Source of the DNA: Anaeromyxobacteraceae bacterium
GTDB lineage: Bacteria; Myxococcota; Myxococcia; Myxococcales; Anaeromyxobacteraceae
Direction of reading: 5' to 3'
Assembly (NCBI GenBank): GCA_047602405.1
Contig: JASGHJ010000002.1
Location: 2,368,001-2,432,000 of the forward strand
DNA length: 64,000 nt
Every line of letters begins with the position of its first letter. The stretch's first letter is position 1. Below the pieces are notes generated by a model that saw only the letters and a program-made list of their open reading frames with translations, searched no databases and was not told the DNA's origin. Both the position numbers and the translations under genes were made by a program. Shown here in pieces: positions 1-64,000 of this stretch.

Positions 1-1807
1 ACAGGATCACGGCGGGCACGAGCGCGGGCCTCAGCGACGGGAGCGTGATGGCCTTGAACTGCTGCCAGCGCGTGGCGCCGTCGACCCGGGCGGCCTCGTA
101 GAGGTCGGCCGGGATCGACTGCAGGGCGCCGAGCGACACCACCATCATGAACGGGAACGAGAGCCAGCCGTTCGTGGCGAAGGCGGTGAGGAAGCTCGTG
201 AACGGCGTCTCGAACCAGCTCAGCGGCGCGATCCCGAACATCGCGAGGACCTGGTTCACCACCCCGAACTGCCGGTGGAACATGCCCTTCCAGATGAGCG
301 CGGTGATGTAGTTCGGCATCGCCCACGGGAGGATCAGCACCACCCGGTAGAAGGGCCGGAGCGCGAGGTCCTTCGTGTTGAGGACGAGCGCGAGGAGCAG
401 GCCGAACGAGACGCCGAACGTCACGTTCGTCACGGTCCAGGCGACCGTGAAGAAGAAGGTCCAGTAGAAGTTGAGGTAGTTCCAGACCGGCGCGCCGTCG
501 GCGCCCTTCGTGATGATCGAGAAGTCGCCGAGGATCTCGAGGTAGTTCTTGAAGCCCACCCAGAGCTCGGAGAAGGGCTTCGACTGGTTCGTGAGCGTCT
601 GCTCGGTGAACGACAGCGCGATGCCGTAGAAGAACGGGAAGAAGACGAGGACCAGCGTCCCGATCATCGCGGGCGCGATGTACGCATAGGCCTGCCGGTT
701 GACCCGCAGCGCCTTCCCGGTCGAGGCGGCGAAGCCGAGGCCGAAGAACGCGAGGAGCGCGAGGCCCGTCACGGCGGCGGCCCACAGCGTGGAGGCGCCG
801 CCGGACGTGAGCCCCGCGAGCTCGCGGGCGGCGCCGGCCGGGTCGAGCTGCCCGGCCCCGGTCAACAGGCCCCGCGGCTGGCGCATGAGGTCCCGGTCCC
901 AGAGGCCGGGCTTCAGCGGCGGCTCGACCGCGACCCCGGCCGCCTGGAGCAGCCCGGTGATCTCGGCCCCGGCGCCCTGCGCCTGCACCGCGATGCGCCC
1001 CTGCGCGGCCTCGCCGGCGGCGGCGAGCGCGCCGCGCGCCGCGAACGCGTGGCCGAGGGCGGCGAGCGCGAAGCACGCGACCGCGGTCGCGACGAGCGGC
1101 CAGCGGCCCCGGACGAAGCGGCCCGCGACGGCGAAGGCGGCGACGCCGGCGAGGATGGCCACGAGGGCCGCCACCGGCGACGCCGGCGGCTGCGCCGGGT
1201 ACGGCGCGGTCGTGAGCTCGACCATGCCGGCCACGTCGCCGTCGCGCTCGAGCGGCGACGCGAGCGAGCGGCTCCCCCCGGCGCCCACGTCGACCTCGAG
1301 CTCCCGCTGCACCGCTCCGCCCTCGCGGTTGGCGTTCACCGAGCCCTTGAGGCGCTGCGCGCGGTCGTAGGTGGCCTTCTCGTCCCTCGAGAGCCGGCGC
1401 GGCGCCGCCTGGTCGCCCACGTCGCCGGGCGCGGTGGAGGCCTCGAGGTGGGCCCCGGAGAGGAGCACGATGCGCGCGTGGGTGCCGGGTGGCTGGGCCT
1501 TCTGCCAGCCGTCGACGGCGGCGCGGAGCTTCTCGCCGTCGTCGCCGGTGCGGGCGGCGAGCTCCGAGAGCGCGCCGAGGGAGACGATGGCGCGCCGGGT
1601 GTCGGCGTCGCGGTCGAGCTGGGCGTGGGCGCCCCGGAGCAGGAGCGCGCCACCGCCCACGGCGACGAGCAGCCCTAGGGCGACGCCCCAGAGGAGGCGG
1701 GCGTAGGCGGTGCGGTCGTCCCTCGACTTCGCGGCTTCGCCGCTGCGCTCGGGACGAGCGGGTTCGGAGGGACCGGACGGACGGGCCGTCACCGGTGAGC
1801 TGGCCAA
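1..1807 (-). CDS. Sugar (maltose/maltodextrin-type) ABC transporter permease, MalF-like; 3' end truncated by the window edge
   Basis: Minus-strand translation gives the EAA loop SIPADLYEAARVDGATRWQQFKAITLP and multiple TM segments; in-frame TTG at 1807 is 5 nt downstream of AGGAGG (alternative GTG at 1792); lies downstream of SBP and ATPase. Confidence 0.85.
   Translation of the reverse strand, partial: MASSPVTARPSGPSEPARPERSGEAAKSRDDRTAYARLLWGVALGLLVAVGGGALLLRGAHAQLDRDADTRRAIVSLGALSELAARTGDDGEKLRAAVDGWQKAQPPGTHARIVLLSGAHLEASTAPGDVGDQAAPRRLSRDEKATYDRAQRLKGSVNANREGGAVQRELEVDVGAGGSRSLASPLERDGDVAGMVELTTAPYPAQPPASPVAALVAILAGVAAFAVAGRFVRGRWPLVATAVACFALAALGHAFAARGALAAAGEAAQGRIAVQAQGAGAEITGLLQAAGVAVEPPLKPGLWDRDLMRQPRGLLTGAGQLDPAGAARELAGLTSGGASTLWAAAVTGLALLAFFGLGFAASTGKALRVNRQAYAYIAPAMIGTLVLVFFPFFYGIALSFTEQTLTNQSKPFSELWVGFKNYLEILGDFSIITKGADGAPVWNYLNFYWTFFFTVAWTVTNVTFGVSFGLLLALVLNTKDLALRPFYRVVLILPWAMPNYITALIWKGMFHRQFGVVNQVLAMFGIAPLSWFETPFTSFLTAFATNGWLSFPFMMVVSLGALQSIPADLYEAARVDGATRWQQFKAITLPSLRPALVPAVIL
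1716..1761. repeat. REP-like palindromic element inside the permease N-terminus
   Basis: TCGTCCC...GCGGC-TTC-GCCGC...GGGACGA nested hairpin; shares GCTCGGGACGA(A/G)CGGG with 58052-58086. Confidence 0.6.
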
Positions 1808-1820
1808 GGAAGCCTCCTGG

Positions 1821-1851
1821 CCCGTCCGTCCCCGAGCCCGGGACGGACGGG
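1821..1851. repeat. Intergenic 12-bp stem hairpin (REP-like or mRNA-stabilising)
   Basis: CCCGTCCGTCCC-7 nt-GGGACGGACGGG perfect inverted repeat just after the SBP stop. Confidence 0.65.
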
Positions 1852-1861
1852 AACGCCGGAC

Positions 1862-3061
1862 CTACTTCTTGTGGAGCGTGGCGACGTCCTTCTCGATCGC
1901 CTTCTGCGCGGTGCCGAGGGCGTCCTTCGGCGCGGTGCCGCCGGCGATGATCTTGTTGAGCGCGGTCGTGGCCGGGCTCCACATCATCGTCATCTCGGGC
2001 AGGTTGGGCATCGGCACCGCCACGTCCACCTGCTTGCGGAACGCGGAGAGCACCCAGTCGTTCTTCACGGCCGCGTCGTCGTAGACCGCCTTCACCGCGG
2101 GCGTCTGCCGCCCCTCGAGCGCCATGATCTTCGCGGCCTCGACGTCGGTGATGAACTTCACGAACTCGAAGGCGGCCTCCTTCTGCTTGCAGGGCGCCGT
2201 CACGAACGCGCCCTCGACCGTCATCCAGGGCCGCATCGGCTGGCCGCCGGCCTCGGTGATCTTGGGCAGCGGGGCGAGCCCGTAGTCGATGTCCTTCGAG
2301 ACCTCGCCCAGGAACCAGGGCCCGGTGAAGACGATGCCGGCCTTGCCCTCGTTGACGAGCGCGGTGATGAGCGCGACCGAGGGCTCCGCGGGCATGAAGC
2401 CGGCCTTCGTCCAGTCGACGAGGAGCTGCATCGCCTTCACGTTCGGCGCGGCGTCCATCGTCGGCTGCGCGCCGGGGCCGAAGACCGCGCCGCCGAAGCC
2501 GTTGATCATCGAGGCCGCGTAGTAGAAGTCGCCGTACGCCCAGGCGAGGCCGAAGCGGCCCGCCGCCTTGTTCGTGAGCTCCTTGCCCACCTTCACGAAA
2601 TCCGCCGTGGTGGCCGGCGGCGTCTTCACGAGCTTCTTGTTGTAGAGCATCGTGATGACCTTGTAGTTGAACGGCAGCGCCCACAGGCTCCCGCGGTAGG
2701 TCAGCGCCTGGACGGTGGTGGGGATGAACTTCCCCTTCACGGCGTCGTCCACGTAGAAGTCGATGGGCTCCACCGTGTTGCCCGCCGCGATCCAGCCGCC
2801 CATCCGGTCCTGCGCGTAGATGAAGACGTCCGGCCCCTTCCCGCGCGGCACGGCCGCCGAGATCTTGTCGGCGAAGGCGTCGAACGGCACCGCGAGCGGC
2901 GAGACCTTCACCTTCGTGGTCGGCTTCGCGTTGTAGGTCGCGACCACCTTCTCGAACGCGGTCTTCTCCGCGCCGCGGTAGGCGTGCCACACGACGAGGT
3001 CCTGCGCCGAGGCGACGCCGGCGAGGGCGAGGCCGAGCACTGCGAGGGCGAGCTTCTTCAT
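1862..3061 (-). CDS. Sugar ABC transporter substrate-binding protein, MalE-like
   Basis: Signal peptide MKKLALAVLGLALAGVASA; GKGPDVFIYAQDR and PNLPEM..W motifs typical of maltose-binding proteins. Confidence 0.9.
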   Translation of the reverse strand: MKKLALAVLGLALAGVASAQDLVVWHAYRGAEKTAFEKVVATYNAKPTTKVKVSPLAVPFDAFADKISAAVPRGKGPDVFIYAQDRMGGWIAAGNTVEPIDFYVDDAVKGKFIPTTVQALTYRGSLWALPFNYKVITMLYNKKLVKTPPATTADFVKVGKELTNKAAGRFGLAWAYGDFYYAASMINGFGGAVFGPGAQPTMDAAPNVKAMQLLVDWTKAGFMPAEPSVALITALVNEGKAGIVFTGPWFLGEVSKDIDYGLAPLPKITEAGGQPMRPWMTVEGAFVTAPCKQKEAAFEFVKFITDVEAAKIMALEGRQTPAVKAVYDDAAVKNDWVLSAFRKQVDVAVPMPNLPEMTMMWSPATTALNKIIAGGTAPKDALGTAQKAIEKDVATLHKK

Positions 3062-3094
3062 GGCGTTCGTGCTCCGGGTTCCGTGGTGAAGACT

Positions 3095-3133
3095 CGATCC
3101 GCCCTTCGACGGGCTCGGGGCGGGCGGAATTCG
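3095..3133. repeat. Intergenic REP-like hairpin
   Basis: TCCGCCC...GGGCGGA stem around CTTCGACGGGCTCGGG, a core shared with 58052-58086. Confidence 0.5.
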
Positions 3134-3134
3134 A

Positions 3135-4226
3135 TCAGTCGCCGATGCGGGCCTGGCTCTCCGCGTCGAACAGGTGCAGCGCGTCGAGCTCGAGCTTCAC
3201 CTCGAGCTTCGCGCCGATGGGCGCCGGGCGGTGCGGGTCCTGCTTGAAGACGAGCGCGTCCTCGCCGGCCTTCGCGTGGACCACCACCTCATCGCCGAGG
3301 GGCTCCGCGATCTCGACCGTGACCGGCACGGTGACCGTCGGCCCGCCCCGGCCGCTCCGGCCCTCGGGCAGCACGTTCTCGGGCCGCACGCCCACCACGA
3401 CCTTCGCGCCGGCCCGGCCGGCGAGCGCCGCGGCGGTGGCGCGCGGGAACGGGATCCGCACGCCGGCGGCCGCGATGGCGCCGCCCTCGATCACCCCGTT
3501 CACGAAGTTCATGGGCGGCGAGCCGATGAACGCCGCGACGAACAGGTTCGCCGGGTGCTCGTACACCTCGAGGGGCGTGCCCACCTGCTGGAGCTTCCCG
3601 GCGTGGAGCACCGCGATGCGGTGCCCCATGGTCATCGCCTCGATCTGGTCGTGCGTGACGTAGATGCTCGTGACCTCCAGGCGGGCCTGGAGCTTCTTGA
3701 TCTCCGCCCTCATCTGGACGCGCAGCTTGGCGTCGAGATTCGAGAGCGGCTCGTCGAACAGGAAGACCGCGGGCTTGCGCACGATGGCGCGGCCGAGGGC
3801 GACCCGCTGGCGCTGGCCGCCGGAGAGCTCCTTGGGCTTGCGGGTGAGGAGCTGGTCGATGGCGAGGATCTGCGCGGCCTCGTCGACGAGCCGGTCCATC
3901 TCCGCCTGCGGGGTCTTCCGGATGCGCAGGCCGAACTCGAGGTTCTCCCGCACCGTCATGTGCGGGTAGAGCGCGTAGCTCTGGAACACCATCGCGATGT
4001 CGCGGTCCTTCGGCGGGACCTCGTTCACGACCTTGTCGCCGATGGAGATGGTGCCGCCGGTCGCGTCCTCGAGCCCGGCCACCATGCGGAGCGCGGTGGA
4101 CTTCCCGCAGCCCGAGGGGCCGACGAGGACCATGAACTCCTTGTCCTTGATCTCGAGGTCGAGCCCCTCGATGACGCTGACCTGACCGAACCGCTTCTGG
4201 ACGTTCTTCAGGACGACTGCTGCCAT
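3135..4226 (-). CDS. Sugar ABC transporter ATP-binding protein (MalK/UgpC/MsiK family)
   Basis: Walker A GPSGCGKS, LSGGQRQR signature, FLFDEPLSNLDAKLR, C-terminal TOBE-like region; ATG at 4226. Confidence 0.95.
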   Translation of the reverse strand: MAAVVLKNVQKRFGQVSVIEGLDLEIKDKEFMVLVGPSGCGKSTALRMVAGLEDATGGTISIGDKVVNEVPPKDRDIAMVFQSYALYPHMTVRENLEFGLRIRKTPQAEMDRLVDEAAQILAIDQLLTRKPKELSGGQRQRVALGRAIVRKPAVFLFDEPLSNLDAKLRVQMRAEIKKLQARLEVTSIYVTHDQIEAMTMGHRIAVLHAGKLQQVGTPLEVYEHPANLFVAAFIGSPPMNFVNGVIEGGAIAAAGVRIPFPRATAAALAGRAGAKVVVGVRPENVLPEGRSGRGGPTVTVPVTVEIAEPLGDEVVVHAKAGEDALVFKQDPHRPAPIGAKLEVKLELDALHLFDAESQARIGD

Positions 4227-4409
4227 CCGAGAGCCCCCGGGTGCGTGCGCGTGTGGGCCGCTTGTAGCACGGGATCCCACGCAGGGCATCGGCCCGAAGG
4301 GCCCGTTCGAGCCTGGACCTGGACAGCATGACGCAGCGCGGCGGGCGCTTCAGCGTCCCTCGAAAAGCGTGAACAGGTGCGGCGATCGGGCGCGCCACGC
4401 GCGACCGCC

Positions 4410-4988
4410 TCAGAGGGCCACGATGGCCCGGTCGACCGCGGACGCGCTCGCCCGCTTCACGCCCTCGAGCAGGCGCGCCACGCCGCCGCCGGCGAGGCCG
4501 TCGGCGACCTCGCGGGCCGCACCGGCGAACGCGCGGCCCAGGCGGAAGAGCTCGTCGCCGCTGGGCTCGCCCGGCGCGCGCTCCTTCGGCCAGATCCGCC
4601 AGCCGGCCTCGGTCCGGCGGAGCACCATCGGCTCGCCCACCGCGAAGCGCAGCACCGCGCGGTCGCCCGCGACGACCAGCCAGGCGGTGTCGACCCGCTG
4701 CAGCTGCAGGGCGAGGCGGTCGGAGGGCTCGGCGCCCGCGTCGAGCGCGACCGAGAGGCTCCGGTCGAGCCGGCGGAGCGCGCCGTAGATCGCGGCGGAG
4801 CCCGCGACGGCCTTCCGCGCGTCCTCGGAGCACGGCGCCACCATCGCGAGCGCGCCCTCGGCGTCGCCGGCGAGGAGCGCGGTCAGGTACGAGCGCGCGG
4901 CGCCGCGAGGCGTGGACAGCTCCCCCGCGTCGGGCGGCTGCACGCCGCCGGTGGCGAGGACGACTGCGAGGACGGTGACGAACGTCAT
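4410..4988 (-). CDS. Hypothetical exported protein
   Basis: ATG at 4988 after GGAG; hydrophobic N-terminus MTFVTVLAVVLATGG; no recognised family. Confidence 0.55.
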   Translation of the reverse strand: MTFVTVLAVVLATGGVQPPDAGELSTPRGAARSYLTALLAGDAEGALAMVAPCSEDARKAVAGSAAIYGALRRLDRSLSVALDAGAEPSDRLALQLQRVDTAWLVVAGDRAVLRFAVGEPMVLRRTEAGWRIWPKERAPGEPSGDELFRLGRAFAGAAREVADGLAGGGVARLLEGVKRASASAVDRAIVAL

Positions 4989-5201
4989 GGCGGACTCCGC
5001 TGCTCGAAGAGGCGACCGGGGACCGCTGGAACCCGCGGTCTTGCGGCCGATCGTGGCCCCTCGATCACGGGACTTGGAGTCCCGTGATCGGGGTCGTGAG
5101 GAGCGGTGCTCCGCCGCGGCACCTCCCCTCCACGTGCACACGGTGCGTGAACGGAGCGGCCGCGTCGTGCGGTGTGGGTGCGGTCGCGATAGAGTCGCCG
5201 C

Positions 5202-5801
5202 ATGGCCACCGCCCCCTACCCGCACCCGCGCACCGGATCGCTCCGCGCCGCGCTCGGGCGCGCCGTGCTGCGGCTCCTCGGGTGGCGGCTCGACGTCACG
5301 CTCCCCGACGGCCCGAAGGGCATCATCATCGTCTACCCGCACACCTCGAACTGGGACTTCCCGGTCGGCTACCTCGCGAAGCTCGCGATCGCCCTGCCCC
5401 TGCGCTGGATGGGGAAGGACTCGCTCTTCCTCGGCCCGTTCGGCGCGATGTTCCGCTGGATGGGCGGCATCCCGGTGAACCGCCGCGAGCGCACCGGCTT
5501 CATCGCCGGGCTCGTGCGGGAGTTCGAGGAGCGCGACTGGCTGTGGCTGGCCCTCGCACCCGAGGGCACTCGCAAGCACACCGACCACCTGAAGAGCGGG
5601 TTCTGGCACCTCGCACTCGCCGCGAAGGTCCCGGTGGGCCTCGCCTACATCGACTGGGGCGAGAAGGTCATCGGGCTGCACCGGTACCTGCCGATGACCG
5701 GGGACGAGGCCGCCGACCTCGCGGCCATCCGCGCGGAGTACCACGGGAAGCGCGGGAAGCGGCCGGGCAACGAGTCGGAGCTGCGCTTCTTGCCCCGCTA
5801 G
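5202..5801 (+). CDS. 1-acyl-sn-glycerol-3-phosphate acyltransferase (PlsC family)
   Basis: HxxxxD (PHTSNWD) and PEGTR motifs. Confidence 0.9.
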   Translation: MATAPYPHPRTGSLRAALGRAVLRLLGWRLDVTLPDGPKGIIIVYPHTSNWDFPVGYLAKLAIALPLRWMGKDSLFLGPFGAMFRWMGGIPVNRRERTGFIAGLVREFEERDWLWLALAPEGTRKHTDHLKSGFWHLALAAKVPVGLAYIDWGEKVIGLHRYLPMTGDEAADLAAIRAEYHGKRGKRPGNESELRFLPR

Positions 5802-5894
5802 GCTCGCACCTCCCTCTCCCCAGCCTGGCCGGGGGCGTGGGCCGGGGTGAGGGGGCGCCCTTATCGCGTGGACCGCCCGTGCCGATGGCCGGGC

Positions 5895-6215
5895 ATGAGC
5901 TCGACCTCCGCCATCGCCCTGTCCGGCCTCGTGGCCGCGAGCACCCGCCTCGACGCCTCCGCGCAGAACGTCGCGAACGTCGAGTCCGAGGGCTACACGC
6001 CGGTCGAGGTGCACGCCGAGGCGCTCCCCCAGGGCGGTGTGCAGGCGCACGTCACCCCCGGCGAGCTCGCCTCCGACGCGGCGCTCGCGGGCACGGTGGA
6101 CCTCACCCGCGAGCTCCTCAACCAGCAAGCCGCGAAGCGCGCCTACGAGGCGAACCTCGCCACCCTCCGCGCCGCCGATCAGGCGGAGCGGCTCGTGATG
6201 GACGTGCTGGGCTGA
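5895..6215 (+). CDS. Short flagellar basal-body rod-domain protein
   Basis: N-terminal IALSGL.A...RLDASAQNVANVES and C-terminal VDLTRELL......YEAN...LR.AD motifs of Flg rod/hook proteins; about 106 aa. Confidence 0.7.
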   Translation: MSSTSAIALSGLVAASTRLDASAQNVANVESEGYTPVEVHAEALPQGGVQAHVTPGELASDAALAGTVDLTRELLNQQAAKRAYEANLATLRAADQAERLVMDVLG

Positions 6216-6221
6216 GCGGGA

Positions 6222-6350
6222 TTACAGCGGCGCCGGCCCGCCGCGCTCCTCGTGATTCAGGAACGCGGACAGCGGCGCGCGCAGGCGCGCCTGCGAGGCG
6301 ATGTGGAAGGCGGCGGCGAAGCGGTTCAGCACGGCGAGCAGCGTGTTCAC
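6222..6350 (-). CDS. Putative 42-aa small protein
   Basis: GGAG-6 nt-GTG start, open to TAA at 6222; GC-rich third positions; TTGACG upstream. Confidence 0.4.
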   Translation of the reverse strand: MNTLLAVLNRFAAAFHIASQARLRAPLSAFLNHEERGGPAPL

Positions 6351-6526
6351 GGCGGTCTCCAGCGGGCAGGCGTGAGTGCCTGCGCGGCGTCCTTATCGAC
6401 CCGGGTGACGGTGCGCGTCAAGGTGACGGCCTCCCACCCCTCGGAAGAACCAAGCCCGGGTCCCGACTGGAGTTTCGCGAAAGGACTACCTGGAGGACTT
6501 GGATCTCCTTCGGTTTCCGAAAGAAT

Positions 6527-6547
6527 AGTCGCGGGGTTGCCGCGACT
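6527..6547 (-). terminator. Hairpin downstream of the PepF gene, possible terminator
   Basis: AGTCGCGG-GGTTG-CCGCGACT inverted repeat followed on the minus strand by ATTCTTT. Confidence 0.45.
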
Positions 6548-6583
6548 CCCTCCGGACCGGCGCGCGCCCTGCCGTACTGGCAG

Positions 6584-8491
6584 TTACTTCTTCTTCGCCT
6601 TGTCCATCCGGGCGAGGATCTTCTCCATCTCGTCCATCGTCGCGTTCATCTCGGCGATGGTCGCGTCGAAGGGCTTCGAGGTGGTCATGTCCACCCCGGC
6701 CTTCTTGAGGAGCTCGATCGGATAATCGTTCCCGCCGGACGCGAGCATCTTCAGGTACGCGTCGCGCTTCGCGGTGCCCTTCCCCGCCGCCGCCTCCTCG
6801 CGGATGCCGCGGGCGAGCGCGGTCGAGGCCACGAAGCTCGTCGAGTACTGGTAGACGTAGAAGGGCCGGTGGAAGTGGGGGATGAAGGCCCACTCGATCG
6901 CGAGCAGGTCGTCCACCTGGCAGACGCCCTTGTCGTGCCCGTAGTAGGCGCGCACGGTGTCGAGGTAGAGCTTCGAGAGGTTCTCGCCCGTCAGCGTCTC
7001 GCCCTTCTCCGCCTTCTGGTGCATCGCGAGCTCGAAGTCGGCGAACTGCGTCTGGCGGAAGAGCGTGCCGCGCGCGCCGTCGAGGTAGTTCCCGAGGAGC
7101 GCCAGCCGGGTCGCGTCGTCCTTCGTCTGCCCCAGCATGTGGTGGAGGAGCAGGTTCTCGTTCAGCGTCGACGCGACCTCGGCGACGAAGAGCGCGTAGC
7201 CCGAGGTCGGGTACGGCTGCGCCTCGTACGCGAGCGCGGTGTGCATCGAGTGGCCCGACTCGTGCGCGAGCGTGGAGAGGTCGTCGTACTGTCCGTTGAA
7301 GTTGAGGAGCTGGTACGGGTGGACGCCGTAGACGCCCGTCGAGTACGCGCCGGAGCGCTTGCCGGTCGAGGGCAGGTAGTCGGTCCAGCCGCTCTCGAAG
7401 CCCTTCGCGAGGCCGTCCTTGTACTTCTTGCCGAGCGGGGCCACCGCCGCGAGCGTGATGGCGCGCGCCTGGTCCGGCTCGAACTTGAGGTCCACCGAGG
7501 CGACCATCGGCACGTAGATGTCCTGGTAGCGGAGCTTCTCGAGGCCGAGCATGCGCTTGCGCAGCGCGAGGTAGCGGTGGAGCGTCGGCAGGCTCCGGCG
7601 CACGTCGGCGACGAGCTGCGTGTAGACCGAGGTCGGGATCGCGTTCGGGAAGAGCGACGCCTCGAGGTTGGAGGCGTAGTGCCGCGCCTTGCGCGTGAAG
7701 CCCTGGGCCTTCACGGTCGCGAAGAGGTTCGCGCCCACGGTGCGCTCGTACTGCTTGAGCGCGCCGAAGAAGGCCTTGAACACGATCTCCCGGTCGGCCG
7801 GGTTGCGGGACTGGCGGTACAGGCCGTACGCGGACTGGTCGAGCCGGATCTCCTTGCCGTCGGAGAGCTTCACGGTCGGCCAGGGGAGGTCGGCGTTCGC
7901 GAGGAGGCCGTACGCGTTCGAGCCCGCGCTCGAGAGGTCACCCGCCTCCGCGACGAGCCGCTCCTCCTGGGCGGAGAGCGTGTGCGGCTTCATGCGGAGC
8001 GTGTCCTCGAGGAAGAAGCGCCAGGGGGCGAGCCGCTTCTCCTCCTTCAGGAACCCCTGCACCTTCGCCGGGTCGAGCGTCAGGATCTCGGGCTGGAGCC
8101 AGGAGGTGGCCGAGGAGAGGTCGGTGAAGAGCTGCTCGGCGCCCTGCCGCATCTCGAGCGGCCCGGAGGCGCGGGTGTCCTCGTCGGAGCGCGAGGAGGC
8201 GTAGACGTAGAGCCGCTCGAGCTCGAGCTGGGCCTTCCAGATCGCGTCGAGGGCCTCGAACATCGAGCCGGCGGACGCGCCGAGCTTCCCCTGGAAGCGG
8301 GCGAGGTCCGGGACCTTCTTCGCGAGCGCGTCGCGCGCCGCGGCCCAGTCGCCCTCGGTGCGGTAGAGCTCCGAGAGGTTCCACTTGTACTTGTCGGGGA
8401 TCTCCGACCGGTTCTGCGCTCTTTGAGAGTCGGCGGCGAAGGCGGGCATGGTGGCGACGAGGGCGAGGAGGACGAGCGGGGTTCGGGCCAT
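6584..8491 (-). CDS. pepF: Oligoendopeptidase F (peptidase M3B) with signal peptide
   Basis: RSEIPDKYKWNL N-terminus, GKRSGAY, TLAHESGHSMH zinc motif, AEVAST, YVYQY. Confidence 0.92.
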   Translation of the reverse strand: MARTPLVLLALVATMPAFAADSQRAQNRSEIPDKYKWNLSELYRTEGDWAAARDALAKKVPDLARFQGKLGASAGSMFEALDAIWKAQLELERLYVYASSRSDEDTRASGPLEMRQGAEQLFTDLSSATSWLQPEILTLDPAKVQGFLKEEKRLAPWRFFLEDTLRMKPHTLSAQEERLVAEAGDLSSAGSNAYGLLANADLPWPTVKLSDGKEIRLDQSAYGLYRQSRNPADREIVFKAFFGALKQYERTVGANLFATVKAQGFTRKARHYASNLEASLFPNAIPTSVYTQLVADVRRSLPTLHRYLALRKRMLGLEKLRYQDIYVPMVASVDLKFEPDQARAITLAAVAPLGKKYKDGLAKGFESGWTDYLPSTGKRSGAYSTGVYGVHPYQLLNFNGQYDDLSTLAHESGHSMHTALAYEAQPYPTSGYALFVAEVASTLNENLLLHHMLGQTKDDATRLALLGNYLDGARGTLFRQTQFADFELAMHQKAEKGETLTGENLSKLYLDTVRAYYGHDKGVCQVDDLLAIEWAFIPHFHRPFYVYQYSTSFVASTALARGIREEAAAGKGTAKRDAYLKMLASGGNDYPIELLKKAGVDMTTSKPFDATIAEMNATMDEMEKILARMDKAKKK

Positions 8492-8677
8492 TTTGGCGTG
8501 GGCTCCAGGTTGACCGAGGGGTGACACGTTCACGGAGACCGCGGGTGGAGCCGCGTGACGCGGCGGGGCAATCTATCGCCCTCCGCCCCCGGCCGCGGGA
8601 CGAAATCCCACACCCCAGCAGGGTGGCGTCCGGCCACGGGCCTGTTAGGCTGCGCGGGGAGAGAGGACCGACGCCGC

Positions 8678-9106
8678 ATGGAGACGACCGCATCGCGAGA
8701 GACGACGTGGGATCCCGCCCTCGAGACCGGGCACGCCGAGATCGACCGGCAGCACCGCTCCCTGTACGCCTGCGCCGACCGGCTCATCCAGGCCATCCAG
8801 CGCCAGCAGGGCGCCGCCGCCGTGGCCGACGCCATCCGCTTCCTCCGGGGGTACGTGCGCGAGCACTTCGAGGCCGAGGAGGCCCTCATGCGCGAGCACG
8901 CCTACCCCGAGCGCGAGTTCCACGTCGGCCTGCACGAGCGGATCCGCCGCCGGCTCGACGAGGTGGTCGCCGTCTACGAGCGGGACGGCGGCTCGGAGGC
9001 GCTCCTCGGCGACGTCGAGGCGATGATGCGGGGCTGGCTGTCCCTCCACATCGGCGAGAAGGACCGCGCGCTCGCCGACTTCCTGCACCGGCAGGGCGCC
9101 CGTTGA
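8678..9106 (+). CDS. Bacteriohemerythrin
   Basis: W...LETG...ID.QH, HFEAEE.LM...YP....H...H, WL..HI...D iron-ligand pattern. Confidence 0.92.
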   Translation: METTASRETTWDPALETGHAEIDRQHRSLYACADRLIQAIQRQQGAAAVADAIRFLRGYVREHFEAEEALMREHAYPEREFHVGLHERIRRRLDEVVAVYERDGGSEALLGDVEAMMRGWLSLHIGEKDRALADFLHRQGAR

Positions 9107-10296
9107 CCTCGAAGCTGGGCCTGCTCTCCCTGCAGGTCCGACCCGGCCACCCCGACTTCCTCGACCTCCCGTGGGACGCGCCCGCCGCGGCCTGGCCGGG
9201 TCGCTGCCCGCGCCTCGTCGAGGTCCAGCGCGGCATCTCGCGGCACGAGGTCGTCTTCGTCCAGTACGACCGGACGCTCTACGCGTTGAAGGAGCTGCCG
9301 CCCGCCGTCGGCGAGCGCGAGTACGGCGCGCTCCGCTGGCTCGAGGACCGGGAGCTGCCCGCGGTCGTGGCCGCGGGCCACGCCCGCGTCGCGACGCCGG
9401 ACGGCGAGGCGAGCGTGCTCATCACGCGCTTCCTCGACCACTCCCTGCCCTACCGCACGCTCTTCGGCTCCGACGGCCTCGCGCCCTACCGAGCCCGACT
9501 CCTCGACGCGATCGCCGGGCTCCTCGTGCGGCTCCACCTCGCCGGCTTCTTCTGGGGCGACTGCTCGCTCTCGAACACCCTCTTCCGCCGCGACGCCGGC
9601 GAGCTGCAGGCCTACCTCGTCGACGCCGAGACCGCCGAGATGCACGAGGCGCTCTCCGACGGGCAGCGCCGCCACGACCTCGAGCTCCTCGAGCAGAACG
9701 TGACGGGCGACCTCCTCGACGTCGCCGCGATGCTGGGCCTGCCCGCCCCGGCGGGCGCCGAGGGCACCGGCGCCGAGATCCGCGCCCGCTACGAGCGGCT
9801 CTGGAACGAGATCGGCCGGGTGGAGACGGTCGCGGCCGGCGAGAGCTGGCGCATCCACGACCGGATCAGGACCCTGAACGCGCTCGGGTTCACGGTCGGC
9901 GAGGTGAAGCTCGACGCGGTGGGCGACGGCAGCCGCCTGCGGATGCGGACCATCGTCACCGACCGCGACTACCACCGGCACCTCCTGCACGCCCTCACCG
10001 GCCTCGTCGCCGAGGACCGGCAGGCGGCGCTCATGGTGAACGAGATCCAGGAGCTGCGCGCCACGCTCGTCCGGGCCGAGAACCGCAGCGTGCCGCTCTC
10101 GGTGGCGGCGTACCGCTGGCTCACCGAGCGCTACCAGCCCTTGGCGCGCCGGCTCGCGCCGCTCGGGCGCCGGGGCGAGCCCGCGGAGCTCTACTGCCAG
10201 CTGCTCGAGCACAAGTGGTACCTGTCCGAGCGCGCGAGGCGCGACGTGGGCCCCGAGGTCGCGCTCGAGGACTACCTGCGCCGCTTCGCGGGCTGA
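9103..10296 (+). CDS. DUF4032-containing kinase-like protein (LPS/Kdo kinase-like fold)
   Basis: HPDFLDLPW, RGISRH.V.F, ALKEL, FFWGDCSLSNTLFRRDAG, YLVDAET, LEHKWYLSE; TTG start overlaps the hemerythrin TGA. Confidence 0.82.
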   Translation: MTSKLGLLSLQVRPGHPDFLDLPWDAPAAAWPGRCPRLVEVQRGISRHEVVFVQYDRTLYALKELPPAVGEREYGALRWLEDRELPAVVAAGHARVATPDGEASVLITRFLDHSLPYRTLFGSDGLAPYRARLLDAIAGLLVRLHLAGFFWGDCSLSNTLFRRDAGELQAYLVDAETAEMHEALSDGQRRHDLELLEQNVTGDLLDVAAMLGLPAPAGAEGTGAEIRARYERLWNEIGRVETVAAGESWRIHDRIRTLNALGFTVGEVKLDAVGDGSRLRMRTIVTDRDYHRHLLHALTGLVAEDRQAALMVNEIQELRATLVRAENRSVPLSVAAYRWLTERYQPLARRLAPLGRRGEPAELYCQLLEHKWYLSERARRDVGPEVALEDYLRRFAG

Positions 10297-10493
10297 GCGC
10301 CTGCGGGGTGGTCGGGACACGGGTGCCGGTCGACCCTCGGTACGGCCCCGAGCCGTGTGCGTCAACCCCGCCGCGTGACGGCGGATCTTCGCGTGCGAGC
10401 CCGGGCCGCGCCCTTGCACCACGAGCCGCCCGCAGCGGCCGGCGCGGCGCGGGAACCCCTCCCGTCCCCGCACCAGGCCCCCGGAGACCGAAC

Positions 10494-10916
10494 ATGGCCC
10501 TGCAGTGGGACAGGTCCCTCGCCGTCGGCGTGAAGCTCATCGACGAGCAGCACCAGGAGCTCTTCCGCCGCGTGAACACGCTCCTCGAGTCCATGCTCAA
10601 GAACCAGGGCAAGGGCGAGATCGAGAAGCTCATCGGCTTCCTCGCGCAGTACGTCGTCGATCACTTCGCCGCCGAGGAGAAGATGATGACGCAGTACCGG
10701 TACCCGGACCTCGCGAAGCACCGGCAGGCCCACGCCGACTTCGTGAAGCGGTTCGGCGAGCTCAAGGCCGCCTTCGACAAGGACGGCGCCACCCCGACCG
10801 TCACCATCGAGCTCAACCGCTTCGTCGGCGGCTGGCTGCGCGAGCACATCGGCCGCACCGACACCGCGCTCGGCAAGTTCCTCCACCAGGTGAACGCGAC
10901 CGAGGCACACGCGTAG
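10494..10916 (+). CDS. Bacteriohemerythrin
   Basis: WD.SL.VG...IDEQH, HF..EE..M....YP....H...H, WL..HI...D; GGAG RBS. Confidence 0.92.
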   Translation: MALQWDRSLAVGVKLIDEQHQELFRRVNTLLESMLKNQGKGEIEKLIGFLAQYVVDHFAAEEKMMTQYRYPDLAKHRQAHADFVKRFGELKAAFDKDGATPTVTIELNRFVGGWLREHIGRTDTALGKFLHQVNATEAHA

Positions 10917-10930
10917 CGCCGCCTCGCCCC

Positions 10931-11722
10931 TCATCCCCGCCGCAGCCCCCGCGCCTGCCCGAGCGCGGCCTCCACGGCCGCCCGCGCGGGCGCGCTCACG
11001 AGGTCGGGCCGCTCCCGCGCCACGATCGCGAGGAGCGCGCGGGCCGCGTCCAGCACCGGGAGCCGCACCGCCCGCTCCACCTCCGCGGCGAGCTCGGGCA
11101 GCGCCCGCTCGAGCCGGCGCGCGGGATCGAGGTCGTCGAGGAGCGCCCGGCGCTCCGGGGCGAGCCGCGCCCGGGCGAGCGTCACGAGGTGCCCGACCGC
11201 GCCGCTCCGCACGAGCGCGTGGCCGGAGAGAACCTCGCCGCGCGCGGCCCGGCCCGCGCCGACGACGAGCTTCGTGAGGAGCTGCCCCGCCTCCCAGCGC
11301 TCGTCGGGAGGCGGCGGCGCGGCCGCGAGCGTCGCGGCCCGCAGCCGGGCGAGCCGCTCGACGAGCCCGCACCGATCGAGGAGCACCCGGTGGCGGTTCA
11401 CGCGCGCCACGCCGAGCTCGTCGGGGTCGAAGACCGCGAGCTCCACGAGGTGCCCGCTCGCGTAGAGCGCCTTCACGCCGTGCGCGGTCTCGCGGTAGCG
11501 GAGCGCGATCGCCCCCGCGTCGGGCAGCCACCCGAGGTCGGTCCGGAACCGCTCCTGCGTCCCGGGCCGGGTGACGAGCCAGAGGTCGTGGTCGGAGACC
11601 TCGTCCGGGAGCGGCGGCTCGCCCGAGGTCGAGCCGAGCCCCACGAGGCCGAGCACGTCCGGGTCGGCCGCGAGGCGCGCCTCGACCGCCCCGGTGAACG
11701 CCGCGTGCTCGGCGGGCGTCAC
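10931..11722 (-). CDS. Putative Pol-beta-fold nucleotidyltransferase
   Basis: GLVGLGS...DEVSDHDLWLV (GS...DxD) followed by a helical C-terminal domain; GTG overlaps the upstream stop. Confidence 0.6.
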   Translation of the reverse strand: MTPAEHAAFTGAVEARLAADPDVLGLVGLGSTSGEPPLPDEVSDHDLWLVTRPGTQERFRTDLGWLPDAGAIALRYRETAHGVKALYASGHLVELAVFDPDELGVARVNRHRVLLDRCGLVERLARLRAATLAAAPPPPDERWEAGQLLTKLVVGAGRAARGEVLSGHALVRSGAVGHLVTLARARLAPERRALLDDLDPARRLERALPELAAEVERAVRLPVLDAARALLAIVARERPDLVSAPARAAVEAALGQARGLRRG

Positions 11723-12249
11723 GGCCGCGCCCGCTTCCAGCGCAGCTGCACGAGGCCGTTCGGGTACGCCCTCGCCTCGAGCAGCGTGAGCGCGAGGTCC
11801 GGGAGCGGCGGCCGGAAGAGCGGTATGCCGTCGCCGAGGATGCGCGGGACGACCGAGACCGTGAGCTCGTCCACGAGGTCCGCCGCGAGGAAGGCCGAGA
11901 TGGTCCGGCCGCCGTCGAGGTAGACCCGCCGGACCCCCTCGGCCGCGAGCGTCGCCGCGAGCGCGGCGGGCTCCGCCGAGAGGAAGCGGGCGCCGTGCTC
12001 CGGCGCGTCCTCCCCGCGCGTCCAGACCACGACCTTCTTCCCGGCGTAGGGCCACTCCGGGAACGCGAGCGCGGTGTCGTATGTCTTGCGGCCGATGACG
12101 AGCGCGTCGACCGAGGCCGCGAACGCGGCGTAGCCGTGGTCCTCGCCCGGCGTCTGGAACGGCTCGAGCCAGTCGAGGCGCCCGTCCGGCCGGGCGATGA
12201 AGCCGTCGGCGCTCGTCGCGATGAACACCGCGAAGGTGGGGCGGTTCAT
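11719..12249 (-). CDS. Dihydrofolate reductase family / RibD C-terminal domain protein
   Basis: IATSADGFIA, IGRKTYD, YLDGG, ILGDGIPLF motifs. Confidence 0.9.
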   Translation of the reverse strand: MNRPTFAVFIATSADGFIARPDGRLDWLEPFQTPGEDHGYAAFAASVDALVIGRKTYDTALAFPEWPYAGKKVVVWTRGEDAPEHGARFLSAEPAALAATLAAEGVRRVYLDGGRTISAFLAADLVDELTVSVVPRILGDGIPLFRPPLPDLALTLLEARAYPNGLVQLRWKRARP

Positions 12250-12261
12250 GCCCTCACGCTA

Positions 12262-14391
12262 TCAGCGCGCGCGGGCGGGCTTGAGGTTCCGTTCGAGGAA
12301 CTCCACGAGACGCCCCACGAGGTACCGCGCGTCGGGCCCGGCGACCCAGCGGTGGGTGGCCGACGGCCCGATCGCGAGCTCGAAGTCCTTGCCGCTCCGC
12401 TCGAGGTGCTCGACGAGGTCGACCATCGTCTTGAACGGCACGACGTCGTCGGCCATGCCGTGCACGATGAGGAGCGGGTCCTTCAGGCCTGCGGCGTACG
12501 GGATCGCGGCGCCCTTCGTGAACGCGTCGGGGTGCGTCCCCGGCGTGCGCGCGATGGCGACGTCGTCGGAGCCGAACCAGCGCGGGTCGACCGCTGCCGC
12601 GCCCGCGACGCCCGCGGCGAAGAGGCCGGGCTTCTTGAAGAGCGAGTAGATCGTGAGCGTCCCGCCGTAGGACGAGCCGAAGATGCCGATCCGCCCCGGA
12701 TCGACGCCGGGCTGCCTCCCGAGCCAGCGGACCGCGTCCTCGAGGTCGTCGAGGTCGCCCTGCCCCCAGCGCATCAGGAACGCCTCGCGGAACGCGCGCC
12801 CGTAGCCGGTCGAGCCGCGGACGTCGACCTGCACGACCCGGAAGCCGCGGTCGATAGCGAGGTGCTGCTGGAGAATGCCCCAGGGGCCGCCCCAGCGGTT
12901 CCGCACGGTGTTCGAGTAGACCGGTCCGAGCACGGTCGGCGCGGCCTTCCCCTTCGGCACGCCCCTCGGCTCGTAGACCCTCACGTGCAGCGTGTAGGCG
13001 CCGTCCCGGGACGGGAAGCTCGCGTACCGCGGCTTCACCCAGGGCACCTTCGCGAACGCGGGCGGCTGGGAGGTGGTGACCCGGCGGGCGGGCCCGCCCG
13101 CGGGCGAGGCGAGCCAGAGCTCCGGCGGCGTGACGTCGTCGGACGAGACGAGCGCGACCGCCTTCCCGTCCGGCGCCGGGAACGCCGCGTGCGTGCCCGG
13201 CCGCGCGCTCACGCGGACGCGCGCGCCGCCGCCTGCGGGGAGCCGCCAGATCTGGCGCTCGGAGGGGACGGGCTCGTTCGAGGCGAAGTAGACGTCGCCG
13301 GTGGCGGGCACGGCGGCGAGGTAGCCCTCCACGTCGAAGGTGGGCGGCGACAGCAGCGTGCGCTCCCCGCTCGCGAGGTCCAGGAGGTAGAGGCCGTAGC
13401 GGTCGTCGAGGTCGGCCATCACGAGCACGCGGTCGCCGCCCGGCGCCCACGCGGAGCCGAACTCGGTGTAGATGCGCGTCTCGCGCCGGTCGTGCCAGAC
13501 CTCCTTCAAGGCGCCCGCGGCCGGGTCGAACACGTGCAACCAGCGGTCGACGTTCGTGTCGCTCGCGCGGTCCACGAGGAGCTTCCCGGATGGCGACCAG
13601 GCCATCGCGTTCACGAGCGTGGAGGTCGGCGCCGGGAGGTCGAGCCAGTCGAGCTTCCCGGTCGCGACCTCCAGGATCCCCACGCGGCGGGCCTCGTTCT
13701 CGTCGCCGGGCGCCGGGCGCCGCAGCCAGTTGAGGATGGGCTCCTCGAAGAGGTAGTGCGGGAAGGGGACCTTCCTGACGTTCCGGCGATCGACGGCGTG
13801 GACCGCGACGAGGCGGCCGTCCGGCGACCACCGGTAGGAGGCGCCCGGGCCGGTCCAGGTGCCCTGGCCGATCTCGGCGTCGGGCCTGAAGTAGGTGCCC
13901 TGCGCCACCGCTCCGGGCGGCGGCGCGCCGACCGAGGTGGCGCGGCGGGCCTCGCCTCCCTCGGCGGGCACGAGCCAGAGGTCGCCGCCCTCGAGCCAGG
14001 AGACGAGCTTCCCGTCCGGCGAGACCGCGAGCTCCGAGCGATCGGCGCCGGAGCCGGGCACGAGCCGCGCGACCTTGCCCGCGGCGAGCGGCACCCGCCG
14101 CAGCTCGCCTCCCGCCACGAGCGCGAACACCGCGGCGCCGTCCGGCGCCCAGGCGAACGCGGTCGCCCCGGCCGCGCCGACGCGGTGGAGCGCGTCCCCG
14201 CTCCGCTCGACGAGCCAGACGTCCCGGTCCCCGCCCGCGGGGTCCTTCCAGAGGAACGCGAGCCGCGCGCCGTCCGGCGACCAGGCGGGCGACGACGGCG
14301 AGACGCCGGCGATCGTGGCCGGGGCGACGACCGCCTCGAGGGGCAGCGCGGGGGCCGCCGCGAGGGCGAGCGCGAGGAGAGCGGTGAGCAT
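12262..14391 (-). CDS. S9 family peptidase (dipeptidyl peptidase IV-like), secreted
   Basis: Signal peptide, WSPDG beta-propeller repeats, DVRGSTGYG, GSSYGG nucleophile, HGMADD, C-terminal His. Confidence 0.9.
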   Translation of the reverse strand: MLTALLALALAAAPALPLEAVVAPATIAGVSPSSPAWSPDGARLAFLWKDPAGGDRDVWLVERSGDALHRVGAAGATAFAWAPDGAAVFALVAGGELRRVPLAAGKVARLVPGSGADRSELAVSPDGKLVSWLEGGDLWLVPAEGGEARRATSVGAPPPGAVAQGTYFRPDAEIGQGTWTGPGASYRWSPDGRLVAVHAVDRRNVRKVPFPHYLFEEPILNWLRRPAPGDENEARRVGILEVATGKLDWLDLPAPTSTLVNAMAWSPSGKLLVDRASDTNVDRWLHVFDPAAGALKEVWHDRRETRIYTEFGSAWAPGGDRVLVMADLDDRYGLYLLDLASGERTLLSPPTFDVEGYLAAVPATGDVYFASNEPVPSERQIWRLPAGGGARVRVSARPGTHAAFPAPDGKAVALVSSDDVTPPELWLASPAGGPARRVTTSQPPAFAKVPWVKPRYASFPSRDGAYTLHVRVYEPRGVPKGKAAPTVLGPVYSNTVRNRWGGPWGILQQHLAIDRGFRVVQVDVRGSTGYGRAFREAFLMRWGQGDLDDLEDAVRWLGRQPGVDPGRIGIFGSSYGGTLTIYSLFKKPGLFAAGVAGAAAVDPRWFGSDDVAIARTPGTHPDAFTKGAAIPYAAGLKDPLLIVHGMADDVVPFKTMVDLVEHLERSGKDFELAIGPSATHRWVAGPDARYLVGRLVEFLERNLKPARAR

Positions 14392-14442
14392 GGGCCGGCA
14401 TCGTAGCAACTCGCGGCGCGGCCCGAGTAGGATGCGCCCCGC

Positions 14443-15420
14443 ATGCGCACCGAGCGGCTCCGCCCCGACCCCGCCGGCCTCGCCCGGGCCGCCGCGATCC
14501 TCGCGCGCGGCGGGCTGGTCGCGTTCCCGACCGAGACCGTCTACGGCCTCGGCGCGCTCGCGCTCGATCCCCTCGCCGTGCGCGCCATCTACGCCGCGAA
14601 GGGCCGGCCGGCCACGAACCCGGTCATCGTGCACGTCCCGGGCGCTCACGAAGCCGCCGCGCTCGCCGCGGCGTGGCCCGAGGCCGCCGCCCGGCTCGCG
14701 GCGCGCTTCTGGCCGGGGCCGCTCACCTTCGTCGTGCCGCGCGGACCCGGGGTGCCGGACGAGGTGACCGCCGGAGGCCCGACGGTCGGACTCCGCGCCC
14801 CCGCGCACCCGGTGGCCGAGGCGCTGCTGCGCGCCGTGGGCGCGCCGATCGCCGCGCCGTCGGCGAACGCCTCCGAGCACGTCTCGCCCACGACCGCGGA
14901 GCACGTCCTCGCCGACCTCGACGGGCGCATCGACGCCGTGCTCGACGGCGGCGCGTGCCCGGTCGGCATCGAGTCCACGGTGCTCTCGCTCGCGGGCGAC
15001 GCGCCGCGCGTGCTCCGGCCGGGCGCGCTCTCGCGCGACGACCTCGCGGCGGCGCTCGGGGTGCCGGTGCTCGGCCCGGGCGGCCCGGCCGAAGGCGCGG
15101 TCGCCGCCTCGCCGGGCCTGCACCACCGCCACTACGCGCCCGCGGGGAAGCTCGTGCTCGTGCCCCGCGCCGGCCTCGCCGCCGCGCTCGCCGCGTGGCC
15201 CACGCCGCGCGGCGCGATCGTGCGCGGGGCGCCGCCCGCCGGGCTCGGCGCGGAGGCCGTCGAGGTGCTGCCGGACGAGCCCGCGGGCTACGCGCGCGGC
15301 CTCTACGCCGCGCTGCGCGCGCTCGAGGATCGCGACTGCGCCGCGATCGCCGTGGAGGAGGCGCCCGCGGGCGCGGCCTGGGAGGCGGTCCGGGACCGCC
15401 TCGCGCGGGCGGCGGGGTAG
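14443..15420 (+). CDS. sua5: L-threonylcarbamoyladenylate synthase (Sua5/TsaC2)
   Basis: VAFPTETVYGLG, KGRP..NP.IVH, WPGPLT, APSAN, GIESTV, PG...RHYAP linker and SUA5 C-terminal domain. Confidence 0.92.
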   Translation: MRTERLRPDPAGLARAAAILARGGLVAFPTETVYGLGALALDPLAVRAIYAAKGRPATNPVIVHVPGAHEAAALAAAWPEAAARLAARFWPGPLTFVVPRGPGVPDEVTAGGPTVGLRAPAHPVAEALLRAVGAPIAAPSANASEHVSPTTAEHVLADLDGRIDAVLDGGACPVGIESTVLSLAGDAPRVLRPGALSRDDLAAALGVPVLGPGGPAEGAVAASPGLHHRHYAPAGKLVLVPRAGLAAALAAWPTPRGAIVRGAPPAGLGAEAVEVLPDEPAGYARGLYAALRALEDRDCAAIAVEEAPAGAAWEAVRDRLARAAG

Positions 15421-15434
15421 CGGCGAGGCCCGCT

Positions 15435-15944
15435 TCAGTCGACCCGGTGCATCCGGCCGTCCTGCGCCTTCAGGTAGGCGTAGGAGGCCTCGAGGATCTC
15501 CTCGAGCACCGGCAGCCGGACGTCGTCGAGCCGCTTCAGGTAGACGCAGACCCGGCTCGTCGTGTGCTCGCCGAGGCGCGCGAGGTTCGCCGCGTGCCGC
15601 GCCGTCCCGTCCATCAGGTAGACGGTGAGCTTGGCGTCGCGCGGGTAGAAGCCGAGCGCGTGACCGTCCCCCTCCCGGCCGCTGTCGTACTTGAAGTGAT
15701 ACGCGTCGAACCCGATCGTGCCGACGTTCCAGACCTTCGGCCGGGCTCCACCGGAGATCCGCCGCATCAGCTGCATGAGCGCGCGGCTGTCCCTCGCCGT
15801 CTGCGGGTCCTCGAGCGCGTCGAGGCCGTCCTCGACGGAGGCCTCGCGGCCTGCGCCCGCGCTCGGGGTGGACCGCTTCTTCACCGCCGCGCTGCGCTGC
15901 CTCGGCGCCGCCTTGCTCCGGGATGGCTTCGTCCGCGTGGCCAT
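15435..15944 (-). CDS. DUF1801 domain protein
   Basis: PKVW...IGF..YHFKYDSGREGD...GF.PR...L..Y...LG.H....C.Y.KRL.DV pattern. Confidence 0.75.
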   Translation of the reverse strand: MATRTKPSRSKAAPRQRSAAVKKRSTPSAGAGREASVEDGLDALEDPQTARDSRALMQLMRRISGGARPKVWNVGTIGFDAYHFKYDSGREGDGHALGFYPRDAKLTVYLMDGTARHAANLARLGEHTTSRVCVYLKRLDDVRLPVLEEILEASYAYLKAQDGRMHRVD

Positions 15945-16035
15945 GTCACCCGTGAGCGTAGCCGCGGCGCCCCGAGATGTGCCATGACCTCCCGGGGCAC
16001 CGATGAGCAAGAGCCGTCCCGACCGTCCAAGGCGC

Positions 16036-16404
16036 ATGCCCGCGAAGAAGCCGAGCCCCGGCAGCCCGATCGACGCCTACCTCGCGAAGGTCCCGGCCGC
16101 GCGCCGGCCGCTCCTCGCGGCGCTCCGCGAGCGGATCCTCGCCGCGGCGCCGGAAGCCGAGGAGTGCATCTCCTACGGCCTCGCCGCCTTCCGCGTGCGC
16201 GGCAAGGTGGTCGCCGGGTTCCAGGCCACCGAGCAGGGCGGCTCGTACTACCCGTTCAGCGGCACGACCCTGGGGACGCTCGCGGACGCGCTCGAGGGCT
16301 GGTCGCGGACGAAGTCGGCGCTGCACTTCACGGCCGAGCGGCCGATCCCCGCGGCGCTCCTGAGGAAGCTCCTGAAGACCCGGCTCTCCGAGCTCGACGC
16401 CTGA
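16036..16404 (+). CDS. DUF1801 (YdhG-like) protein
   Basis: IDAYL......R..L..LR..I.AAAPEAEE.ISYG and HFT...PIP..LL..L pattern. Confidence 0.8.
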   Translation: MPAKKPSPGSPIDAYLAKVPAARRPLLAALRERILAAAPEAEECISYGLAAFRVRGKVVAGFQATEQGGSYYPFSGTTLGTLADALEGWSRTKSALHFTAERPIPAALLRKLLKTRLSELDA

Positions 16405-16487
16405 CCCGGTCGGGGCGGCCGGCAGGGCCGCTGCACGATCGTCGGCGCTCGCGTTCCCTCCGTCCGGAACGGCAGAATCCGACCACC

Positions 16488-17243
16488 ATGCCTCGCCCCC
16501 CCGCCCTCGCCGTCGCCCTGCTCGCCGTCGCCGGCGCCGCCTGCGACCCGCAGGCGAACGCCTCGAGCTACCGGGGCGAGCCGCTGTTCGAGTTCGACGG
16601 CTCCGTGGTCGCCGCCGCCGCGAGCGCCCTGCCCGACGTGGAGGTGGCGGTGGCCTGGCAGGACGGGAACGTCCCGGCGCTCACCTCGAAGGTCGCCTTC
16701 ACCGAGCGCAACCCGGTCTCCCGGAGCGGCACGACGGGCACCTTCACCGTGCGCATCTACGTGCCGCCGCCCTCCGCCGCGTACCTCGCCCTCGCGCCCG
16801 GCGAGCCCCGGCTCGGGGTGGCCACGCTGGGCGCGTTCCCTCCCGCGGGCGGGACCTCCGGGACGTCCGCCCCGCCCTACCCGGCGGGCGGGTTCTACTC
16901 CGCCTACGACCTGCGCCACTGGGTCGTCCACCTCGCCGCCGACGCGCCCGCGGGGTCGGCCACCGCCTGGTGGCTGGGCGGCCCCGCCGCGGCGGGCTTC
17001 CACCTCGTGGAGCTCACCGACGCGGGCTGCCCGACCGCCGCGGAGGTGGCGGCCTGCGTGACCGCGCTCGCCGCGCTCGGCGTGCCCGCGACCTCGACCG
17101 ACCTGCCCGCCGGCGTGGGCGGGGGCGGCGCCCAGACGCTGTGCAGCACCCGGTACCGCCTCTCCCCGTCCCCCGCCGCCGCCCCCGTGTCCTTCGAGCT
17201 CGGCGGCCCCTCCGGCGCGAGCGACCCCTGGGCCTGCCCGTGA
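16488..17243 (+). CDS. Hypothetical lipoprotein
   Basis: Lipobox-like LLAVAGAA-C followed by DPQ...YRGEPL; TGA overlaps the sigma GTG. Confidence 0.75.
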   Translation: MPRPPALAVALLAVAGAACDPQANASSYRGEPLFEFDGSVVAAAASALPDVEVAVAWQDGNVPALTSKVAFTERNPVSRSGTTGTFTVRIYVPPPSAAYLALAPGEPRLGVATLGAFPPAGGTSGTSAPPYPAGGFYSAYDLRHWVVHLAADAPAGSATAWWLGGPAAAGFHLVELTDAGCPTAAEVAACVTALAALGVPATSTDLPAGVGGGGAQTLCSTRYRLSPSPAAAPVSFELGGPSGASDPWACP

Positions 17244-17728
17244 GCCTCGACCGCGAGGGCGTCGAGCGGCTCTACCGCGCCCACGGCGGGGTGGTGCTGC
17301 GCCGCGCGCGGATGCTGCTCGGCAACGAGGCCGACGCGCAGGAGGCGCTGCAGGAGGTCTTCGCGGGGCTCCTGCGCGCGCCCGACGAGATCCGCGACCC
17401 CGCCGCGGTCATCGCCTGGCTCTACCGCGCGACCACCCACCTGTGCCTCAACGTGCTGCGCGGCCGGCGCACGAGCGGGAGGCTCCTCGAGCGGCACCTC
17501 CGGCCGCTGCCGGCGTCGGCGCCCTCGCGCGCCGACGCGCTCGCCGAGGTGCGCAGCGTGCTCGCCGGGCTCCCCGCGGAGCTCGCCGCCGCCTTCGTCC
17601 ACCACCACCTCGACGGCATGACCTACGACGAGATCGGCGAGCAGCTCGGCTGCTCCCGGCGAAAGGTCGGCTACCTCCTGCAGAAGGCCGAGGCGCTGCT
17701 CCGGGAACCCGGGGAGAGGACCGCATGA
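17240..17728 (+). CDS. ECF-type RNA polymerase sigma-70 factor
   Basis: Region 2 (LY..H...V.RRA..LLG..ADA.EALQEVF, WLYR..T.LCLN) and region 4 (GMTYDEIG..LG.SRR.V). Confidence 0.9.
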   Translation: MSLDREGVERLYRAHGGVVLRRARMLLGNEADAQEALQEVFAGLLRAPDEIRDPAAVIAWLYRATTHLCLNVLRGRRTSGRLLERHLRPLPASAPSRADALAEVRSVLAGLPAELAAAFVHHHLDGMTYDEIGEQLGCSRRKVGYLLQKAEALLREPGERTA

Positions 17729-18450
17729 CCACCCCTGCCCTCGCGCGCGCAGGCTGGACCGCCTGCCACTCCGCGCTCCACCTCGACCGCTGGCTCGCCG
17801 GCGCGCTGCCCGCGCCCGAGGCCGCGGCACTCGCCGCCCACGTGGAGGGCTGCGCGCGCTGCGGGGACGCCGTGGCGGAGCTCCGGGCCGCCCGGGCCGA
17901 CCCGCTGCCGCCGCTCCGCGCGCCCGCCGCCGTCGCCGGGCCCGCCCCCGCGCCCCCGCGCCGCCGGGGCGCGCTCGTCCCGGCGGCCGCGGCCGCGCTC
18001 GCCGCCGCCGCGGCGGTGCTCCTCGTGGTCGGCCCGGGCCCCGTGGAGCGCACGAAGGGGGGCGCGGTGGCGCTCGGGATGTGGGTCCAGCACGGCGGCG
18101 AGGTCCGCCGGGCCGGCCCCGGCGAGGCGGTCGCGCCGGGGGACGCGGTCCGCTTCTCCGTGACGACGCCGTGGCCCGCGTACGTCGCCGTGCTCTCGGT
18201 CGACGCCGCGGGCCGCGCCTCGGTCTACTACCCCGACGGCGCCACCGCGGCGCCGGTCGCGCCGGGCACCGACGTCGCGCTCCCGCTCGCGACCCGGCTC
18301 GACGGCACCGCCGGCCCGGAGCGGATCGTCGGGCTCTTCTGCGAGCGCGCGATCGCGCTCGAGCCGGTGCGCGCGGGGCTCGAGCAGGGCGACGCGGGCG
18401 CGGTGCCCGCCGGCTGCCAGGAGACCCGTTGGTCCTTCGTGAAGCGCTAG
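17725..18450 (+). CDS. Zinc-binding anti-sigma factor (ZAS/zf-HC2) with TM helix and DUF4384-like extracytoplasmic domain
   Basis: HVEGCARC (HxxxCxxC), hydrophobic helix, RTKGG, PGD.VRF, V.SVD..G..SVYYP, LDGT.GPE; ATGA overlap with sigma. Confidence 0.8.
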   Translation: MTTPALARAGWTACHSALHLDRWLAGALPAPEAAALAAHVEGCARCGDAVAELRAARADPLPPLRAPAAVAGPAPAPPRRRGALVPAAAAALAAAAAVLLVVGPGPVERTKGGAVALGMWVQHGGEVRRAGPGEAVAPGDAVRFSVTTPWPAYVAVLSVDAAGRASVYYPDGATAAPVAPGTDVALPLATRLDGTAGPERIVGLFCERAIALEPVRAGLEQGDAGAVPAGCQETRWSFVKR

Positions 18451-19997
18451 CCGCCGCGCTCGCCGCGGCCGTGCTCGCCCTGCCCGGCGCCGCCGGCGCG
18501 GAGCCGGCGCGGTACGCCGTCGTGGCGGGCAACGACGCCGGACTCCCCCCCGACGCGCCGCTGCGCTGGGCGGAGGCGGACGCCGAGCGGGTCGCGGCCG
18601 CGCTCGCGGAGGTCGGCGGCGTGCCCGCCGAGAACGTGGTGCTGCTGCGCGGCCAGGACGCCGGGGCGCTCCGCCGCGCGCTCATCGCGGTGAACGAGCG
18701 GGTGCGCCTCGCCGGCCGCGAGGCGGTGCTCTTCGTCTACTACTCCGGCCACGCCGACGCCGACGCGCTGCACCTCGGCGCGTCCGCGCTGCAGCTCGCG
18801 GAGCTCGAGCAGCTCGTGCGCGGCTCCGCCGCGACCTTCCGGCTGCTCGTGCTCGACGCCTGCCGCTCCGGCGCGCTGACCCGGGTGAAGGGGGGCCGTC
18901 CCATCCCGCCCTTCGAGCTCAAGGCGAGCGAGCGCGCCCCGGGCGAGGGCGCGGTGTTCCTCACCTCGAGCTCGGCGTCGGAGGACAGCCAGGAGTCGGA
19001 CGAGCTGCGCGGGAGCTTCTTCACGCACGCGCTCCTCTCCGGCCTCCTCGGCGCCGCCGACGAGGACGGCGACGGCCGGGTGACGCTCGAGGAGGTCTAC
19101 CGCCACGCCTACGCGGCGACGCTCCGCAACACGAGCCGCACCTGGGCCGGCACGCAGCACCCGACCTTCCAGTACGACGTGCGCGGCCAGGGCGACGTCG
19201 TGCTCGCCACCCTGCCCTCGACGGGCGGCGGCCGGGGCTGGCTCGCGCTCCCGGAGGGGCAGGACTGGCTCGTGTTCCGCGACTCGGCCGACGGGCCGGT
19301 GGTGGGCGAGGTGGCCCGGGCCGACCGCGCGCGGCGCCTCTCGGTGAAGCCGGGCACCTACTTCGTGCGCGGCCGCGGCGCCGACGTGCTCCTCGAGGGC
19401 GAGCTCGCGGCCACGGCGGGCGGCACCGCGGCGCCGGATCCCGCGCGCCTCCGGCGCACCGCGTACGCGCGCCTGGTGAGGAAGGGGCTCTCCGACCTGG
19501 GCCTCTCGGGCTCGGTCGAGCTCGAGGGGCGGACGCGCGTCGCGCTCTCCTCGGAGGGGCGCACCTGCACGGGCGCGGCGGCGGGCGTGGCGGTCGCGCT
19601 CCGCCCGCTCACGCTGCAGGCCCGGTTCGGCTGGTGCCGGAGCGGCTTCGAGCAGGGCCCGCTCCGCGCGACCACCGAGGGCTTCGACCTCGAGGTCGGC
19701 GCGACGCGGGTCTGGGACGTCGGCGCCGGCACCGTGGAGCTCGGCGTGCTCGCCGGGAGCGCGGTGCTCCAGCAGCGCTTCCGGACGCCGGGGGTCGCGC
19801 CGTCCCGCACGAGCGCGGCGCTCCAGCTCGCCCCGGTGCTCTCCGCCTCGCGAGACCTCGGCGCGCGGACCTACGTCTACGCCTCGCTCTCCGGGGCGAC
19901 GTACCTCTTCCGCCTCGAGGACGGCGAGCGGCAGTCGGTCCGCTTCGCGCCCTCGTTCGCGCCGCGCGGCGCGCTCGGGCTCGGCGTGAGGTGGTGA
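18429..19997 (+). CDS. Exported caspase-family (peptidase C14) protein with probable C-terminal outer-membrane beta-barrel
   Basis: TTG after AGGAG; signal peptide; YYSGHA and LDACRSG catalytic dyad; ESDELRGSFFTH; EF-hand-like DEDGDGRVTLEE; alternating beta-strand pattern ending LGLGVRW. Confidence 0.85.
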   Translation: MVLREALAAALAAAVLALPGAAGAEPARYAVVAGNDAGLPPDAPLRWAEADAERVAAALAEVGGVPAENVVLLRGQDAGALRRALIAVNERVRLAGREAVLFVYYSGHADADALHLGASALQLAELEQLVRGSAATFRLLVLDACRSGALTRVKGGRPIPPFELKASERAPGEGAVFLTSSSASEDSQESDELRGSFFTHALLSGLLGAADEDGDGRVTLEEVYRHAYAATLRNTSRTWAGTQHPTFQYDVRGQGDVVLATLPSTGGGRGWLALPEGQDWLVFRDSADGPVVGEVARADRARRLSVKPGTYFVRGRGADVLLEGELAATAGGTAAPDPARLRRTAYARLVRKGLSDLGLSGSVELEGRTRVALSSEGRTCTGAAAGVAVALRPLTLQARFGWCRSGFEQGPLRATTEGFDLEVGATRVWDVGAGTVELGVLAGSAVLQQRFRTPGVAPSRTSAALQLAPVLSASRDLGARTYVYASLSGATYLFRLEDGERQSVRFAPSFAPRGALGLGVRW

Positions 19998-20014
19998 CCG
20001 CGCCGGGCGGCGCG

Positions 20015-20767
20015 CTACCGGCCCGCGAGCCCGCGCAGGTGCCCGAGCACCATCTCCAGCCCCTCCCTGCGCGTGTAGAGGTCGGGCGGCCCCTCGAGCA
20101 GCCCGTCGGCCATCACCCGCGCGACCTCCTCGACCGGCTGCGCGCCCGGCAGCGCGCGCGAGTCGGGGCCGCCGCCGAGCGCGTTCACGCCGAACTCCGT
20201 GGCCACGACGCCGGGCAGCACCGTCACGAGCCTCAGGCCGGGCGCGTCGTTCGCGAGCTCGAGCCGGGCCGTCTCGGTGAGCGAGTCGAGCGCGGCCTTC
20301 GCGGCGGAGTAGGCCGAGCGGAGGGTCGCGACCGGCACGCGCGAGAGCATCGAGGAGACGTTCGCGACCACGCCGGTCCCGCGCGCCTTCATGTGCGGGA
20401 TCGCGACCTGCATGCCGTACAGGGCGGACCGGAGGTTGTCGCGGAACACCACCTCGAGGTCCTCGTCGGTCAGCGCGAGCCAGGGCTTCGTGATGCCTCG
20501 CCCGGCGTTGTTGACCCACACGTCCACCCGGCCGAACCGCGCGAGCGCCGCCGCGAGGGCGCGCTCGTGGTCGGCCCTGCGCGTCACGTCGCCCGCCACG
20601 AGCTCGGCGGCCGCGAGGCCGCGCGCGACCTCCCGGAGCTTCTCCTCCCGCCGCGCCACGAGCACGAGCCTCGCCCCGCGCCGATCGAGCTCCGCCGCGA
20701 GCGCCGCGCCGATGCCCGCGCTCGCGCCCGTCACCACCACCACCTGCTCCGCCCAGGTCTTCGCCAT
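20015..20767 (-). CDS. SDR family oxidoreductase
   Basis: TGASAGIG, NNAG, YSAAK. Confidence 0.92.
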   Translation of the reverse strand: MAKTWAEQVVVVTGASAGIGAALAAELDRRGARLVLVARREEKLREVARGLAAAELVAGDVTRRADHERALAAALARFGRVDVWVNNAGRGITKPWLALTDEDLEVVFRDNLRSALYGMQVAIPHMKARGTGVVANVSSMLSRVPVATLRSAYSAAKAALDSLTETARLELANDAPGLRLVTVLPGVVATEFGVNALGGGPDSRALPGAQPVEEVARVMADGLLEGPPDLYTRREGLEMVLGHLRGLAGR

Positions 20768-20862
20768 GGCCACCTTGTAGCGCAGCCCCGGCGCCCCCGC
20801 AGGGACGCGGGCGTCCGGGCGCGCGGTCCCCGGCGCGACCGGCGGCGCGCTACAACCGAGGC

Positions 20863-21465
20863 ATGGACGATCCCGCCCAGCCCGCCCCACCTCCGGCCCG
20901 ACCGGCGTGGTGGCGGCCGACCCTCGAGCGCGTCGCCGCCGGGACCGCCGTCGTGGTCTCGCTCGCCTCGCTCTTCATCGCGTGGCGGCAGAGCGACGTG
21001 ATGGAGCGCCAGCTCGCCGCGAGCGTGTGGCCGTCGCTCACCTACGAGCACGGCAACGCGGGGCCCGCGGGCGAGGACCTCGTCGTGCTCTCGCTCCGGA
21101 ACGGCGGGATCGGGCCGGCGCGCCTCAGGGCCTTCGAGGTCGCGTGGCAGGGCGCCGCCATGACCGACAGCGCGGCGCTCATCCGGGCGGCCTGCGGCGA
21201 CAAGCTGGGCGGCTACACGATCTCCACCGCGCCCGTGCGCGGCGTCCTGCCGGCGGGTGGGGAGCTCGCCTTCCTGCAGGTGAACCCGCAGCGCGCGGGC
21301 CGGCCCCTCTACGACTGCCTGAACAGGGCGCGCTTCGCGCTCGACGGGCAGGTCTGCTACTGCTCGGCGCTGGAGGAGTGCTGGGTCGCGACGTTCCGGG
21401 ACCCGGAGCCGCGGCCGGTGGCGGACTGCCGGGCCGCGGCCGCGCGCCCGCAGTACCGGGAGTGA
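20863..21465 (+). CDS. Hypothetical membrane-anchored protein
   Basis: N-terminal TM helix; ASVWP, N.GIGPA, CYCS.LEECW; GAGG RBS. Confidence 0.7.
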   Translation: MDDPAQPAPPPARPAWWRPTLERVAAGTAVVVSLASLFIAWRQSDVMERQLAASVWPSLTYEHGNAGPAGEDLVVLSLRNGGIGPARLRAFEVAWQGAAMTDSAALIRAACGDKLGGYTISTAPVRGVLPAGGELAFLQVNPQRAGRPLYDCLNRARFALDGQVCYCSALEECWVATFRDPEPRPVADCRAAAARPQYRE

Positions 21466-21486
21466 GGGCGGCGCGGCCGCGCCGGG

Positions 21487-21930
21487 TCAGTTCCTCATCG
21501 ACTTCGTGCGGTAGCCGCCGAAGGCGGTGCGGCCGCCGTACTCGGCCTGGAGCAGGTCGTCGATGTCGTCGGCGAGCTGGCCGAGGACGCCGCAGGCGCG
21601 CACGACGTGCTCGGAGACGAGCGGCTCGGTGGGCACGTCGACCACGCCGAAGATGGTGCGCTGGACGCCGACGAGCCGCGCGAGGTGGAGCTGGCCGTTG
21701 AGCGCGTTCAGCTGGTTCAGGAGCTTGTCGTCGAGCTCCACGTCGGAGAGGACCGGGGAGTAGACGCGCACGAGCGGCGGCGTCTCGAGCACGCGCACGT
21801 AGACCGCCGCCGAGCCGAACCGGACCAGGAGATCGCCGTCCTGGTCGGGCTCGAGCTCCGGGTTGTTGGTCGCCTTGCGCAGCTCGGTGAGGAGCGCGGC
21901 GCGGGTCTCGAGCACGTCGCCTGAGGTCAT
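21487..21930 (-). CDS. YbjN / T3SS-chaperone-like domain protein
   Basis: DQDGDL.VR.GSA.VYV, LL..LN.LN, AD..DD.LQ..YGG pattern; 147 aa, acidic. Confidence 0.7.
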   Translation of the reverse strand: MTSGDVLETRAALLTELRKATNNPELEPDQDGDLLVRFGSAAVYVRVLETPPLVRVYSPVLSDVELDDKLLNQLNALNGQLHLARLVGVQRTIFGVVDVPTEPLVSEHVVRACGVLGQLADDIDDLLQAEYGGRTAFGGYRTKSMRN

Positions 21931-21939
21931 CCCGGAAGC

Positions 21940-22785
21940 TTAACCCGGGACGATCGCGCCCGTCAGGTGGGGCTTCACGCCGTCCCCGTCCTTGAGCGCG
22001 AACGCCGTGCGGGCGCCCTCGCGGGTCGCGTGCAGCGTCACCGCGCCGGGCAGGAGCACCGGCAGCTTGAACGCGGTCTCGACGGTGCACGCCCCTTCCG
22101 GCGCGCCGAGCTCCGCGACGCAGCGCGCGAGCGACCACATGCCGTGCACGATCGCGCGCGGGAACCCGAAGAGCCGCGCGGTCGGGCCGGAGAGGTGGAT
22201 TGGGTTCCAGTCGCCGGACGCCGAGGCGTAGCGGCGGCCCTGGTCGGCGGGGAGCTCCCACCGGGCGAGCGGCGCCGGGGGCGCATCCGGGGCAGCCGGC
22301 GGCGGGGCCTTCTTGCCGCCCCCGCCCGCGCCCGGCGCGCGCGCCAGCAGCACCGCCACCTCGCGCCACGCGAGCTCGCCGTCGTGGCGGACCTCGGTCA
22401 CGAGGTCGTACTCCTGGCCGCGCTCCGTGTCGCGCGGGCCCTCGATCGCGCAGCGCAGGTCGAGCGGCTCGCGATCGGGCAGCGGCCGGTGCACCTGGAT
22501 CGTGTTGCGGAGGTGCACGAGGCCGAGGAAGCGGACCGGGAAGCGCGGACCGGTGATGAGCGCGAGGTGGAGCGGGTTCGCGAGCGCGTGCGGGTACGTG
22601 AGCGGGAGCGCCCCCTCCCCGCGGAAGCCGCAGACCGCGCGGTAGGCGGCGAGGGCGGCCGGCGGGGGGACGACGTCGCGGGCCTCGAGCACGGCGCCCT
22701 CGACCCGGTGACCGGAGGGCGCGACCGCGGGGCGGCGGCCGAGGAGCATGCGGGCGTAGGACGGCCAGAGGGCGGGGAGCGTCAT
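21940..22785 (-). CDS. MaoC/PaaZ-type double hot-dog acyl dehydratase
   Basis: GRRYA..SGD.NPIHL...ARLFGFPRAI.HGMW, FKLPV.LP. Confidence 0.88.
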   Translation of the reverse strand: MTLPALWPSYARMLLGRRPAVAPSGHRVEGAVLEARDVVPPPAALAAYRAVCGFRGEGALPLTYPHALANPLHLALITGPRFPVRFLGLVHLRNTIQVHRPLPDREPLDLRCAIEGPRDTERGQEYDLVTEVRHDGELAWREVAVLLARAPGAGGGGKKAPPPAAPDAPPAPLARWELPADQGRRYASASGDWNPIHLSGPTARLFGFPRAIVHGMWSLARCVAELGAPEGACTVETAFKLPVLLPGAVTLHATREGARTAFALKDGDGVKPHLTGAIVPG

Positions 22786-22954
22786 GGCCGTGGAGTCTAC
22801 GCCCATTCCGGCGCCGCGCGGGGCGCTGCGACGGAAGGTCTCACCCGGGGAAAACCGTGACCTCTGGTGAACCTCGCGCGCGCTGTCGCGCGGCCCTTGG
22901 TCGCTACCCGGACGGTCACGGCCCTCCCGAGGCGCGGCGGACGACGATCGCGGC

Positions 22955-23944
22955 GTGACGACGCGTTCTCAGCCGACGCCGGGCGAGGGGTTCTCCTCCA
23001 CGCCTCCGACGCACCGGCGGGTCTGGGTCGACCTCCTCCTCTACCCCACGCACACCCTGCCGACCGCCGCGGCGCCGCTGCTCGTCGGGATCGGGATCGG
23101 GATCCACGAGCGGGTGCCCGCGCCCCTCCCCGTCCTCGTCGCGTTCCTCGGCAGCTGGTTCGTGCACCTCGCGGGCGTGTTCACCGACAACCACGAGCTC
23201 CTGCGGCGGCACCCCGGGCTCGAGGAGCACCCCGAGCTCTCGGCGGCGCTCCGGGACGGCACCCTGCGGCTCTCCGGGCTCCGCGCCGCGATCGCGCTCT
23301 GCCTCGCGCTCGCGCTCGCGACGGCGCCGTGGCTGTACGCCCTCGGCGGCGCGCCGGTGCTCGTGCTGGGGGCGGTCGGCGTCGCGGCGAGCCTCGCGTA
23401 CCACGGCTGGCCGGTCGCGTACGTGCGCGCGGGGCTCGCCGATCCGGTGTTCCTCGTGCTCTTCGGCGTGGTCGGCGTCGCGGGGACGGTCCACATCCAG
23501 TTCGCCGCCGCGCAGGGCGCCCAGGGCGCGGCGGAGCCGTGGCGGCTCCTCGCGGGGCTCCCGCCGGCGACCTGGTGGGCCGGCCTCCCGTGCGGCGCCC
23601 TCGTCACGAGCGTCATGCTGGTGGACGACCTCCGCGACCGGGCCTGGGATCGGCTGAAGGGCTGGCGCACCGGAGCGGTGCGCTTCGGTCCGCGGGCGGT
23701 GAAGGCGGAGATCACCGCCCTCGTGGCGTTCGCCGTGGTGGGCCCGGTCGCGGCGTGGCTCGTCGGCGCGCTCGGGGCCGGGGCGCTCGCGACGCTCGCG
23801 GCGGCGCCGCTCGCGATCGGGGCGGTGCGCGCGGTCCGGACGGGCGAGACGCCCCAGGCGCTCTTCCCGGTCTCGCCGCGGATGGCGCGGCTCGCGCTCG
23901 TGCACTCCGCGCTGCTGGGGCTCGGGCTCGCGCTCGCCGGCTGA
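22955..23944 (+). CDS. UbiA-family prenyltransferase (MenA-like)
   Basis: Multiple TM helices; RVW...L.P.HTLP.A.APL, GLAD..F..FG, DDLRD...D..KG.RT.AVRFG. Confidence 0.72.
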   Translation: MTTRSQPTPGEGFSSTPPTHRRVWVDLLLYPTHTLPTAAAPLLVGIGIGIHERVPAPLPVLVAFLGSWFVHLAGVFTDNHELLRRHPGLEEHPELSAALRDGTLRLSGLRAAIALCLALALATAPWLYALGGAPVLVLGAVGVAASLAYHGWPVAYVRAGLADPVFLVLFGVVGVAGTVHIQFAAAQGAQGAAEPWRLLAGLPPATWWAGLPCGALVTSVMLVDDLRDRAWDRLKGWRTGAVRFGPRAVKAEITALVAFAVVGPVAAWLVGALGAGALATLAAAPLAIGAVRAVRTGETPQALFPVSPRMARLALVHSALLGLGLALAG

Positions 23945-23969
23945 CGGCGCGACGCCGCGGCCGCCCCGG

Positions 23970-24917
23970 CTACCGGCTCGACCCCGCGACGTCCTCGGTC
24001 CCGCGCGTGAGCCACCAGGCGGCCACGATGGGCGCGGCGGTCACGAGCATCACCGTGAGCGCGACGACGTTCGTGATGGGCACCTCCCGCGGGCGCCCGA
24101 GCTGGTTGAGCAGCCAGATCGGCAAGGTCCGCTCGTGGCCCGCCGTGAACGTGGTGACGATGATCTCGTCGAAGGAGAGGCCGAACGCGAGGATCCCGCC
24201 CGCGAGCAGCGCGGTCGCGAGCTGCGGCAGGACCACCCGGCGGAAGGTCTGGAAGCTGTCGGCCCCGAGATCCATCGAGGCCTCGACGAGGCTCACCGGC
24301 AGCCGCCGCAGCCGGGCCACGACGTTGTTGTAGACGACCACCACGCAGAAGGTCGCGTGGCCGACCGCGATGGTCCAGAAGCCCGTGTCCACCTCGGCGA
24401 GCCGGAACGCGGAGAGGAGCGCGATGCCGGTGATGATGCCGGGCAGCGCGATCGGGAGGATGAAGACGAGGGTGATGGCGTCCTTCGCCGGGAAGCGCCG
24501 GCGGGCGAGCGCGAGCGCCGCGAGGGTCCCGAGCACGAGCGCGAGGAGCGTCGCGAGGAGCGCGATGCGCGCCGAGAGCGAGATGGCCGCGAGCACGTCC
24601 TCGCGCGCCGCCGCCCGCGCGAACCAGCGCAGCGTGAACCCGCGCGGCGGGAAGGAGAACGCGCTCTCCTCCGTGTTGAAGGCGTAGAGCGCGACCACGA
24701 GGATCGGGAAGTGCAGGAAGGCGATGCCGCCCCAGGCCAGCACGGAGAGCCAGAGCGGCGCGCGCGGGCGGTCCGTGGGACCGATCCGGGGCGGGGCCCC
24801 CGCGAGCTTCGCTCGACGAGGCGGGGGCGTTGCCCCCGGAAGCCCGATCCGGGGTGGGGCCCCGGCGAGCTTCGCTCGACGGGGCGGGGGCGTTGCCCCC
24901 GGAAGCTCAGAGCGCAT
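23970..24917 (-). CDS. Polyamine-type ABC permease (PotC/YdcV-like)
   Basis: [26 protein letters not shown]-terminus carries a 2x21-aa repeat. Confidence 0.9.
24781..24906. repeat. 63-bp tandem duplication of a palindromic element, in frame
   Basis: Units 24781-24843 and 24844-24906 differ at 3 positions; each holds CGAGC-TTC-GCTCG and GGGGGC-GTT-GCCCCC hairpins. Confidence 0.92.
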
Positions 24918-25812
24918 CGAACGCCCCCAGCCGGCGCGCGGCGACGAGGTAGAGGGAGACGATCGCGATGGGCACGACCGTGAAGGCCGCGGCGAGCGGC
25001 ACGTTCCCCACCGAGCCCTGCAGCGTGTAGACCATCGTGCCGATCTGCAGCCCCGGCGGGCCGACGAGCTGCGGGATGATGTAGTCGCCGAGCGTGAGGG
25101 AGAACGTGAAGATCGAGCCCGCCACCACGCCCGGGAATGCGAGCGGCAGGAGCACCCGCCGGAACGTCTGGCCCGGGCGGGCGCCGAGGTCGGCCGAGGC
25201 CTGCAGGAGGTTCTCCGGCACGCGCTCGATGGCCGCCTGCGTGGGCAGGATCATGTACGGCAGCCAGACGTAGGTGAAGACGAGGAACCGCCCCAGGTTC
25301 GAGGTGGAGAGCGAGGACCCGCCCACCACCGGCAGCGCCAGCACCGCCTCGAGCGCCGGCACGAGGCCGAGCCGGTCGAGGGTCCAGTACACCACCCCGC
25401 CCTTCGCGAGGATCACCGTCCAGGCGTACGCCTTCACGATGTAGCTCGCCCACATCGGGAGCATCACCGCGACGTACAGGAAGCCCCTGAGGCCGCCGCG
25501 CGCGTACCGCGCCATGTAGTAGGCGATGGGGAAGCCCAGCACGGCGCAGGCGAGCGTGACCGCGCCCGCCATCCCCACCGTGCGCAGCACGATGTCGAGG
25601 TTCGCGGCCTGGAGGAGCTTCGCGTAGTTCGCCCCGGTGAGCGCGGGCGAGACCGTCATCGCGAAGTCGTCGAAGGTGTACGTGCTCTGCCAGACGAGCG
25701 CGCCCAGCGAGCCGAGGTAGACGACCCCGAACCACAGGAGCGGCGGCACGAGCAGGAGGAGGAGCTGCGCGCCGCTCCGGCGGTACAGCCAGGTGGAGAG
25801 CGCGCCGGTCAC
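24907..25812 (-). CDS. Polyamine-type ABC permease (PotB/YdcU-like)
   Basis: [31 protein letters not shown]. Confidence 0.9.
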
Positions 25813-26810
25813 GCGGGGTCGAGCTCCACCATCGCCGCTCGCGCCCAGGCGAGCCGCACCGGCTCGCCTTCCCGCGGCGCCTCCCCGGCCTCGCTCGCGA
25901 GCGCGACCGTGAGCACCGCGCCGTCCACCTCGACCTCGAAGCGGCTCGTGGGGCCGTGGTACTGCACGTCGAGGAGCCTGCCCTCGACGCCGACCTCCGT
26001 GCCGGCGGGCGCCCCGAAGCGGATGTGCTCCGGCCGGATCGACACCGGCCGCTCGCCGCCCGTCACCCGGCGGGCGAGCGCGCCCTCGAGGACGTTGGCC
26101 GTGCCGACGAAGGATGCGACGAACCGGGTGCGGGGCCGCCCGTACAGCCCGCGCGGCGTGTCGACCTGCTCGATGCGCCCACGGTTGAAGACCGCGATCC
26201 GGTCGGACATCGACAGGGCCTCGCCCTGGTCGTGCGTGACGTAGACGAAGGTGATCCCGAGCCGGCGCTGCAGCCCCTTGAGCTCGGTCTGCATGCGCTC
26301 GCGGAGCTTCAGGTCGAGGGCCCCGAGCGGCTCGTCGAGGAGCAGCACCCGGGGCCGGTTCACGAGCGCGCGGGCGAGGGCGACGCGCTGCCGCTGGCCG
26401 CCCGAGAGCTGCCCCGGGCGCCGCTCGCCGAGCCCGGAGAGCGCCACGAGCTCGAGCGCGGCCTCCGCCTCGCGGGCGCGCTCGGCCCGGCCGACCCCCT
26501 TCACCGCGAGGCCGTACGCGACGTTCTCGAGCACGGAGAGGTGCGGGAAGAGCGCGTAGTCCTGGAACACCGTGTTGACGTCGCGCTCGTACGGCGGGAG
26601 CCGCGAGGCGTCGACGCCGTGGAGCGCGAGGGTCCCCGCCCCCGGGAGCTCGAACCCGGCGATGAGCCTGAGGCAGGTGGTCTTGCCCGAGCCGGAGGGG
26701 CCGAGGAGCGAGAAGAACTCGCCGTCCTCGATGGACAGCGAGATCCCGTCCACGGCCCTCACCGGCCCGTAATGGCGTGAGACGTCCCTGAGCTCTACGG
26801 CGACGCTCAC
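25809..26810 (-). CDS. Polyamine-type ABC ATPase (PotA/YdcT-like)
   Basis: GPSGSGKT, TVFQDYALFPH, LSGGQRQR, LLDEPLGALD; GTG overlaps the SBP stop. Confidence 0.92.
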   Translation of the reverse strand: MSVAVELRDVSRHYGPVRAVDGISLSIEDGEFFSLLGPSGSGKTTCLRLIAGFELPGAGTLALHGVDASRLPPYERDVNTVFQDYALFPHLSVLENVAYGLAVKGVGRAERAREAEAALELVALSGLGERRPGQLSGGQRQRVALARALVNRPRVLLLDEPLGALDLKLRERMQTELKGLQRRLGITFVYVTHDQGEALSMSDRIAVFNRGRIEQVDTPRGLYGRPRTRFVASFVGTANVLEGALARRVTGGERPVSIRPEHIRFGAPAGTEVGVEGRLLDVQYHGPTSRFEVEVDGAVLTVALASEAGEAPREGEPVRLAWARAAMVELDPA

Positions 26811-27979
26811 CGCCCGCCCATGATGGCGATGTAGTCGGTCACCCAGCGCGAGTACGGGACGCAGGTGCCCTGGCTCTTGCACGCCGCGGTCGGCGTCCGC
26901 CAGAAGTGGACCTCGGCGAAGCGCTCGAAGCCGTTCACCTTGCAGACGTCGAGCCCGCCCGGCGCCGGGACCTTGCAGGCCTCGGGCACGACCGGCACCG
27001 ACCCGAACCACTCCGCGAGGGCAGACTGGAGCTTCGTGTCGAGCGACCACTCCATCCACCTGTAGGCGCAGACCGGGTTCTTCGCGCTCGCGTGGAGCAT
27101 GGTCGTGTCCGCCCACCCGGTGGAGCCCTCGGCCGGGATGGTGGCGGCGACGGGCTGCTTCTCCGCGGCGAGCGCGTTCGCCATGTAGCCCCACGACGAC
27201 GACGCGACCACGCCCTCGTTCTTGAAGTCGCTCATCTGCACGGTGGCGTCGTGCCAGTAGCGGTGCGCGAGCCCCTTCTGCTGGCGGAGCAGCGCGAGCG
27301 CCGCCTCGTACTGCTTGTCGTTGAGCTCGTACGGATCGGTGATGCCGAGGTCGGGCTTCTTCTTCATGAGGTAGAGCGCGGCGTCGGCCACGTAGATCGG
27401 GCCGTCGTACGCCTGCACCCGCCCCTTGTTCGGCTTGCCGTCCGGGAGCTTCTGCGGCTCGAAGACCACCGCCCAGGAGGTCGGGGCGGTCTTGAAGGTC
27501 TTCGTGTTGTACATGAGGACGTTCGGGCCCCACTGGTAGGGCACGCCGTACGCCTTGCCGTCGACGGTGTACCAGGGCGCGCCCTTCAGGCGGTCGTCGA
27601 CGGCCTTGTACGAGGGCACCCTGGCGAGGTCCACGGGCTGGACCGCCTTCGCGGCCACGAGCCGGAGGCTCGCGTCGCCCGAGGCCGTCACGAGGTCGTA
27701 CTCGCCCTTCGACGAGGTCATGAGCTGCACCATCTCGTCGGAGGTCGCGGCGGTCTTCACGGTGACCTTGCAGCCGGTCTCCTTCTCGAACCGGGTGACC
27801 CAGTCGTAGTTCTTGTCGGTCTCGCCGCGCTCGATGTAGCCGGGCCAGGCGATGATGTTCACCTGCCCCTCGGGCTTCGGGGGCTCGGGGTTGACGGGGG
27901 GCGGCGGCGGGGGCGGCGCGTCCTTCTTGCATGCCGCGAGCGCGAGGGCCGCCGCGGCGACGAGCATCGTCCTCTTCAT
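26807..27979 (-). CDS. ABC substrate-binding lipoprotein (YdcS/PotD-like)
   Basis: Lipobox LAA-C, Pro-rich linker, AWPGYIERGETDKNYDWV..FEKETGC as in YdcS-type proteins; GGAG RBS. Confidence 0.9.
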   Translation of the reverse strand: MKRTMLVAAAALALAACKKDAPPPPPPPVNPEPPKPEGQVNIIAWPGYIERGETDKNYDWVTRFEKETGCKVTVKTAATSDEMVQLMTSSKGEYDLVTASGDASLRLVAAKAVQPVDLARVPSYKAVDDRLKGAPWYTVDGKAYGVPYQWGPNVLMYNTKTFKTAPTSWAVVFEPQKLPDGKPNKGRVQAYDGPIYVADAALYLMKKKPDLGITDPYELNDKQYEAALALLRQQKGLAHRYWHDATVQMSDFKNEGVVASSSWGYMANALAAEKQPVAATIPAEGSTGWADTTMLHASAKNPVCAYRWMEWSLDTKLQSALAEWFGSVPVVPEACKVPAPGGLDVCKVNGFERFAEVHFWRTPTAACKSQGTCVPYSRWVTDYIAIMGGR

Positions 27980-28106
27980 GCGTCACTCTCCTTCGTCGTG
28001 CCCCTCGGTGAACGTCGGGGGAGGGCACGCCGCGAGAGTGTAGGGCCCGGCGTCCGGCCGAGCCGCAGGTTTTCTGCCCGTGGAGGCGGGGGAACCCGCC
28101 CGGGAT

Positions 28107-28532
28107 CTACTCGCGGCTCGACAGCCAGCGCAGCGCGACGATCGCGAGCGCCGCCGGCGCGACGACGCGCACGACCTTCCAGGACCGCCGCTCCCACGAA
28201 TCCACGCGGTCCGCGAGGAGCAGCATCGTCCAGTGGCGCATGGCGTGGTCGGGGTGGCGGTACGCCGCCCGCCGGAGCAGGCCCGACAGGCCGCGGAGCG
28301 GCACGGCGGTGCCGAACACCGGCGGCATGGGCTTCCCGGGCCGGCCGTGGCGCGGGACCGACGGCGTGCCGGACTGCCGCGCCGGGTGGGGCCGCGCGTT
28401 CACGAGCGGCTCCGGGCGCCGCTCCTTCGGGACCCCGGGCCGGCGCGACGGGTCGAGGTCGTGGCCCGCGTACGCGGGCCGGCCGGGGCCGGGCGTGATG
28501 CCGGGGCCGGCGGCGGGGTTCGGCTGCTCCAT
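28107..28532 (-). CDS. Hypothetical Pro-rich protein with C-terminal hydrophobic helix
   Basis: AAGGAG RBS; RRPGVP.E, PVFGT..P.RGLSG.LRR.AY, HW..LL.ADRVD. Confidence 0.7.
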   Translation of the reverse strand: MEQPNPAAGPGITPGPGRPAYAGHDLDPSRRPGVPKERRPEPLVNARPHPARQSGTPSVPRHGRPGKPMPPVFGTAVPLRGLSGLLRRAAYRHPDHAMRHWTMLLLADRVDSWERRSWKVVRVVAPAALAIVALRWLSSRE

Positions 28533-28543
28533 CGCGCGCTCCT

Positions 28544-29698
28544 TCAGTGCACGGTCTCGCCGTGGGGGAACAGGGCCACCTTGATGCACCCGTCCTGCTT
28601 CCTCGCGAAGGTGTGGTAGCCGTCCGGCGCCTTCTCGAGCGGGAGCCTGTGGGTGAACACCGCCTTCGCGTCGATCCGGCCCTCCCGGACGTGCTCGAGC
28701 AGGTGCTTCATGTAGCGCTTCACGCTGGTCTGGCCGGTGCGGATGGTCTGGCACTTGTTCATCGCGGTGCCGAAGTCGACCCAGTTGAAGGGCGGCCCGT
28801 ACACGCCGACCACCGAGACCGTCCCGCCCTTGCGCGTCGCGTGGAAGCACCAGTTGAGCGCCGCCGCCGAGCCCGCCTCGAGCTTCCCGTACACGCCCGC
28901 GGCGCGCTGCAGGGGCGACCCCGCGGCCTCGAGCCCCACCGCGTCGATGCAGGCGTCGGCGCCCCGGTCGTCGGTCATCGCCTTCACCGCCGTGATCACG
29001 TCGGCCTGGGTGAAGTCGATCGTCTCGACGTTCGCGAAGCGCCGCGCGAACGCGAGCCGGTAGGGCACCTTGTCGACCGCGATGACCCGGCCCGCGCCGA
29101 GCAGCCAGGCCGAGCGCATGGCGAAGAGCCCCACCGGCCCGGCCCCGAACACCACCACCGTCTCGCCGCCGCGCAGGTTGCACATCTCGGCGGCCATGTA
29201 GCCGGTGGGGAGCGCGTCGGTGAGCGGGAGGACGTCGAGGTCGTCGAGGTCGTCCGGCACCTTCTCGGCGCCGACCGCCGCGAACGGGACCCGCACGTAC
29301 TCGGCCTGGCCGCCGTCGTAGCCGCCGGTGGTGTGCGAGTAGCCGTAGACGCCGCAGGCGACGTCGCTCGCCGGGTTGGTGTTCTCGCAGCAGGCGGTGA
29401 GGCCCCGCTGGCAGTAGAAGCAGGCGCCGCAGGAGATGTTGAACGGCACCATCACCCGGTCGCCCTCCTGGAGCCCGCCCGCGTCCTTCCCGACCTCCTC
29501 CACCACCCCCACGAACTCGTGGCCGAACGTCGAGCCCACCCGCGTGTCGGGCACGAGGCCGTGCAGGAGGTGGAGGTCCGAGCCGCAGATCGCCGCCGCG
29601 GTGACCCGCACGATCGCGTCCTGGGGGTGCTCGAGGCGGGGATCCGGCTTCGCCCGCACCGAGACGCGGAACGGGCCCTCGTAGGTGAGCGCTCTCAT
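28544..29698 (-). CDS. Zinc-dependent alcohol dehydrogenase (formaldehyde dehydrogenase-like)
   Basis: AICGSDLH, GHEFVG, C..C..C.......C structural Zn, Asp third ligand (LTDALPTGY), GAGPVG. Confidence 0.9.
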   Translation of the reverse strand: MRALTYEGPFRVSVRAKPDPRLEHPQDAIVRVTAAAICGSDLHLLHGLVPDTRVGSTFGHEFVGVVEEVGKDAGGLQEGDRVMVPFNISCGACFYCQRGLTACCENTNPASDVACGVYGYSHTTGGYDGGQAEYVRVPFAAVGAEKVPDDLDDLDVLPLTDALPTGYMAAEMCNLRGGETVVVFGAGPVGLFAMRSAWLLGAGRVIAVDKVPYRLAFARRFANVETIDFTQADVITAVKAMTDDRGADACIDAVGLEAAGSPLQRAAGVYGKLEAGSAAALNWCFHATRKGGTVSVVGVYGPPFNWVDFGTAMNKCQTIRTGQTSVKRYMKHLLEHVREGRIDAKAVFTHRLPLEKAPDGYHTFARKQDGCIKVALFPHGETVH

Positions 29699-29785
29699 GG
29701 GGAGGAAGGTGGGCACCGCCGCCCGCGCCCGGCTCCCTCGCAGCGCCTCCCCGCGGCCGCCCGTTCGGTGAGACACTCACAGGCG

Positions 29786-31246
29786 ATGAACTCCGAGCGG
29801 CTCGTCCTGCGCAACGCGGGCTGGCTGGTGGGCGCCCAGGTGCTCGCCACGCCGCTCGCGATCGCGGTGAACGCGGTGCTCGCCCGGCGCCTCGGGGCGG
29901 CGGAGTTCGGCTGGATCTACCTCGCCGCCTCGCTCGCCGGACTCGCGTTCCTCGTGGTGGAGGCCGGCCAGGCGACCGCCCTGCCCGGCCTCGTCGCGCG
30001 CGAGAAGGCCCGGGTGGGCGAGCTGCTCGGGAGCGCGCTCGCCTGGCGAGGCGCCGGCGCGGCGCTCGCGGTCGCCCTGCTGGCGGGCGGCGCGGTCGCG
30101 CTCGACGCGCCCGCGGGCCTGACGCTCACGCTCGCGCTCGTGGCGCTCGCGCAGGGGCTCGGCTCCCTCGCCCGCGCCGGCCTCGACGCGGCCCGCGGGC
30201 TGGAGCGGGCCGACCTCGCCGCGGCGGGCCACGTGGGCGGCCAGCTCCTCACCGCGCTGCTCGTCGTCCCCACCCTGCTCCTCGGCGGCGGGCTCGCCGC
30301 CGCGCTCGGCGCCCAGCTGGCCGCCGCCGCGCTCGGCCTCGCGGCGGTGCTGGCCGCGCTGCGCCCGCTCGGCCTGCCCCGGCTCTCCACGGCGCGCGCC
30401 GCGCTCGGCGCGCTCGCGACGGGCGGCGCGCCCTTCCTGCTCCTCGGCGTCGCGACCACGCTGCAGCCCAACGTCGACGCCCTCGTCCTCGCCCGGCTGG
30501 CGCCCGCGGAGGTCCTGGGCTGGCACGGCGCCGCGCTGAAGCTCGTGGGCGCGCTGGTGTTCCCCGCGTCCTCGCTCATCTCCGCGCTCTACCCCACCCT
30601 GTACCGGCTCCACGCCGAGGACCCCGAGGCCTACCGGCGCACCGCGGCGGCGGCGCTGCGCACCGCGACCGTCCTCGTCGTGCCGGTGGCGATCGGCTGC
30701 GGGTTCTTCCCTGCCCTCGGGATCGCCATCTTCGGCGAGGACGGGTTCGGGCCGGCCGCCGCGAACCTCCGCGCGCTCGCGGTCCACGTCTTCCTCCTCT
30801 ACTTCTCGATGACGCTCGGCTGCGCGCTATCCGCGGCGGGCCGCCAGCGCGCCTGGGCGCTCGCCCAGCTCGGCTGCGTGGGGGCCGCGTTCCTGCTCGA
30901 TCTCGTCCTCGTGCCCTGGTTCCAGGCCCACGGCGGGAACGGCGGCGTCGGGGTGGCGGTCTCGCTCGTGACCTGCGAGGTCGCCATGCTCGGCGTGGCC
31001 ATCGCGCTCGTCCCGCGGGGCGTGCTCGACCGGGGCGTCGCCCGGGCCCTCGCGAGGGCGGGCCTCTCCGGGGCTGCGATGGTGGGGGTCGCCCTGGGCC
31101 TCGAGCGGGTCGCGCCGGGCTGGCCGCTGCTCGTGTCCGCGGCCCTCTCGGGGGCTGCCTACGTGCTCGCGCTCCTGGGTCTCGGCGGACTCGACGCCGA
31201 CGCGCGGGGTGCGCTCGTGCGCACAGTCCGCGGGGCTCGCAAGTAG
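29786..31246 (+). CDS. Oligosaccharide flippase (Wzx/MOP superfamily)
   Basis: N..WL..AQ....LARRLG..EFG opening motif, about 12-14 TM helices, D.L.L......LGW. Confidence 0.82.
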   Translation: MNSERLVLRNAGWLVGAQVLATPLAIAVNAVLARRLGAAEFGWIYLAASLAGLAFLVVEAGQATALPGLVAREKARVGELLGSALAWRGAGAALAVALLAGGAVALDAPAGLTLTLALVALAQGLGSLARAGLDAARGLERADLAAAGHVGGQLLTALLVVPTLLLGGGLAAALGAQLAAAALGLAAVLAALRPLGLPRLSTARAALGALATGGAPFLLLGVATTLQPNVDALVLARLAPAEVLGWHGAALKLVGALVFPASSLISALYPTLYRLHAEDPEAYRRTAAAALRTATVLVVPVAIGCGFFPALGIAIFGEDGFGPAAANLRALAVHVFLLYFSMTLGCALSAAGRQRAWALAQLGCVGAAFLLDLVLVPWFQAHGGNGGVGVAVSLVTCEVAMLGVAIALVPRGVLDRGVARALARAGLSGAAMVGVALGLERVAPGWPLLVSAALSGAAYVLALLGLGGLDADARGALVRTVRGARK

Positions 31247-31359
31247 TCGACACATCGATGAATTGAGGCGCTCGCGGCCCGGGTCGAAACGTCGGGGAAT
31301 CGCGGGGTGCACGCTCGCCGCTTCGTCACCTAAGGTGAGCGATCCGTACCACCTCGTAC

Positions 31360-37335
<5,976 letters not shown>

Positions 37336-37344
37336 CCGGCGACC

Positions 37345-37953
37345 TCACCCCTCCCGCCTCACCACCGCGAGCGCCGCCCGGAACCCGGGCGCGACGTCGA
37401 GATCGAACACGTCCGCCTCGTCCTCCGGCGGGGGCCCCGCGCCGAGGCCGAGGCCGAGGGCCTTCACGAGGGCCTCGGTGCGCGTCCAGGCGCGCAGGAA
37501 CGCGTCGCCGCGGCCGGCGCCGGCCGCGCGCCAGGCGGCGAGCTCGCGCGGGCCGAGCACGCGGGCGGCGATCGCGTCGGCCTCGGGCACCTCCCGGACG
37601 CGCTCGAGGTCCACGCCGAGCGCGCGCCCGCGGCCGACGCCGAGGAGCGCGAGCCCGTCGGCGCGGGAGAGGCTGAACGGAGGGCCGCCGGCGACGCGGG
37701 GCTTCCCGCCCGGCGCGGGCTCGATCGCGAGCGCCTCCGGGGCGACCCCGGCGCGGCCGGCCACGACGAGCCGGAGCGCGGCGCGCCCGGTGACGAAGCG
37801 CTCGCGATCGCGCGCCTGCAGGAAGCGATCGGCCCTCGCCCGCTCCTCCCCGGAGAGGAGGGCGGCGAGGGCCGGATCCGCGCCGTCGAGCTCGACGATG
37901 AAGAGGTCGACCCCGGCGACCGTCCCCGCGGGCTGGATCGCCGGGGCGCGCAC
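37345..37953 (-). CDS. Sfp-type 4'-phosphopantetheinyl transferase
   Basis: LS.EE.ARA.RF, GKP, GVDLE, F...WT..EA.VKA.G.GL. Confidence 0.88.
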   Translation of the reverse strand: MRAPAIQPAGTVAGVDLFIVELDGADPALAALLSGEERARADRFLQARDRERFVTGRAALRLVVAGRAGVAPEALAIEPAPGGKPRVAGGPPFSLSRADGLALLGVGRGRALGVDLERVREVPEADAIAARVLGPRELAAWRAAGAGRGDAFLRAWTRTEALVKALGLGLGAGPPPEDEADVFDLDVAPGFRAALAVVRREG

Positions 37954-37973
37954 CCCCAGAGCCTAGCCGGCGG

Positions 37974-38796
37974 CTACGGGTAGAGCGACTTCGCGCCGCT
38001 CTTGTCGAGCGAGGTGAGGACGAGGTCGCCGGTCTGCGTGCCGTTGCACTGGGGGTAGTGCATCACCGACTTCGAGTCGTAGGACGTAAGGGCACGCCAG
38101 TTGTTGTCCTCGAAGCAGGTGCCCGACTGCGGGCGGGTGTGCTCGTGGCGGAAGCCGATGGTGTGGCCGAGCTCGTGGCGCAGCACGCCGGTGAGCGTCC
38201 AGGGGGAGATGTTGCCGAAGGACGAGGTGGAGATCAGGATTCTCGCGGCCGCTGCGGCTCGTGGACGGGAAGAACGCCCGCGCGAGGTACTGGCTGGTGC
38301 TGACCTGCCGGACGTTGAAGACGACGTTCGAGTTGCTGCGGGTGCAGCTCGAGTCGTACTGCGACAGGTGCACGAAGTTCACTCGGGCGGTGCCTTCCCA
38401 GGCGGAGGTGGCGCTGTTCATCGCGTTCACCACGGCGGCGTACCGGCTCCCGAAGCTCGAGCTCGAGACGCAGTAGGTGATGTTGACGGCGGCGGTCGAG
38501 CTCCACCGGTCGTCCCGGCCGTTCACGAGGTTCACGATGAGCGGAGCCTCGGACGTGCGCAGGTCGCTCGAAGCGCCCGCGAGGTACCGCTCGTAGCCCT
38601 GCGCGAGGAGCTCCTCGTTCTCGAAGAGCTCGTCGCCGTTGAACACGTACATCCCGGTGTCGGGCTCCTGGTACGCCCGGGCCTTGAACTCGCTCCAGGA
38701 GAGCGGCGCGCCCGAGGAGGCGCCGTCGTCGGGAGCCCCGCATCCGGCGAGGAGGGCCATCGCCGCCACCACGTACCGCAGACGTCCATGGGTCAT
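37974..38796 (-). pseudogene. M57 family (dual-action HEIGH) metalloprotease lipoprotein, frameshifted near 38240 (possible sequencing error)
   Basis: Lipobox LLAG-C; YLARAFFPS in one frame, LRHELGHTIGFRHEH and YDSKSVMHY in another; removing one T at 38240/38241 restores SGREILISTSSFG. Confidence 0.8.
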
Positions 38797-38947
38797 GTTC
38801 GTCGGTCCCCTGGCCGCTCCCCGGCGGCCTTCACCGAGCGTGCGAAGGCACGCCCGCGAGCCGGACAGTCTGGCGAACCGGCGTTGCGTTCTGCAAGGCA
38901 CGCCCTGACAGGGGGCCCGCCCGTTCCGGGCGGTACGACGCCGTGCG

Positions 38948-40165
38948 ATGCTCGACTCCGTGCGGCACGCCTCGCCCTTCCTCTGTGCCCTGCTCCTCGC
39001 CTGCGGCGCCGCCACCGCGCCGCCCGACCCGGCCTGCGCGGGTGTGGCGTGCTCGGGCCACGGCACCTGCGCGGCCGTGGGCGGCGCCCCGACCTGCCGC
39101 TGCGACCCCGGCTGGGCGCGGGACGGCGCGACCGCCTGCGTCGCGAGCCAGGTCCCGTCGGTCGGCGGCTGCCCGCTCCTGCCGGCGGACCACGTCTTCA
39201 ACACCCCGGTCGACGGCCTGCCGGTGCACCCGTCCTCCGCCGCGTTCATGGCCACCCTCGGCGCGCACACCGTGCACCTCGACCTCGGCCAGACCACGGA
39301 CCCTCGGAGCGACACCTACTACGGCATCCCGTACAACGTCGTGCACGGGGGCGCGCTCACCTGGAGCGCCGTCGCCTTCCACACCGCCGACACCTCCATG
39401 ACCTGGGATCCGCGGGACGAGAGCGACTGCGCCGCGGGGCCGACCCACGCGATCGTGTCCCCGTGCACCGCCGCGGCGGCGCCGGCGCCGCTCTTCCCGG
39501 TGCCGGCCGCCCCGCTCGTGGAGGGCGGCCTCGTGACCGACCCCGCGCAGCCCTACGGCGACCACCACCTGCTCGTCGTCGACGCGGACGCGTGCCGCCT
39601 CTGGGAGGCCTACCACGTGTACCCGCGCGCCGGCGGCGGCTGGGACCTCTTCGGAATCGCCACGTTCGACCTCGCCTCGAACGCGCTGCGCCCCCGGGGC
39701 TGGACCTCCGCGGACGCCGCCGGGTTCCCGATCCTCCCGCTCCTCCTCCGCGCCGACGAGGCCGCCTCGGGCGAGATCCGGCACGCGCTCAGGTTCACGA
39801 TCCCCTCGGACCAGATCCGCGTCGCGTACACCTGGCCCGCGCGCCACCTGACCTCGAACGGCACGGGCTCCGCCTCGCTGCCGCCCATGGGCCAGCCCTT
39901 CCGCCTGAAGGCGAGCTTCGCGATCCCGGCCGGCTGGTCGACCCAGTCCCGCGCGATCGCCCAGGCCATGAAGACCTACGGGCTCTACCTCGCCGACGGC
40001 GGCTCGGCGCTGTACGTGCAGGGCGAGCCGAGCGCGGCCTGGGACGATCGGATCTTCGGCGAGGTGCAGTCGATCCCGTCGAGCGCGTTCGAGGCGGTGG
40101 ACCTCGGGCCGTGGACGGCGCGCGCGGGGTTCGATCCGGACTCGGCCCGGGTGCCGCCGCCGTAG
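38948..40165 (+). CDS. Lipoprotein with EGF-like module and uncharacterised C-terminal domain
   Basis: LLA-C lipobox; six-Cys CAGVACSGHGTC...CRCDPGW...C; GWTSADAAG.PI, IRHALRFT, PMG..FRLKA, KTYG..LAD.G. Confidence 0.75.
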   Translation: MLDSVRHASPFLCALLLACGAATAPPDPACAGVACSGHGTCAAVGGAPTCRCDPGWARDGATACVASQVPSVGGCPLLPADHVFNTPVDGLPVHPSSAAFMATLGAHTVHLDLGQTTDPRSDTYYGIPYNVVHGGALTWSAVAFHTADTSMTWDPRDESDCAAGPTHAIVSPCTAAAAPAPLFPVPAAPLVEGGLVTDPAQPYGDHHLLVVDADACRLWEAYHVYPRAGGGWDLFGIATFDLASNALRPRGWTSADAAGFPILPLLLRADEAASGEIRHALRFTIPSDQIRVAYTWPARHLTSNGTGSASLPPMGQPFRLKASFAIPAGWSTQSRAIAQAMKTYGLYLADGGSALYVQGEPSAAWDDRIFGEVQSIPSSAFEAVDLGPWTARAGFDPDSARVPPP

Positions 40166-40225
40166 GGGGCCCCGTGGCGCGGGCGCGTCCGGGCCGCTAC
40201 CATCCTCGGACCCCGAGTACCCGGA

Positions 40226-42208
40226 GTGACGATGCCCCCTGCCCTCCTCCGCCTCGCGCCGCTCGCCGGCGCGCTGCTGGCCTCCTCGACGCTGGCGGCC
40301 GCGCCCGGCCCCGCCACCCCGGCCCGGGCAGCCGCGCCCGAGCCCCGGTACGGCGAGGTGCCCGAGAAGTTCACGCCGCCGGCCGCGCTCCTCGACCACG
40401 AGCGCCGCACGGTCGACATCCCGATGCGGGACGGTGTGAAGCTCCACACGGTCATCCTGCTCCCGAGGGGCGCCCGGGGCCGGCCCATCCTCCTCACGCG
40501 CACGCCCTACGACGCGGAGAAGATGACGCGCCACACGCCGAGCGTGCACCTCGGCCCGGTGCTCGCCGGCTACGACCACGTCACCGACGTCATCGTGGAG
40601 GGCGGCTACATCCGCGTCGTGCAGGACGTCCGCGGCAAGCACGGCTCGGAGGGCGACTACGTGATGAACCGGCCGCTCCGGGGGCCGCTCAACCCGACCG
40701 CGACCGACCACGCGACGGACACCTGGGACACCATCGACTGGCTCGTGAAGAACGTGCCCGAGTCGAACGGCCGGGTGGGCATCATCGGCATCTCGTACGA
40801 CGGCTTCACGCCGCTCATGGCGCTCGTCGACCCGCACCCGGCCCTCAAGGTGTCGGTGCCGATGAACCCGATGGTCGACGGCTGGATGGGCGACGACTGG
40901 TTCCACCACGGCGCCTTCCGCCAGACGATGGCGTCGTACGTCCACGACCAGCAGGCCAGCCGCAAGAACGACTTCGAGTGGCCCTCGACGCACGCGGACG
41001 AGTACGAGGAGTACCTCGCGGCGGGGTCGGCGGGTGCGCTCGGGCGCCTGCACGGCCTCGAGCAGGTCGGCTTCTGGCGGAAGTTCCTCGAGCACCCGGC
41101 CTACGACGCCTTCTGGCAGGCCCAGGCCATGGACCGGGTGCTCGGGGCCCGGCCGCTCACGGTCCCGACGCTCGTGGTCCACAGCCTGTGGGACCAGGAG
41201 GACGTCTACGGCGCGCCCGCCGTGTACGCCGCGCTGGCGGCGAAGGACCCGGGCCACGAGCAGGTGTTCCTCGTGATGGGGCCCTGGCACCACGGCCAGG
41301 CGCTGCGCGACGGCTCGAAGCTCGGGGCGATCGAGTTCGGCAGCGACACCGCGCTGTACTTCCGCCAGAGGATCCTCCGCCCGTTCCTCGATCAGCACCT
41401 CGTGGAGGGCGCGCCCAGGGCGCGGCTCGCCCCGGTGACCGCGTTCGAGACCGGCACGAACCGCTGGGTCGAGCTGCCGGGCTGGCCCTCGGGCTGCGCG
41501 AGCGGGTGCAAGATCGAGCCGGCGCGGCTCTACCTCGGCGCGGGCCTCGCCGCCGGGTTCGCCGCGCCGAAGGCCGCCGACGCGCCGTTCGACGCCTACG
41601 TCTCCGATCCCGCGAAGCCGGTGCCGTACCGGCCGCGCCCCATCGCCCAGCACTCGGAGGCCGCCAGCGAGGGCTGGCGCACCTGGCTCGTCGCCGATCA
41701 GCGGGAGGCCGCGGGCCGGACCGACGTGCTCGCCTTCGTCTCGGAGCCGCTCGCCGCGCCGGTCCACGTCGCGGGCGCGCCACGGGTGAACCTCGTGGCC
41801 TCGACGTCCGGCACCGACGCCGACTGGGTGGTGAAGCTCGTCGACGTCTACCCGCCCGAGGTCGCGTGGAAGCCGCACCTCGGCGGCTACCAGCTCATGG
41901 TCTCCGGCGACATCTTCCGCGGGCGCTACCGCGAGTCCTACGAGGCGCCGCGCCCGATCGCGGCGGGGAAGCCGCTCCCCTACCGCTTCGCGCTGCCGGC
42001 CGCGAACCACGTCTTCCTGCCCGGGCACCGGATCATGGTCCAGGTGCAGTCGAGCTGGTTCCCGCTCTACGACCGGAACCCGCAGACCTTCGTCCCGAGC
42101 CTGTTCGACACGAAGCCCGGCGACTACGTCAAGGCCGAGCAGCGGGTCTGGCACGCGCCCGGGAAGGAGAGCTTCGTCGAGCTGCCCATCGTGAAGGAGG
42201 CGCCGTGA
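40226..42208 (+). CDS. CocE/NonD family hydrolase (alpha-amino acid ester hydrolase / glutaryl-7-ACA acylase-like)
   Basis: IPMRDGVKLHT, RTPY, QDVRG, GISYDG nucleophile, WDQED, GPW.H, QSSWFPLYDRNPQ; signal peptide. Confidence 0.92.
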   Translation: MTMPPALLRLAPLAGALLASSTLAAAPGPATPARAAAPEPRYGEVPEKFTPPAALLDHERRTVDIPMRDGVKLHTVILLPRGARGRPILLTRTPYDAEKMTRHTPSVHLGPVLAGYDHVTDVIVEGGYIRVVQDVRGKHGSEGDYVMNRPLRGPLNPTATDHATDTWDTIDWLVKNVPESNGRVGIIGISYDGFTPLMALVDPHPALKVSVPMNPMVDGWMGDDWFHHGAFRQTMASYVHDQQASRKNDFEWPSTHADEYEEYLAAGSAGALGRLHGLEQVGFWRKFLEHPAYDAFWQAQAMDRVLGARPLTVPTLVVHSLWDQEDVYGAPAVYAALAAKDPGHEQVFLVMGPWHHGQALRDGSKLGAIEFGSDTALYFRQRILRPFLDQHLVEGAPRARLAPVTAFETGTNRWVELPGWPSGCASGCKIEPARLYLGAGLAAGFAAPKAADAPFDAYVSDPAKPVPYRPRPIAQHSEAASEGWRTWLVADQREAAGRTDVLAFVSEPLAAPVHVAGAPRVNLVASTSGTDADWVVKLVDVYPPEVAWKPHLGGYQLMVSGDIFRGRYRESYEAPRPIAAGKPLPYRFALPAANHVFLPGHRIMVQVQSSWFPLYDRNPQTFVPSLFDTKPGDYVKAEQRVWHAPGKESFVELPIVKEAP

Positions 42209-43488
42209 CCCACACCGCCGCGGCCCGCTTCGCGCTCGCCGCCGTCGTCGTCTCCGGCGCGGGCGCCACCCTCGCCGCCCCGCCGCTCGCCGTCACCTGC
42301 GGGAAGCTCCTCGACCCCGCCCGGCGGGAGGTGCGCACGAACGTCACGGTGAACCTCGCCGACGGGGCGGTGGTGACGCGGGCGCTGGACGGTGCCCGCG
42401 CGCTCGACCTCACCCGCTTCACCTGCCTGCCCGGCCTCATCGACGCGCACACGCACCTCCTCCTGCAGGGCGACGTGACCGCGGCGGACTACGACGAGCA
42501 GGTGCTGAAGGAGTCGGTGCCCTACCGGACGCTCCGCGCCGCCGCCGCGGCCCGCATCGCGCTCTCCCATGGGTTCACGACCGTGCGCGACCTCGGGACC
42601 GAGGGCGCCGGCTTCGCCGACGTGGACCTGCGCACCGCGTTCGACCGGGGCGTGCTCGAGGGGCCGCGGGTCTTCGCCTCCGGCCCCGCCATGAGCGTGA
42701 CCGGCGGCTACGGCCTCCTCGGCTACGCCTGGGAGCGCAAGATGCCCGACGGCGTCCTCAAGTGCGACGGCGCCGACGAGTGCCGCAAGGCGGTCCGGTT
42801 CCAGGTCGAGAAGGGCGTGGACTGGATCAAGGTCTACGCGGACCGCTCCTACCGCCGCACGCCGGACGGCGGCTGGACCTCGATCGCGAACTTCACGCCG
42901 GAGGAGCTGAAGGCGATCGTCGACGAGGCCCACAAGCTCCGGAAGAAGGTGGCCGCGCACTCCATGACGCCGGTCGGCCACAGGGCCGCGCTCGCCGCGG
43001 GCGTCGACTCGCTCGAGCACGGCGACGTCCTCGACGCCGAGACGCTGAAGGTCATGGTGGCGCGGAAGGTCCCCTACTGCCCGACGCTCACCGTCTCCGA
43101 CGAGGTCGACGCGCCGCGCTCGAAGGAGAACCCGATCTGGGGCCAGCTCGCGGTGGCGATGCAGGCCTCGATGAAGGCCGCGGTCGCCGCAGGCGCCCCG
43201 ATCGCGTTCGGCACCGACGCGGGCGGGTTCGACTGGGGCCGGCGTCACCAGGCCGAGGAGTTCGGGTTCATGGTGAAGTTCGGCGTGCCGCCCTGGGACG
43301 CCCTCCGCGCCGCCACCACGGTCGCCGCCGACCTGCTCGGTCCCGTCCCCGCGGGCCGGCTCGGCTGCCTCGATCCGGGCTGCGTCGCGGACCTCGTCGC
43401 GGTCGAGGGGGATCCGCTCGCCGACCCCAAGGCCTACCAGGCGGTCCGCGCGGTCGTGAGCCGGGGCAAGGTCATCGTCGCCCCTTGA
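42205..43488 (+). CDS. Metal-dependent amidohydrolase (Xaa-Pro dipeptidase-like), secreted
   Basis: PGLIDAHTH, GFTTVRDLG, DWIK, VAAH, SLEHG, FGTDAG, ADL.AV.GDPL; GTGA overlap with AAGGAGG RBS. Confidence 0.9.
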   Translation: MTHTAAARFALAAVVVSGAGATLAAPPLAVTCGKLLDPARREVRTNVTVNLADGAVVTRALDGARALDLTRFTCLPGLIDAHTHLLLQGDVTAADYDEQVLKESVPYRTLRAAAAARIALSHGFTTVRDLGTEGAGFADVDLRTAFDRGVLEGPRVFASGPAMSVTGGYGLLGYAWERKMPDGVLKCDGADECRKAVRFQVEKGVDWIKVYADRSYRRTPDGGWTSIANFTPEELKAIVDEAHKLRKKVAAHSMTPVGHRAALAAGVDSLEHGDVLDAETLKVMVARKVPYCPTLTVSDEVDAPRSKENPIWGQLAVAMQASMKAAVAAGAPIAFGTDAGGFDWGRRHQAEEFGFMVKFGVPPWDALRAATTVAADLLGPVPAGRLGCLDPGCVADLVAVEGDPLADPKAYQAVRAVVSRGKVIVAP

Positions 43489-43520
43489 GGTCCGCTCGTC
43501 CGGTCGCCCCGGACTCGATG

Positions 43521-44231
43521 GCGGTGCGGTTGCGTGGGGGCGAAACGCGCCTCCGCGACGCCGGCCGGCTACGTCGGTCCGTGTATGGTGCAGATGGCCG
43601 GAACCGGGGCCGCTGCGATCGTCCAGGCCGCGGCAGGCCTGCGGTTGAGATGCGCGTGACGGCGTCTTGCGCTGCGCGCAAGGCGCCGTCACACGCCCAC
43701 ATCCCTTGGCCTGCAATCGCTAGGATCCTGGGGACGTGGAGAGCCCACCTCCGCCGGCCGGCGCTGCGGAGACGCGCTTCGCCCTCGGGCGTAGTGAACG
43801 TTGATGGGCCGATACTGCTGGGTGGTGAGTATTGAACTACCGGTAAACACGATGAGGCTGTCGGGAGCCGTTGGCCTGAACCTGCGGATGAGGCAGCAGG
43901 TTGCCCACGCCCAACGTTAGTCGCTCACCAGCACCCAGCAGTCACGGCCGATCACCGTTCACTACGCCCGAGAGCCAAACGGGCCTCCGCAGCAGCGCGC
44001 AGCGAGCGACGGGCGAGGTTCCGTCTCCACATCGGGGCAATGCAGGCCAAGCGACGAGGGCGTGTGACGGCGACGTGCGCGAAGCGCACGGCGTCGTCAC
44101 GCGCAACTCGCGTGCAGGCCTGCTGCCACGATCACCGCCATGGAACGGCAACGGTTCCGGCGATCTCTTCCGTCTCAAACCCGTCCGAGCAAGCGCTGTC
44201 GCGGAGGCCCGTTTGGCTCCTGCGGCACCGT
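43521..44231. repeat. Non-coding nested foldback: two inverted ~250-bp hairpin units around a central stem
   Basis: Perfect inverted blocks 43784-43800/43956-43972 (17 bp), 43684-43698/44058-44072 (15), 43705-43715/44041-44051 (11), 43549-43559/44198-44208 (11), 43814-43824/43932-43942 (11); within-arm 43972-43990/44201-44219 (19). Confidence 0.9.
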
Positions 44232-44286
44232 ATGCCGACGGAGGAGCGCACGAACGCGTATGTCGAGGGAGGAGGTCCCGCGCGCC

Positions 44287-45072
44287 TCAGGGCTTCACGA
44301 AGCGCAGCGCGAACCGATCCCCCGTGCCGCGCCGCTCGGCCGCCGCGCGCGGGGAGGTGTTCCAGTCGCGGGTGTCGTCCTTGTTGCGGAGGAAGTCGCC
44401 CTCGCCCGCGAGCCTGAAGCCCGCGGCGCCGACCTCCTCCTTCACGAGTGCCTCGTCGACGCGGTGGAGCGTCTGCGCGTCGGCGGTGCCGGTGCCCGGG
44501 CGCGCGGAGGAGTCGATGACCACGAACGTGCCGCCCGGCCTGAGCGCCGCGAGGACGGCGCGGTTCATGGCGGCGCGGTCCACCTTCATCCAGACGGTGT
44601 CGTGGTAGAGCGCGTTCATCACGACGAGGTCGAGCCCGGTCGCCTCCGGCGGCAGGGGCGCGTCGAACTCACGGTCGACCCGCACCACCTTCGCGTTCAC
44701 CGGGCGCTCGAGCCGCGCCTTCCAGGCGTCGCCCACGAAGCCGAGGAGCCCGGCCGAGTTCTGGGCGTAGACGACGCCCGTCGGCCCGACGGCGCGCGCG
44801 AGCAGCTCGGTCGTGTACCCGCCGCCCGCGCCCAGCTCGGCGACCTTCATGCCCGGCCGGACCTGCAGGAACGCGAGGGTCGCGGCGGGGTGCCGGCCGG
44901 CGTCGAGCGCACGGTCGGCCTCGGTGCGGTCGGGCGCCGCGACGACGGCGGCGTAGGGGTCGGGTGCCGCGCGGGTGGCCAGGGCGGCCGGCGCGGCGGC
45001 CGGCTTCGAGCCCCCGGCGGCGCAGGCGGAGGCGAGGACGGCGGCGGCGAGCGAGAGCGGTCGGACGTTCAT
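44287..45072 (-). CDS. Lipoprotein-type class I SAM-dependent methyltransferase (COG4798-like)
   Basis: LASA-C lipobox; DR..ADR.LD.GRHP, ELGAGGGY.TELL, YHD, LHRVD, L.N..D, DRF.L.F.KP. Confidence 0.85.
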   Translation of the reverse strand: MNVRPLSLAAAVLASACAAGGSKPAAAPAALATRAAPDPYAAVVAAPDRTEADRALDAGRHPAATLAFLQVRPGMKVAELGAGGGYTTELLARAVGPTGVVYAQNSAGLLGFVGDAWKARLERPVNAKVVRVDREFDAPLPPEATGLDLVVMNALYHDTVWMKVDRAAMNRAVLAALRPGGTFVVIDSSARPGTGTADAQTLHRVDEALVKEEVGAAGFRLAGEGDFLRNKDDTRDWNTSPRAAAERRGTGDRFALRFVKP

Positions 45073-45215
45073 GGAGGGTCTCCTCGGGAGGGTGAACTTC
45101 TTGCGGTGAGGGGAGTCGGCCGCAACCCGCTCGCGCGTCCCGTCGGGGCCGCGGCGTCCCGTGCACCGGTCCGGGCCTCTGACGGGTGTAAGCTCCGGTC
45201 CACTCGGGAGTCCCC

Positions 45216-47528
45216 TTGACCGGTCCCATGGATCGCCGCGACGAACCCTCGATGCGCAGCATCGTGGAGGCGATCCCGCACATGGTGTGGATCGCCGGCC
45301 CGGACGGCGCGAACCTCTACAACAGCCCGAGCCTGCTCGCGTACACCGGCCTGACCGACGCCGACGTGGCGCGGGACGGCTGGACCCGGACGATCCACCC
45401 CGACGACCTCACGGGCGCCGTCGCCTTCTGGCAGGAGCGCGTGGGGACCGGCGGGCCCGGCACCCGGGTGCATCGCATCCGCCGTCAAGACGGCGCGTTC
45501 CGCTGGTGCCAGGTGGCGGCGGCGCCCCTTCGCGGCCCGGACGGCGCCGTGCTCCGCTGGATCGGCACCTGGACCGACGTGCACGACGCGAAGCTCGCGG
45601 AGGAGGCGCTCCGGGCGAGCGAGGCGAAGCTCCGGCTCGCGAAGGACGCCGCGCACATGGGCGCGTGGGAGTGGGACCTCGCCACCGGCGCCCGCACGTT
45701 CTCCGGCCGCTGCCGCGCGCTCTTCGCGCTGCCGGCGGGCGGCGAGGTCGACGAGGCGGAGCTCCTCCCGGCGGTCCACCCGGACGACCGCGTCCGGTAC
45801 GCCGACGCCCTCGCGCGGGCGGTACGCGAGCACGCGCCGGTGCTGATCGAGGTGCGGGTTCCCGGGGCCGGCGCCGAGCCGCGCGTGGTCGAGCTGCGCG
45901 GGCAGGCGTTCTTCCGGCCGGACGGGACTGCCGAGCGCGTGGCCGGCATGGCGCTCGACGTCACCGAGCGCCGCCGCATCGAGGACGCCCTGCGGGCGAG
46001 CGAGCGCGACGCGCGGCGCCGGTCGGCGGAGCTCGAGGCGGTGCTCGACGCCGTCCCCGCCGCGGTCTTCATCACCCGCGACCCGGCCGCGCGGTTCATC
46101 GAGGCGAACGCCGCCGGCCGCGAGCTCATCGCCATCCCGCCGGGCGCGAACGCGTCCTTGGGCGCGCCGGCCGAGGAGCGCCCGGCCTTCGTGGCCCTCA
46201 AGGACGGCGTGCCGCTCACGCTCGACCAGATGCCGATGCAGGCCGCCGCGCGCTTCGGCGTGAGCGTGTCGGGCTTCGAGTACGACGTCCTGCGGCCGGA
46301 CGGGACGGTGCGGCACGTCATCGCGAACGCGCGGCCGATCGTGGACTCCGCCGGCGAGCGGCAGGGCGCGGTCGGGGCGATCGTCGACGTGACGGAGCAG
46401 AAGCAGGCGACCGAGGCGCTCCGCCGCTCCGACCAGCGCAAGAGCGACTTCCTCGCGGTGCTCTCCCACGAGCTGCGCAACCCGCTCGCGCCCATCCGCA
46501 ACGCGGTCTACCTCCTCGAGCGCGCCGAACCCGGGAGCCCGCAGGCCGTCCGGGCGAAGGACGTGATCCGGCGCCAGAGCGATCACCTCGCGAAGCTCGT
46601 CGACGACCTCCTCGACCTCTCCCGCGTCGACCACGGCAAGATCCGCCTCGACCGAAAGCCGATCGACGGCGCCGAGGTGATCCGTCGCGCCGCCGAGGAC
46701 GCCCGCCCCGGCTTCGACGCCCGCGGGGTGGCCCTGCGCGTCTCCGCGCCCGAGGGGCCCGCGATCCTGATCGCCGACCCGGTGCGCCTCGCGCAGATCG
46801 CCGGCAACCTCCTCGGGAACGCGCTCAAGTTCACCCCGCCCGGCGGCGCGGTCGACGTCGAGGTCCGGACCGGGCGCGGGAACCTCGAGCTCGTCGTCCG
46901 CGACACCGGCGTCGGCATCGAGCCCGACCTCCTCGAGCGCGTGTTCGAGCCCTTCGCCCAGGCCGAGCGCGCCCGCTCGACCGGCCACGGCGGCCTCGGG
47001 ATCGGCCTCGCGCTCGTGCGGAGCCTCGCCGTGCTGCACGGGGGCATGGCGGTGGCGCGGGCGCCGGCGTCCGGCCGCGGGGCCGAGCTCGTCGTCACGC
47101 TGCCGCTCGGCGCGGGCAACCCCGCCGAGGCGGCCGCCCCGAGCCCCGCGCCGGGGCAGGGCCTCTCGATCCTGATCGTCGAGGACAACGCCGACGCCGG
47201 CGAGACGCTCGCCGATCTCCTCCGCCTGCAGGGCCACCGGACCCGCCTCGCCGCCGACGGCGGCAGCGCCCTCGTGGAGTTCGGGGCGTCCCGGCCGGAC
47301 GTCCTCATCAGCGACGTCGGCCTGCCCGACATGGACGGGTACGAGGTGATCCGCCGGGTGCGGGCGCTCGAGGGCGGCCGGGCGACCTACGCGGTGGCGC
47401 TCACCGGCTTCGCGCAGCCGGAGGACGTGCGGCGCGCCCGCGAGGCCGGGTTCGACGCCCACCTGGCGAAGCCGCCGCCCCTCGACGACCTCGAGCGCCT
47501 GCTCGCCGACGCCGCGCGGGCGCGCTGA
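45216..47528 (+). CDS. Cytoplasmic hybrid sensor histidine kinase (3x PAS, HisKA, HATPase, REC)
   Basis: HPDD PAS/PAC repeats, [42 protein letters not shown]; no TM; start at 45216 or 45228. Confidence 0.93.
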
Positions 47529-47643
47529 GGCCGCCGGGGCGTGCGCGCAGCGCACCGGGCACGCGGGGCAGCAAAGGAACGTGCACCCGGCCCGGATCGC
47601 GCTAGGATGCGCCGCTCGAAACGCCTCAACGGAGCCACCCAGG

Positions 47644-49257
47644 ATGCCCGCCCAGACGATGGAACAGCTGGTCTCCCTCTGCAAGCGCAGGGGGTTCATC
47701 TTCCCCGGATCCGCCATCTACGGCGGCCTCCAGGGCACGTACGACTACGGCCCGCTGGGCGTCGAGCTGAAGAACAACCTGAAGCTCGCGTGGTGGCGCG
47801 CGAACGTGTGGGAGCGCGAGGACGTGGAGGGGCTCGACGCGGCCATCCTCATGAACAAGCTGACCTGGAAGTACTCGGGTCACGAGGAGACCTTCGTCGA
47901 CCCGATGGTCGACTGCAAGGCGTGCAAGATGCGCTGGCGCGCCGACCAGATCGCCGGCAAGTGCCCGAACTGCGCCTCCACCGACCTCACCGAGCCGCGC
48001 CCGTTCAACCTGATGTTCAAGACCCAGGTCGGCCCGGTGCCGGACCCGGAGTCCTTCTCGTACCTCCGGCCCGAGACCGCCCAGGGCATCTTCGTCAACT
48101 TCAAGCACGTCCTCGACGCCACGAGCCGCAAGCTCCCCTTCGGCATCGCCCAGATCGGCAAGGCGTTCCGGAACGAGATCACCCCGCGCAACTTCATCTT
48201 CCGGGTGCGCGAGTTCGAGCAGATGGAGATCGAGTTCTTCGTGAAGCCCGGCGAGGACGAGGCCTGGCACAGGCGCTGGGTCGAGGACCGCACGAACTGG
48301 TGGAAGTCGGTCGGGCTCCAGGGCGACAACCTCGTCGCCTACCACCAGAAGCCCGAGGAGCTCGCGCACTACGCGAAGGCCACCGTCGACCTCCTCTACC
48401 GGTTCCCGCACGGCCTCGAGGAGCTCGAGGGCATCGCGAACCGCACCGACTACGACCTCGGCTCGCACTCGAAGGACCAGGGCTCGCTCGGCCTCACCGC
48501 GAAGGCGACCCCGAACGGCCACTCGACCGAGAAGCTCACCTGGTTCGACCCCGACGCGAAGAAGCACGTGGTGCCCTTCGTCATCGAGCCCTCCGGCGGC
48601 GTCGACCGCGGCGTGCTCGCGGTCCTCTCGGAGGCCTACGCCGAGGAGCAGGTGAAGGCGCCGCCGGCGGAGCGGCTCGCCCCCGCGCAGGAGGCCCTCC
48701 AGACCTTCCTGAAGTCGGTCGGCCGCAACGAGAAGCTCGCGAAGGACGTGAAGGACGCCCTCGTCGCCGAGGGCGAGCGCATCCTCCAGGCGCCCGGCGA
48801 GCGGCTCGCCTCGGTCACCGGCCTCCTCTCGATGCCGGGCGCCGAGTCCATCGAGGTCGCGAAGAAGGTCCGCGGCCAGGTCGACCCGCTCGTCGACGAG
48901 TTCTACCGGACGGTGCTGCACTTCACGCCGCGCATCGCGCCCATCAAGGTCGCGGTGCTGCCGCTCAAGAAGAACCAGCCGGAGATCGTCGAGACCGCGA
49001 AGCGGATCCGCCGCGAGCTCCAGGGCGCGGCCGCGATGCGGACCGTCTACGACGACACCGGCGCGATCGGGAAGCTCTACCGGCGGCAGGACGAGATCGG
49101 CACGCCGTTCTGCGTGACGGTCGACTTCGACACCATCGGCCAGGGCAAGGAGCCCGGCCTCGCCGGCACCGTCACCGTCCGCCACCGCGACTCCATGCAG
49201 CAGGAGCGCGTGCCGGTGAAGGAGCTCGAGGGGTACCTGCGGGAGAAGCTCCGGTAG
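47644..49257 (+). CDS. glyQS: Glycine--tRNA ligase, alpha2 homodimeric type
   Basis: [72 protein letters not shown]. Confidence 0.95.
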
Positions 49258-49260
49258 GCG

Positions 49261-49692
49261 CTACGCGGGCGGCGCGGCCGCCTCGTCCTCCAGGTTCTTC
49301 CACTCGCCGTGGACGACCATCACGGGGCAGCGCGCCGCGCGCACCGTGCTCTCGGCGACCGAGCCGACGAGCGCGTGCGCGCGGCCCGTCCAGCCGTGCG
49401 TGCCCATGATGACGAGATCGATCGCCTGGCCGTTCACCCAGCGGGCGATCGCGCTCTTGGGATGACCACCCGTGTGGGCGGTCGTGACCCGCGGCGCCCC
49501 CGCGGCCTCGGCCAGCCCGCGCATGCGGGACAGCTGACCCTGCAGGGTCGGGTTGGTCCGCTCGTCCACGTGGAGCACGACGAGCTCGGCGTCCATGCGG
49601 CGCGCCATGTCCGCCGCGACGAGCAGGGCCGCGCGGGACTCGGCGGAGAAGTCCACCGGGCAGCACACCCGGGTCCAGGAGATCTCGGTCAT
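49261..49692 (-). CDS. Universal stress protein
   Basis: PVDFS, MGTHG.TG....GSVAE.TVR.A.CPV. Confidence 0.9.
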   Translation of the reverse strand: MTEISWTRVCCPVDFSAESRAALLVAADMARRMDAELVVLHVDERTNPTLQGQLSRMRGLAEAAGAPRVTTAHTGGHPKSAIARWVNGQAIDLVIMGTHGWTGRAHALVGSVAESTVRAARCPVMVVHGEWKNLEDEAAAPPA

Positions 49693-49792
49693 GCCTGGAC
49701 GGTGACCACCGCGGGCCCGGCGGTCACCGGCCCCATCTCGTGCCTGCCGCCGCGGCCGCCCCGGCGGGAGCGGCGTCCGGGCGGCCGTTCGC

Positions 49793-50158
49793 TCAGGCCG
49801 GCGTGGCCCGGCCGTCGTAGGCCTTCTTCGGCACCTGCTCGAAGTCGACGTCCTCGAGGCAGCGCACGTTCACCGCGACGATCGGCGACCCGTCGGGCAT
49901 GGCCCCGCGCGCGAAGGAGCGGACGCCGCAGGTCCTGCAGAAGAGGTGGTGGATCTTCTTCTTCCCGAACTGGTAGTCGGTGAGGTTCCCCTCGCCCGAG
50001 AGGAGCTCGAAGCTCGACGCCGGCGCGAACGCGAGGGCGGTGCCAGTCCGCTGGCAGATGGAGCAGTTGCAGGTCACGGCGCCCTCGAGCTTCATCGCGA
50101 CGCGGTACTTCACGGCGCCGCAGTGGCAGCTGCCCTGGTAGGTGGTGGTGTCGGTCAT
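49793..50158 (-). CDS. GFA (CENP-V) family protein
   Basis: GSCHCGAV, CNCSIC, FC.TCG, VNVRCL. Confidence 0.92.
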   Translation of the reverse strand: MTDTTTYQGSCHCGAVKYRVAMKLEGAVTCNCSICQRTGTALAFAPASSFELLSGEGNLTDYQFGKKKIHHLFCRTCGVRSFARGAMPDGSPIVAVNVRCLEDVDFEQVPKKAYDGRATPA

Positions 50159-50169
50159 GGCCGTCGACT

Positions 50170-50922
50170 CTAGTCGACGTGACCGACGGTCGCAGGAGAT
50201 CCGAGCGCGGCGCGCATCCCGTCCGCCGCGCGCCCCATCGCCTCCCTCCCCCGCTCGAGCGCGAACGGGCCGCTCCGCGGGAGCCCCTCGAGCGCGACGG
50301 CGCGCAGCCCGGGCCGCACGGGGAGCTGGAGCGCGGGGCTGCCGCGGCGCCGCCACGGCGAGCGGGAGGTGAGGTGGTGGTAGAGGATCCGCTCGCCCGG
50401 GCCGGCCCCGTCGAGGCCGGGCCGGTCGAGCACGCCGCCATCGGCGCAGAGCCGCCCGGCGACGCGCACCGGGTGGAAGAGCACCGGCAGCGCGCAGGAG
50501 GCGTGCACCGCCGGCGAGAGCGGCCCGCTCGAGACGACGGCGGTGCGGCGGGCGAGCACGTCGAAGACCGAGACGGCGAGCGGCGTCGGGCAGGCCTCGA
50601 AGGTCGCCACCGGGAGGAGGGCGTCGAGCCGCGCCCGGAAGCGCCGGCCGCGCAGGAGCCCCGGCCCCGGCCACGGGTCCCAGAAGTGCTCCCGGCGCAG
50701 CGCGAGCAGCTCCTCCCGGATCCGCGCCGCCGGCACGCCGGCCGCCCACAGCGAGCCCACGAGCGCGCCCGCGGAGGAGCCCGTCACGCGCGCGGGCCGG
50801 AGCCCCTCCTCCTCGAGCACGGACACCACCCCGGCGTGCGCGAAGAAGCCGAAGAAGCCCGACGAGAGCGCGAGCGTGAAGGGCCCCGCCGAGAGCCAGG
50901 CGCGCAGGGAGGGGTCGCTCAC
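50170..50922 (-). CDS. Patatin-like phospholipase
   Basis: [17 protein letters not shown] nucleophile, ASCA.P, DGG; GTGA overlap with SDR. Confidence 0.85.
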
Positions 50923-51758
50923 GCGGCCTTCGCGGGAGCGAGCCCGAGCAGCCGCTCGGAGGCGTCCCACAGCAGGCCCGCGAGGGTGGGCGTGACCTGC
51001 CCGTTCACCCGCCCCGGCCGTCGGTTCACGTAGAAGCCGCCCGCCTCGAGCGCCCGCCCGGGCGTCGCCGTCGCGAGCCACACGAGCGTGTCGGCGCCCT
51101 GCTCCGGCGTCCGGAGGAACGGCTTCGTGAGGAGGCTGCCGTAGAACCAGCGCATGAGGGCGCTGCCCTCGCGCGCGAAGCCGGAGGCCACCACGCCCGG
51201 ATGGAACGAGACGCCGGTGACCCCCGGATAACGCCGCCCGAGCTCCATCGCGTGGAGGATGTTCATGCGCTTCGCCGCGCCGTACGCCGCCATGGGCGAG
51301 TACGCCGTGGCGTTCTCGAGGTCGCCGAGGTCCACCTTCCCCCAGTGGTGCGCCATGCTGGAGGTGTTCACGACGAGCGCGCGGCAGGCCTCGAGCCGCT
51401 TGCGGAGGAGCGCGGTGAGGAGGAAGCCCGCGAGGTGGTTCACCTGGAAGGTCTGCTCGTGGCCGTCCTCGGTGAGCCGGCGCTCCTCGACGATCCCGCC
51501 GACGTTGTTCACGAGCACGTCGACGCGGGGGTGGCGGGCGAGGAGCTCGCCCGCGAAGGTCCGCACCGAGGCGAGCCGCCCGAAGTCGACGCCGAAGGCC
51601 TCGGCGCCGATCTCGGCCGCGAGCGCGGCGGTGGCCCGCGAGCGGCCCGTGATGACGACGGTGGCGCCGAGGCCGCGGAACGCCCGCGCGGCGGCGGCGC
51701 CCACGCCGGAGCTGCCGCCCGTGACGACGATGATCTTGCCGGAGAGGTCCTGGCCCAT
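50919..51758 (-). CDS. SDR family oxidoreductase (retinol dehydrogenase-like)
   Basis: [27 protein letters not shown]. Confidence 0.92.
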
Positions 51759-51770
51759 GGGGTCCTTCGC

Positions 51771-53186
51771 TCATAGCGCAACCGCGGCGGCCGCGCGACC
51801 TCCGCTCGCGCTCGAGGACCACTCCGGGTTCGCGCGGTGCATCTCCGCGAGCACGCCCACCATGCGGTCCATCACCCGCTCCGGGGGCGTGGCGCCTGCG
51901 AGCGCCTCGTAGACGCCGGCCGCGACGGCGTGCGCGGCGTAGGCCCCGGCCGGCGCGACCGGCGCGCCGCCCGGGCCGCCGCGAAGCTCCTCCCGGAGCG
52001 AGGCGACGACCGCCTCGTCGCGGTCGCTCCAGTCCTGGATGTCGCCGAGCGCCCTCCCCTCGAGCGCCTTCATCGGCGTCCGCACGATGGCGCGGGCCAC
52101 CGCCGCCGCGGAGGCCTTCGCCGCCTCGGCGCCGATCGGCGTCCCCGCGAGCCGGATCCGCCCGAGGTCCCGGTCCACCTCCGCGGTCAGCCGATCGGCC
52201 CACCTGCCGGCACCCTGGAAGGAGAGGAGCCGCACCGTCTCGGCGACGAGGTAGCCGCGGACGAGGTCGGCGGGGTGCGGGTCGTCCGCGTCGCCGACGT
52301 TCCTGAGGTGGGGCCGGCCGGCCCAGGCGCCGTTGAGCCCGCGGAAGTAGCCGATGACCCCGGCCGCGGCGGCCGGCCCCATGTTCAGCACGCCGAGCAC
52401 GTCGGACGCGGTCTCGTCGATCCGGTCCGCCCAGTAGCCCGCGACCTCGGCCGGCAGCCCGGCGCCGGTCACCCCGCGCCGCACCGCGCGCGCGAGCTCC
52501 GGCTGCAGCCCGCGGTCGGCCTCGAGCACGTCGTGCCCGGCGGTCTCGTGCGCGAGCGCCGCCCACGCGAGGATCCCGGAGGTCGCGTTCGCCGCGGGGA
52601 GGCTCACGACCGCCGCGCCCGCGCCCAGCCGGCCCGTCTCCTTGGCGGTCCAGGTGTACGGCCCCGACTCCGCGCTGCCCCACCGGACGAGCGGCGGGAG
52701 CACGCCCGCGTCGGGCGGCTTCACGCCGCGGCGCGACTCGGCCGAGAGGAAGCCCGCGTACACGTCGGAGACGACCTCCTCGAAGGCGGCCGTCGGTCGC
52801 GCCTGGTATCCCTCGGCGCGCTGCAGCACCGCCTGGGCCATGTCGAGCAGGAGGCCCGCCTCCCCGGCGCGGTCCGGGTCGGCCGCGAGCAGCCGCGCGA
52901 AGCCGCGCTCGCCGAGGCGGTCGAGCCGCGCGACGAGCGGGTCGACGAACGTGGCCCGGTACGCGGGCGGGAGCGCGGCGCGGGCGGCGGCGAGCCGCGT
53001 CCGCAGCGGCGCGAACCGGGTCGGGTCGGGCGGCCCGTCGGAGCGGACGCGGGCGGCGCGCAGCGCGTCGTCGACGCAGGCGCCGAGCCCGGCGAGGCCG
53101 GCGGGATCCGCGCCGCCGCGCGGCGCGAGGGGGGTGACGGGGTGGAGGGGGACGGCCCGGGCGGTGGCGGTGACGTGGGTGAGCAT
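51771..53186 (-). CDS. Hypothetical protein, possible zincin-like metalloprotease
   Basis: LAHETAGHD, later IDETASD and DPHP; no family recognised. Confidence 0.6.
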
Positions 53187-53363
53187 GGCCGGGCCGCATT
53201 GCGACGGGCGTGCCGCCCGGCCCGGCGCGGCGACGCCGCGAGATCAAAGGGCTTCTCGCGGGGCGGCGGGCGCGGCCGGGGTCCGCGCGGCGGCCGGTGG
53301 GGTCGCGCGGCGGACCGGACCCGGCGTGCGCCGGCGCGGGCCCCCGCCTAGAATCCCGCCCCC

Positions 53364-53783
53364 ATGTCCTTCGAGGTGGAGACCCGCAACGTCCACGGCC
53401 GCGTCACCTCCGTCGGGAGCGCCGGCGGCCACACCCTCGTGATCGATCGCCCGGCGGCCGCCGGCGGCGGCGGCCTCGGCTTCAACGGAGGCGAGCTGCT
53501 CCACCTCGCGGTGGCCGGCTGCGTCTCGAACGACCTCTTCCGCGAGGCCGCCGCGCTCGGCATCCGGCTCGAGGCGGTCCGCGTCACGGCGAGCGGCGAG
53601 TTCTCGGGCGACCCCGCCGTCTCCGGCGGCGTCACCTACGCCGTCGAGCTGACCGGCGACGCCGACGAGGCCCGGCTGCGCGCGCTCGTCGAGCGCGTGG
53701 ACGCGATCGCCGAGATCCCGAACTCGCTGCGGCGCGGCACGGCGGTGCGGCTGGGGGCTGCGACGGTGCGCCAGGTCCCCTGA
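53364..53783 (+). CDS. OsmC family protein
   Basis: D.P...GG.G.G.N..ELL..A.AGC motif. Confidence 0.8.
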
Positions 53784-53785
53784 GG

Positions 53786-54121
53786 TCACCTCCGGCGCGG
53801 CCGCTTCGCGCGGGGCTCGAGCAGCGCGACGAGCTCCCCCGCGCTCCTCCGGAGCGCCTCGCCGCCGCCGCGGGCGAGCGCGTCTCGCACGGCGGTCACG
53901 CGCGCGAGCACCTGCACCTGGGTCGCCCGCCAGTCCTTCAGCCCCTCGGTCCGCGCCTCGTGCACCGACGCCACCGCGTCGAGCGCGCCCTTCACCACCT
54001 CGGCGAGGCGCCCGCCGTGCGTCCGCTCGAAGGCCGCGTGCGTGTCGGCGCCCGCGAGCAGCGCGAGATCCTGCACGGCGGCCGCGTAGAGGGAGGCGAA
54101 CTCCCGGGTCTCTTCGCCCAT
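53786..54121 (-). CDS. Hypothetical helical protein
   Basis: ATG at 54121; fills the gap between OsmC and YeiH; host-like codon usage. Confidence 0.5.
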   Translation of the reverse strand: MGEETREFASLYAAAVQDLALLAGADTHAAFERTHGGRLAEVVKGALDAVASVHEARTEGLKDWRATQVQVLARVTAVRDALARGGGEALRRSAGELVALLEPRAKRPRRR

Positions 54122-54173
54122 GCCGGGATGATAGCCCGTCGCGCGGCGCTGTCCCGCCGCACGCCCCTGCGGT

Positions 54174-55151
54174 ATGCACCCGGAGATGGACCTCGCCGGC
54201 CGGACGCTCGGGTGGCGCCACGTGCTCCTCGGCGTGGCGGCGGCCGCCGTGACGCTGGGCGGCGCCTCGTCCGCCGTGGCGCTCGTCGGGGGCGCCGCCC
54301 TGGCGCTCCTCGCCGGCAACCCCGACCCGGGCGCGACCGCCCGCCTCTCGAAGCGGCTCTTGCCGGTCGCGGTCGTGGGGCTCGGCTTCGGCATGGACCT
54401 CGGCGCGGTGGCGCGCGCCGGGGCGTCGGGGGTGGGCTACACCGCGGCGACGCTCGCGGCGGCCTTCGCCCTCGGCGCGGCCCTCACCCGGGTGCTGCGC
54501 GTGCCGGGGCGCACCGGCGTGCTCGTCACGGTCGGCACCGCGATCTGCGGCGGGAGCGCCATCGCGGCCGCCGCGCCGGTCGTGCGGGCCGAGGGGCGCG
54601 AGGTGACGGTCGCGCTCGGCACCGTGTTCCTCCTGAACGGGCTCGCGCTCGTCGTGGGCCCGCCGCTCGGCCACGCGCTCGGCCTCGGCGAGGTGCCGTT
54701 CGGGCTCTGGGCGGCGCTCGCGATCCACGACACGAGCTCGGTCATGGGCGCGGCGTTGCAGTACGGGCCGCGCGCGCTCGAGGTCGCGACCGCGGTGAAG
54801 CTCGCCCGCGCGCTCTGGATCGTGCCGGTCACGCTCGGGCTCGCCGCGCTGGAACGGCGCCGCGCGGACGCCGGGCCGCGGTCCGGCCGCCCGCCCGTGC
54901 CCTGGTTCATCCTCGGCTTCCTGGCCGCGGCCGCGGGCTCGACGTACCTGCCGTCGCTCGCGCCCGCATGGGGCGCGCTCTCCTGGGTCGCCCGCCGCCT
55001 GCTCGTCCTCACCCTCTTCCTCGTGGGCGCGAACCTCTCCCGGCGCGCGCTGCGCGAGACGGGGCCCCGGCCGCTCGCGCTCGGGCTCGTGCTCTGGCTC
55101 GCGATGGGCCTCGTCACGCTCCTCGCGGTGCGGGCCGGCTGGATCGCGTAG
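54174..55151 (+). CDS. YeiH/UPF0324 family membrane protein (putative sulfate exporter family)
   Basis: GTAICGGSAIAA, FGLW..LAIHDTSSV, A..VKL.RAL.I.P, PWFI.GF. Confidence 0.9.
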   Translation: MHPEMDLAGRTLGWRHVLLGVAAAAVTLGGASSAVALVGGAALALLAGNPDPGATARLSKRLLPVAVVGLGFGMDLGAVARAGASGVGYTAATLAAAFALGAALTRVLRVPGRTGVLVTVGTAICGGSAIAAAAPVVRAEGREVTVALGTVFLLNGLALVVGPPLGHALGLGEVPFGLWAALAIHDTSSVMGAALQYGPRALEVATAVKLARALWIVPVTLGLAALERRRADAGPRSGRPPVPWFILGFLAAAAGSTYLPSLAPAWGALSWVARRLLVLTLFLVGANLSRRALRETGPRPLALGLVLWLAMGLVTLLAVRAGWIA

Positions 55152-55203
55152 CGATCCCCCGGGCGCCGGACCCGTGCTAGCGTCCGGGCCCCAAGGAGAA
55201 CCC

Positions 55204-58045
55204 ATGCCCAGACTCCGCACCCCGCTCGCGCTCCTCGCGCTCGCGCTCGCGCTCGCCGCCGCCCCTGCCCTCCCGGCGGCGCCGGCGAGGGCGCCCGCCG
55301 CCCCCGCCCCGAAGACCGTCGCCGGCCTCGAGAAGGTGACCTCGGTCGAGGGGATCACCGAGTACCGGCTGCCGAACGGCCTGAAGGTCCTGCTTCTTCC
55401 CGGATCCGTCGAAGCAGACCATCACGGTCAACGTCACGTACCTCGTCGGCTCGCGCCACGAGGGCTACGGCGAGACCGGCATGGCGCACCTCCTCGAGCA
55501 CATGGTGTTCAAGGGGACGCCGAAGCACCCGAACATCCCGCAGGAGCTGACCGCGCACGGCGCGCGCCCCAACGGCTCCACCTGGTACGACCGCACCAAC
55601 TACTTCGAGACCTTCAAGGCGTCCGACGAGAACCTGGCCTGGGCGCTCGACCTCGAGGCCGACCGGATGGTGAACTCGTACGTCGCGAGGAAGGACCTCG
55701 ACACCGAGATGACGGTCGTCCGCAACGAGTACGAGCGCGGCGAGAACGACCCGTCCTCGATCCTGATGGAGCGCGTCGCCTCGACCGCGTTCCTCTGGCA
55801 CAACTACGGCAAGTCCACGATCGGCGCGCGCAGCGACCTCGAGAACGTGCCGATCGAGCGGCTGCAGGCGTTCTACCGGAAGTACTACCAGCCGGACAAC
55901 GCGGTGCTCCTCGTCGCCGGGCAGATCGACGAGGCGAAGACGCTCGCCCTCGTGCAGAAGACCTTCGGCAGGCTGAAGCGCCCCGACCGCAAGGGCGACC
56001 GGATCTTCCCGACCTACACGCGCGAGCCCACGCAGGACGGCGAGCGCAGCGTGACCCTGCGGCGCGTCGGCGACGTGCAGGTCGCCGCGGCCGGCTACCA
56101 CGTGCCGGCGGAGCCGCACCCCGACTCGGCCGCGATGGAGCTCGCGATGCTGGCGCTCACCGACGCGCCCGGCGGGCGGCTCTACAAGGCGCTCGTCGAG
56201 ACCCGCAAGGCGACGAGCGTCGGCGGCTTCACCATGGGTCAGCCCGAGCCGGGCTTCTTCTACGTGGCCGCGGAGGTCCGCCAGGACCAGCCGCTCGCCG
56301 ACGCCCAGGCCGCGCTGCTCTCGACGCTCGACGGGCTCGGGAAGGAGCCGCTCACCCAGGCCGAGGTCGACCGCGCCCGCGCGAAGATCCTCAAGAACTT
56401 CTCGCTCGCGCTCAACGCCTCCGACCGCGTCGGCATCTCGCTCTCCGAGTCGATCGGCTCCGGAGACTGGCGGCTCTTCTTCCTCTCCCGCGACCGCGTG
56501 CGCGACGCGAAGGTCGAGGACGTGAACCGGGCGGTGCTCGCCTACCTGAAGCCGTCGAACCGCACGACCGGCCTCTTCATCCCCACCGAGAAGCCCGACC
56601 GCGCCGAGATCCCCGAGGCCGCCGACCCGGCGAAGCTCCTCCAGGGCTACAAGGGCGACCCGGTGGTCGCGCAGGGCGAGGCCTTCGATCCCACCCCCGG
56701 CGCCATCGAGCCGCGGGTCCTCCGCAAGGTGCTGCCCTCCGGCCTCAAGGCCGTGTTCCTGCCGAAGAAGTCCCGCGGCGAGTCGGTCACCGTCTCGGTC
56801 ACCCTGCGCCACGGCGACGAGAGGTCGCTCACCGGCAAGGCGGCCGTCGCCGATCTCGCCGGCGACCTCCTGCTCCGCGGCACCACGAAGCACACGCGGC
56901 AGGAGCTCGAGGACCTCTTCGACAGGCTGAAGGCCCGCGTGGCCGTCGGGATGGCCGGTCCGGGCGTCCTCTCCGCCCGCGTCGAGACCACCCGCCCGAA
57001 CCTCCCCGCGGTCCTCGACCTCCTCGCCGAGGTGCTGCGGCAGCCGTCGTTCCCGGCGGCCGAGCTCGAGACCCTGCGCGGCGAGAACCTCGCGCAGATC
57101 GAGTCGCAGCGGCAGGAGCCGCAGGCCATGGCGCCGAACGCGCTCGGCCGGTACCTCTCTCCCTACCCGAAGGGCGACCCCCGCTACGTCGCGACCTTCG
57201 ACGAGCAGCTCGCCGAGTACCGCGCCGCCACGCTCGAGCAGGTGAAGGCCTACCACGCGGGGCTCGTGGGCGCGTCGCACGGCGAGGTGGCCGTGGTCGG
57301 CGACCACGACCCGGCCGCCGTGGAGCAGCAGCTCTCGAAGCTCCTCGGAGACTGGAAGTCCCCGGCGCCGTTCACGCGCGTCGCGAAGCCGTACGTCGCG
57401 ATCCCCGGGAAGGCCGAGAAGCTCCAGGCGAACGACAAGGCGAACGCGATGCTGCTCGGGCGCCAGCTCCTCGAGCTGCGCGACGACGACCCGGACTACC
57501 CCGCGCTCCTCATGGGCAACTACATGCTGGGCGGCGGCTTCCTCAACTCCCGCCTCGCCGTGCGGATCCGCCAGAAGGAGGGCATCTCCTACGGCGTCGG
57601 CTCGGGCTTCAGCGCGAGCCCGCTCGACCGCGCCGGCGAGTTCACCGTGTACGCGATCTACGCGCCGGAGAACTCGGCGCGCCTGAACGCGGCCCTGAGG
57701 GAGGAGCTGACCCGGGCGCTCACGGCCGGCTTCACCGACACCGAGGTCGCCGAGGCCCGCGCGGGCTGGCTGCAGTCGCGGCAGATGTCCCGCGCGCAGG
57801 ACGGTGCGCTCGCCGGCCTGCTCGCGACCGAGGCCTACCTGGGCCGGACGCTCACGTGGGACGCCGACCTCGAGAAGAAGGTGGCGGCGCTCACCCCGGC
57901 GCAGATCCAGGCCGCGATGGCGAAGCACCTCGACGTCGCGAAGCTGAGCCTCTTCGAGGCGGGCGACTTCGCCGCCGCCGCGAAGAAGCCGGCCGCCGCG
58001 CCCGCGCCGGCCGCGGCGCCGGCGCCGGTGCCGGGCACGAAGTAG
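55204..58045 (+). CDS. M16 family zinc protease (PqqL-like), frameshift near 55394 (likely sequencing error)
   Basis: Signal peptide and EY.LPNGLKV in one frame; AHLLEH inverted zinc motif and the rest in another; deleting one T at 55394/55395 restores LLFPDPSKQTITVNVTYLVGS. Confidence 0.88.
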
Positions 58046-58051
58046 TCGGCT

Positions 58052-58086
58052 CCCGTTCGTCCCCCGACGGGCTCGGGACGAACGGG
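58052..58086. repeat. REP-like hairpin after the M16 gene
   Basis: CCCGTTCGTCCC-11 nt-GGGACGAACGGG perfect 12-bp stem; same family as 1716-1761, 1821-1851, 3095-3133. Confidence 0.65.
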
Positions 58087-58232
58087 CAGCGGTGAGATCG
58101 GCCCGAGACGCACGGGGCCGCGGTGAAGACGGCCGGACCCGGGGGCTGCATCGACCCCCGGTCCGGCCGTTCTGTTGCGTGGAGACGGGCTGGACTGGAA
58201 GATGCACCCGTGCGTCGACCGACGGAGCCCAC

Positions 58233-59066
58233 ATGACCACCACCCGCCCCGCCCTCCTCGCCCTCGCCCTCGCCCTCGCCCTGCCCGCCGCGGCCCGCGG
58301 CGGCGACGGCCCGATCCAGGACAACAGCTTCCTCCTCGAGGAGGCCTACAACCAGGAGCCGGGCGTCATCCAGCACATCAGCGCGTTCAGCCGCGCGAGC
58401 GCCGCGCCCAACGCGTGGGTCTACACGTTCACCGAGGAGTGGCCCGTCCGCGGCCAGACCCACCAGGCGAGCGTGACGCTCGCCTTCAACGACTTCCGGG
58501 CCGGCGACACCCGGGGGCTCGGCGACGTGCTCCTCAACTACCGCTGGCAGGCGGTCGGAAACGGCGAGGAGGCCGTCGCGCTCGCGCCGAGGCTCTCGCT
58601 CGCGCTCCCGACCGGCGACGAGAAGAAGGGGCTCGGCAGCGGCGCCGCGGGCGTCGAGGTGAACCTTCCGCTGTCGGTCGTGCTCGCCCCGACGCTCGTC
58701 ACCCACGTGAACCTGGGTGGCCGCTACACGCCCTCCGCCGCCATCGGCCCGCTGAAGGCCGACCTCACCACCTGGTTCTTCGGCCAGAGCTTCATCTGGC
58801 TCGCCCACTCGAACTTCAACGTCATGCTGGAGGCGATCTACAGCTCCAGCGAGGCCAGGGGCGATGGCTTCACCGGCCGCACCGAGAGCCTCTTCGTGAA
58901 CCCGGGCGTGCGCGCCGCCATCGACGTCGGCGACCTCCAGATCGTCCCCGGCCTCGCCTTCCCGATCGGCGTCGGCCCGAGCCGCGGCGATAAGGCGGTG
59001 TTCCTCTACCTGTCCCTCGAGCACCCGTTCCGCCTCGCCGGCCCGACCGAGCCCGAGAAGACCTGA
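58233..59066 (+). CDS. Outer-membrane 'transporter' beta-barrel (phenol-degradation MetA-like)
   Basis: Signal peptide; IQDNSFLLEEAYNQEPG, GLGD..L.YR, LPTGD...GLGSG; ends YLSLEHPF. Confidence 0.75.
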   Translation: MTTTRPALLALALALALPAAARGGDGPIQDNSFLLEEAYNQEPGVIQHISAFSRASAAPNAWVYTFTEEWPVRGQTHQASVTLAFNDFRAGDTRGLGDVLLNYRWQAVGNGEEAVALAPRLSLALPTGDEKKGLGSGAAGVEVNLPLSVVLAPTLVTHVNLGGRYTPSAAIGPLKADLTTWFFGQSFIWLAHSNFNVMLEAIYSSSEARGDGFTGRTESLFVNPGVRAAIDVGDLQIVPGLAFPIGVGPSRGDKAVFLYLSLEHPFRLAGPTEPEKT

Positions 59067-59103
59067 GCCGCCCCGGGCGCCGGTTCGCGCTATACGGGGT
59101 GGC

Positions 59104-59850
59104 ATGCCCCTCGAGCTCACGGTCGCCACCCCCGACGGCCCCGCCAGGGCCTGGCTGCACCGCGGCCCCGGTGGCGCGGAGGTCCCCGGCGTCGTCTTCC
59201 TGCCCGACGCGTTCGGCGTGCGGCCCGCCCTGCACGAGATGGCGGCGCGGCTCGCCGGGCTCGGGTACGCCGTGCTCCTCCCGGACGTCTACCACCGGGA
59301 GGGCGCCGTGCCGCCCTTCGACATCGCCACGACCTGGACCACGCCCGCCGAGCGGGCGCGGATCATGGCGCTCATCGCGACGCTCGACGCCGGGCGCGTG
59401 GGGCGCGACTTCGGGGCCTGGCTCGACGCGCTCGACGCCCAGCCGGGCGTGCACCCGGGCGGCGCCGGCGTGGTCGGCTACTGCATGGGCGGACGGCACG
59501 CGTTCCTCGCGGCGGCGCTGCACCCGGACCGCGTGAAGGCGGCCGCCGCCTTCCACGCCGGGTGGATCGTGAAGGACGGTGACGACAGCCCGCACCTCCT
59601 CGCCGGCCGGGTGAAGGCCGCGGTGTACCTCGGCGCCGCCGACGACGACCGCAGCTGCTCGCCGGAGCACCAGGGCACGCTCGCGAGCGCGCTCGGCAGG
59701 GCGGGCGTGCGCTACGCGCTCGAGCTCTACGCGGGGAAGAAGCACGGCTTCGCGGTGCCGGACAACGCCGGGGCCTACGACCCGGCGGCGGCCGCGCAGC
59801 ACTGGCGCCGGCTCGAGGCGTTCCTCGGCGAGCACCTCGGCGCGGTCTGA
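59104..59850 (+). CDS. Dienelactone hydrolase family protein
   Basis: DAFG.RP, GYCMGG Cys nucleophile, HGFAVPD. Confidence 0.92.
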   Translation: MPLELTVATPDGPARAWLHRGPGGAEVPGVVFLPDAFGVRPALHEMAARLAGLGYAVLLPDVYHREGAVPPFDIATTWTTPAERARIMALIATLDAGRVGRDFGAWLDALDAQPGVHPGGAGVVGYCMGGRHAFLAAALHPDRVKAAAAFHAGWIVKDGDDSPHLLAGRVKAAVYLGAADDDRSCSPEHQGTLASALGRAGVRYALELYAGKKHGFAVPDNAGAYDPAAAAQHWRRLEAFLGEHLGAV

Positions 59851-59973
59851 CGCACACCGCGGGTGCGTCCAAGAACACGACAGGCGCGGGCGCAAGAACC
59901 GGGAAGTGCGACGCGCCGCGCGCGGGCAGACTGACGGCACGTTTCACCACCCGTTCCGTCGAGGTCCGCGCCC

Positions 59974-60399
59974 ATGGACAGCATCGCCTGGAAGAAGATC
60001 CTCTGCCCCGTCGACCTCACCGAGGACGACGGGCCGGTCGTCGAGGTCGCCGCCGACGTGGCGCGCCGCCTCGGCTCGTCGCTCGTCATCCTGCACGTGG
60101 CCGGCGGGGTCGATCCCCAGGTCGTGAACGGGCTCGACGCCCTGCGCGAGCGGGCCATCGCGGCGGGCGCGGCGGAGGTGCGGACCACGGTCGCCGACGG
60201 GGCCCCGAAGAGCACCATCGCGCACTACGCCGACGAGCACGGCTTCGGGCTCGTGGTGATGGGCACGCACGGCCTCACCGGCCGGGCGCACGCGCTCGCG
60301 GGCTCGGTCGCGGAGAGCACGGTGCGCACGGCGCACTGCCCGGTGATGGTCGTCCACCCGGCCTGGCAGGCGCGGGCGGCGCAGGAGGCCGCGGCGTAG
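59974..60399 (+). CDS. Universal stress protein
   Basis: ILCPVD, MGTHGLTG....GSVAE.TVR.A.CPV. Confidence 0.9.
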   Translation: MDSIAWKKILCPVDLTEDDGPVVEVAADVARRLGSSLVILHVAGGVDPQVVNGLDALRERAIAAGAAEVRTTVADGAPKSTIAHYADEHGFGLVVMGTHGLTGRAHALAGSVAESTVRTAHCPVMVVHPAWQARAAQEAAA

Positions 60400-60409
60400 C
60401 GGCCGGGCC

Positions 60410-60769
60410 TCAGCCGCCGGCGACCCGGCTGAACCGCGCGTAGCCGCCCGCGTTCGTCACGTCGGCGTAGCCCGCGCCCTTCAGGATCCTCGCCGCGGCC
60501 GCGCTGCGGGCGCCGGAGGCGCAGTAGACGACGACCGGCCGGTCCTTCGGGATCTTCTTCAGCTTCGCGGAGAGCTGGTGGAGCGGCACGTTGATGGCGC
60601 CCTCGACGGCGCCTCCGCCGAACTCGGCCTCGGTGCGGACGTCCACCACGGTGGCGCCGGCGGCGAGCTTCGCCTTCACCTGCGCCGGGGAGGCGCCGCG
60701 GGAGAGGACGAACTTCAGGGCGAGGGCGACGGCGAGGCCGCCGAACACGGCGAGGGTCATGGAGTCCAC
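60410..60769 (-). CDS. Rhodanese-like domain protein with N-terminal anchor
   Basis: VDVRT..EF..G...GA.N.P, YCASGARS active-site loop. Confidence 0.9.
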   Translation of the reverse strand: MDSMTLAVFGGLAVALALKFVLSRGASPAQVKAKLAAGATVVDVRTEAEFGGGAVEGAINVPLHQLSAKLKKIPKDRPVVVYCASGARSAAAARILKGAGYADVTNAGGYARFSRVAGG

Positions 60770-60825
60770 GGCCGTGAGAGCCGCGGCGCGCGGGAAGGGT
60801 TCGGGCGGCGGTGTAGGATGCCCCG

Positions 60826-61953
60826 GTGCTCTCCCCGGCCACCGAGGCGACGGCGCTGCCGGGCGGCGAGGCCCGCTTCCGCGCGCTGACCGGGCTCCGC
60901 TTCCTCGCGGCGGCGCACGTGGTCTGGTTCCACGCCGGCCCGGCGACCGGCGTCCCCGCCCTCGACCGCGTCCGCGGCGCGGGCTGGACCGCGGTGAACC
61001 TCTTCTTCGTGCTCTCCGGGTTCGTCCTCGCCCACCGCTACCCGCGCCTCGAGGGACCGGGCGCGGTGCGCGGCTTCCTCGCCGCGCGCGCGGCGCGCAT
61101 CTACCCCGCCCACCTCCTCGCGCTCGCGGGCACGCTCGTGGCCCTCGGCGCGACCGGCGCCCTCGCCGCCTGGGCCCCGGGCTGGACCGGGCGGCCGCTC
61201 GGGCTCGCGCTCGAGGCGCTCCTCCTCCACGCGTGGGTCCCGCCGACCGGCGGCGTGAACCTGCCCGACTGGACGCTCTCGGTCGAGCTCGGGTTCTACG
61301 CGCTCTTTCCGCTGCTCCTGCCCCGCCTCGGCCGCCGTCCGCCGGGCGCGCCGGCCGGGTTCGCGGCGGCCTGCGTCCTCGCGTACGCGGCGGCGTTCGC
61401 CGTGGCGTACGCCTTCGCGACCGGCGCGGGGCCGCTGCCCGCCTCGAACGCCGCCTTCGGCTGGTGGAACAACCTCCCTCCGACGCGCCTCCCCGCCTTC
61501 GTGCTCGGGATGGCGCTCGCGCGGTACGCCGGCGAGCCGGGCGGCGCGCGGCTCCTCGCGCGGCACGGGACCGCGCTCGCGCTCGCGGGCGCCGCGGGCG
61601 CGGTCCTCGTCATGGCGGTGGTCGACCTGCCCTGGCCCGCGCTCGAGGTCACGGGCACGCTGCTCCTCCCCTTCCACGCGCTCCTCGTGCTCGGCCTCGC
61701 GGGCGGGCGCGGCCCGCTCGCCGCGGCGCTCTCGAACGGTGCGGCGGGCCACCTCGGGGACTGGAGCTACGGCGTCTACCTCTACCAGTGGCCGGTGCTG
61801 GTGGTGTTCCGGGCCGTCGCCGCGCAGCCCGCGGGCCGGCTCGGGGCGGGCGCGTTCCTGGCCTACCTCGCGGTGCTGGTCGCGGTCTCGGGGCTCGTCT
61901 TCCGCGGGTTCGAGGACCCGGCCCGCCGCGCGCTGCGACGCGCGCTCGCGTAG
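60826..61953 (+). CDS. Acyltransferase family 3 (OafA/YrhL-like O-acyltransferase)
   Basis: LTGLRFLAA..V..FH, V.LFFVLSGF, R.ARIYP, WTLSVE..FY, G..SY..YL. Confidence 0.9.
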   Translation: MLSPATEATALPGGEARFRALTGLRFLAAAHVVWFHAGPATGVPALDRVRGAGWTAVNLFFVLSGFVLAHRYPRLEGPGAVRGFLAARAARIYPAHLLALAGTLVALGATGALAAWAPGWTGRPLGLALEALLLHAWVPPTGGVNLPDWTLSVELGFYALFPLLLPRLGRRPPGAPAGFAAACVLAYAAAFAVAYAFATGAGPLPASNAAFGWWNNLPPTRLPAFVLGMALARYAGEPGGARLLARHGTALALAGAAGAVLVMAVVDLPWPALEVTGTLLLPFHALLVLGLAGGRGPLAAALSNGAAGHLGDWSYGVYLYQWPVLVVFRAVAAQPAGRLGAGAFLAYLAVLVAVSGLVFRGFEDPARRALRRALA

Positions 61954-61982
61954 CACGATCTCGAAAATGGCGCACACGCCGC

Positions 61983-62031
61983 TTGACCTCCGCGGCCGAC
62001 CTCGGTAACACGGTCGTCGCCGTCGTGCTAC
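61983..62031 (+). promoter_or_regulatory. Sigma70-type promoter overlapped by a NikR-like operator
   Basis: TTGACC (61983)-17 bp-TAACAC; palindrome GTAACAC-13 bp-GTGCTAC at 62005-62031, upstream of Ni/Co uptake-type genes. Confidence 0.65.
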
Positions 62032-62048
62032 CGCCGCCCGGAGGGTCC

Positions 62049-62738
62049 ATGCGCCGTCTCCTCGCCTTGCTCCTCGCGCTCGCCCTCCCGGCGGCAGCGA
62101 GCGCCCACGACTTCTGGCTCGAGCGCGAGGCGGAGGGCCTCGTGCTCCGCTACGGCCACCGGGGCGGCGACGCCCTGCCCATCGAGGCCGGGAAGGTGAA
62201 GGCGGCGCGCTGCCTCGAGAAGGGCGCCCCACGCGACCTCCTCTCCTCGGCCCGGTTCGCACCCCGGCAGGTCACGTTCGCAGGCCGGTGCGACGCCGCC
62301 TCCGCCACCTTCGACGGCGGCTTCTGGTCGCTGACTCCGGACGGCGAGGTGAACCGCCCGAAGGACGAGGTGCCGCAGGCCGTGAAGGCGTGGGCCTCGC
62401 GCCAGTTCGCGAAGTGGGTGGACGCCCGGACCCCGGCCGCGCCCCTGATCGTGCTCGGGGACGAGCTCGAGCTCGTCGTGGCGAGCGACCTCACGAAGGC
62501 CCGCGAGGGCGACAAGATCACGGTGCGGGTGCTCTCCCAGGGGAAGCCGGTCCCCGACGCGATGGTCGCCATCGACCACAAGCCGCTCGGGGAGTCGGAC
62601 AGCCAGGGCGAGGTCCGGGTGAAGCTCCGCTCGAGCACGGTCGAGACGGTGAGCGCCACGCTCCGGCGGAGGCTCGCCTCCCCGAAGGCCGATTCCGAGG
62701 TGCTCGAGGCCTCCCTCACGTTCGAGGTCGCGCGGTGA
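62049..62738 (+). CDS. DUF4198 domain periplasmic protein (Ni/Co uptake accessory)
   Basis: Signal peptide ending ASA-HDFW, YGH, V...GKP, SD..G; GGAGG RBS. Confidence 0.8.
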   Translation: MRRLLALLLALALPAAASAHDFWLEREAEGLVLRYGHRGGDALPIEAGKVKAARCLEKGAPRDLLSSARFAPRQVTFAGRCDAASATFDGGFWSLTPDGEVNRPKDEVPQAVKAWASRQFAKWVDARTPAAPLIVLGDELELVVASDLTKAREGDKITVRVLSQGKPVPDAMVAIDHKPLGESDSQGEVRVKLRSSTVETVSATLRRRLASPKADSEVLEASLTFEVAR

Positions 62739-63190
62739 GCCGGGGCGCCCTGCCGCGGGCGGCGGTCCTCACCGCCGCGCTCGCCGCCGCCGCGCCGGCG
62801 CTCGCCCACGAGGTGCTCCACGAGGTGGAGCGCGGCCGCGCGATCGCGGTGAAGGCCTACTTCGCCGACGGCGAGGTGCTCGCCTACACGCCCTACGAGG
62901 TCTACTCGCCCGCGGATCGGAAGCTCCCTCACCAGAAGGGCCGCACCGATCGCGGCGGGTGGCTGGCCTTCGTGCCGGACGCCCCGGGGAAGTGGCAGGT
63001 GAAGGTCATCGACGACACCGGCCACGGGCTCGACCTCGAGGTCGACGCGTCGCTGCCCGCGGCGCCCGGCGCCGGCGGCGCCCCATCGACCCTCGCCTTC
63101 GTCCTCCGTCCGCTCGTCGGGCTGGCGGTGATCGCCGCCCTGTTCGCGCTGCTGTACCGCCACCACCGCCGCAAGGGAGCCACACCATGA
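62735..63190 (+). CDS. NikL/CbiL-like membrane-anchored nickel/cobalt uptake accessory protein
   Basis: Signal ending ALA-H, YFADG, Q.GRTD..G..AF.PD..G.W.V...D..GH, C-terminal TM helix; GTGA overlap. Confidence 0.72.
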   Translation: MSRGALPRAAVLTAALAAAAPALAHEVLHEVERGRAIAVKAYFADGEVLAYTPYEVYSPADRKLPHQKGRTDRGGWLAFVPDAPGKWQVKVIDDTGHGLDLEVDASLPAAPGAGGAPSTLAFVLRPLVGLAVIAALFALLYRHHRRKGATP

Positions 63191-64000
63191 TCCGTCCCGC
63201 CGTTCGCCTCGCCCTCGCGCTGGTGCTCGCCCTCGCGGCGCGCCCCGCCCGCGCCCACCACGGCACCGCGGCGGTGAGCGCCATCGGCGCCGAGGGCCCC
63301 GGCGCGGCGCTCGACACGACCTCGCCGCTCCCGCTCGGCCAGGGCACGCTGTTCGTGCTCGCGAAGGGGGAGTACGTGCCCTTCCAGCAGCGCGACGGCT
63401 TCACCGACCAGAAGTCGTACTCCTCCTTCAACACCTTCGCGCTCGGGTACGGCGTGAACCGCTGGCTCTCCGCCTTCGTGTTCCAGCCGTACAACGCGAA
63501 GGCCCAGGACGGCATCGGCACGAACGCCGGGGCGGGCGACACGAACCTCATGCTCTCGGCGTCCTTGAAGTGGGACGACGGGCTCCGCCTCGCCCCCGAG
63601 AAGGAGAGCCTCGACGACCTCGCCGACTGGCACTTCGGGCTGTGGCTCTCCTGCTCGCTGCCGCTCGGGCCCACGACCCACCGGGACGATCACGGTGCGT
63701 TCTACGCGCCGGACATGCAGACCGGGTTCCGCGGGCCCAGCTTCGGGGCCGGCCTCGCCGTCATGAAGCAGCTCTCGCCGGACTTCACCCTGCTCGGCGA
63801 GGTGAACCACCAGCGCTTCCTCGACCGCCGCTACGACGAGGCGGGCTACCGCTACCGCTTCGGCGCCGAGTCGCGCGGGAACGCGGCCCTCGTCTACCGG
63901 GCCTGGGCGAGCGGCGGGCGGCGGGTGGATCTCGCCCCCGAGGTGACCTGGCTCCACCTCGAGCGCGATCGTGAGGACGGGGTGGCCCTGCAGGCCTCCG
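63187..64000 (+). CDS. Outer-membrane beta-barrel 'transporter'; truncated by the window edge
   Basis: ATGA overlap; signal ending ARA-HHG; G.GD..L, LP.G, MQTGF, beta-strand periodicity; open to 64000. Confidence 0.7.
   Translation, partial: MIRPAVRLALALVLALAARPARAHHGTAAVSAIGAEGPGAALDTTSPLPLGQGTLFVLAKGEYVPFQQRDGFTDQKSYSSFNTFALGYGVNRWLSAFVFQPYNAKAQDGIGTNAGAGDTNLMLSASLKWDDGLRLAPEKESLDDLADWHFGLWLSCSLPLGPTTHRDDHGAFYAPDMQTGFRGPSFGAGLAVMKQLSPDFTLLGEVNHQRFLDRRYDEAGYRYRFGAESRGNAALVYRAWASGGRRVDLAPEVTWLHLERDREDGVALQAS

Follow-up and report, generated by a model that had tools for sequence, protein, structure and literature searches.

Four overlapping genes lie on the forward strand at positions 16488..19997 of the window, a 64,000-nucleotide stretch of an Anaeromyxobacteraceae genome. 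They code for a lipoprotein, an ECF sigma factor, an anti-sigma factor and an exported metacaspase, and their open reading frames were checked at these coordinates. As the initial annotation had indicated, each gene runs into the next, through GTGA at 17240, ATGA at 17725 and a 22-nt overlap at 18429-18450. The caspase gene has a TTG start codon preceded by GGAG. Neither a sigma-70 promoter nor an intrinsic terminator was found within 16300-20200.

The four proteins and their genomic context

The lipoprotein (251 aa; 16488..17243, +) has a lipobox with Cys19 at 16542 and belongs to a family tied to the sigma/anti-sigma/caspase module. The window's protein matched no known Pfam family, and 2 of the 76 family members had weak single Pfam matches. 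Its predicted structure is a beta-sandwich with no clear structural relative: the model had no Foldseek match at E 0.001, and the best structural alignment was weak (Z 5.2, rmsd 4.7, 101 residues aligned). The second gene (17240..17728, +) codes for a sigma factor of 162 aa with Sigma70_r2 and r4_2 matches above cut-off and a score of 73 bits against TIGR02937. The presence of regions 2 and 4 only, together with a downstream gene product containing HxxxCxxC and one transmembrane (TM) helix, places it among the ECF sigma factors.

The anti-sigma factor (241 aa; 17725..18450, +) has the architecture first read from its sequence, with a zinc-binding N-terminus, one TM helix and a periplasmic DUF4384 domain; zf-HC2 and DUF4384 both scored above cut-off. 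The HxxxCxxC motif (H39-x3-C43-x2-C46; 17839..17862, +) is likely completed by C14, at 17764, as the fourth zinc ligand. Hydropathy places the TM helix at residues 84-102 (17974..18030, +). The motif is present in 57/65 homologues and the helix in 63/65. No solved structure matched the profile of the periplasmic part.

The last gene (18429..19997, +) codes for a metacaspase of 522 aa with a signal peptide (residues 1-24, assigned by eye), a caspase domain, a small beta domain and a C-terminal barrel. The catalytic features that the initial annotation listed were all recovered. The protein matches Peptidase_C14 (PF00656) above cut-off (E 1.2e-9), and its intact dyad, His108 (18750) and Cys145 (18861) with Asp143 (18750..18863, +), is invariant in 66/66 and 149/149 homologues. 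In structural comparison, metacaspase 4 (Z 22.7, rmsd 2.6, 205 residues aligned) tied with caspases. Furthermore, the acidic residues D51, D143, E185 and E189, which we take to be specificity-pocket residues, are invariant in 66/66 homologues, and D51 aligns with the aspartate of the metacaspase 'NDA' motif. The enzyme thus bears the acidic residues expected for cutting after Lys or Arg. An EF-hand-type loop, D211-E222 (19059..19094, +), weakly matches a calcium-binding protein (E 0.025) and is highly conserved (D211 in 149/149, D215 in 141/149 and E222 in 148/149).

The C-terminus (19506..19991, +) had been described as barrel-like, and structure modelling, a test named in advance, returned eight long amphipathic strands (pLDDT 93.8). 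The top Foldseek match was an OmpA barrel (9fzd, E 2.8e-8, TM 0.68 by target). The barrel holds a co-varying cysteine pair (Cys380/Cys403), and the protein ends in Trp522, a position occupied by F, W or Y in 90/149 homologues. An OmpA-like barrel of eight strands is therefore predicted to anchor the caspase in the outer membrane. Judging only from barrel topology, the caspase domain would face the periplasm. An autotransporter identity was rejected on the eight long strands of the model; autotransporter barrels have 12 strands and are wider.

Conservation of gene order had been set beforehand as a test of the module. Sigma factor, anti-sigma factor and caspase occur together in 65/66 loci and in 70 of the 72 close loci with room for them. 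Such pairs do recur in myxobacteria, as had been claimed: the source genome alone has six sigma/anti-sigma/caspase triads, and the caspase is present in 191 of 251 genomes from the phylum. The module's caspase family is large, with 2351 clusters reaching E 1e-30 or better. The description of the operon as lipoprotein-led held only in part. The core triad is constant, but the lipoprotein gene is present in only 33/66 loci, upstream in 16 and downstream in 17. Most close relatives have it at the head of the operon, and the four-gene form is present in cultured Sorangium and Archangium.

Lys-Gly sites in the caspase and the anti-sigma factor

Near-invariant Lys-Gly (K-G) dipeptides were observed at three places. 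Two are in the caspase, nine residues past the catalytic Cys and immediately ahead of the barrel, and one is in the anti-sigma factor, nine residues from the TM helix on its outer side. The first, K154-G155 (T-R-V-K-G; 18888..18893, +), is a putative activation cut in the loop after the catalytic Cys, the lowest-confidence part of the caspase model; its Lys is conserved in 66/66 and 148/149 homologues. The second, K352-G353 (19482..19487, +), is a putative release cut, with K in 62/66 homologues and, in the set of 149, K in 139, R in 10 and G in 148. K352 terminates a predicted helix and the residues upstream are unlike R-x-K-G. Caspase sites usually bind in an extended shape, so the helix end argues against a caspase cut here.

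The third dipeptide, K111-G112 of the anti-sigma factor (E-R-T-K-G; 18055..18060, +), is the candidate site-1 cut; no other columns of the periplasmic part are as strongly conserved as its two. K-G is kept in 61/65, 77/78 and 115/119 homologues in three sets. The longer motif R-x-K-G is common to the caspase loop and the anti-sigma site, with R in 122/149 and 51/64 sequences, respectively, although Lys makes up only about 2% of residues.

The K-G of the anti-sigma factor decays where the caspase is missing: it was kept in 4 of 16 orphans, anti-sigma factors without a neighbouring caspase, versus 77 of 78 with one. Fourteen of the 16 orphan pairs fall in four lineages in which the decay differs (deletion, K to T, loss of G, K to Q/R), on a quick tree with open forks and with related sequences that are not independent. 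The count leaves out two anti-sigma factors at contig ends (L263 and one more), a fragment without a sigma factor (L274) and three TM-DUF4384 proteins without zinc finger or sigma factor (L258-L260), these last three all lacking K-G. Besides the four orphans that keep K-G, two have R-G; most genomes of both kinds hold a paralogous caspase elsewhere, which makes K-G retention there ambiguous. In three loci, the anti-sigma factor has R-G while its own caspase keeps K-G.

Promoter motif and candidate regulon

A motif search upstream of 16488 across related operons, as the initial annotation had suggested, yielded a two-part promoter motif that was upheld on held-out loci. The motif, derived by expectation maximization (EM) from loci in other genomes, has the consensus TGCA/CC-N14-CG(G/T)TCC; 18 of the 56 held-out loci reached 12 bits, and shifted spacers gave 0-5. 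A first search was discarded, the regions having held coding DNA and yielded codon patterns only. In the window, the candidate ECF-type promoter is CTGCACG-14 nt-CGTTCCC (16431..16458, +), 30 nt upstream of the lipoprotein start. It is the top-scoring site in its gap, with 42 of 1000 shuffles scoring as high, and a middling match that ranks 115/286 genome-wide. We infer that the window's sigma factor reads this two-part promoter. The motif also occurs upstream of three unlinked lipoprotein genes, which points to a candidate regulon extending to them. A strict version of the pattern, picked after the window's own site had been scored, occurs 3 times in the genome versus 2.3 expected, a count that is by itself at chance level.

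A proposed relay and its relation to known systems

The trans-envelope cascade proposed in the initial annotation gains support from the K-G common to caspase and anti-sigma factor, from its decay without the caspase and from the promoter motif upstream of the lipoprotein gene; cleavage itself is a proposal. Reading these sequence features together, we consider it probable that the caspase becomes active, comes free through its own cut and is the protease that first cleaves the anti-sigma factor, freeing the sigma factor. A signal, perhaps via the cognate lipoprotein or calcium, would activate the caspase, which would cut its own loop at K154 and then cut at K352 to leave the barrel. The caspase would probably have to leave its barrel first because the anti-sigma site adjoins the inner membrane. 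Its cut at K111 would remove DUF4384 and leave a 9-residue stub, and RseP would then cut the TM helix. From the TGCA/CC-N14-CG(G/T)TCC promoter, the freed sigma factor would transcribe other lipoprotein genes as well as the operon that encodes it. The genome has two genes for RseP, a site-2 protease, above the TIGR00054 cut-off, and the M. xanthus RseP is described in the available text of PMC11506125 as degrading DdvA after loss of its periplasmic part.

The fuller form of this relay, to which we give slightly less than an even chance, is an outer-membrane-tethered caspase zymogen that is triggered by the lipoprotein, releases itself at Lys-Gly, crosses the periplasm as a dedicated site-1 protease and induces a lipoprotein regulon. 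It would be a previously undescribed signalling class with many myxobacterial copies. For most caspase homologues of bacteria no substrate is known, and those that have been worked out in the literature consulted act in phage defence. If the relay is correct, it would give a large caspase family a part in non-lethal signalling, an identified substrate and three precisely placed cut sites, and would bring a site-1 protease of a new kind to ECF signalling. A single point mutation could test each of these sites, and the predicted promoter offers a ready reporter.

The caspase could also engage the K-G sites without being the trigger, either in constitutive maturation or because R-x-K-G of the anti-sigma factor is a pseudo-substrate that restrains it, the signal entering via DUF4384 or the zinc finger. 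Such a role is compatible with all of the conservation data and with the decay in orphans. Furthermore, orphans without K-G still keep the sigma factor, zinc finger and DUF4384, so the pair can persist without a caspase, and a caspase inhibitor that is also cut has a precedent in PCi, as far as the accessible text describes it (10.1101/2023.06.23.546230). We nonetheless regard this role as rather unlikely: the site is just outside the TM helix, where a cut strips the whole periplasmic domain and, in DdvA, produces an RseP substrate, and a constitutive cut at K111 would be expected to leave the sigma factor always on. In a reading that we assess as distinctly unlikely, the regulon would produce the caspase as an output, located at the surface or released, to serve in predation, in remodelling the envelope or in processing lipoproteins, and a general site-1 protease would cut the anti-sigma factor. 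Co-transcription behind the sigma promoter, as for other targets, a release site at K352 suited to a secreted enzyme, and the broad specificity ascribed to activated PCaspase in the same accessible text (10.1101/2023.06.23.546230) would all agree with an output. This leaves unexplained why the most conserved residues of the anti-sigma factor match the caspase loop and why its K-G decays without the caspase. Moreover, the 8-strand barrel is narrower than that of an autotransporter.

We find it very improbable that the K-G motifs are never cut and serve as turns in the structure or as docking motifs for some other partner. Gly is common after a charged residue in turns, and K352 does stand at a helix end in the model. 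However, one dipeptide recurs across two proteins in three structural settings unrelated to each other, it matches the predicted basic specificity of the caspase, and K154 is in a low-confidence loop.

Regulated intramembrane proteolysis of the RseA/DegS/RseP type proceeds by sequential cuts of a single-TM anti-sigma factor, with an inner-membrane serine protease at site 1, whereas in TonB-dependent cell-surface signalling an outer-membrane barrel protein, the TonB receptor, passes the signal. The proposed relay differs from both in that its site-1 protease would be a caspase dedicated to this role and fused to a small barrel of its own. We also dropped a possible connection with the M. xanthus 'act' operon and ActD, for which no paper was found.

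Metacaspase-sigma-70 operons were reported in Myxococcus xanthus DK1622, Anaeromyxobacter, Haliangium, Sorangium, Ralstonia and Fibrobacter, with four sigma-metacaspase operons in M. xanthus DK1622 (Asplund-Samuelsson, 2012, PMC3501461). They join a metacaspase and a sigma factor in an operon in the same taxa as here and are very probably the same module. The portion of that report available to us names no anti-sigma factor, barrel, lipoprotein, cleavage site or mechanism, and no mechanism for the sigma-caspase linkage was found in the literature searched. Group ECF216, compared with our module by description only, also occurs in Myxococcales, and only there, and has an anti-sigma factor with a zinc finger and one TM helix at +1 and EF-hands nearby; the accessible description mentions no caspase and calls the promoter motif not conserved (Casas-Pastor, 2021, PMC7826278).

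The available accounts of three other systems describe caspase-family proteases linked to sigma factors. DdvS/DdvA of M. xanthus also pairs an ECF sigma factor with a CHCC zinc-finger, single-TM anti-sigma factor, in which the linker near the TM helix is the proposed target of a caspase-family protease, before RseP acts (PMC11506125). There, however, a TPR-CHAT domain of the anti-sigma factor itself supplies the protease, and the regulon is CBASS/CRISPR (PMC11506125). In our module, the protease is encoded separately, as a C14 enzyme with a predicted barrel for the outer membrane, and lipoproteins make up the candidate regulon. DdvA-type membership was rejected, the anti-sigma factor here having 241 aa and DUF4384 only, without TPR-CHAT. 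Within Csx29/Csx30/RpoE, a CRISPR system of type III-E, a protease of the caspase family cleaves a sigma-binding protein within a linker, and some Csx30 C-terminal domains are DUF4384, as in our anti-sigma factor; unlike our module, that system is cytoplasmic and RNA-triggered and uses a CHAT protease, without TM helix, barrel or lipoprotein (10.1101/2022.08.17.504292). The SAVED-CHAT/PCaspase/PCc-sigma/PCi system of Haliangium ochraceum also combines a C14 caspase, activated by cleavage as is proposed here, with a sigma factor encoded alongside it, again in a myxobacterium, but it is cytoplasmic, responds to cyclic oligoadenylate and cuts the sigma factor itself with broad specificity (10.1101/2023.06.23.546230).

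The sigma/anti-sigma/caspase operon and its distribution

The initial annotation described four overlapping genes, and matching ORFs on one strand were found for a lipoprotein of 251 aa (16488-17243, +), a sigma factor of 162 aa with Pfam sigma regions 2 and 4 (17240-17728, +), an anti-sigma factor of 241 aa with zf-HC2 and DUF4384 domains (17725-18450, +) and a caspase of 522 aa with a Peptidase_C14 domain (18429-19997, +). The lipoprotein belongs to no Pfam family. Its model (pLDDT 86) shows a beta-sandwich and a helical tail capable of forming a disulfide; this model had no Foldseek match at E 0.001 and a best Z of 5.2 in structure comparison. It may act as a sensor, as a regulator of the caspase or as an output. 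The operon flanks are unrelated to the module. Downstream lies a convergent short-chain dehydrogenase gene; upstream are two divergent DUF1801 genes (15435-15944, -, and 16003-16404, +), which occupy the place of a propeller lipoprotein in close relatives. The source genome (6.16 Mb, 74% GC) encodes six caspases of this kind, each with a sigma and anti-sigma factor ahead of it; the nearest named relative of the window caspase is an Anaeromyxobacter sp. protein (95%).

The module is real and widespread. The caspase domain was matched in 191 of 251 genomes of the phylum (a tally that counts one unpublished genome, G181), frequently in multiple copies, and the caspase search returned 2351 matches at E 1e-30 or better among cluster representatives. 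Gene order is conserved, as had been anticipated: in a set of 66 loci (six from the source genome and 60 chosen among 150 listed of 696 matches), the sigma, anti-sigma and caspase genes occur together in 65 and are collinear in 64. The exceptions are an inverted pair (L057) and a locus without a sigma/anti-sigma pair within 11 kb (L100). Among the 80 closest named loci, the pair lies upstream of the caspase in 70 of the 72 with room. The lipoprotein family is found at 53 of 57 of the closest named loci (upstream in 51) and at 33 of the broader set of 66 (16 upstream, 17 downstream). Because the triad is present in nearly every locus of that set versus half for this lipoprotein family, and different lipoproteins accompany other subtypes, the triad is the module core and the lipoprotein a subtype-specific partner. 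In searches from the lipoprotein side, a caspase lies within 1.5 kb in 28 of the 30 best loci, about half of which had gone into building the profile.

A second subtype (L007, G000:C2:1975447-1980452 in the source genome, and L066-L087) is flanked on both sides by lipoproteins of ~310-330 aa, neither of which has a Pfam match in L007. RCC1-repeat lipoproteins follow a third subtype (L006).

The exported caspase and its Lys-Gly sites

In the model of the caspase (mean pLDDT 93.8), the caspase domain is followed by a small beta domain, then by a short helix and eight long strands. Foldseek ranked the OmpA barrel first (E 2.8e-8), in agreement with the barrel-like C-terminus initially proposed; caspases and MALT1 came next. 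The catalytic domain aligns with metacaspase 4 over 205 residues (Z 22.7, rmsd 2.6), and animal caspases tie. The His/Cys dyad is where it had been placed (His108 at 18750, Cys145 at 18861) and is invariant in 66/66 caspases together with D51, D143, E185 and E189; D51 aligns to the conserved metacaspase aspartate. Judged by eye, the N-termini are signal-peptide-like in nearly all of the 66. Two cysteines on neighbouring strands are both present in 68, both absent in 80 and single in 1 of 149 caspases, as expected for a predicted disulfide in an exported protein. Both termini of an 8-strand barrel are on the periplasmic side, so the modeled enzyme should be located in the periplasm.

Three Lys-Gly (K-G) dipeptides are candidate cut sites. 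K154-G155 is nine residues past the catalytic Cys of the caspase, in the loop modeled with the least confidence, and its Lys is kept in 66/66 and 148/149 sequences. K352-G353 closes the helix ahead of the barrel (K in 62/66, K or R in 149/149). The anti-sigma site, K111-G112, is found nine residues from the TM helix on its outer side, and no other columns of the periplasmic part are as conserved as these two. Of 65 sequences, 61 have K-G here (three have R-G and one is frameshifted). The counts are 77 of 78 for the closest loci, where a contig end truncates the single miss, and 115 of 119 for homologues; the three sets partly overlap. The caspase loop and anti-sigma sites have R-x-K-G in common, and no K-G occurs anywhere in the window sigma factor or lipoprotein. 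Metacaspases cleave after Arg or Lys (10.1101/2023.06.23.546230, available text).

The paralogue L010 (G000:C1:988710-990845) has a far longer, glycine-rich repeat C-terminus and R-G, not K-G, at the junction site. In a distant subtype (L261, L262, L277, L278, L279 and L282), the caspase resembles a lipoprotein and has an extra E-K-G near the N-terminus; several of the anti-sigmas also carry E-K-G. Possibly, the cut site of this subtype co-varies between caspase and anti-sigma.

Sigma/anti-sigma pairs lacking a neighbouring caspase (orphans) serve as a natural control. One of them, which has no K-G, emerged from a DUF4384 search made independently of the alignments. When 46 genomes of the family were surveyed by paired searches, together with fetched regions, 16 orphans had enough room for a judgement, the absence of a caspase being assessed within 1.5 to 4 kb and, for family genomes, genome-wide. 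K-G is retained in 4, replaced by R-G in 2 and lost in 10. In a quick tree that excluded the motif and has several open forks, 14 of the 16 belong to a single subfamily, within which they form four lineages, with deletion (4), K to T (1), loss of the G (3) and K, R or Q in two each (6); the other two orphans retain K-G. The decay counts as four events, not sixteen. Even so, the survey shows K-G upkeep to track mainly the presence of the caspase. L258, L259 and L260 are stand-alone TM-DUF4384 proteins without zinc finger, sigma factor, caspase or K-G.

A proposed proteolytic route to the sigma factor

These patterns are most simply, and probably correctly, read as regulated intramembrane proteolysis in which the caspase serves as the dedicated site-1 protease. 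The caspase would cut the anti-sigma factor at K111, and RseP, encoded by two genes in the source genome, would act as site-2 protease. The DdvA anti-sigma of M. xanthus is degraded by RseP after loss of its periplasmic part (PMC11506125, available text). As the anti-sigma site adjoins the inner membrane and the barrel predicted to anchor the enzyme sits in the outer membrane, a cut at K352 would release the caspase from its barrel. K352 is best read as a release site from this predicted geometry; the helical shape of the site in the model counts against it. The same sequence data are compatible with K-G sites that are cut constitutively or serve as inhibitory bait, the main rival to caspase-initiated proteolysis and one that we consider unlikely.

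Sigma factors are controlled by the caspase family in the DdvA, Csx29/Csx30 and PCaspase systems, and DUF4384 is present in some Csx30 (10.1101/2022.08.17.504292, available text). Sigma-metacaspase operons were noted in 2012, with no anti-sigma, barrel or mechanism in the available text (PMC3501461). Our search, largely of literature outside subscription journals, found no paper on the mechanism of the sigma/anti-sigma/caspase module. As far as this search reached, the module is mechanistically undescribed; it would be a form of ECF proteolytic signalling for which exact, cheap tests exist.

Promoter motif and candidate regulon

An EM motif search of intergenic DNA ahead of the operons, with the window and its twin excluded, yielded TTGCCC, about 14 nt and CGGTCC (log-likelihood 141.7; three shuffled sets, for which fewer starts were used, gave 43-51). 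Of the 56 loci held out from the search, 18 reached 12 bits with the correct spacing, compared with 0-5 for each of six shifted spacings. Within the window's gap, the best site is the candidate promoter CTGCACG-N14-CGTTCCC (16431-16458, +). It is a middling match because 42/1000 shuffles scored at least as high and its rank across the genome is 115 of 286. By analogy with known ECF autoregulation (PMC7826278, available text), we infer that the window sigma factor reads this motif.

Three of the top ten motif sites in the source genome (C1:1099465, C2:81486 and C1:1191129) sit 25-39 nt ahead of unlinked lipoprotein genes. The automatic filter scored two of the three, versus zero among the ten best sites for every shifted spacing. 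The gene behind the C1:1191129 site encodes a beta-propeller lipoprotein (PF09826) of 943 aa (G000:C1:1191195-1194026, L131), a relative of which leads the operon in close relatives (L042-L050). This gene may have been relocated yet kept in the regulon. In other subtypes, a variant motif, TGTCCC ... GTGT, precedes the sigma gene at C2:927 and C2:2558462 in the source genome (G000) and at L067, L068, L080, L088, L093 and L094, which suggests paralogue-specific promoters. A short inverted repeat, CGTTCC ... GGAACG (16454-16469), overlaps the second block of the window's candidate promoter.
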